The position numbers and the translations under genes were made by a program. A stretch of 31,138 nucleotides of DNA, from positions 1-31,138 of IMG/VR virus record IMGVR_UViG_3300021180_000040; one strand, given 5' to 3'. This DNA comes from a virus (lineage: Duplodnaviria; Caudoviricetes). Positions 1 through 31,138 of the stretch are shown piece by piece. Position 1 is the first letter of the stretch. Every line of letters starts with the position of its first letter. The notes under the pieces are model-generated. The model saw only the letters and a list, made by a program, of their open reading frames with translations. It was not told the origin of the DNA and ran no database searches.

Positions 1-228
1 TGCGTTTATTGCGGCGCGCCGGATACGATATGCATCGGCTGCGAAACGACCGAGTACGTCGCATACTATCCCGACCCCGAGCCGCAGATGCTCTGGTGGT
101 CGAAGGACGCGAAGTTGGACGAGTGGCCGAAGATGCGGTGCATGCCAAAGTGGATGTTTGCGATCCGGCACCCCAAGATGTTCTGGAGGGTGTTTGTGCG
201 GAAGGAGGGACGAGTGCATGGGCGCTGA
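1..228 (+). CDS. Partial hypothetical protein (5' truncated) with CxxC motifs
   Basis: Frame 1 is open from the window start (CVYCGAPDTICIGCE...) to TGA at 226-228, overlapping the next ATG at 218. Confidence 0.55.
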   Translation, partial: CVYCGAPDTICIGCETTEYVAYYPDPEPQMLWWSKDAKLDEWPKMRCMPKWMFAIRHPKMFWRVFVRKEGRVHGR

Positions 229-598
229 GGAGATTTGCGGACTGCCGAGGTTTGTCATCTTGCACGAACCGTACAGGGTTCCAGGTGGAGCAATGTGCGC
301 CGGTGATGACTTTAGCGTGATCTCCGTCGACAGTACCTACCAGTGGCTGATGGAGTTGACGATGTTTCATACCCCAGTCCCGGTCCAAGGTTTGCTGATG
401 TGGTCAAGACAAAGGCAATTCATGCCCATCGCTGGGTCAAAGTTTCCTCCGCCCCAGCCGCCACCAGAGCTATACTTCTTCGGCTATAAATGTCAGCGGT
501 GCGGGCAGATTTACCTTCTGCCGGATTCCGTCAAGGTTCCAGACGAGATTCCGGCGGCAATGCAACACGAGTGTTCGGGGGATAAGCATGGGCGGTAA
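218..598 (+). CDS. Hypothetical protein with a CxxC (YKCQRCG) motif
   Basis: AAGGAGG RBS at 202-208 precedes ATG at 218; overlaps both neighbours. Confidence 0.65.
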   Translation: MGAEEICGLPRFVILHEPYRVPGGAMCAGDDFSVISVDSTYQWLMELTMFHTPVPVQGLLMWSRQRQFMPIAGSKFPPPQPPPELYFFGYKCQRCGQIYLLPDSVKVPDEIPAAMQHECSGDKHGR

Positions 599-800
599 AG
601 GTTCCGGAGTCCGCAACGACGAGCGGCGCGATCAGATCAAGCGGCTGCTGGCGCAAAAGCCGGTGTTGAACTTTTCCCAGATCGGCGAAATGGTTGGCGT
701 GAGCCGCGAGCGCGTAAGGCAGTTGGCGGCGGAGTTGGGGATTACCGGGCAGTCGGGCCGCGGAGGTTTGCGCGGGCGCCGGCCGAAAGTCCAGCCATGA
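588..800 (+). CDS. Small helix-turn-helix DNA-binding protein (sigma70 region 4-like)
   Basis: LNFSQIGEMVGVSRERVRQL matches the sigma region 4.2-type HTH pattern; ATGA overlap with the next gene. Confidence 0.75.
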   Translation: MGGKGSGVRNDERRDQIKRLLAQKPVLNFSQIGEMVGVSRERVRQLAAELGITGQSGRGGLRGRRPKVQP

Positions 801-1060
801 ACGACAAGTCCCTCAACCCGTTCACCGACCTCGCCGAGTACGAGCCGCCGAAGACGCATACCTCCGGCCGCCGCGAACTTCGCTACGAGAGCGCCATCCG
901 AGGGGTCAAGATTCACGCGCACCCGAAGAATGCGGATGAGGCGATGAAGGCGGCGCTGACCGGCCAGATGGTCGAGACACTCCCGATCCGGCGCGCCCAG
1001 CCGAAGGTGAGCAAGAAAGAGCGGGCGAAGCTGAAGCGGGAGTTGAAGCGCAAGTCCTGA
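797..1060 (+). CDS. Basic hypothetical protein
   Basis: ATGA-coupled ORF with a Lys/Arg-rich C-terminus. Confidence 0.7.
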   Translation: MNDKSLNPFTDLAEYEPPKTHTSGRRELRYESAIRGVKIHAHPKNADEAMKAALTGQMVETLPIRRAQPKVSKKERAKLKRELKRKS

Positions 1061-1117
1061 TTTGCTCATTTACCCACAACCAAAGCAGCGTATGATTTCC
1101 AGTGGAGGCGAACCCGA

Positions 1118-1750
1118 ATGACCGACGTAACGACCGCTCAACTTCTGGCCGAAGCGGAAAAAGACATCAACCGAGTGTCCGGCCTGACCGAAGCCATCAA
1201 GGATGAAGTCGCGGCGGTGAGGGACGCACTCAGCCTCCTGCGCCAGAGCTCCAGCGCCAACTTCTCCGAGACAATCGTCTATCGGGTCATCCAGAAGCTC
1301 GAAACGGCGGTCGTGAGCCTTGAGTCGAAGTCTGCCGGCTACGAGCAGGAAATTCTGCAAATCCTTCGGAGGATCGCAAAGCGAGAGAGTCCTCCACCAC
1401 CCTCCACTTCCATAACCACATTTCAGATCCAACAGGAGAATCCCATGGTTTCCATCGCTCCCGGAAATTCGCCCGTCTTCACCGCAACGCCGGTCCCTGC
1501 GACCAGTGTTCCCTCGACCCCGCCCACCTGGACCTCCAGCGACACGACCAATGCGCCGATCACGGTTGACCCGACCGGCCTGATTGCGACTGTGGCGATT
1601 CCGTCGACCGCAGTGGTTGGCACGTCCTTCACGCTGGAGATTTCGTATACGAATGCGGACGGCACGGTTGCGACTGGCTCGACCACTCAGACCATCGTAT
1701 CCGCGCCGTCGCCGGACATTACGAGTTTCACCATCGAGCAGACTCAGTAG
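1118..1750 (+). CDS. Coiled-coil plus Ig-like (Big_2-type) domain protein; possible internal start at 1445
   Basis: GGAGG RBS; heptad-like N-terminal half; Thr/Ser-rich beta C-terminal half with a TWTSSD motif; internal AGGAG (1434-1438) before in-frame ATG 1445. Confidence 0.7.
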   Translation: MTDVTTAQLLAEAEKDINRVSGLTEAIKDEVAAVRDALSLLRQSSSANFSETIVYRVIQKLETAVVSLESKSAGYEQEILQILRRIAKRESPPPPSTSITTFQIQQENPMVSIAPGNSPVFTATPVPATSVPSTPPTWTSSDTTNAPITVDPTGLIATVAIPSTAVVGTSFTLEISYTNADGTVATGSTTQTIVSAPSPDITSFTIEQTQ

Positions 1751-1751
1751 T

Positions 1752-2030
1752 ATGCTGCCGATCGCCCCAGGACAATCCCCGCAATTCAGGCTTACCCCCG
1801 AGCCTGCGGGGATTCCCACCTCCATCGCAAACATTGGCTGGGCCGCCGAAGTCTCGGATGGGTCGGCGGTCACGATGACGTCGAACACATCGGACGCAAC
1901 CGGCATGACGGCCACGCTGAAGATTCCGGCCAGTACGAAGGTTGGGTCTACCATCATCGTCTGGTGCGTGTACACCAATCCCGACTTCAAGCAGGCTGTC
2001 GGCGGCCCGTGGAAGTTCACCGTGGTCTAG
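1752..2030 (+). CDS. Ig-like domain protein, paralogue of the C-terminal half of the upstream gene
   Basis: MLPIAPGQSPQF...DATGMTATLKIPASTKVGST...YTNPD aligns with MVSIAPGNSPVF...DPTGLIATVAIPSTAVVGTS...YTNAD. Confidence 0.7.
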   Translation: MLPIAPGQSPQFRLTPEPAGIPTSIANIGWAAEVSDGSAVTMTSNTSDATGMTATLKIPASTKVGSTIIVWCVYTNPDFKQAVGGPWKFTVV

Positions 2031-2050
2031 CCTCTGGCCGGAGTAACCTC

Positions 2051-2082
2051 AAGCCTCGGAGAAATCCGGGGCTTTTATTTTT
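2051..2082 (+). terminator. Rho-independent terminator
   Basis: AAGCCTCGGA-GAAA-TCCGGGGCTT hairpin followed by TTATTTTT. Confidence 0.85.
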
Positions 2083-2145
2083 CCGCCGATTCCCCTTGCG
2101 CTATACTTGAAACCGTGTAAGACTGATTTTCAACAAGGAGAGTCT

Positions 2146-2718
2146 ATGAGTTTCGTTCCACTCCGCGACCGGGTCTGTTTGCGCCGTGTCGAGCAAGTCA
2201 AGAAAGAATCCCCCTTCATCGATCCCGAGACGGCCAAGCAGAAACCGACCGAGTGCGAGGTCGTGGCTATCTCAACCGGCTACATGTCCGAGTACGGCAT
2301 CCGGTTTTTGCCGCCAGTCAAAGTCGGCCAGCGCGTGCTCATCGGAAAGTATTCCGGGTCCGAGCATAAGGTTGATGGCGAAGAGTTGCTCTTTGTCAGG
2401 TGGGACGAATTGCTGGCGGTGGAACCTAAGCCCGCTACGCCGGTCCAGTTCGAAGGCTTGATATCCGACAGTCAGGCGCTTCAGACGAAGCTAACCTACG
2501 GCGGCATCCCACGCGAGCTGAATGACTACACGACGCCGATACCCGCACAGCTCGCGACCAAGGAAGAGGTGAAAGCGAAGATGAGAGCAGAGCTTGATTT
2601 CGCCGCGCGAGGAGAAAGCCATCCGCCCGTGGAATCTGACGCCGATCTTTCCGACAAGCAGCGCGCCGAAGAGTTGACGGAAAAGTTCCTGCGCAAGCAC
2701 GGCAAGGGTGGAGAGTAG
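2146..2718 (+). CDS. groES: Co-chaperonin GroES with a C-terminal extension of about 95 aa
   Basis: FVPLRDRV...AKQKP...VKVGQRVLIGKYSGSEHKVDGEELLFVRWDELLAV is the Cpn10 signature; AAGGAG RBS before ATG 2146. Confidence 0.9.
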   Translation: MSFVPLRDRVCLRRVEQVKKESPFIDPETAKQKPTECEVVAISTGYMSEYGIRFLPPVKVGQRVLIGKYSGSEHKVDGEELLFVRWDELLAVEPKPATPVQFEGLISDSQALQTKLTYGGIPRELNDYTTPIPAQLATKEEVKAKMRAELDFAARGESHPPVESDADLSDKQRAEELTEKFLRKHGKGGE

Positions 2719-2720
2719 TC

Positions 2721-3158
2721 ATGGAGCAGACCGGAGCGACTTTTACGGGATGGTGTCTGGTCGAACTCATGGGGCACCAGCGCGAGGCAGGATTCGTGAC
2801 AACCCAGTATTTCGGCGACAAAGCCATGTTTCAAATCGACGTGCCTGAGATACCGGAGCGCGAGGAGACGTTGACGGTCCCGAGATGGGAAGGCGAGAAG
2901 CTATTGCCCAGAGGGTCGGTCATTTCCCGCCAAGCCATCCCGGGCCGCACCCGTCTGGTCAATCCTTCGGCTGTCTACGCCATCAACCCGGCGACAGAGG
3001 AAGCGGTCCGCACCGCCGTAGCCGCGAGCGAACGCCGCACGGTCAAAGTGATCTCGGTTCCGGAAGGCGCGCAGCCGGTCTTGCCGATGCCCCAATCTGA
3101 AATCGATGGCTACGACGAGGAACCAGCCGACAGCGAAGACGAAGAGTTGCCGGTCTAA
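2721..3158 (+). CDS. Conserved phage hypothetical protein (WxxVELMGH motif)
   Basis: GGAG RBS; the motif WCLVELMGHQREAGFV is one I recall from phage proteins; acidic tail. Confidence 0.75.
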   Translation: MEQTGATFTGWCLVELMGHQREAGFVTTQYFGDKAMFQIDVPEIPEREETLTVPRWEGEKLLPRGSVISRQAIPGRTRLVNPSAVYAINPATEEAVRTAVAASERRTVKVISVPEGAQPVLPMPQSEIDGYDEEPADSEDEELPV

Positions 3159-3224
3159 CAGAATTTCAAACGACGACGAAGGCCGAATCCCCTCCTGTAA
3201 TTCCGAGCTAGCGCGGATGGAGGG

Positions 3225-3509
3225 GTGGAGGCGAAAAGGACAGATGTGAGAAACGAACTAAAACATTCGTGGCCAGAGGACGGTATCCAAGGCGTTGCAC
3301 TTGGAGATCGCGATTTGTTTCTTGTTGAAGTCTTGAATGTGCGAGAACCCGAGGAGTGGGGAGGCATACTCGCAGAGGTTTCACTGACCCTCGAAGGCGC
3401 AACGCGTAGGATGGAAGAACTGAAAAAGAGCATCCTTGACAAAGGTTGGACATGCGAGTTGCGGGTCGCTAGGTATGTCCGCGCAGAAGAAGGCGAAAAG
3501 GAGGAATGA
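3225..3509 (+). CDS. Hypothetical protein
   Basis: GGAGG upstream of GTG; ATGA overlap with the next ORF. Confidence 0.6.
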   Translation: MEAKRTDVRNELKHSWPEDGIQGVALGDRDLFLVEVLNVREPEEWGGILAEVSLTLEGATRRMEELKKSILDKGWTCELRVARYVRAEEGEKEE

Positions 3510-3652
3510 AGATGGGCATCACCGATGGAACCGGCAAGAGCGCTTGGAAAACCCCTCCCGAAAGCGACGAGGCCACGCGGAAGCGATTACACAAAGCCGT
3601 CCCACTCCCCACCCCAAAGAAAAAGAAGGCCAAGAAGGAGCAAGCCAAGTAA
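3506..3652 (+). CDS. Small Lys-rich protein (48 aa), absent from the ORF track
   Basis: AGGAGG then ATG 3506; MKMGITDGTGKSAWKTPP...KKKKAKKEQAK*; TAATG coupling to the next gene. Confidence 0.55.
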   Translation: MKMGITDGTGKSAWKTPPESDEATRKRLHKAVPLPTPKKKKAKKEQAK

Positions 3653-3882
3653 TGCCCAACATGCTCATCGACAAGCAAGTTTTTATCGAACACGCCCACA
3701 TGCTGGTCAACCCGTCTCAGGGAGAGCGGAAGTATGTCCTCCGCTTTATTCCGTCGGCACAACTCACGGTGCCGAAAGAGGTATTCGATGGGGTGGAAGT
3801 CGGTCGTGAGTATGCTATCACCCTCACAGATGCACCAATCAAGCGCAAGAGGTCCAGTGCGACCAGAAGGACGACCAAGTAA
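3652..3882 (+). CDS. Hypothetical protein
   Basis: AAGGAG RBS; TAATG coupling on both sides. Confidence 0.65.
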   Translation: MPNMLIDKQVFIEHAHMLVNPSQGERKYVLRFIPSAQLTVPKEVFDGVEVGREYAITLTDAPIKRKRSSATRRTTK

Positions 3883-5654
3883 TGCCGAGTTTGAACCCAA
3901 AGCAGATTGTCACCAAAGATGAATGCCACGCCGCCATCATGAAGGGCGTCGACGCCGTAGCCGATGTGGTTTCGATAACGTTGGGGCCGGGCGGAAGGAA
4001 TGTCCTGCTGGATGAAGGCCCGTTCCGGGAAGGCAGGTCCACGCGCGACGGTGTGACGGTAGCCAAGAAGATCGCCCTCTCCGACCCAATCGCCAATCTC
4101 GCCGCACAACTCGTCATTTCGGTTGCACGAAGGGCCGGTGACTCCGCCGGCGACGGCACCACGACCGCAACTGTCCTCGCCCAGGCCATCTACAAAGGCG
4201 GCGTCCGGCAGGTTGCGGCAGGTGCGAATCCTGTCGCCCTCAAGCGCGGCATCGATGCAGCCATCACGGCCATCGTCGGGACCAAGGACGAGAAGGGCAA
4301 CTACCAGGGCGGAACTTTGGCGCCGCTGATCCTGCCCGTCGAAGACCCCAATGTCATCGCCCAGGTCGGCACGCTGTCGGCCAACTCCGACCCCGACATC
4401 GGAAACATGATCGCCGCGGCCATTGCGCAGGTCGGCAAGGACGGCACGGTCACGGTCGAGGAATCGCAGTCGATGGAGACGACGCTCGATGTGGTCGAGG
4501 GCATGCAGTTCAATCAGGGGTATCTGTCGCCTTACTTCATCACCGATGGCGAGCGGATGGAGGCGATGCTTTCCGGGGATGATTCTGCGCCGGTGTTCCT
4601 GCTGCTCCACGAAAAGCGCCTCGTCTACCACACCGACCTTACGCCGGTAGCGACCATCGTGCATCAGGCGGGCGGAAGCCTTGTCGTGATCGCCGAAGAC
4701 ATCGCCGAGTCCGCGCTCGCATGGCTGGTGGTCAACCGGATGCAGGGCCGGTTCCGATCGATCGCAGTCAAGACCCCCGGCTTCGGCGACCGCAAGAAGG
4801 CGTTGCTCGATGACTTGGCCGTCCTGACCGGCGCAACCGTCATCAGCCCCGACCTCGGAATCAAGATGGAGTCGGTAACCCTCGGGATGCTGGGCCGGGC
4901 GAAGCGGGTGACGGTGACGAAGGATGACACGACCATCGTTGGCGGCATGGGCGACGAAACGATCCTGAATGGCCGGCGCAATGACCTTCGTGCTCAGATC
5001 GAGCGGACGACTTCGGACTACGACCGGGAGCGTCTGACCGAGCGGCTGGCGAAGTTGACGGGCGGGGTTGCAGTCGTCAAGGTTGGCGGCCAGACGGAAG
5101 CCGAGATGAAAGAGCGGAAGGATCGCGCCGAGGATGCGATGTACGCGACCCGGGCGGCTGTCGCTGAGGGTATCGTGCCTGGCGGCGGGACCGCGCTGAT
5201 CCTGGCGGTGGACTCGCATGCGTTCATGCAAGCGGCGATGAATGTGGCGAACGAGGATGAGTTGGCCGGATTCAGGATCGTTGCGAAGGCTTGCGAAGCG
5301 CCGTTGAAGCGGATCGTGTCGAATGCTGGCGGCGAAGGTGGCGAGATCGTGGCGGAGTTGCGTAGGCGAAAGGCGCACGTCAGGTCAGTCAAGACGGATA
5401 TTCCGTTGGAGCTTCGCCAAAACAACTTCTTCGGCTACAACGCCGCGACGCGAGAGTTTGAAGACCTACTCAAGTCTGGCGTCATAGACCCAGCCCGCGT
5501 GACCCGCACGGCATTGCAGGCGGCTGGCAGCATCGCAGGTCTCTTGCTGACCAATGAGGCTATCGTGGCCGATGACGTTGAGGCGGCGAGCGAGGTACGC
5601 AAGTCGCTGGTGCCGGTGATGCCCGGTGGCCAGCAGCAGATGTTGGGGTATTGA
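3882..5654 (+). CDS. groEL: Chaperonin GroEL (Cpn60)
   Basis: TLGPGGRNV, DGVTVAK, AGDGTTTATVLAQAI, VVEGMQF..GYLSPYF, PGFGDRKK, ERLAKLTGGVAV, EGIVPGGG and GVIDP motifs. Confidence 0.97.
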   Translation: MPSLNPKQIVTKDECHAAIMKGVDAVADVVSITLGPGGRNVLLDEGPFREGRSTRDGVTVAKKIALSDPIANLAAQLVISVARRAGDSAGDGTTTATVLAQAIYKGGVRQVAAGANPVALKRGIDAAITAIVGTKDEKGNYQGGTLAPLILPVEDPNVIAQVGTLSANSDPDIGNMIAAAIAQVGKDGTVTVEESQSMETTLDVVEGMQFNQGYLSPYFITDGERMEAMLSGDDSAPVFLLLHEKRLVYHTDLTPVATIVHQAGGSLVVIAEDIAESALAWLVVNRMQGRFRSIAVKTPGFGDRKKALLDDLAVLTGATVISPDLGIKMESVTLGMLGRAKRVTVTKDDTTIVGGMGDETILNGRRNDLRAQIERTTSDYDRERLTERLAKLTGGVAVVKVGGQTEAEMKERKDRAEDAMYATRAAVAEGIVPGGGTALILAVDSHAFMQAAMNVANEDELAGFRIVAKACEAPLKRIVSNAGGEGGEIVAELRRRKAHVRSVKTDIPLELRQNNFFGYNAATREFEDLLKSGVIDPARVTRTALQAAGSIAGLLLTNEAIVADDVEAASEVRKSLVPVMPGGQQQMLGY

Positions 5655-5663
5655 GGAACTCAT

Positions 5664-6011
5664 ATGACATTCAGCGACGATGGACAAACCGTAACATTGA
5701 CGATTGTTGAATACGGTCAACTCGCAGGAGTGGCAGAAAAGGCTGTGCGAGATGCCAATGAGCGCGTGGCTGCTGCCCGTGCAGATGCTGGAACGAGTAA
5801 GCGGCTCCTCGAAGAGTGCATGAACAAGGATGCCAATGTCAGGTATCAATTGGACCTCAAGACGGCCCTTCAGCGCCACCAGGACAATGCCGGCCAGATT
5901 GTCCGTCTCGCAGAAAACTTTATGCGCGAGGTGTATCACGAGTGCGCTAACGTAGGCCGGACAAACCGCACCGAGCTTGAAGAGAAGATGAAGCAGTTGC
6001 GAGGGTATTGA
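5664..6011 (+). CDS. Helical hypothetical protein
   Basis: GAGGA RBS; coiled-coil-like composition. Confidence 0.7.
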   Translation: MTFSDDGQTVTLTIVEYGQLAGVAEKAVRDANERVAAARADAGTSKRLLEECMNKDANVRYQLDLKTALQRHQDNAGQIVRLAENFMREVYHECANVGRTNRTELEEKMKQLRGY

Positions 6012-6012
6012 G

Positions 6013-6207
6013 ATGATAGAAGCTGTGTTAGTGGTAGCGCTGATCTTCTCCTTAATGGTCCTATTTGCTGTTGCCCAGCCACATTTAGGCGGAAAATTTA
6101 CCTGCACCTTCTGCGGCAAGGATGTTGGATTCGATGGCGGTCAGAAGTGGGCACAGTGTTCCGGCTGTGGTCACCGCACGCGAGTTAGGATGTTTGGCAA
6201 GGATTGA
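6013..6207 (+). CDS. Small membrane-anchored zinc-ribbon protein
   Basis: Hydrophobic N-terminal 20 aa, then CTFC...CSGC. Confidence 0.65.
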   Translation: MIEAVLVVALIFSLMVLFAVAQPHLGGKFTCTFCGKDVGFDGGQKWAQCSGCGHRTRVRMFGKD

Positions 6208-6232
6208 GTTCCGTGGGTGCGTCACGGAAAAT

Positions 6233-6308
6233 GCGCGGGTAGCTTAAGCAGAGAGAGCGAGCCCGGGACGCCGGGCAGGAGATGCCGGTAGGAGTCCGGC
6301 CCCGCGCA
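6233..6308 (+). ncRNA. tRNA-like RNA with a non-canonical anticodon arm
   Basis: Acceptor GCGCGGG/CCCGCGC; U8-A9; D stem GCTT/GAGC; arm GCCCGG-GACG-CCGGGC; T arm GCCGG-TAGGAGT-CCGGC. No 7-nt anticodon loop, no TTC, no CCA. Confidence 0.65.
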
Positions 6309-6330
6309 GAAGTTAAGGAGGCAATCAATC

Positions 6331-6534
6331 ATGACTACGCTATCGATTTGGGAACTTCAGTGGGGCAGATCATCCGTGGAGTATGCGAATGTGGCTGCGA
6401 GCAACTTCAAGGAAGCGCTTGCCCTTTCGGTCTCGTACATCCAGCAGCAAAAGCAGCACTGGGTAGACGTCGGCGAGAACGACATTCAGGGACTCAAGCG
6501 ACGGAACGAATCTGTAGTCGTAGCCAATCCGTAG
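6331..6534 (+). CDS. Hypothetical protein
   Basis: Strong TAAGGAGG RBS before ATG. Confidence 0.7.
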   Translation: MTTLSIWELQWGRSSVEYANVAASNFKEALALSVSYIQQQKQHWVDVGENDIQGLKRRNESVVVANP

Positions 6535-6573
6535 GAGTAACCACCATGCCACGAAGGCACAAAGGAGAAGACG

Positions 6574-6804
6574 ATGCCATCACAAGCAGACATTAACAAC
6601 TGGTTCACCTATCACGCGCCCACGCCAGAGCAACTGGTCGCGTACAACGACATCCGCACTGCCGCGAAGATTTATGCGGAGACGGTCAACAAGCACGTTC
6701 CCGAGTGCGCCGACAAGACGGCCGCAATCCGCAAGATTCGCGAGTCGGTGATGGCTGCAAACTTGGCCGTCGCCTGCTACGTCGAACCCCCGCAGAACAT
6801 CTAG
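6574..6804 (+). CDS. Acb2/Tad1-like helical-hairpin protein (putative sponge for immune signalling nucleotides)
   Basis: INNWFTYHAP..EQ..Y..IR..AK..A......P...DKTAAIRKIRESVMAAN.AVA resembles, from memory, the Acb2/Tad1 hairpin family pattern; AAGGAG RBS. Confidence 0.6.
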   Translation: MPSQADINNWFTYHAPTPEQLVAYNDIRTAAKIYAETVNKHVPECADKTAAIRKIRESVMAANLAVACYVEPPQNI

Positions 6805-6808
6805 CCCG

Positions 6809-6913
6809 ATGACCGAAGAACAAAAGCGCGAACTGGCCCGGCAGGAACGCACACGGCGTGAAGAGGTCATTCGTCTGTGGTCGAAGATGCCGGACGCGAA
6901 GGAGAAGCAATGA
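6809..6913 (+). CDS. Small charged peptide (34 aa)
   Basis: MTEEQKRELARQERTRREEVIRLWSKMPDAKEKQ* fills the gap, with ATGA overlap to the next gene. Confidence 0.4.
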   Translation: MTEEQKRELARQERTRREEVIRLWSKMPDAKEKQ

Positions 6914-7182
6914 GCGCAACTACGCCAATGCCGCAGTATCAGTCGCACAAGAAAGTCTGGGCTCTGAAAATTGTGCGAGTCGAAGACCTCGGCACAGATA
7001 CAACCACGGATGAAAATCCGATAGCGATGGTTCACTTCGATGCGCCATTTGCGCCGAAGCGGTTCAATCTGCGCGGCAAGCCGACGCCCGCCGCTGGCTG
7101 GTATTACGTGGTGTATCCAGACGGCTACGAATCCTTCAGCCCCGCCGCCGCATTCGAAGAAGGCTACACGCTCATCAAATGA
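6910..7182 (+). CDS. Conserved phage protein of the GxYVVYxDGYxSxSP family
   Basis: YQSHKKVWALKI...GWYYVVYPDGYESFSPAAAFEEGY; AAGGAG RBS before ATG 6910. Confidence 0.75.
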   Translation: MSATTPMPQYQSHKKVWALKIVRVEDLGTDTTTDENPIAMVHFDAPFAPKRFNLRGKPTPAAGWYYVVYPDGYESFSPAAAFEEGYTLIK

Positions 7183-7418
7183 CTGACACCCCCACAAAGC
7201 GCGTCCTCCTCACCCGCGAGCAAGTGATCGATGCGCTGCGTTCGGAGGTTGAGGCCAACGGCCTTTCGGTGACGGCGCGGAAGTATGGGATATCGCCTCA
7301 GCAGGTGTCGGACGTCGTGCGTGGCGCGGCGAGGCTGTCAGAGCGAATGTGGAAGCGGCTTCGTTACCAGAGATTTGAGTTGTTCGAACGCACTGAAGAG
7401 GAAGGCGGGGAATTATGA
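7179..7418 (+). CDS. Cro/XRE-like HTH protein
   Basis: LSVTARKYGISPQQVSDVVRG fits an HTH pattern; ATGA overlaps. Confidence 0.7.
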   Translation: MTDTPTKRVLLTREQVIDALRSEVEANGLSVTARKYGISPQQVSDVVRGAARLSERMWKRLRYQRFELFERTEEEGGEL

Positions 7419-7747
7419 ACTGGCTACTCACTCGTATCTGGCCATGGTCCGAGATTCGCGATCTGCGCCGCCAGCGCGATTCGGTCAACGGCCATTTCCT
7501 CAAAGCTCAAGAATTCGGCGATGCGTGCTGTGCACTGTTGGATCAAGTCCACACGCCATGGCGGCATATTCGGCTGGACGGAAAGTTATACATCATGGGC
7601 GTCGATACCACGTCAGTTATGGAGCGGTGCGACGCATCGGTGGTCTTCTATCGCACCGATGAAGGTATTGAAGAGTTTGTTGCCAAGAGTCCCGAGCAAG
7701 TTTCGGTTGAGCTTCAGGACAAAGGAAAGGTAGATTTAGACGCATGA
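7415..7747 (+). CDS. Hypothetical protein with an IWPWS N-terminal motif
   Basis: ATGA-coupled; N-terminus shared with the next gene. Confidence 0.7.
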   Translation: MNWLLTRIWPWSEIRDLRRQRDSVNGHFLKAQEFGDACCALLDQVHTPWRHIRLDGKLYIMGVDTTSVMERCDASVVFYRTDEGIEEFVAKSPEQVSVELQDKGKVDLDA

Positions 7748-8118
7748 ATATCAACTGGATTAACAAAATCTGGCCATGGTCGACAATTGTCGCGCTACGC
7801 GCCGAAGCAGACAAGTGGCACGCGATGGCAAAAGCCATGAACGAGCATCGCGCGTTTGCAGAGCGTCAGGAATGGTCCAATAAGTTCTACGCGTTCCTCA
7901 TGCATACGCTTGGCCGTGACCAAATGAGCAATTTAGCCAAAGAGTTCAACGCCATCGAGGAAAGCCTCTATGGGTTCGATGGATCATTGGGTAGGACCGA
8001 CAAGGATAAAGCGGTATTCCCAGCAAAAGGCACAGGCGAAGTTGACCCGAAGATTGTCGGACCTGTGGCCCAAGCATTTGTCAGGGCTGCGCAGAAGCGG
8101 CAGGAGGAAGACAAGTGA
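7744..8118 (+). CDS. Hypothetical protein with an IWPWS N-terminal motif
   Basis: ATGA-coupled; NWINKIWPWSTIVALR. Confidence 0.7.
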   Translation: MNINWINKIWPWSTIVALRAEADKWHAMAKAMNEHRAFAERQEWSNKFYAFLMHTLGRDQMSNLAKEFNAIEESLYGFDGSLGRTDKDKAVFPAKGTGEVDPKIVGPVAQAFVRAAQKRQEEDK

Positions 8119-9386
8119 TCCAGACCCCGATGCTAATGCTTTCCGATGCGATCTCAAGCACGACTGGGCTTGCTCGGATATTTCGCGACATCGCTGTTCG
8201 CGCCCATGCCGAGCTGCCTCAATATCGAATCGGCACATACGGAGTCGGTGGCCCGATATCCACTTCGTCGAAGTATCCTTTCCCCAACTACACCATCCAG
8301 CATCTTGATCGAATGATCCCGCTGGACCTGCCCCAGGTATGGGAAGATTTCGCCGGACGAGTGGGAGACGGCAGGCAGGAAGATTCGCTTGACGCGTTGC
8401 CGGGCACTGTGCGCAAGGGCATTCTTTTCACCTGCTGGAATCCAAGTTGGGTGTTGTGGCTATCCAAGCCCGAAATCCTCCCCGAAGGCCACCCGATCCG
8501 CACGTTCCTCGAAAGCAACCCATTCGAGAAGTGGCTCTACTGTCCGGTGGACGGCAACTGCTCGGACGGCACCCTAGGCTTTCAGGGGGCCGATGCGCTC
8601 TCCGGATTCGACCGCGTGCTGGCGTATACGTGCTACGGGGCTGACGTGATCGAGAAGACGATGCTGCACTGGGGCGGAGTTGATTTGGAGATTCCGCATC
8701 TGCCGCACGGCCTCGACACGTCCGTCTTCTACCCTCGCGACCGCAAGTTAGCGCGGCAAACGATGATCTCGCGGCTGACCAATGGAGCGAAGTCGGGGCT
8801 GATCCACGATGAGCAGGTGCTCTTGTCTGTGGTCGCCACGAACTCATTCCGCAAAGACTGGGGCCTGGCCTTCGAGACCTGCGCGCAGTTGATCCGGCGC
8901 GGCCATGACGTGCTGCTGTGGGGTCACACGGACGGCCTGCAGCCTCGCATGGGCACTTCGCTCTACTGGGACATTCTCGCGTTGATCCGGCAGTACGGCA
9001 TGGACAAGCGCGTGATGATCACCATGGATCGTATCTCGGATGAGGATATGGCGTGGGGGCTGTCGGCGTGCGATGCTGCGCTTGGTATTGGGTCAGAAGG
9101 CTGGGGTTATCCTCTGAGCGAAGCCTTGGGTTGCGGCCTTCCGGTCGTTCACATGACTTATGCTGGTGGCGCCGACTTCACGCCGGAATGGTTACAGGTT
9201 GAGCCGGTCGGGTATCGGCAGGAGCCTGGATGGTGTATACATCGCCCGACGTTCAAGCCTTCTGATTGGGCCGATAAGGTCGAGTTGGCCTTGACGCCGG
9301 AAGGTAAGGCAGGCGCCACGCTGCCCGGCTACATCGACTGGAATAATGCATGGCCAGACTGGGCCGATTGGCTCTCTGGGTCATAG
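8115..9386 (+). CDS. GT-B fold glycosyltransferase (GT4-like)
   Basis: TGLARI N-terminus, LPHGLDTSVFYP, NSFRKD and SEGWGYPLSEALGCGLPVV (E-x7-E motif). Confidence 0.88.
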   Translation: MIQTPMLMLSDAISSTTGLARIFRDIAVRAHAELPQYRIGTYGVGGPISTSSKYPFPNYTIQHLDRMIPLDLPQVWEDFAGRVGDGRQEDSLDALPGTVRKGILFTCWNPSWVLWLSKPEILPEGHPIRTFLESNPFEKWLYCPVDGNCSDGTLGFQGADALSGFDRVLAYTCYGADVIEKTMLHWGGVDLEIPHLPHGLDTSVFYPRDRKLARQTMISRLTNGAKSGLIHDEQVLLSVVATNSFRKDWGLAFETCAQLIRRGHDVLLWGHTDGLQPRMGTSLYWDILALIRQYGMDKRVMITMDRISDEDMAWGLSACDAALGIGSEGWGYPLSEALGCGLPVVHMTYAGGADFTPEWLQVEPVGYRQEPGWCIHRPTFKPSDWADKVELALTPEGKAGATLPGYIDWNNAWPDWADWLSGS

Positions 9387-9390
9387 CAAG

Positions 9391-9490
9391 CTTGCCGTTG
9401 CCGCTCACAGTCTAGGCTCGCAGGACGAGCGAACATCCTTAGCATCTACGGGGAATCTGAGGCAGGACTGGCTGGGGCGGCAGCGGTGGG
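9391..9490 (+). ncRNA. Candidate structured RNA (three-way junction)
   Basis: 9391-9406 pairs with 9475-9490; CAGTCT/GGACTG; inner hairpins GCTCG-CAGGA-CGAGC and CCTTAG..CTGAGG. G-U pairs favour the + strand. Confidence 0.45.
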
Positions 9491-9527
9491 GTAAAGAAAG
9501 GGACTACTAAAGAAGTGGGGTGTGGCC

Positions 9528-9755
9528 ATGGCCGGAAAACACGGTATCGTAAGAACATTTCTGATACGCGCGTGCGGATGGATGGCGCGAGTGGCGGGTT
9601 TGCAGAAGCATTGGAGATTCAGCGAGCACGACCATCAGTACATCAGAGACATGTCATTTTGGGTTGCTCTATCTGCGATGCTGCACTATCGAGGCATGAC
9701 CTTTGATGAGGCGATATTGTTCGTGGACCCACAATCCGAGCCATCTGAACCATGA
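9528..9755 (+). CDS. Hypothetical protein
   Basis: ORF with ATGA overlap to the next gene. Confidence 0.55.
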   Translation: MAGKHGIVRTFLIRACGWMARVAGLQKHWRFSEHDHQYIRDMSFWVALSAMLHYRGMTFDEAILFVDPQSEPSEP

Positions 9756-10159
9756 GCGCACAGGACGAAGTTGAACGACTATTGAAGGCGCATGGCGCGG
9801 TTCTGGTGCGCTCTAAGAACCACCTGATTTACAAGTTCTCCGACGGCAAGATTTTCACAGTTCCGGCAACGCCGTCGGACTATCGGGCCTGGGCGAATGC
9901 GCTGCACACCTTGCGGGACTTGCTGGGCGTCAAGCGCGAAGTAAAGAAGAACCCGAAGCGGAAGTGCAAGAAGGGTGTTGGCAAGCCGCTTTACAGGGCC
10001 GAGCCTCCGGTGGTCCGAAGAAAGAACCCGCTGGAAGGATTTGAGTTTCCGGCGTTTCGGAGGTACAAGGAGTGCGCGCCGATGGCAGTTGAGCGGGTGC
10101 CGATGACGCCGGTTTGGTGCTGGATGCGCAGGTTGATTGGGCATGGAGGGAAGTTATGA
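9752..10159 (+). CDS. HicA-like (dsRBD-fold) domain protein with a basic C-terminal extension
   Basis: VERLLKAHGAVLVRSKNHLIYKFSDGKIFTVPATPSD resembles the HicA pattern, including the conserved His. Confidence 0.6.
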   Translation: MSAQDEVERLLKAHGAVLVRSKNHLIYKFSDGKIFTVPATPSDYRAWANALHTLRDLLGVKREVKKNPKRKCKKGVGKPLYRAEPPVVRRKNPLEGFEFPAFRRYKECAPMAVERVPMTPVWCWMRRLIGHGGKL

Positions 10160-10890
10160 GTGAAAAGAAGATCGTAGCCCCAGAAGGGATGCTGAAGGTG
10201 TTCCATCATGCGGAAAACCACCATGGGAATAAGTGGGATGATCAAGTTCTAGACAAGATGCTCGAAGCCGCTCTGCGATGGCTGTCGGAGAATCCGATTT
10301 TGCCGAGCGAGTTACATATAGCGGAGATGTGCGGAAATCTACATGCGAGAGGCGTGGGATTAAGCAATGCGTCTCTATATCGGGAACTTCCTATCGAATG
10401 GCAGCGCCGCATGTTCCTCGCTTCAGGATCTGAAGCGCCGGAGGCAGTCCAACGTGCGGATGTTCGACAGTTGGCGGGAAGCAATGATGGAGGCTTTGAA
10501 ATGGGAGAGCGAAGGATAAAAGTGCCGGATGGGATGTTGAAGGCGGTTAGTGAGAATTGGCCTATTCGCTGCATGGAAGATAAGGCGCATGTTATGGCCA
10601 CTCTCGAAGCCGCCCTGCGCTGGCTGTCGGAGAATCCGATTTTACCCTCACCCCCTCAACGCATCAATATGTCACGGGAATTTGTAACCGACAAGGCATG
10701 GGTGCTATGCGAAGCATGGCAGCGCCGCATGTTCATCGCGCCAGAACCGGAAGTTCCAGAAGCGGTCAAAGACTTGCTGGCCCCGCCGGGGATACATACC
10801 AATTTCACCGTTCCAAACGACATCCATGATGTGCAGATTATCGAAGCCTACCGCCGTGGGCAGCATTCCAAGGAGAATGCCAATGGCTGA
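10156..10890 (+). CDS. Hypothetical protein made of two tandem homologous domains
   Basis: GGAGG RBS before ATG 10156; PxGMLK, LEAALRWLSENPILPS, WQRRMF and PEAV each occur twice. Confidence 0.75.
   Translation: MSEKKIVAPEGMLKVFHHAENHHGNKWDDQVLDKMLEAALRWLSENPILPSELHIAEMCGNLHARGVGLSNASLYRELPIEWQRRMFLASGSEAPEAVQRADVRQLAGSNDGGFEMGERRIKVPDGMLKAVSENWPIRCMEDKAHVMATLEAALRWLSENPILPSPPQRINMSREFVTDKAWVLCEAWQRRMFIAPEPEVPEAVKDLLAPPGIHTNFTVPNDIHDVQIIEAYRRGQHSKENANG
10261..10643 (+). repeat. Intragenic direct repeat (10261-10301 vs 10603-10643)
   Basis: 39 of 41 nt identical; a second 19-nt exact repeat lies at 10398-10416 and 10716-10734. Confidence 0.85.
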
Positions 10891-11023
10891 CACTGTTCCC
10901 ACTCTCCATAGTCCACACGGCACTGCGATAGTGCCCCAACTCCGCAAGGGCACATCCGCCCCAAAGAAGCCGTCCGTCCTCGGAATCGGCCTACTACGCA
11001 ACGAGAAAGCAGCCCAGAAATGA
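10883..11023 (+). CDS. Small basic hypothetical protein
   Basis: AAGGAG RBS; overlaps both neighbours. Confidence 0.5.
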   Translation: MADTVPTLHSPHGTAIVPQLRKGTSAPKKPSVLGIGLLRNEKAAQK

Positions 11024-11607
11024 TCCATGACATTCGCCCATACAAGCTATTCTGCCTACTCGGGACAGAGAACCATGCGCACCTCGTCATCCCTTCCGTT
11101 CCGGGCCGCGAGTCGCTGACAATATTTTCGCTTGAGACGCTGGTCCTGATTTCGGCGGCAAGAGTCGTTGAGGCCAAGACGATCCTCGAAGTCGGCACAT
11201 CCTGCGGGTGGACGTCGATGCATCTGGCGATGAATACCGAGGCTTTCGTGTTCACACTGGACATCGAAGACAAGCCCAAGGCATACGCTGGCGAGCCGTG
11301 CGAGACTCGCATTTCGCAACTCCTCACGACAGCCCCGAAGTTCGCCAATGCTCGCGCCGGTTGCCGACTAGACATGGTTTTCATCGACGGCGACCACTCC
11401 TACGAAGGCATCAAGGCGGACACGGAAGCGGCATTGCGGCTCAATCCCAAAGTCGTCGCATGGCACGACTACAGCAATGCGGACTTTCCCGGCGTGGCGA
11501 AGTATCTGGTCGAGTTCGAGCAGGGGCGCAGAGTCTTCCACATCGAGGACTCATGGATATGCCTCTGGTTCGCCGATGACGCGGTATCTCGGAGCTTGCT
11601 GGCATGA
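11020..11607 (+). CDS. Class I SAM-dependent methyltransferase (Methyltransf_24-like)
   Basis: ILEVGTSCGWTS (motif I), FTLDI, DMVFIDGDHSYEG..D and WHDY. Confidence 0.9.
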   Translation: MIHDIRPYKLFCLLGTENHAHLVIPSVPGRESLTIFSLETLVLISAARVVEAKTILEVGTSCGWTSMHLAMNTEAFVFTLDIEDKPKAYAGEPCETRISQLLTTAPKFANARAGCRLDMVFIDGDHSYEGIKADTEAALRLNPKVVAWHDYSNADFPGVAKYLVEFEQGRRVFHIEDSWICLWFADDAVSRSLLA

Positions 11608-12341
11608 ACCCGATTCTGATGGTGGTCTACGACCGGACGCCGCGGCAAAGCCAACTGAGCCGGGCTGCGTTCGAATCGGCGATCGCCCAGGATATCCCGG
11701 TCGAGATACGCATCCTAAACAACGGGTCGACGTGTCCCGATACGCTGCAATGGCTGGCGGGCGAGACGCGCGCCCTTATCTTCAACAGGGCTGAGAACCA
11801 ATCGCCACTGAAACTCGCCAACCATCACGGCGAATCGCTGATCGACAAGCATGGATACTTCCTCGGCATCCCGAACGATGTTGTTCTTCCTCCGAATCTC
11901 TACCGCAAGATGCTGGAATGGCCGCAAGGCGTAGTCGCCGCGAGCATGGATGGGCAGAACCCGCCGATGGTCATGGAGGACGTTCACCGCATTCATGGCG
12001 ATGTTCACATGGCCGTCCCTCTGATTCGCGGCTGGACGTGGAAGGCTTTAGTGGAAGCTCACGGCCATTTCTTCGATCCAGGATTCTTCAACTACGCTTC
12101 CGACTGCGACCTGAAGCTAAGGCTGATCGATGCGGGCATCCCCACGGCGCAGCTCGACATCCAGTGCTGGCATTATGGCGGGGCGAGCCATCGGCTCGCG
12201 CCAAACTGGGCTGAGGTTCACCGGCAGGCGGACAGGGACCGCGACTACTTTGCCAAGAAGTGGGGCTTCGCCATCGGCTCACCGGAGTATGATCGGCGCA
12301 TAGCGCGGATGTATGAATCGGAAAAGGAGACGTCATCATGA
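11604..12341 (+). CDS. GT-A fold glycosyltransferase (GT2-like)
   Basis: ESAIAQD, ILNNGST, PNDVVL, FDPGFFNYASDCDL..R, WHYGGAS and YFAKKWG. Confidence 0.85.
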   Translation: MNPILMVVYDRTPRQSQLSRAAFESAIAQDIPVEIRILNNGSTCPDTLQWLAGETRALIFNRAENQSPLKLANHHGESLIDKHGYFLGIPNDVVLPPNLYRKMLEWPQGVVAASMDGQNPPMVMEDVHRIHGDVHMAVPLIRGWTWKALVEAHGHFFDPGFFNYASDCDLKLRLIDAGIPTAQLDIQCWHYGGASHRLAPNWAEVHRQADRDRDYFAKKWGFAIGSPEYDRRIARMYESEKETSS

Positions 12342-12655
12342 GCGAAGAATCCCAAAGAATCGACCCGGCAGGCTACTGCACCCATGCCCACGTAGAGCGA
12401 ATACTCGACGTCACCAATGAATACCTAAACATATGGAAATGTACCCTATGCCGTGAACGGTTCTACAGCCTAGACTTCAGCAATCACGTCGCCATTGAGG
12501 TCATGGAGCCCCAAGCGAACCTCCGCGACCAGTTCGCAATGGCGGCGCTCCAAGCATCTCCGGACTGGATGAAAGACAGGATTGAAACATACTCAGAGAT
12601 GGCAAGGCGATGCTATTTGATGGCTAACGCCATGATGGAGGCGCGAAAGCAATGA
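12338..12655 (+). CDS. Phage protein with an LRDxFAxxA...YxxADAM-type C-terminal motif
   Basis: LRDQFAMAALQ...ARRCYLMANAMMEAR; N-terminal CxH...CxxC. Confidence 0.7.
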   Translation: MSEESQRIDPAGYCTHAHVERILDVTNEYLNIWKCTLCRERFYSLDFSNHVAIEVMEPQANLRDQFAMAALQASPDWMKDRIETYSEMARRCYLMANAMMEARKQ

Positions 12656-12936
12656 GCATGTTAAGTATCGGCGGCACTATCTACTTAAAGGACGAAATTC
12701 CCTGTCCGTCCTGCGGCCAACTTAATCGCAACTGCATGAACGAAAAGAGCGCCTTCATCGTTACGATTTGCAGGAATGAAGAGTGCGAATATCGCAGCCA
12801 GCAAGTCATCATTGAAAAGGCTTCGTCGCAGATACTTTGGGCGAGCGGAATCCCGATAGATGGCAAGCCGACCTTTCCCGCGCTGGTATTCGCGGATGGG
12901 TCGGCGGCGTGGCCGAAAGTAAAGGTGATTGCATGA
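12652..12936 (+). CDS. Hypothetical Zn-finger-like protein
   Basis: CPSC...CRNEEC; ATGA overlaps. Confidence 0.6.
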   Translation: MSMLSIGGTIYLKDEIPCPSCGQLNRNCMNEKSAFIVTICRNEECEYRSQQVIIEKASSQILWASGIPIDGKPTFPALVFADGSAAWPKVKVIA

Positions 12937-13619
12937 ACGATCTAGCCCTAATCGCAATCGGCTTTCTCCTCGGGCTCGTGCTTGCCGTGGTCGCCGTCCT
13001 CGCCTTTGCCCTTTGGCGCGAAGCATCGATGCAGCGCACCGAGTCAAAGAACTACGCCACGCTCATCCTCGACCATTTCAAGGCCAGCCGGAATGCGCTC
13101 GATATGTTCCGGCGTGAGAATACGATGCAGATCGAGAAGCTGCGCAGCGAAGTCGCTCTGGCCCTCTCCCGAATGGACGCCGAACGCCTGCATGACGCTT
13201 CGCTCGCGATTCAGCGGTCCTCGAAGCAGATGAGCGCGGCGGTAGCGACCCTGACCAAGGCGATCTACGCGCAACCAGCCATCGACACCGGCCCGGAAAC
13301 CTTCGGCATTGAGGATGAAGCGGCGGACGATGCCCGGATGTTGGCCGAACAGAACCGATGGGCCGCGCAACCAGATCCATTCGCCGGGCTGACGGAAGAG
13401 GAAAAGAATGCTCGCGTTCAGCAGTATTTCCAGAATCGGCAGCGCAACGGGATCAGCCATTTTGGTTCGGCACCTCCGGCGGCCGGCGCTGGCGCGTATG
13501 CTTCCTTGCTCGAAGAGGCGCAGCAGGTGGCCCCACCAATGAAGCCGATGGCGGATTTCGATGATATGGCGGCTGAGGATGGCTTAGACTTGAGCGGTAA
13601 AGGGGAGTTGGGGGAATGA
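12933..13619 (+). CDS. Membrane-anchored coiled-coil protein
   Basis: N-terminal TM helix LALIAIGFLLGLVLAVVAVLAFALW; ATGA overlap at 12933. Confidence 0.7.
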   Translation: MNDLALIAIGFLLGLVLAVVAVLAFALWREASMQRTESKNYATLILDHFKASRNALDMFRRENTMQIEKLRSEVALALSRMDAERLHDASLAIQRSSKQMSAAVATLTKAIYAQPAIDTGPETFGIEDEAADDARMLAEQNRWAAQPDPFAGLTEEEKNARVQQYFQNRQRNGISHFGSAPPAAGAGAYASLLEEAQQVAPPMKPMADFDDMAAEDGLDLSGKGELGE

Positions 13620-13864
13620 GCGTCGCCAAGCCGACCATCCCGGAAATTGAGCCGTTCGTGCGCGATCTATATCGCCGCAGTTGCGTGGGATGTTGTCTGC
13701 ACATTGTTCTAGATGATGGGAATATCGAAGATGGGAATGTGAAATTCTGCGTCGAATATGCCCGCGAAATGGGACATGCGGAGTGCGAAAAGCTCGCCTC
13801 GATGATGCTCCTGATGTCGAAGACCCAGAGAAAGAAGTTGGGAGCGAGAGCATATGCCTCCTAA
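13616..13864 (+). CDS. Conserved phage hypothetical protein (LHIVLDDGN motif)
   Basis: GCCLHIVLDDGNIED; ATGA overlap. Confidence 0.7.
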   Translation: MSVAKPTIPEIEPFVRDLYRRSCVGCCLHIVLDDGNIEDGNVKFCVEYAREMGHAECEKLASMMLLMSKTQRKKLGARAYAS

Positions 13865-14534
13865 AGCCCAACGCGCGCGCCACACCGCCGAACCCGGCGC
13901 CGCCGACCGTCGCCGATACCATGCTTTCAAGTCGGGCATGATCGTCGCGGACATCGCAGCACAGGAGGGCGTCAAGGAATCGACCGTCGAAGAATCCATC
14001 CGCAAGGTCCGCGCCGACAATCAGCGATATTCGGGTGAGGAAACGGCGATTCAGGTCCGCAAGATTCTGCTTCAGCATCTGCCCCAAGTGAGTGAGGCGC
14101 TGTCCAGAGGGATGACGGCGACTAAGTTGGTGACGCGGCAAGTCGTGGCGCTAGACTCGCTGACCGGGAATGCAGTCCAGTTGCAGGAATCGATTCGCGA
14201 GGCGGACCACGATACCCAACTCAAGGCCGTGAACGAGTGGCGCGGGGTGGCTGTGGCCGTCCAGCCGCGAGAGCCCTTGGTGAGCATCGATCAGCGCAGC
14301 CAGACGAACATCATGAACACCGCTACGCCGGTTACGCCGAACAGCCTGACGTCTCCGGAGGCGGTGATTCGTGCGATCCGGGCGCAGAGAGGTTTGGCGC
14401 TGGCGGATGGGGTACAGGCGGCGACTATCGATGCAGTGGTGGCCCATGCGACGGATGCCGAAGATGCAGAGGGGGATGAGGATGGCGATGAACTAGACGA
14501 AGACGAGGATTCTGAAGATGAGGACGGCGAATAG
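13854..14534 (+). CDS. Probable terminase small subunit
   Basis: N-terminal HTH (GMIVADIAAQEGVKESTVEESI), helical core and acidic tail; lies upstream of TerL. Assignment rests on synteny. Confidence 0.55.
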   Translation: MPPKAQRARHTAEPGAADRRRYHAFKSGMIVADIAAQEGVKESTVEESIRKVRADNQRYSGEETAIQVRKILLQHLPQVSEALSRGMTATKLVTRQVVALDSLTGNAVQLQESIREADHDTQLKAVNEWRGVAVAVQPREPLVSIDQRSQTNIMNTATPVTPNSLTSPEAVIRAIRAQRGLALADGVQAATIDAVVAHATDAEDAEGDEDGDELDEDEDSEDEDGE

Positions 14535-14743
14535 TGGATCATGAGCAGATAGACAGCATCGTAGACCTCGCCGCGACGGTGGCAGCCAAGGCCGATGATA
14601 TCGAAGAGGTTTTCGTTATTTACACTCTCAAGAGCACTGGCCGGGGTTACTCGCTAGACAATGGTTTGACTGTGGCGCAGGCGAACTTCCTCGTAGACAA
14701 GTTCAAGTTCTGGCTGTTCTCGTGCATGGCGAAAGAGGGCTGA
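14534..14743 (+). CDS. Hypothetical protein
   Basis: TAGTG coupling to the upstream gene. Confidence 0.6.
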   Translation: MDHEQIDSIVDLAATVAAKADDIEEVFVIYTLKSTGRGYSLDNGLTVAQANFLVDKFKFWLFSCMAKEG

Positions 14744-14747
14744 GGCG

Positions 14748-14939
14748 ATGGGCAAGCCGATCCCGCAACTCAACCTGCGCTGCGAGTGGTGCAAGCGCCT
14801 GTTCGCGTGGCAGCCGCACAGCCCCGGCCAGGCGAGAAGGCTGAAGGCGACCTGCTCGGACCAATGCGCGGGTAGACTAACTTCATGGAAGTACGAAAAG
14901 GAGATTGGCGATGGCATGGGGAGCATTCGAAGAGCGTAA
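14748..14939 (+). CDS. Small Zn-finger protein
   Basis: CEWC...TCSDQC. Confidence 0.6.
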   Translation: MGKPIPQLNLRCEWCKRLFAWQPHSPGQARRLKATCSDQCAGRLTSWKYEKEIGDGMGSIRRA

Positions 14940-15219
14940 CGACGAGAGCGGAGCATTTATCGCCTACCACGTAGTCCCGATGGTGCGCTTCGATTCCGGA
15001 GCGGAACCCGAGATGTCCGGAGCGCATACGCTTTCTGCCGACTGCCCGTGCCATCCATTTCTGGAGTACGGCGGCGATCCCGACTTCCCGCTGGATGCGC
15101 GCTCGGAGGATGGAACGGTCATGCGGTGGCGGATATGGCAGCACCACGATGCCGACCATCCGGGGGCGATGAGCGAGGATGAGTGGCGAGAGAAGGCTGT
15201 AAAAAGCATTACGGTATGA
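14911..15219 (+). CDS. Hypothetical His/Cys-motif protein
   Basis: AAGGAG RBS; HVVP...HTLSADCPCHP...QHHD. Confidence 0.65.
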   Translation: MAWGAFEERNDESGAFIAYHVVPMVRFDSGAEPEMSGAHTLSADCPCHPFLEYGGDPDFPLDARSEDGTVMRWRIWQHHDADHPGAMSEDEWREKAVKSITV

Positions 15220-15287
15220 GGATATAATTGGGGTGTCGGATGGTGGCACACCCGGCGATAATCTGACCATACGAGAGGTTGACTCGC

Positions 15288-15935
15288 ATGACACCCCGCA
15301 AGCCGATAGTAACACGCATTATTGATGGCCGATGGATCGCTCCTATGACGGGACGCGACATAACCCCGATACCAACTGACGATGGAAAGTGCTTCCTGAT
15401 CCCTCTGACGCGTGGGTATTTTGCGAAGATTGATGCGGAAGACCTTCCTAAGATAGGAACGAAGGCGTGGACTGTTGTTGTACCAAAAAAGAGCAAAAGA
15501 GTTTACGCGTATCAACGTGGACGTTCATGCATGGATACGGTCCTGATGCATCGCTTAATCATGGACGCTGGACCAGATCAAGAAGTGGATCACGTCAAAC
15601 GGAACGAGACGCTGAACAACACGCGAAGAAACCTACGCTTCGCAACTCGCTCCCAACAGAACTACAATACAAAAGTCAGAAACAGCTCAGTGAGTAAACT
15701 TAAAGGGGTTAGATTTCGCCCCGCGGCTTATACTGCGTATTTGCACCACGAAGGCAAGAAATACACCTTTGGAAGCTTTTCAGATCCGATTCCAGCGGCT
15801 AGGGCGAGGGATATTGGTGCCATCCAACTGCACGGAGAATTCGCCTCACTAAATTTCCCAAGAGAGGACTACGGCGATGTGCCGCCATATAGCAAGATTG
15901 ACCACAGAAAAGGCCCCAGAAATAAGAAGGAGTAA
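15288..15935 (+). CDS. HNH endonuclease with a C-terminal AP2 DNA-binding domain
   Basis: IPLTRGYFAKIDAED, MHRLIM..EVDHV...LNNTRRNLR.AT..QQNYN, S.LKGV and AARARDIGAIQLHGEFASLNFP. Confidence 0.9.
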   Translation: MTPRKPIVTRIIDGRWIAPMTGRDITPIPTDDGKCFLIPLTRGYFAKIDAEDLPKIGTKAWTVVVPKKSKRVYAYQRGRSCMDTVLMHRLIMDAGPDQEVDHVKRNETLNNTRRNLRFATRSQQNYNTKVRNSSVSKLKGVRFRPAAYTAYLHHEGKKYTFGSFSDPIPAARARDIGAIQLHGEFASLNFPREDYGDVPPYSKIDHRKGPRNKKE

Positions 15936-15944
15936 AATAGCGGC

Positions 15945-18185
15945 GTGACGTACAATCGCGCAGACCCGTACCTGGATCAAGGCATCACAGCCTTAGACCA
16001 GCGACTGCTAGAAGCAAAGAAGCAACTTCCAAAAGGTAGTGCGGAAGAGCAACGGGCGCTTGCGTGGCAATTCCTGTCTCCAGCGGAATCATCGTTCATT
16101 CAAGAGGAAATCGGACGATGTATAGAATCGCGCATCTACTACCTGAATAACTATCATGTCATTCAGACCGATCGCGGCATCCTCACATGCATGAATCCGC
16201 TCTTTGATCTTCAACTTATGGTTGAGGATGCCATTAGCACATCTGTTGCTGAAAATGGGCGGTCGTTTCTCGTTATCCTCAAGCCGCGCCAGTCGGGTAT
16301 CACCGAGTATTCTAACGGAGTCATGTGCTGGCGCACGTTCTTTCTGCCCAACGCCTTTACTCTCACCGTAGCGCAAGACCCGCCAACAGCGGCGTGGGTG
16401 CAGCGCAAGGTAAACGTGGCCTACGATAGGCTACCTTGGTGGATGCGGCCGGAAAGAATGTATCACAATCGTGGAGAGTACCTCGAATTCGGCAGGAAAG
16501 ATGAGACGATGCGCTCCTCCGATCCGGGTCTCGGCACAATTCTAGTTACGACGCACGCAATGCGCGATACCGGCGTTGCCATTGGCAAATCGATTCGCAG
16601 TCTTCATCTCACCGAAGTGTCGCGCTGGCCAAGTTCCGACCTATATGTCTCCGACATCAAGCCCACCATGAACGCGCCGGATACAATCGCCATCGCCGAG
16701 TCGACCGCGTGGGGGTCCAATGGATTCTTCTATAACCTATGGCAAGGGGCTAACGATCCAGAAGACGACGACGGCGACTGGAAGCCGCTGTTTCTCCCCG
16801 GCTATCGCGATGGCAAAAACCGCCGCATCATCCGGCCAAAGCAGCAGCCATTCATTCTGACCGACGCGGAGAAGAAAGTAACGACACGGGTCAAGATGGA
16901 GGAAGGTTTCGACATCCCGAATGAGTTCTGGAACTTCCGGCGCCGGGGAATGAAGGACTCGATCAAGGAGTCTGGATTCGCTTACGGCCACCTGGAATGC
17001 TTTCCCATCAGCCCGAGAGAAGCCTTTCAGTCCTCCGGCATGGGTGCCTTCGCTCGGCACAAGTTGGATGAGCAGGAGGCAAACGTCCGTAAGCCGAATT
17101 GGGTTGGAGAAATCATCTTCCAAGGTCGCGGCGTAGTTCCTAAAGTCCTCTTGGAATATATGATAGCCAAAGACGGAAGCTATCGGGATGTTAACCTGCC
17201 GCCGCGTGAGAGCGTAGGTGGAAGGCTGTATCTATGGGAGCAACCCGACCCCGGCAAGATTTACTATATCTCCGGCGATGCGGGCGAAGGCATCGGGCAA
17301 GACCCCAGCGTGGTCGAGATCATCCGTGCAGGGTTCCTCAATGAGCCGGATGTGCAGGTCGGAGAATGGGTCGGGTACGAGCCACCAGAGGCATTCGGGC
17401 GCATCGTGTACGCGATTGGCCACTACTTCAACCGGGCCGAGGTGGCAATCGAGTACAACGGCCCCGGCACTGCGACGGCAGACTATCTGATGAATCAGTT
17501 GGAGTACCCAAACCTCTACACGCCGCGCAATACGGACCGCGTGAAGAATCCATTTAAGCCCTTCCTCCACTGGCAGACCACGTCCAAGACGAAGCCATTG
17601 CTTCGCGCCAAGATGAACGAAACGTTGCTCGAAAATGGCATCATCATCCAGAGCGAGTACACGTTGGCAGAACTCCGGGCCTGCGAGGTAGAGGGTGAGT
17701 CATTCGCCGCGTTGGAAGGGCACGACGACGCCGCAATCTCGATATGCATCGGCCTATACTGTCTTCGCCAGACGATGCTCGAACTCCGCAGACCGGCGAC
17801 CGATGGAGACAAGACGGCGGGATCACCGGCCGTCCGCCACCTCCACCCCCCCGTCGGCGCAGTCATCTACGGCGTCTACGACCAATTATTCCGTCTGCGC
17901 GCCCAGAAGCGAACCTTACGCGAGGCCGAGGAAATCGTAGAGAAGAACCCCGGTTTCCAGATCAAACCGATCATGGTATCAAAGGCCAACACCGCATTTT
18001 CGGTCATCCATCACGGCCAGGGGATCGAGCGGGAGCTGTATCAGGCGGGCATGGTGGATCGCGACATCACGCCGGAGTTGGTTTCCCAGTACGGGATTGC
18101 GACTGGCCGGAACTATGGCGCGGCGAGCCCTGGGGCGGATGAATCGCTTTGGGATAGTTCGTTGGGCGACTTGGGCGATTTTTGA
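15945..18185 (+). CDS. terL: Terminase large subunit
   Basis: Walker A ILKPRQSGIT, Walker B LHLTEV, coupling motif ESTA; RNase H-like nuclease with ISGDAGEG, AIEYNGPG and HDDA. Confidence 0.93.
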   Translation: MTYNRADPYLDQGITALDQRLLEAKKQLPKGSAEEQRALAWQFLSPAESSFIQEEIGRCIESRIYYLNNYHVIQTDRGILTCMNPLFDLQLMVEDAISTSVAENGRSFLVILKPRQSGITEYSNGVMCWRTFFLPNAFTLTVAQDPPTAAWVQRKVNVAYDRLPWWMRPERMYHNRGEYLEFGRKDETMRSSDPGLGTILVTTHAMRDTGVAIGKSIRSLHLTEVSRWPSSDLYVSDIKPTMNAPDTIAIAESTAWGSNGFFYNLWQGANDPEDDDGDWKPLFLPGYRDGKNRRIIRPKQQPFILTDAEKKVTTRVKMEEGFDIPNEFWNFRRRGMKDSIKESGFAYGHLECFPISPREAFQSSGMGAFARHKLDEQEANVRKPNWVGEIIFQGRGVVPKVLLEYMIAKDGSYRDVNLPPRESVGGRLYLWEQPDPGKIYYISGDAGEGIGQDPSVVEIIRAGFLNEPDVQVGEWVGYEPPEAFGRIVYAIGHYFNRAEVAIEYNGPGTATADYLMNQLEYPNLYTPRNTDRVKNPFKPFLHWQTTSKTKPLLRAKMNETLLENGIIIQSEYTLAELRACEVEGESFAALEGHDDAAISICIGLYCLRQTMLELRRPATDGDKTAGSPAVRHLHPPVGAVIYGVYDQLFRLRAQKRTLREAEEIVEKNPGFQIKPIMVSKANTAFSVIHHGQGIERELYQAGMVDRDITPELVSQYGIATGRNYGAASPGADESLWDSSLGDLGDF

Positions 18186-18199
18186 GTTAGGATGTAGCC

Positions 18200-18898
18200 A
18201 TGAGCAATGCGAAGATGGAAACGATTTGGTGTCCAGCGTGCGACCGCGCGGGGAATCCATCGCGAATGATCGCGCAGCAAGGCGGCCACCGGACAGAAGG
18301 TATGGCGGCGCGATGCGCGAACCAACTGCACACCTTCACTTACGGCAAGCTGATGCAGCTCCATCCGCGCATGGACAAGCCCGACTTCGTGGAGAAGCAG
18401 CCGCCGAACACAGTCACGCTCACTCTTTGGGTCTACCCGGAAGTATTGGAATCACTGCGCCAGAAGTTCGAGCATAATCTCAATACGACGATGTGTTCCG
18501 CAGTCACGGCGCTTGCCGATCCGGATACGGTCCTGATCGAAGGCGAGCACGCTCGGGAGATTGCTTCACTCGGCATCAAGCGCGGCCGTGAGGTTCTTGG
18601 GCTGGCGCGGGAAGTGATCGAATTGCGCAAAAAGCTGGAGCGCGCCGAAATCCAGATGGAAGCCCTTGCGCCAATCTTTGCGGCCATGGGGATCAATGCG
18701 AATGCCGGGGCTGCGCCGATGGAAGGCGCGAATGGCCAGAAGCAGCCACCGCGCGCGCAGTTCGCGAACCTGGTCGAAAGCGACAGTGGCCTGCTGATGC
18801 CCTCGGATGGCCGGGAGCAGGCGGGCGACTTCACCTTTGCCGGGCCGAAGCCTGCGGCGAGCGCGACGCCGGGGTTTGTGACGCGGAATCTGCACTGA
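18200..18898 (+). CDS. Hypothetical protein (N-terminal CxxC...CxxxxH, coiled coil)
   Basis: AGGA RBS; long ORF between TerL and portal. Confidence 0.75.
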   Translation: MSNAKMETIWCPACDRAGNPSRMIAQQGGHRTEGMAARCANQLHTFTYGKLMQLHPRMDKPDFVEKQPPNTVTLTLWVYPEVLESLRQKFEHNLNTTMCSAVTALADPDTVLIEGEHAREIASLGIKRGREVLGLAREVIELRKKLERAEIQMEALAPIFAAMGINANAGAAPMEGANGQKQPPRAQFANLVESDSGLLMPSDGREQAGDFTFAGPKPAASATPGFVTRNLH

Positions 18899-18909
18899 GG
18901 AGGCTAATC

Positions 18910-19098
18910 ATGGCAAATGGATGGATCGATAACATTATGAATCAGCAGCATAATCGCTGCGATTGTCACGAATGCACTCAGGCACGGTGGCGCATGAGTG
19001 TTGAAGGAAAAATTGCGGGCATTATTTCGGCTCCGCGTCGGCCAGTGCCCCCCGCGCCGGTCGAAAGCGCACCAAATTCAACGAACCCCTTGAGTTGA
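18910..19098 (+). CDS. Small hypothetical protein
   Basis: GAGGAGG RBS; CDCHEC motif. Confidence 0.6.
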   Translation: MANGWIDNIMNQQHNRCDCHECTQARWRMSVEGKIAGIISAPRRPVPPAPVESAPNSTNPLS

Positions 19099-19142
19099 TT
19101 CCATTGTGGTAAGGCAATCGCCATGCGATACTACCCCGCGAC

Positions 19143-21011
19143 ATGGCGACTCCCGCAATTCTCCGCCCCGGCAACCAGCCTCCACCCCCGGAGCGCATGA
19201 CGCGCGACTTGCCGCTTCCTTGGGACCGGCTTGAGCGCGACGTAGTCCAGTGGTCCGACACGGCATTCTCTCAGGCGAAGGAAAAGCAGGGTCAGCAGCC
19301 TTATTCCAAGCTCATCCCCCGAATCGTCCAGTATCTTTCCGGCAGCCAGTGGCCCGCCAGACCGACCGCCTACGGCAATTCCCGGCCCGTCACGAACCGC
19401 ATGTTCCGCCAATACTGGGAACTGGTTTCGCTCCTGACAGACGGCAAGCCGGAGCCGCAGATCAAGGTATACGACACCAAAGACGGTTACTCCGAAGTCC
19501 AGCGAATCATCGGCGAACTGCTCGAACCGTGGGGGGTAACGCCAGATTACCACGACGCATTGCAGGACATCATCGGCTTCGGCCTGTTGGCCTACGGCGT
19601 CGGCAAGGTTCAGTGGAACCCGCACCGGTCGGGCGGCATGGGCGACGTCGAATTGCTGGCGATCAACCCGCTTCAACTTTACAAACTCGGCGGCGATGGT
19701 CCTATCGAGAACTGCGAATGCCTGATCGAGACGCGCCAGGTGACGATTGAAGCCCTGCGGCGCCGCTATGGCGATGTGGCCAAACTGGTCAAGCCGGATA
19801 CCGGGGCAGACTCAAGCGCGCTCCGTCCGATGCGGCCATCTTCTGTTTCGTCGGAGCAATGGGGCAAGTTCTCGCCGCAGATGCAGCAGGTTTTGGGGGT
19901 CAAGGGCGGTCTTGGGGTCACGGATACGCTTTACCCAACCGTCGAGGAGCGCATCTTCTGGCTGCGGGATGGCGCGAAAAATGAGTCTTCGACGACAAAA
20001 CTGGTAGGCCGCAAGGGCGCGAACTGGTCGTACTGGGTCGAGCCGGGGATGCCGCTTTTCCCGAGGGGTCGATGCTTTTCGGTGGCCGGCGGTCGCGTCA
20101 TGGAGGATACCTGCAACCCCTACTTTCACAACATGGGGCCAGGGCCGTATGTCGAGTTCCTGCCGCTGCGCACTGCGTGGCTTTCGGGGTCGATGTCTGT
20201 TACCGGCAACCTCATCGGCCCGCAGGACATCCTGAACCGCCTCATGGCCGGGATGCTCGAAACGATCAAGGCCGGACTGACGCCGACGATCATCACCCCA
20301 ACCGATGCCGTGTCCCGATCTGACCTAGACAATCTGTCGACGACGATTTCGGGCGGAAAGATCGAGTATAACCCGCTCCGATCCGGCGGCCAGAGCCCCA
20401 AGTTCCGCGAGCAACCTCAGTTCCCGACCGCGGCGCAGTGGTATACCCAGATGCTCATGCGGGAGATGGACCAGACCACAGGTTCAGCGGCGATCGATGC
20501 GGCTGCGCAGAAGGAGCAGATTCCGTCGCACGACACGATGGAATTGATTCAGAATGCGCGCTCCGGCATGGTCCGGCTGATGGGAAGACGGCTCGAAAAC
20601 TTCATGAACCGATCCGGCCAGATGGTCGTCTCGAACATGCTCCAGTTCTATTCAATTGGCCATCGGACGGCGATTCTTGGCGAAAAGGGCATGACGTCGT
20701 GGGACTTCTCGCCGATGTATGGGTCGATGATTCAGGGCGGGATGCTGCCGGAGAAGTTCGTGCGCAAGTTCCAGTTCTCCATCCGGCCAGGGTCGGCGCT
20801 GTCGTTTGACCGGGAGCAGAGGGCGCAACTGGCCGTGACGCTTCAGCGCGGCGGACTGATTTCCAAAAAGAACGTGCTCAGAGCCCTGAATGCTGCCGGA
20901 GCCAATATCGATTTGGCCGAAAACGAGAAGGAAATGGCGGCGGAGGCACTCCAGCAGTTGGCAATGGCGGCGCTGGCCGGGCAGGCGGCTGGCAAGAAAG
21001 GAAAGAAGTGA
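19143..21011 (+). CDS. Portal protein
   Basis: 622 aa downstream of TerL; YLSGSQW, RPVTN, GVGKVQW and LIGPQDILNR resemble P22/SU10-like portals. Confidence 0.85.
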   Translation: MATPAILRPGNQPPPPERMTRDLPLPWDRLERDVVQWSDTAFSQAKEKQGQQPYSKLIPRIVQYLSGSQWPARPTAYGNSRPVTNRMFRQYWELVSLLTDGKPEPQIKVYDTKDGYSEVQRIIGELLEPWGVTPDYHDALQDIIGFGLLAYGVGKVQWNPHRSGGMGDVELLAINPLQLYKLGGDGPIENCECLIETRQVTIEALRRRYGDVAKLVKPDTGADSSALRPMRPSSVSSEQWGKFSPQMQQVLGVKGGLGVTDTLYPTVEERIFWLRDGAKNESSTTKLVGRKGANWSYWVEPGMPLFPRGRCFSVAGGRVMEDTCNPYFHNMGPGPYVEFLPLRTAWLSGSMSVTGNLIGPQDILNRLMAGMLETIKAGLTPTIITPTDAVSRSDLDNLSTTISGGKIEYNPLRSGGQSPKFREQPQFPTAAQWYTQMLMREMDQTTGSAAIDAAAQKEQIPSHDTMELIQNARSGMVRLMGRRLENFMNRSGQMVVSNMLQFYSIGHRTAILGEKGMTSWDFSPMYGSMIQGGMLPEKFVRKFQFSIRPGSALSFDREQRAQLAVTLQRGGLISKKNVLRALNAAGANIDLAENEKEMAAEALQQLAMAALAGQAAGKKGKK

Positions 21012-21301
21012 TGGCTAAATTCCACGAAATAGAGTCAGAGTACGTGGCATGGCATTGCCCGGGATGCGAAGGTGACCATGGGGTTCCGGTCAACGGACAT
21101 AAGTCAGGCAAGGCGTGGCAATGGAACAGGTCATTTGACTCGCCCACGCTCTCCCCTTCAGTGCTCGTCAATGTAGGCGGGGCTAATCCGACACAGCCCA
21201 TATGCCACACGTTTATCCGAGATGGGAAGATCGAATTTCTTTCCGATTGCACGCATAGACTCGCGGGTCAGACAGTCGAAATTCCAGATTGGGAGGATTG
21301 A
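21011..21301 (+). CDS. DUF6527-like Cys/His protein
   Basis: HCPGC..DH...WQWN....PTLSPS...CHTFIRDGKIEFLSDCTHRLAGQTV; family name recalled, not searched. Confidence 0.7.
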   Translation: MAKFHEIESEYVAWHCPGCEGDHGVPVNGHKSGKAWQWNRSFDSPTLSPSVLVNVGGANPTQPICHTFIRDGKIEFLSDCTHRLAGQTVEIPDWED

Positions 21302-21302
21302 C

Positions 21303-21524
21303 ATGCCGAACGGACGCGGATTTCGATCTAAGGCTCAACAAAGGCTCATGTTTGCTAAACAAAATCGGGGCGAACTTAAACGCGGGACGGCCCAGCGATG
21401 GGCGAATGAAACCCCCAATCTTCGCAAACTCCCCAACCGCGTCGGCCCGAAGCGCGGACTGCGCAGGGCAAGTCGGCAGGCCAGCCGGATGCAGGCGCGG
21501 CGGTCCGGTTTTCGGAGGCTGTAG
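21303..21524 (+). CDS. Small Arg-rich phage protein (FxSKAQQR motif)
   Basis: GGAGG RBS; FRSKAQQRLMFA...RWANETP..LP. Confidence 0.7.
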   Translation: MPNGRGFRSKAQQRLMFAKQNRGELKRGTAQRWANETPNLRKLPNRVGPKRGLRRASRQASRMQARRSGFRRL

Positions 21525-21525
21525 G

Positions 21526-21801
21526 CTATTCTTGCCGACCCTTGACCTCGACTGCGTCACCTTCGACCGCCCCATCTGGCCCCCTCTTGGTGTAGAGGAT
21601 TGCATCACCTTTTGCGGTGAACCACAGAATCCACTGGGGATTGTCGCAGGCGGGTTCAATGTAGCCAAGAATGCGATTCTGGTCGGTGCGATGTTCTATA
21701 TCGGCTAGGCTGGGGCTTTCAATCAAAGATGGCTCGGCGGTGCTCCGGTCGCCCTCGTACTGCCCAATCAAAACACCTTGCTTTCCGTGTCCAATTTGCA
21801 T
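21526..21801 (-). CDS. Hypothetical protein on the opposite strand (moron-like)
   Basis: GGAGGG RBS on the minus strand before ATG 21801; fills the gap tail-to-tail with the preceding gene. Confidence 0.6.
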   Translation of the reverse strand: MQIGHGKQGVLIGQYEGDRSTAEPSLIESPSLADIEHRTDQNRILGYIEPACDNPQWILWFTAKGDAILYTKRGPDGAVEGDAVEVKGRQE

Positions 21802-21886
21802 AATTTTACCCTCCGGCCTAACGGTGATCGTTGCTACTCCGTTGGCATTGCGAGAAGAATAGCACGAAATTCCGCCGCAGGATTTG

Positions 21887-21915
21887 TTGACGTTCCGCAA
21901 AAAGTGATGTTAACT
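21887..21915 (+). promoter_or_regulatory. Putative promoter with the shared spacer motif
   Basis: TTGACG-ttccgcaaaaagtgatg-TTAACT; the 17-nt spacer is nearly identical to that at 24027-24043. Confidence 0.55.
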
Positions 21916-22000
21916 CTATCGCGTCGGGCAGCAATGCCCTGCTGAGGCGGAGGGCCTCTCGAAAAAACCCCCCTACTTCAACAGAAGGAGGTACCTGACT

Positions 22001-22066
22001 ATGAGCCGTCATTCTCGTCGTCGGTCCAAGGAGCGCAAGTCTGAGCGCAAGTCCCGCAGGGGTTAA
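22001..22066 (+). CDS. 21-aa Arg/Ser/Lys-rich peptide
   Basis: AAGGAGGT RBS 8 nt upstream; MSRHSRRRSKERKSERKSRRG*. Confidence 0.6.
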   Translation: MSRHSRRRSKERKSERKSRRG

Positions 22067-22164
22067 TTGCGCCTATTTGGCGCTCCAACTGTTCCACTCC
22101 ACGGGCGGGCTTTCGGGTCCGCTCGCGGAACACTCAAAATCTCAAGGTACCAAGGAGCAGCGAA

Positions 22165-22392
22165 ATGCCCATGCCCACAGACAAGATGAGCGTAGAGAAG
22201 GGTGGCCCTCGCGATGAGCGCGACCTCGAAGTCAGCTATGGCAAGCACATTCCGCAGCCGTCGCAGAAGAAGGGCGATTTCGTGGCTTTTGGAATTCTGG
22301 CCGGTTCTGGCGAGTCGGCTCCGTCCGTCCAGGGTGTCCGCACCACGACTTTCGGCGATTCCGTAGAGGAAAACGCCAAGAACATCGGGTAA
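22165..22392 (+). CDS. Small hypothetical protein in the head module
   Basis: AAGGAG RBS. Confidence 0.7.
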   Translation: MPMPTDKMSVEKGGPRDERDLEVSYGKHIPQPSQKKGDFVAFGILAGSGESAPSVQGVRTTTFGDSVEENAKNIG

Positions 22393-22397
22393 TCTAA

Positions 22398-22772
22398 GTG
22401 GCGACTTCCCCAATGCCCGATGGTTCGTCCGGTCAACCCGGCGCTGCGCCTCCGAACTTCTACGAGCAGGCCGCTAAAGCCCCTGCTGGCCCCGCGAAGC
22501 CGGATTACACCAAGCAAAACACCGAATTCTCGGAAGCCGTCGTCAAGCTCCTCTCTATCCTCGGAAAGATGGAGAAGATGACGCCGAACGGCAAGGATAT
22601 TTCCAAAAACATGAAGGCGGCGGCTGAGGCAATCAAGAGCGCCCGCGATGACGCGTTTGAGGGCACGGAAACCGCCGAAGCAACCGGAACCGAACCAGCC
22701 GTGCCGGGAACGACCGGGGCAGCAACCGCGCCGCCGCAAGGCACGCCGGGAACCGCTGCGCCGGGGATGTAG
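22398..22772 (+). CDS. Ala/Pro/Thr-rich hypothetical protein
   Basis: ORF following the previous stop by 5 nt. Confidence 0.65.
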   Translation: MATSPMPDGSSGQPGAAPPNFYEQAAKAPAGPAKPDYTKQNTEFSEAVVKLLSILGKMEKMTPNGKDISKNMKAAAEAIKSARDDAFEGTETAEATGTEPAVPGTTGAATAPPQGTPGTAAPGM

Positions 22773-22780
22773 GGAGAGTT

Positions 22781-23218
22781 ATGCGACCGCGAGACGTGAA
22801 CGCCAAAAACACGGCTTCTTATCCCCGGCATATGGGGTTCGAGTACAACGCGCGTGTTTTTGTGATGGGCTCGAAGCGAGGCAACGTCGTGCTAAGAGCA
22901 GGCGACGCGCTTTCATTCTGCCACGTTCAAATGCCTCGGCGGGTGTGGGATTGCATTGTCGATTGGTATGGCGACCGGGGCAGCAACGACTTTTGGGGCA
23001 AAGAGGAAGGCGAAATAAAGCAGGATTTCGGGCGCGAATGGGAAGCTGGAGCGTCGATAACGCCTCCAAATGACTTCCATGCCCACACTCTTCGCGCAAT
23101 ACATATCCATCACCACGGCCGTGCCGGTACGGACATTTATTTGCGATATGAACGCGATGAATTTGACCGTATCGTGCGCTGGTACAACTCGGAATACGAA
23201 GAGAAAATCGCGGCCTAG
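22781..23218 (+). CDS. Hypothetical protein
   Basis: GGGAG RBS; weak internal repeat (WDCIVDWY / FDRIVRWY). Confidence 0.65.
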   Translation: MRPRDVNAKNTASYPRHMGFEYNARVFVMGSKRGNVVLRAGDALSFCHVQMPRRVWDCIVDWYGDRGSNDFWGKEEGEIKQDFGREWEAGASITPPNDFHAHTLRAIHIHHHGRAGTDIYLRYERDEFDRIVRWYNSEYEEKIAA

Positions 23219-23250
23219 CCGCAAAAGTTTAGTAGCACCAAGGAGAGAAC

Positions 23251-24003
23251 ATGGCATTCGAAGAGCTTGACGAACTTCTGAACAGTTTCGCGGAGGCCGA
23301 TCGCCCCGCAATGCGCGATGCTCTGACCCGCAATCCGAACGCGGCAACCCTTCTGACCAGCCAGCACACCGTTTACAAGGCTTTCGTCGACGGCGATCCG
23401 GTGAGGTTGGCCAGTGCTGCGAGCAGCGTGACCCCGCCGCCAGCAGTCGTACCCCCTCCCGCCGCCACTCAGCCCCTCGGAATCGACCTCGCCGCGCTCG
23501 ATGCGCGCTTGGCTGGCTTCCAGCGCAGCATGTTCGAGTCGCCGGAGTTCGGGACCGCCGTCGAAGCGCGCGCCAAGCAGATCGCGGACGCAGCCATCGC
23601 CGCAGTTACTCCGAATCTCATCGGGCGCGGCGCAAAGATTGCCGACACCATCGCGACGATTCGTGAAAGCCATCGCGCGGAGTTCGGCGAACCGCTCGAC
23701 TCGGCCAAGTTCGAAGAATTCTATGCCAAGGAAGGCCCTGTTTACGGGAACGACCTGGTAAGGTCACACGCCGCTTTCGTGTCTGAAAAGCGCATTGAGG
23801 CCCGCGTCAAGAAGGGCGTCGATGAAGGGCTCGCAGCCGCCGCGACCAACAATGTCCCGGGCACCTCGCTTCCCGCCTCCGATTCCCCGCTGGCCGGATT
23901 CATCGACTACAACGTGAAGCAGAGCGGCGGCAAGGCTCCGACCGCGGACGCGAACGACGCAGCGAAGGCATTTCAGGCCATGCGCGGCAACTGGACGATG
24001 TAA
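23251..24003 (+). CDS. Probable capsid scaffolding protein
   Basis: Ala-rich helical 250 aa immediately before the major capsid gene; AAGGAG RBS. Assignment rests on synteny. Confidence 0.6.
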   Translation: MAFEELDELLNSFAEADRPAMRDALTRNPNAATLLTSQHTVYKAFVDGDPVRLASAASSVTPPPAVVPPPAATQPLGIDLAALDARLAGFQRSMFESPEFGTAVEARAKQIADAAIAAVTPNLIGRGAKIADTIATIRESHRAEFGEPLDSAKFEEFYAKEGPVYGNDLVRSHAAFVSEKRIEARVKKGVDEGLAAAATNNVPGTSLPASDSPLAGFIDYNVKQSGGKAPTADANDAAKAFQAMRGNWTM

Positions 24004-24020
24004 GAAAAACGCAGGATTCA

Positions 24021-24049
24021 TTGACCTTGCGCCAAAAGTGATGTAACAA
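24021..24049 (+). promoter_or_regulatory. Putative capsid-gene promoter
   Basis: TTGACC-ttgcgccaaaagtgatg-TAACAA upstream of the AGGAGGA RBS. Confidence 0.55.
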
Positions 24050-24095
24050 CAGATTCGATTGCAGAAGTTCCGGAAGATTCAGGAGGATTTGAGCG

Positions 24096-25082
24096 ATGCC
24101 AGCAACCGGCAATCAGACCATTTACAACGATCTCACGACATTCACTTACCAGTGGATCGTGCCTCGGGTGCAGGATGTCTATTTCAAGGTGTCGACGATC
24201 TTCCCGATCCTCTTCCGGCCCGACAACTTCAAGACCTTTTCCGGCTACCAGATCCAGGTGCCGATCCAGTACGCGCCTCTCAAGGGCGGTCCGACGGTCG
24301 ATGGCGGCGTGTTCGACATCTCGTCCTTCGAGACCGACACGGCGATGATCTTCGTGCCCAAGGAGTACTACACCAACGTCACTCTGAGCCGCCAGCGCAT
24401 CGCCCTCAACCAGGGCAACCAGGCCGCGATGAGCTACGTGCAGGTGAAGGTCACGAACCTTTACCAGTCGATGATGCAGTATCTGGCGCAGGACACCTTC
24501 CGCGATGGTCAGGGAACGGTCTCCGGCGTCAACGCTCTCGACGGCCTGCTTGCCGCGAACGACGATGGCACGAACTATCCGCAGTATGGCCAGTTGGCCC
24601 GCGCTGCGATCGGCACCGGCCCCAACGCCGGAATCGACGGCTACTACCAGAGCGTCAATGCGCCAATCTCGACACAGTTGCTCCAGTTCGCTTTCGGTCA
24701 GGGCAGCTTCGGTAACACGCAGCCCAATCTGGCGTTCATGACGCAGAATATCTGGGATACGATGTGGCTTCGCATGTTCCCGGCGCAGCGCGTGATGGAT
24801 GACGATCCGGGCGTGATCAGTTTCGGCGCCACTTCGCTCAAGTTCTACGGCAACAAGCGGCTTCTGGTCGATCAGTACATCCCGACCGGCTATGTCTTCG
24901 GCAACCGCGACGAATTCCTGCAAGCCTACGTGACCGAAGACAAGCTGTTCCAGTTCGGCTTCACCGGGTTCAAGGAACTGCCGGATTCGCTCGACGGTTC
25001 TGGTCAGACGGTCTTCCTCGGGGATATCGTCAACGCCCAGCCCCGCGTCAGCTTCATTCTGGCGAACGTGCAGAACACCTAA
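24096..25082 (+). CDS. Major capsid protein (HK97-fold type)
   Basis: 328 aa with strong codon bias and AGGAGG RBS; GYQIQVPIQY, KEYYTNVTL, DGQG...LDGL...YGQLAR, P.LAFMT and LLVDQYIP.G; follows portal and scaffold. Confidence 0.88.
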   Translation: MPATGNQTIYNDLTTFTYQWIVPRVQDVYFKVSTIFPILFRPDNFKTFSGYQIQVPIQYAPLKGGPTVDGGVFDISSFETDTAMIFVPKEYYTNVTLSRQRIALNQGNQAAMSYVQVKVTNLYQSMMQYLAQDTFRDGQGTVSGVNALDGLLAANDDGTNYPQYGQLARAAIGTGPNAGIDGYYQSVNAPISTQLLQFAFGQGSFGNTQPNLAFMTQNIWDTMWLRMFPAQRVMDDDPGVISFGATSLKFYGNKRLLVDQYIPTGYVFGNRDEFLQAYVTEDKLFQFGFTGFKELPDSLDGSGQTVFLGDIVNAQPRVSFILANVQNT

Positions 25083-25199
25083 GTTTCGGAATGGGGACCG
25101 GCATCTAGCCGGCCTCCGTAATGCAGCAGGCCCGCTCCCCGCCTTAAAGGGAGCCAGAACGCCGGTCAGCAAGAGCGGCTTCAACGGAGGCAAACAGCA

Positions 25200-25823
25200 A
25201 TGTACGGTCCTTATCCTCGTTTTGCAAACCCGCTTACGCAGCTTGACAACACCGCCAAGAATCCTTTGGGCTTCGTCTACTCGCCGCCATGGGGTTCGTA
25301 TCCCAACAGCGCCGTGTTCTCGACGACTGCCGGCAACTCGACCAAGGGTTACGGCGCGCCCCCGGTCTTCAAGTATGTTTACTTCTACGACTCGGCCGCA
25401 TTGACCGGAACTGCTCAGATCGCTCCGGCCCCGGTCTACTACATCGACGAGTCGTTCACGACTGTCACGCCGAACGCTGCCGACGCATTCTTCACAGTCA
25501 ATGGCGCTTGCGTTGCAGGCTACTGGATGCCGAACACCACGTCGCTCGGAACATCCAACACGGCGGCGGCCTGGTATCTGCAATTTGTCCAATCCTATGG
25601 CTGGATTCAGATTGGCGGATTCCTGCCCGGCGCACTGGCCCCGACGACTACGACCGGCGCGGGGGTTGGCGTTCCGATTGTCGGCCTGACTACCGGTTCG
25701 TGGGCTTCCTCGTCCAGCGCGTCGGCATCGGTCAGCAAGCAACTCGGTGTCCAGTTCTCCGCAATCGCTTCCGGCGTGTGCGACGTTCTGGTCAACGGGC
25801 AGAGCACTTTCTGGGGCAGCTAA
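25200..25823 (+). CDS. Putative head decoration or minor capsid protein
   Basis: Gly/Ala/Thr-rich beta protein directly after the capsid gene; FKYV and YGWIQIGG. Confidence 0.6.
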   Translation: MYGPYPRFANPLTQLDNTAKNPLGFVYSPPWGSYPNSAVFSTTAGNSTKGYGAPPVFKYVYFYDSAALTGTAQIAPAPVYYIDESFTTVTPNAADAFFTVNGACVAGYWMPNTTSLGTSNTAAAWYLQFVQSYGWIQIGGFLPGALAPTTTTGAGVGVPIVGLTTGSWASSSSASASVSKQLGVQFSAIASGVCDVLVNGQSTFWGS

Positions 25824-25859
25824 CTCGGTCCGGACTGACGCGAGAGGAAGGAGAAATCG

Positions 25860-26195
25860 ATGGCAATCACTTGGACCGAAGATACAGACAGCCGGGCAGA
25901 CCTCGGACCGTCCACTATCCAGCAGCAGAGCCTGGCTACTTTCGGGGCATCCGATTACGTCACGGGCGGGTACTTTGTCGATCCTCAGTGGTTCGGCCTT
26001 CGCCGCATTCGTGGCGCGGTCGTAACCGGTCTGAGCGGCAACGCTCTCGGCTATCTGTGGCAATACAGCCCATCTGCCAGCAGTCTCTATGCCTATCAGC
26101 CCGGAGCGAGCAATACGGCATTCGAGCAGACGGCTTCGAACACGGATTTCTCCGGCAACGGCGGGAGCCTGCGGCTGCTTGCTTTCGGGTTCTAA
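25860..26195 (+). CDS. Putative virion structural protein
   Basis: AAGGAG RBS; DYVTGGY motif; position in the head module. Confidence 0.6.
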   Translation: MAITWTEDTDSRADLGPSTIQQQSLATFGASDYVTGGYFVDPQWFGLRRIRGAVVTGLSGNALGYLWQYSPSASSLYAYQPGASNTAFEQTASNTDFSGNGGSLRLLAFGF

Positions 26196-26298
26196 CTTCC
26201 CTGCGAAGGGTGCTGTGATGCCCGCTCTGTCTTTCGCCTTTCATCTCCTTGGGGCGGCTGGCAGGCGGGCATCGTAGTCTGACGAGGATGGTGGTTTG

Positions 26299-27321
26299 AT
26301 GAGCGGATTCAGCGTACCTTACCCAAATCAGCAGAACCTCGTACTGCCCAACCAAGGCGTCACGCCGATCCGGAATCAGAACTCGCTGGCCGCGATGATT
26401 GGCGAAGTGAGCACAGAAAACCCCGACATCGACTACGAAACCATCAAGCTGTGGCTGAATAACATCGTCCGGTCGATCTACGATCGCCGCACCTGGTATG
26501 GTCTGATGATCCGCGGTCAGATCGCGACGACCGGCTTTACCATCGGCGGCAGCGTCAGCGTGGCTCAGACCAGCAACCAGATTTACGGCGCGAATACCAA
26601 CTGGAATCCATCGGTGGTCGGCCAGCAGTTCCGGCTTGGATTCAACACGCCGCCGTACACGATCACGGATTGCGACTCGACTAACCAAGTCCTGACCATC
26701 GAAATGCCGTGGGCTGGGATCACGTACAACTCTGCCGGATACTTCATTGCGCAATATTATTACGCGCTAGGACCGTCAATCCGTTACATCCACGTGGCCA
26801 AAAACATGATCATGGCGTGGCGCTTGCGGCTGAACTACACGCAGCAGACGCTTGATTCGATCGATCCGTGGCGCGCGACTGTGTTTACCCCGACCGCCCT
26901 AGCCCAGATGCCGCCCGATTCAAACGGAAACTATATGGTCGAACTCTGGCCGGTTCCCTCGATCGTGCAGGCTTTGCCGTTCATCGCCGCCGTGCAGCCG
27001 CCGAATCTGGTTGAGGATAACAATGCTCTGCCGGCCGCCATCCGTTCGGATATTGTGACTATGCTGGCGATTGCCCAAGCGAAGACCTACCGCGGGCCTA
27101 AGTGGAACAAGTATTACGATGCGCAGATGGCGACACAATTGAAGGCCGAGGCGAACCGGGAACTGCGGTATATGGCGAAGGCTGATGAGGATCTTTATCG
27201 ACAAGATGTCCTCTTGCCTGTAGACGCGATGCAACTAGCGCCGGACCTGCTCGCTGGCGGACGGAATGCTGTCTGGGATGTAAACCACGCCGTATATGCG
27301 GGCGGCGGGGATGGATGGTAG
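26299..27321 (+). CDS. Putative head-tail adaptor or neck protein with a beta-sandwich insertion
   Basis: LAAMIGEV..IKLWLNNIVRSI...W N-terminus and ELWPVPS; GGSVSV..SNQIYGANTNW insertion. Confidence 0.6.
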   Translation: MSGFSVPYPNQQNLVLPNQGVTPIRNQNSLAAMIGEVSTENPDIDYETIKLWLNNIVRSIYDRRTWYGLMIRGQIATTGFTIGGSVSVAQTSNQIYGANTNWNPSVVGQQFRLGFNTPPYTITDCDSTNQVLTIEMPWAGITYNSAGYFIAQYYYALGPSIRYIHVAKNMIMAWRLRLNYTQQTLDSIDPWRATVFTPTALAQMPPDSNGNYMVELWPVPSIVQALPFIAAVQPPNLVEDNNALPAAIRSDIVTMLAIAQAKTYRGPKWNKYYDAQMATQLKAEANRELRYMAKADEDLYRQDVLLPVDAMQLAPDLLAGGRNAVWDVNHAVYAGGGDGW

Positions 27322-27330
27322 GATTTATCT

Positions 27331-27744
27331 ATGGTTCTCGACTGCGGTCACGAAAGCCCATGCTACACCGTCAAGATATCCCCAGTGGGCGTCCGACGTA
27401 TCTGTCGAAACTGCCGGTCACCGAGGTTGCGCGAAAGCGTCGCAAACCCGTTTGCTTCTCTAGAATTAGATCACGTTCATGACGAGTACAGTAATCCTGT
27501 AAGAGTGACCAGTCTAAAGCAACTTCAAGATGCCGAAAAGCGCTACGGATTCCGATCGCTTGTTGCGAATGTGGATTCGGCGGATCACAATAAACCACCT
27601 CAACTTCAGCCCAAGTCTCTTGCCGAACAGATGAATCAGCCTTTTCGTGATGCAGAGGGAAACTATCATCAAAGTCACTGGCTTTATCCAGAAATTGCTG
27701 AGAATATTGCTCGTGACATGGAGCGAGAAGGCGAACTAGAATAG
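27331..27744 (+). CDS. Hypothetical protein (LDCGH...CRNC metal-binding motif)
   Basis: AGGA RBS; visibly lower GC than the neighbouring structural genes. Confidence 0.7.
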   Translation: MVLDCGHESPCYTVKISPVGVRRICRNCRSPRLRESVANPFASLELDHVHDEYSNPVRVTSLKQLQDAEKRYGFRSLVANVDSADHNKPPQLQPKSLAEQMNQPFRDAEGNYHQSHWLYPEIAENIARDMEREGELE

Positions 27745-27752
27745 AAGTACAT

Positions 27753-27832
27753 GGTGTGGCAAGGTCAGGCGAGTCGAGGTTCGGCTGGGTCCGGTCAGGA
27801 TCGGTCAGGCAGGGCATGGCTAGTTATGGCAT
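27753..27832 (+). repeat. GGY-NN pentamer array, 16 units (candidate guide RNA)
   Basis: GGT gt GGC aa GGT ca GGC ga GTC ga GGT tc GGC tg GGT cc GGT ca GGA tc GGT ca GGC ag GGC at GGC ta GTT at GGC at; 13 of 16 triplets are exactly GGY. Confidence 0.85.
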
Positions 27833-27841
27833 GGGAAACAG

Positions 27842-27870
27842 AAAGAGGCTCGGTCACCCGAGCCTCTTTT
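27842..27870. terminator. Bidirectional rho-independent terminator
   Basis: AAAGAGGCTCGG-TCAC-CCGAGCCTCTTT, a perfect 12-bp stem with T-rich tails on both strands. Confidence 0.88.
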
Positions 27871-27873
27871 GCT

Positions 27874-27943
27874 TGCAATCCATAACGGACCTTGCCTTAA
27901 CCAACCGCACCCAGGCTGACCCTTCCGTAACCAGCCGTGCCCA
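27874..27943 (-). repeat. GGY-NN pentamer array downstream of the RAMP gene, about 14 units
   Basis: The + strand reads ACC tt GCC tt AAC ca ACC gc ACC ca GGC tg ACC ct TCC gt AAC ca GCC gt GCC ca in unbroken 5-nt phase. Confidence 0.8.
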
Positions 27944-27945
27944 AA

Positions 27946-28590
27946 TCAATCTTTCTGAATCTCAAACTTCGTCACGTTGAACCTGCCGTATGTCGGCCGG
28001 AAATCACCAACGCCAATGAGTCGGCCGGCAGACCCAACCACTTCAAGCAAATCGGCGGGGCTGATGTACTCCGGAAGGTTCACCATGAGCGTTACCTCAC
28101 ACCGCCATCCTTCACGGAAAGCCGGACGGCAGCGAGTGATGCCGTTTCTCTGAATTTGAACGCGGCATCGATGCTCGTAGTCCCAAGCCGTCGGCAGTTC
28201 ACCAGCAACCGTAGTGATCGGCGACAAGGGGCGCAGGGAGACTACCGCAGCCTTGAAAAGATCCATCGCGCTCTTGCGCGGGCTACGCGGGTCTTGTCGG
28301 AACTTCGCGGCACCAATGACGCTCATACGCAGATACTCGGATGGCAGGCAGATGACGCCGTCATCGTTGCGCTTCACGTAGGACTCCAAGTTGTCTGATT
28401 TCTTCGCTGCCGAGCCCTTCTTCGAATCGGCCTTTTCTTGGACTGCTTCGCAGTTCCAAGCGTGCAGCAGCAAGTCTGCTGTGCCTTCGATGGTTACGTG
28501 TGCGATAAACGGCAATCCGGTTTCGATTGCCTCTCGTGCGCCGTTCGTCGGCTCACTGATTGCTGTTGCTGTTCCGTTATTCCTTGCCAT
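27946..28590 (-). CDS. Stand-alone Cas7/Csm3-like RAMP-superfamily protein
   Basis: First strand VTIEGTADLLLH; ICLPSEYLRMSVIGAA (equivalent to the RAMP IPGSSxKG helix); thumb region RVQIQRNGITRCRP; C-terminal Gly-rich loop AGRLIGVGDFRPTYGRFNV; AAGGAG RBS (start 28590 or 28593). Confidence 0.8.
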   Translation of the reverse strand: MARNNGTATAISEPTNGAREAIETGLPFIAHVTIEGTADLLLHAWNCEAVQEKADSKKGSAAKKSDNLESYVKRNDDGVICLPSEYLRMSVIGAAKFRQDPRSPRKSAMDLFKAAVVSLRPLSPITTVAGELPTAWDYEHRCRVQIQRNGITRCRPAFREGWRCEVTLMVNLPEYISPADLLEVVGSAGRLIGVGDFRPTYGRFNVTKFEIQKD

Positions 28591-28608
28591 CATTCTCTCC
28601 TTGAATTT

Positions 28609-28788
28609 GCCTTACCCTATCCTGCCCAACCAGACCAGAACCAACCCCAGCCCGCCAAGCCATTTCTTGTCTTGCCCAGCATTGCCATGCCACACCGCGA
28701 CTCATCCCGCAATGCCAAGACTTAATTCACCCCGCCTAACCATGCCTCGACCGACCAGGCCGTACCCCAACACAGCAGGCCGTGCCTC
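28609..28788 (-). repeat. GGY-NN pentamer array, block 1 (36 units)
   Basis: Unbroken 5-nt phase over 180 nt; 22 of 36 triplets are exactly RCC on + (GGY on -), and most others differ at one base. Confidence 0.9.
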
Positions 28789-28812
28789 GAAAAGTATGAA
28801 TGCGATACCCGC

Positions 28813-28982
28813 GCCTCACCGTACCGCGCCCGGCCTGACCACAACTCGCAATGCCGGACATTAACGCACCAAACCACGACTTGCCGCACCTGACCCATGC
28901 TCGCCGTGACTCGTCTCTTGAAACCATGCCGCAACCCGCCATAGCTCAACATGCCATGCACTACCACGACACGGCCTGCCGC
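28813..28982 (-). repeat. GGY-NN pentamer array, block 2 (34 units)
   Basis: Unbroken 5-nt phase over 170 nt; 19 of 34 triplets exact; starts at the stop codon of the RHH gene. Confidence 0.9.
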
Positions 28983-29128
28983 TAGGGTTGAATTTTGTGA
29001 CGCCGCGCCAACTCCCTCACTGCCTGCTCAAGGACTGCCACTTGGGACAACCCCAACGCGGAAGCCAAAGCGCAGATCAGTGCGAGCGCTGTCGTGCTGA
29101 GACGGAAGCTTGTAGCCTTTCGTTCCAT
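28982..29128 (-). CDS. Ribbon-helix-helix (CopG/Arc-like) regulator
   Basis: MERKATSFRLS (beta strand), a helix, then LGLSQVAVLEQAVRELA; 48 aa. Confidence 0.78.
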   Translation of the reverse strand: MERKATSFRLSTTALALICALASALGLSQVAVLEQAVRELARRHKIQP

Positions 29129-29134
29129 GACGTA

Positions 29135-29164
29135 AATGTAGCGCGTCGTGCGGTACGATGTCAA
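29135..29164 (-). promoter_or_regulatory. Sigma70-type promoter of the RHH-array-RAMP operon
   Basis: TTGACA (29164-29159), 18-nt spacer, TACATT (29140-29135); ATG 6 nt later, suggesting a leaderless mRNA. The spacer holds a TCGT-N5-ACGA palindrome. Confidence 0.75.
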
Positions 29165-29194
29165 GAGTTAATGAAAAACCGCAGACAGTTTTTA

Positions 29195-29223
29195 GTGCCT
29201 TTGCGCCAAAGTTGGCTTACACT
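29195..29223 (+). promoter_or_regulatory. Putative promoter restarting the structural operon
   Basis: GTGCCT-ttgcgccaaagttggct-TACACT, with the same spacer motif as at 24027. Confidence 0.5.
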
Positions 29224-29240
29224 GTTCCGCGAGGTGCTAT

Positions 29241-29510
29241 ATGGCCGATATGTTCCGACGGGTCGAAGATGAAAATGGCGTCTCCGCGAGTTGCAACAGC
29301 CACAACGAGGCAGAGTACGAGCATAAGGCGTCCGACTGGCAGCCCCAGGGTTCCCGCTACCGGTGGACTCCAGAAGGGTACACCGAGGACACCACACAAG
29401 AGCCCGTCACCCGCCGCACGATGGAGCGAGTCTACAACCGGCCCAGCGCGATGCAGTTTGACGGCGACCTCAAGCCGCGCAGCGAGCGCATGGCAGGCAA
29501 GGAGAAGTAA
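29241..29510 (+). CDS. Hypothetical protein
   Basis: GAGGTG RBS; TAATG coupling to the next gene. Confidence 0.7.
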   Translation: MADMFRRVEDENGVSASCNSHNEAEYEHKASDWQPQGSRYRWTPEGYTEDTTQEPVTRRTMERVYNRPSAMQFDGDLKPRSERMAGKEK

Positions 29511-30070
29511 TGAGCCTTCGCGGATTCGGCATACAGACCCTCGGCACGACCCCGCAGCCTGTTTTTGGCGCGACCCTTACGGCTGCCGTAGTCCCGACGC
29601 CCGATATGCAGACCGGTGGCCTCACTCCGGCATCCAACCCCTCGCAGGCCGTTGTGCCTGTGTCGCAGAACATCTTCCGCAAGGGCGATCGCGTGATGAT
29701 CGGCGCTTCCAACACATTCTCTCAGGGAAGCCTGATTCAGCCGGATGGTGGCCCGGTCGTGGCTGTCAATCTAACTGCCAGCAACATCACCGTCATGGGC
29801 CTCACGCGCAACCATGCTTCAGGGGAGTTCGTCGTGTTGGCCTTGCCGGTGGCTCAGGTGCAGATTCAGAACTTCGCCGGACTGCTTTATCTCGGCGAGG
29901 ACAATTCGGCCGGGGCAGGGTCGGCCTCGTTGATCTATGAAATCTCGGCGAGCAGCACGTACACGGAGCCTTCTGGCGGGGCGGTACTTGCGAATTGCAT
30001 CGAGACACAGAAACTTTGGCTTTCCGGAACCAATGCCGATACCTATCTGCCGAACCTATTGACGATCTAA
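29510..30070 (+). CDS. Putative virion structural protein
   Basis: AAGGAG RBS; small-residue-rich beta protein within the structural operon. Confidence 0.6.
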   Translation: MSLRGFGIQTLGTTPQPVFGATLTAAVVPTPDMQTGGLTPASNPSQAVVPVSQNIFRKGDRVMIGASNTFSQGSLIQPDGGPVVAVNLTASNITVMGLTRNHASGEFVVLALPVAQVQIQNFAGLLYLGEDNSAGAGSASLIYEISASSTYTEPSGGAVLANCIETQKLWLSGTNADTYLPNLLTI

Positions 30071-30071
30071 G

Positions 30072-30761
30072 ATGGCGCTTACCTCCACAATCGCCGAGAT
30101 GGCCCCATCCGTAAGCGAGCGGTTGCAGGATGACTCGAATATTTTCTGGAGCCTCGACTATGAAATAAATGCGGGGCTTGCGGAGGCGATTTCCGAGCTA
30201 CTTCTCATCGTCGGAAGGCCAACCCAAATCTTCGATCAGCCCATTACGCCGCTGGTCAACACCTGCTTTAACCCCATGCCGCCCGGCCTGATATGTCTCA
30301 CCAACATTCGCACGCAGATTTCGGTTTTGGGTAAGACGACGCTGCGGAGCCTCGACTATCTCTGCTCGTCGTGGTCGCCAGCATGGCAGTCTGAGCGCGG
30401 GGCTATTCCGAAGCGATGGGCTCCCTTGGGCCTGAATTACTTCATCCTGCATCCGGCTCCGCTCCAGCCGATTACGATCAACGTGACCGGGATCGCGTAC
30501 CCGTTCGTCGATACCTGGCCGCCGAATGGGACGGAGAGCAGCCCGTTCGCGAAGGAATTTAATCAGGCTTTGGAGCTGTATGCGGCGAGCTACGCGAGGT
30601 TGAAAGAGTGCGGCGAGGACGCAGCCGAAGGGTTTGCTCTCTATCAGCAATTCCTCGAAATCGGCCAGCGCCTCTCGCAGATTGAAGATCGCCGCGATAG
30701 TCTCGTGTGGTGCCGATCTTTCGGCGCAGCCACGGCTCCCTCGCAAGTTGCGCACCGCTAA
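30072..30761 (+). CDS. Putative head-tail connector or adaptor protein
   Basis: RLQD...FWS...I...LAEA.....L...P N-terminus, FILHPAP and ALELYAA...A...YQQF resemble phage adaptor proteins. Confidence 0.6.
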   Translation: MALTSTIAEMAPSVSERLQDDSNIFWSLDYEINAGLAEAISELLLIVGRPTQIFDQPITPLVNTCFNPMPPGLICLTNIRTQISVLGKTTLRSLDYLCSSWSPAWQSERGAIPKRWAPLGLNYFILHPAPLQPITINVTGIAYPFVDTWPPNGTESSPFAKEFNQALELYAASYARLKECGEDAAEGFALYQQFLEIGQRLSQIEDRRDSLVWCRSFGAATAPSQVAHR

Positions 30762-30798
30762 ATCGTTCATGATACGATGTAAGCCATTGGAGAACCGC

Positions 30799-31077
30799 AT
30801 GTCCTTGTCTCGCAGGGGATTCTTTCGTGGGCTGTTTGGAGCGGGAGCCGCCGCTGTGCTGGCTCCGGTCGTGAAGTTGATTGGCAAGCCGGGTGTGACC
30901 CTGTTTAAGGCCCAGCAGATTGGGGTTTCTACTGCCCCGTATCAGTTCGGCTTCACTGGCTGGAAGTATCTTGACGAAAGCTCCGTTGTCCGTCCGCTTT
31001 CAGAATTGAGCTTTGAGCCGAAGTTGTATTACGTGAACGTCCTCCTCGAAAAGCCGGGATCGGCGGAGGCTAACTGA
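30799..31077 (+). CDS. Twin-arginine-signal protein carrying capsid-like and terminase-like peptide motifs
   Basis: GGAG RBS; MSLSRRGFFRGLFGAGAAAVLAP Tat-type signal, then KAQQIGVST, QFGFTGWK and FEPKLYYVNVLL. Confidence 0.72.
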   Translation: MSLSRRGFFRGLFGAGAAAVLAPVVKLIGKPGVTLFKAQQIGVSTAPYQFGFTGWKYLDESSVVRPLSELSFEPKLYYVNVLLEKPGSAEAN

Positions 31078-31138
31078 TGGAAATCTCTGTCACCGCAGAA
31101 CCTGTCCCGCTGGACGAATCCCTTTTGGAAGCCGCTCA
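31077..31138 (+). CDS. Partial hypothetical protein (3' truncated)
   Basis: GGAGG RBS and TGATG coupling; MEISVTAEPVPLDESLLEAA... runs off the window. Confidence 0.5.
   Translation, partial: MEISVTAEPVPLDESLLEAA

What the first reader, a model, noticed from the sequence alone, without database searches (positions are those of the whole stretch)
30799..31077. Tat-signal mini-protein built from fragments resembling the phage's own capsid and terminase: possible immune decoy
Seen: after an SRRGFF twin-arginine signal, the 92-aa protein carries three short motifs. (i) LFKAQQIGVST (30901-30933) resembles the TerL Walker A ILKPRQSGIT (16275-16304), with the Arg replaced by Gln; this is the weakest match. 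(ii) QFGFTGWK (30943-30966) matches capsid QFGFTGFK (24951-24974) at 7 of 8 aa, with 14 identical nt. (iii) FEPKLYYVNVLL (31012-31047) matches capsid FVPKEYYTNVTL (24351-24386) at 8 of 12 aa, with several synonymous codon differences. The two capsid pieces lie about 200 aa apart and in reverse order in the capsid protein. Established: capsid and terminase are triggers sensed by defence systems, for example Avs STAND ATPases for terminase, and CapRel and Lit for capsid. Inference: a concatenated epitope decoy that titrates or relocalises host sensors to the membrane, or alternatively an assembly inhibitor of related phages.
Basis: partly seen in the sequence, partly recalled or inferred. Interest (0 to 1): 0.85.

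Follow-up and report, generated by a model that had tools for sequence, protein, structure and literature searches.

The report
Export-tagged patchwork of capsid-terminase motifs
A small optional phage gene joins an export-signal-like leader to short copies of conserved pieces of the head-shell protein and, more weakly, of the DNA-packaging motor, and it likely works as a decoy for bacterial immune sensors that detect those proteins, though no function has been tested.

Summary
The 92-aa ORF has a ribosome-binding site and overlaps the next start. Its two capsid pieces beat chance (second segment matched in 0 of 5000 shuffles). The terminase motif is chance-level here but supported across relatives.

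Ten relatives share the twin-arginine-like leader; most add a Walker-A-like block and differing capsid segments (10 of 11 members beat 1000 shuffles). One piece matches a sister-clade capsid 9/9 and its own 7/9. Synonymous codons keep no memory of the source. The gene is missing at this site in 9 of 9 related phages.

The design is general: 5 of 53 leader-selected phage ORFs copy their own capsid, against 1 of 157 controls. It also occurs in cultured Acidobacteriota phage Tunturi_1 (gp97), a testable system.

Best reading (0.4): a decoy for sensors of capsid or terminase, sent to the membrane by the leader. Binding, export and expression are untested; the Tat profile is below cut-off. No paper found; this scan noted the design on at least 14 other genomes.

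The parts
30789..30793 (+). Ribosome-binding site GGAGA, 5 nt before the ATG
   Evidence: Sequence
30799..31077 (+). Mini-gene, 92 aa; stop overlaps the ATG of the next gene; optional insertion in the late gene cluster
   Evidence: absent at this site in 9 of 9 related phages
30799..30876 (+). Twin-arginine-like leader (SRRGFFR, 15 uncharged residues, then Lys); no signal-peptidase AxA after the hydrophobic stretch
   Evidence: PF10518 13.2 bits against cut-off 22.7; predicted helix 6-28
30901..30933 (+). Degenerate copy of a large-terminase Walker A block (Arg replaced by Gln here, kept in relatives)
   Evidence: Chance-level alone; family-level support
30940..30981 (+). Capsid module matching residues 285-298, among the most conserved stretches of the family; first 9 residues identical to sister-clade capsids
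31012..31053 (+). Capsid module matching residues 86-99 (strand before the long backbone helix); best match is the own clade
24096..25082 (+). Major capsid protein, HK97 fold (source family of the modules: 24351-24392 and 24948-24989)
   Evidence: phrog_9953, NF033394 over cut-off, Foldseek to HK97-type capsids
15945..18185 (+). Large terminase; Walker A at 16275-16304
   Evidence: phrog_2; T4 gp17 nuclease match; motif aligned by eye with Table 1 of PMC6379665

Best explanation
This is an optional phage gene in the late cluster whose product is a twin-arginine-like leader followed by a predicted unfolded string of conserved capsid segments and a decayed terminase Walker-A-like segment, and it most likely acts as a decoy that would bind host immune sensors of capsid or terminase peptides without activating them and would hold them at the membrane or send them to the Tat translocase. 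Shown: the mosaic, its family, the reshuffling of modules, loss of codon memory, optional presence. Inferred from gene position: late expression coupled to neighbours. Inferred and untested: membrane or Tat targeting, sensor binding, rescue of the phage.
For: The pieces come from the two protein classes that host sensors are known to detect: Avs7, Avs8 and Avs10 sense capsid (PMC13581612); Avs2 and Upx sense terminase, Upx through unfolded strands in models (PMC13601566 section 9); Lit is activated by a linear capsid peptide (PMC12926258 passage). The window's module A is the 4th most conserved 8-mer of 321 in 97 capsids. Ten of 11 family members match the capsid profile beyond 1000 of 1000 shuffles, with four different capsid regions. 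No portal, scaffold or tail profile scored comparably; only isolated weak hits appeared. Protein likeness persists without codon likeness: 43 of 98 same codons against 47.8 expected, pS 0.66 against pN 0.32 over six mini-capsid pairs; 4 of 19 against 10.8 in Tunturi_1. The design recurs in unrelated capsid families. TatC is present in 4 of 4 candidate-host genomes.
Against: No sensor was identified, and no binding, export or expression data exist. The Avs capsid sensors read a broad folded surface centred on the A-domain, which two 14-residue pieces cannot be assumed to rebuild. The window's copy has lost the Walker A arginine and is chance-level. Not all copied regions are highly conserved (modules ranked 104 of 317 and 150 of 308). 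Codon saturation also follows if pieces were taken from other phages, and picking best-matching segments lowers pN by construction. The only mini-to-mini DNA pair shows 4 synonymous and 8 non-synonymous codon changes overall, 3 and 1 inside the module, which is weak. Only 5 of 53 leader-selected ORFs matched a protein within 10 kb. Tat usually rejects unfolded cargo with hydrophobic stretches (PMC6708511 passage).
Confidence: 0.4

Rival explanations
1. Assembly inhibitor or exclusion factor: the capsid strands would insert into nascent capsid monomers of competing related phages and misroute them to the membrane.
For: Module A is 9 of 9 identical to capsids of a sister clade only about 41% identical to the own capsid, and 7 of 9 to the own capsid. 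The copied pieces are strands and helices of the capsid core in the model. Tat can co-export bound partners (abstract of PMC4273604 in listing).
Against: The own capsid is the best match in 6 of 6 mini-capsid pairs, and late-cluster expression would poison the phage's own assembly. A 10-residue Walker A piece has no clear way to inhibit a terminase.
Confidence: 0.18
2. Long-lived recombination debris: a leader with a good translation start captures bits of neighbouring late genes, and the product is tolerated because it is removed from the cytoplasm; no selection acts on the likeness.
For: Optional, patchy and rare: 4 proteins at 90% clustering; 2 further minis in 89 capsid-centred loci. Module joints fall at shared short motifs (read by eye). 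No fold (pTM 0.14). The L166/L168 pair has 8 non-synonymous to 4 synonymous changes. Leaderless capsid-like small ORFs also exist.
Against: The pieces stay in frame and recognisable after synonymous sites have saturated. Targets are major head proteins in 5 of 5 significant cases rather than random genes. Minis share derived states: capsid Gly201 (97 of 97) is Ala in all 5 minis with that module, so modules are inherited among minis.
Confidence: 0.2
3. Alarm or priming signal: the exported pieces would trigger, rather than silence, capsid- or terminase-sensing defences, in a lysogen against superinfecting phages or in neighbouring cells.
For: Same target choice as the decoy reading; linear triggers exist (Gol peptide). 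The capsid family occurs inside bacterial genome bins.
Against: The gene sits in the late cluster, coupled to structural genes, not in a lysogeny region. No sigma-70-type promoter was found in 30500-31138. Known sensors are cytoplasmic (recalled).
Confidence: 0.1
4. The leader is the working part: it would jam the Tat translocase or disturb the membrane late in infection, and the cargo is filler.
For: The leader is the most conserved part (RR, Phe, Leu, Gly invariant in 11 of 11, although the search selected for it). Most leader-selected ORFs show no structural match nearby. A Lys interrupts the hydrophobic stretch in 5 of 11 members.
Against: It does not explain why the cargo is enriched for capsid motifs (5 of 53 against 1 of 157, Fisher p 0.004) or why these stay recognisable.
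Confidence: 0.12

Closest known systems
Twin-arginine (Tat) signal peptides (Pfam PF10518)
   Same: S-R-R-x-F-F motif, weakly hydrophobic 15-residue stretch, basic residue after it (features from PMC6708511 passages)
   Different: Below the Pfam cut-off, no NCBIfam hit, no clear cleavage site, and the cargo is a predicted unfolded mosaic, not a folded enzyme
HK97-fold major capsid protein, phrog_9953 / NF033394
   Same: Two segments of 14 residues, 9 and 8 identical
   Different: Under 10% of the capsid, in reversed order, no fold, from two capsid lineages
Gol peptide of T4 gp23 in the Lit system
   Same: A linear capsid peptide that a host defence protein responds to (PMC12926258 passage)
   Different: Gol is part of the real capsid and activates defence; here the pieces sit in a separate gene with an export-like leader; likeness to the Gol region was not tested
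Terminase sensors Avs2 and Upx; capsid sensors Avs7, Avs8, Avs10
   Same: They detect the two protein classes copied here; Upx is modelled on unfolded ATPase strands including beta-1
   Different: These are host sensors, not decoys; Avs sensors need folded targets; no decoy of this kind appears in the passages seen
Mimicry-based anti-defence (T7 Ocr; RNA mimic of ToxI)
   Same: A phage product that imitates a molecule which a defence system binds (PMC12926258 passage and reference title)
   Different: Those mimic DNA or a host antitoxin; this one copies phage structural motifs and carries a targeting leader

Membership tests
Tat signal peptide / Tat substrate | Twin-arginine motif S/T-R-R-x-F-L/F | tested here: met
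   SRRGFFR; RR and Phe at +4 invariant in 11 of 11, though the family was collected partly by its leader
Tat signal peptide / Tat substrate | Uninterrupted, weakly hydrophobic h-region followed by a basic residue | tested here: met
   15 uncharged residues then Lys26 in the window protein; interrupted by Lys in 5 of 11 members
Tat signal peptide / Tat substrate | Score above the curated PF10518 cut-off | tested here: not met
   13.2 bits against 22.7; 7 of 11 members match weakly, best E 0.036; no NCBIfam hit at E 1
Tat signal peptide / Tat substrate | Signal peptidase AxA site after the h-region | tested here: inconclusive
   None after the h-region in the window protein; present in P0002
Tat signal peptide / Tat substrate | Folded passenger domain | tested here: not met
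   AlphaFold2 mean pLDDT 52.7, pTM 0.14, coil after residue 28, on 11 sequences; ESM model pTM 0.21
Tat signal peptide / Tat substrate | TatC-dependent export in the host | not testable with these tools
   TatC is present in 4 of 4 Acidobacteriota bins that hold this capsid family; export needs an experiment
HK97-fold major capsid protein | Full-length HK97 fold | tested here: not met
   Only capsid 86-99 and 285-298 are matched
Large terminase ATPase | Walker A with its arginine, inside an ATPase domain | tested here: not met
   Arg is Gln in the window protein and kept in 7 relatives; no domain around it
Known anti-phage defence proteins | Match to a PADLOC model | tested here: not met
   0 families for 11 of 11 members at E 0.1
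Mimicry-based anti-defence (decoy) proteins | Binds a host defence protein and rescues the phage | not testable with these tools
   No partner known; needs pull-down and plating assays
Gol-type trigger peptides | Equivalence to the Gol region of T4 gp23 | not tested
   No comparison was run

The most novel reading that the evidence does not exclude
Phages keep a combinatorial library of pattern decoys: small genes that splice the most conserved motifs of capsid and terminase, from their own and from sister lineages, behind a twin-arginine leader, so that host sensors bind the decoy and are dragged to the membrane or out through Tat. The module lists would then be a readout of which linear phage epitopes bacterial immunity recognises.
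Probability: 0.3. Interest if true: 0.92.

Novelty: categorically new. Interest (0 to 1): 0.74.

Why it matters
Capsid and terminase are central triggers of bacterial immunity and are hard for a phage to change. A gene class that displays their conserved motifs separately would be a new form of counter-defence, and each module would point to an epitope and an unknown sensor. Even with another function, repeated capture and reshuffling of capsid and terminase motifs behind one leader is an undescribed route of gene birth. The cultured pair Tunturi_1 and T. psychrotolerans X5P2 makes it testable now.

Tried and rejected
Recent DNA duplication from the own capsid: rejected, codons are no more alike than usage predicts, nor closer to any other capsid locus aligned. 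TerL likeness of the window protein alone: chance-level. My first two-segment shuffle test missed the second segment through a masking error and was replaced. Further modules from portal, scaffold or tail proteins: none convincing among 12 profiles; P0003 against the gene after the capsid reached 1 of 300, and L168 against p25860 3 of 300. Hits dropped as shadow frames or unrelated: L017, L020-L023, P0132 (491-aa repeat); P0131, L001 and L018 share only the leader. A search for shorter proteins holding capsid 60-110 gave one protein, P0005 (129 aa, 80% identical over the whole region; not examined further). The metagenome scan returned only this contig and L017. No tblastn relative of the window protein among 50,697 GenBank phages. 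ESM structure search gave nothing over TM 0.42; its feature hits of 0.92 and 0.91 are unnamed clusters. No read or expression data and no mini-capsid complex model could be obtained, so translation and binding stay open. I did not count how many of the 53 leader-selected loci have a capsid gene in view; at least one (L066) has one and no match.

Full report
Observation. The ORF at 30799-31077 encodes 92 aa. It has GGAGA five bases before its ATG, and its stop overlaps the next start. The window is a tailed-phage fragment with large terminase (15945-18185), portal (19143-21011) and a major capsid protein (24096-25082; phrog_9953, NF033394, HK97 fold by model and Foldseek). The mini itself matches no PHROG, Pfam (E 0.05), NCBIfam or PADLOC family. 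The two capsid segments score 50 and 42. A top score of 50 arose in 1 of 5000 shuffles and a second segment of 42 in 0 of 5000, and none of the other 25 window proteins scored above 34. The terminase motif of this protein alone is chance-level.

Family. Sequence searches gave three relatives, and a profile search of 1.84 billion representatives gave 12 hits. I kept ten relatives, making 11 members with the window protein, and dropped a 491-aa repeat and a leader-only hit. All share the twin-arginine-like leader. Eight of 11 carry a K-x-R/Q-x-x-G-x-x-T block. After it come varying capsid segments: residues 22-45, 71-100, 183-210 or 283-299, singly or combined. Ten of 11 beat all 1000 shuffles against a 97-sequence capsid profile; P0133 was reached by 28. 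The query profile held some of these modules, so hits to them are favoured; the 22-45 module of P0127 was not aligned in any query row. Profile-profile comparison of family and capsid gives probability 95.8%, E 7.5e-9. Two more minis with their own phage's capsid in view (L166, L168) match it in 0 of 1000 shuffles and sit in the late cluster with overlapping start and stop codons. Capsid Gly201 is invariant in 97 of 97 capsids but Ala in all five minis with that module (read), so modules pass between minis.

Terminase block. A matrix from the eight instances ranks the window's TerL Walker A first of 7427 positions in 34 proteins, and 1 of 200 column-shuffled matrices reached that score; the motif was picked with TerL in mind, so this is partly post hoc. 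A degenerate DNA pattern from the relatives' motif has one match in the viral collection, and it lies in a real large terminase (hhalign E 1.6e-4, probability 50%). The family profile run over 17,925 frames of 89 loci returned 20 non-capsid frames at E up to 10: 12 terminases at the Walker A (several near-identical, out of 51 terminase-like frames), 2 minis and 6 others. A 45-sequence TerL profile hit the Walker A region in 4 of 13 minis at 4 or fewer of 300 shuffles, but not in the window protein. The motif is identified as Walker A by eye against Table 1 of PMC6379665 (passages). The window copy has lost the conserved arginine.

Source and age. At identical residues the mini and its own capsid share 9 of 17 codons, against 8.3 (window usage) or 10.7 (capsid usage) expected. 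Module A is the 4th most conserved 8-mer of 321; module B ranks 104 of 317. Module A is 9 of 9 identical to capsids of a sister clade (six loci) and 7 of 9 to the own; module B fits the own clade best (8 of 12). The protein is thus a mosaic across lineages, not a fresh copy. The gene is absent at this site in 9 of 9 related phages that cover it. The family profile found only the capsid gene in 10 related records, 5 of them at least 90% complete; one record is the same phage and ends before the site.

Generality. A scan on the leader alone gave 111 viral loci. I tested the 53 unique closed ORFs of 50-175 aa with flanking DNA, leaving out duplicates, other lengths, two pattern mismatches and 31 loci without flanks. 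Five matched a protein within 10 kb in 0 of 200 shuffles. All five targets are major head proteins, one a protease-head fusion and one weak at E 4e-4. Of 157 non-leader small ORFs from 45 of those loci, 4 passed and 1 had a capsid target; Fisher p is 0.047 for any match and 0.004 for capsid matches. In a six-by-six cross test the own capsid scored best each time, once narrowly; pooled pS is 0.66 and pN 0.32, with 43 of 98 same codons against 47.8 expected. Choosing best segments biases pN downward. The only mini-mini DNA pair gave 4 synonymous and 8 non-synonymous changes, 3 and 1 within the module.

Host and a cultured example. The capsid family lies in 7 genome loci, 6 of them in four Acidobacteriota bins; all four have TatC. 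Binning is not proof of host. One relative's only hits among GenBank phages were the head proteins of Tunturi_1 and Tunturi_2. Tunturi_1 gp97 (PP887698.1 59906-60217) has a closely similar leader and a copy of its own capsid residues 4-56 (0 of 2000 shuffles; 4 of 19 same codons against 10.8), and Tunturi_2 has it too. The paper on these phages has no occurrence of twin-arginine, Tat, gp97 or signal peptide in its main text (PMC11924767, term search only; supplements not read).

Mechanism. The leader meets the motif and hydrophobic-stretch features of Tat signals but scores below the Pfam cut-off, has no clear cleavage site, and leads a cargo with no predicted fold. [quoted passage not shown] The cargo choice matches known immune triggers: capsid (Avs7, 8, 10; PMC13581612 abstract and passages), terminase (Avs2, Upx; PMC13601566 passages and section 9) and the linear Gol peptide (PMC12926258 passage). 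Avs sensors read folded surfaces, which argues against them as the partner; a sensor of unfolded strands or linear peptides fits better. I put the decoy at 0.4, debris at 0.2, assembly inhibitor at 0.18, Tat jamming at 0.12 and alarm signal at 0.1. Nothing here shows translation, export or binding.

Novelty. Six full-text searches for this design listed no paper describing it; I saw only listings and abstract starts for most, and subscription journals are largely not covered. The scan's own notes report leader-plus-capsid minis on at least 14 other genomes and one with a Walker-A-like motif. These are unchecked AI notes; I tested the general claim independently as above.

Noticed in passing
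L221 28407-28718 (PP887698.1 59906-60217): Tunturi_1 gp97, annotated hypothetical, is a leader-plus-own-capsid mini in a cultured Acidobacteriota phage; also in Tunturi_2.
   Followed up: yes
L174 4288-4731, L175 69-512, L176 5419-5667, L184 4358-4690, L006 3441-3668 (-), L208 763-1179: Small ORFs without a twin-arginine leader that resemble own-capsid segments (0-1 of 1000 shuffles, but picked from 17,925 frames at HMM E 0.12-5.6, so leads only).
   Followed up: partly
L066 6379-6705 (-): Leaderless 108-aa ORF matching its own P22-type major head protein; turned up in the control set.
   Followed up: partly
P0127, P0129: After the Walker-A block these two end in F-x-P-K-x-Y-S-M, which fits both the capsid motif and a terminase motif about 20 residues after Walker A; the family frame may be a terminase fragment into which capsid pieces were swapped.
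   Followed up: partly
window 2107-2718 and 3882-5654: Phage-encoded GroES-like (203 aa, with extra sequence) and GroEL genes.
   Followed up: no
window 27946-28593 (-): Reverse-strand gene (phrog_4652, unknown function) inside the late cluster, at the interval where L166 and L168 carry their mini.
   Followed up: no
L005 74-3475: The terminase of this related phage matches in two pieces about 1.1 kb apart, possibly an intron or intein.
   Followed up: no
L019 5027-8560: 1177-aa portal-like ORF that appears by eye to hold two inteins.
   Followed up: no
L165 2731-3057, L173 3332-3658, L174 2012-2338: A second twin-arginine-leader small protein with Cys/His motifs in phages of this capsid family, without capsid likeness.
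   Followed up: no
L051 2739-3008, L098 10001-10270, L058 6470-6892, L075 9658-10023, L042 65-394, L076 143-439: Leader-selected ORFs with weak PHROG hits to virion structural, head-tail adaptor, scaffolding or major head families (E 2e-5 to 3e-3), so cargo may extend beyond capsid and terminase.
   Followed up: no
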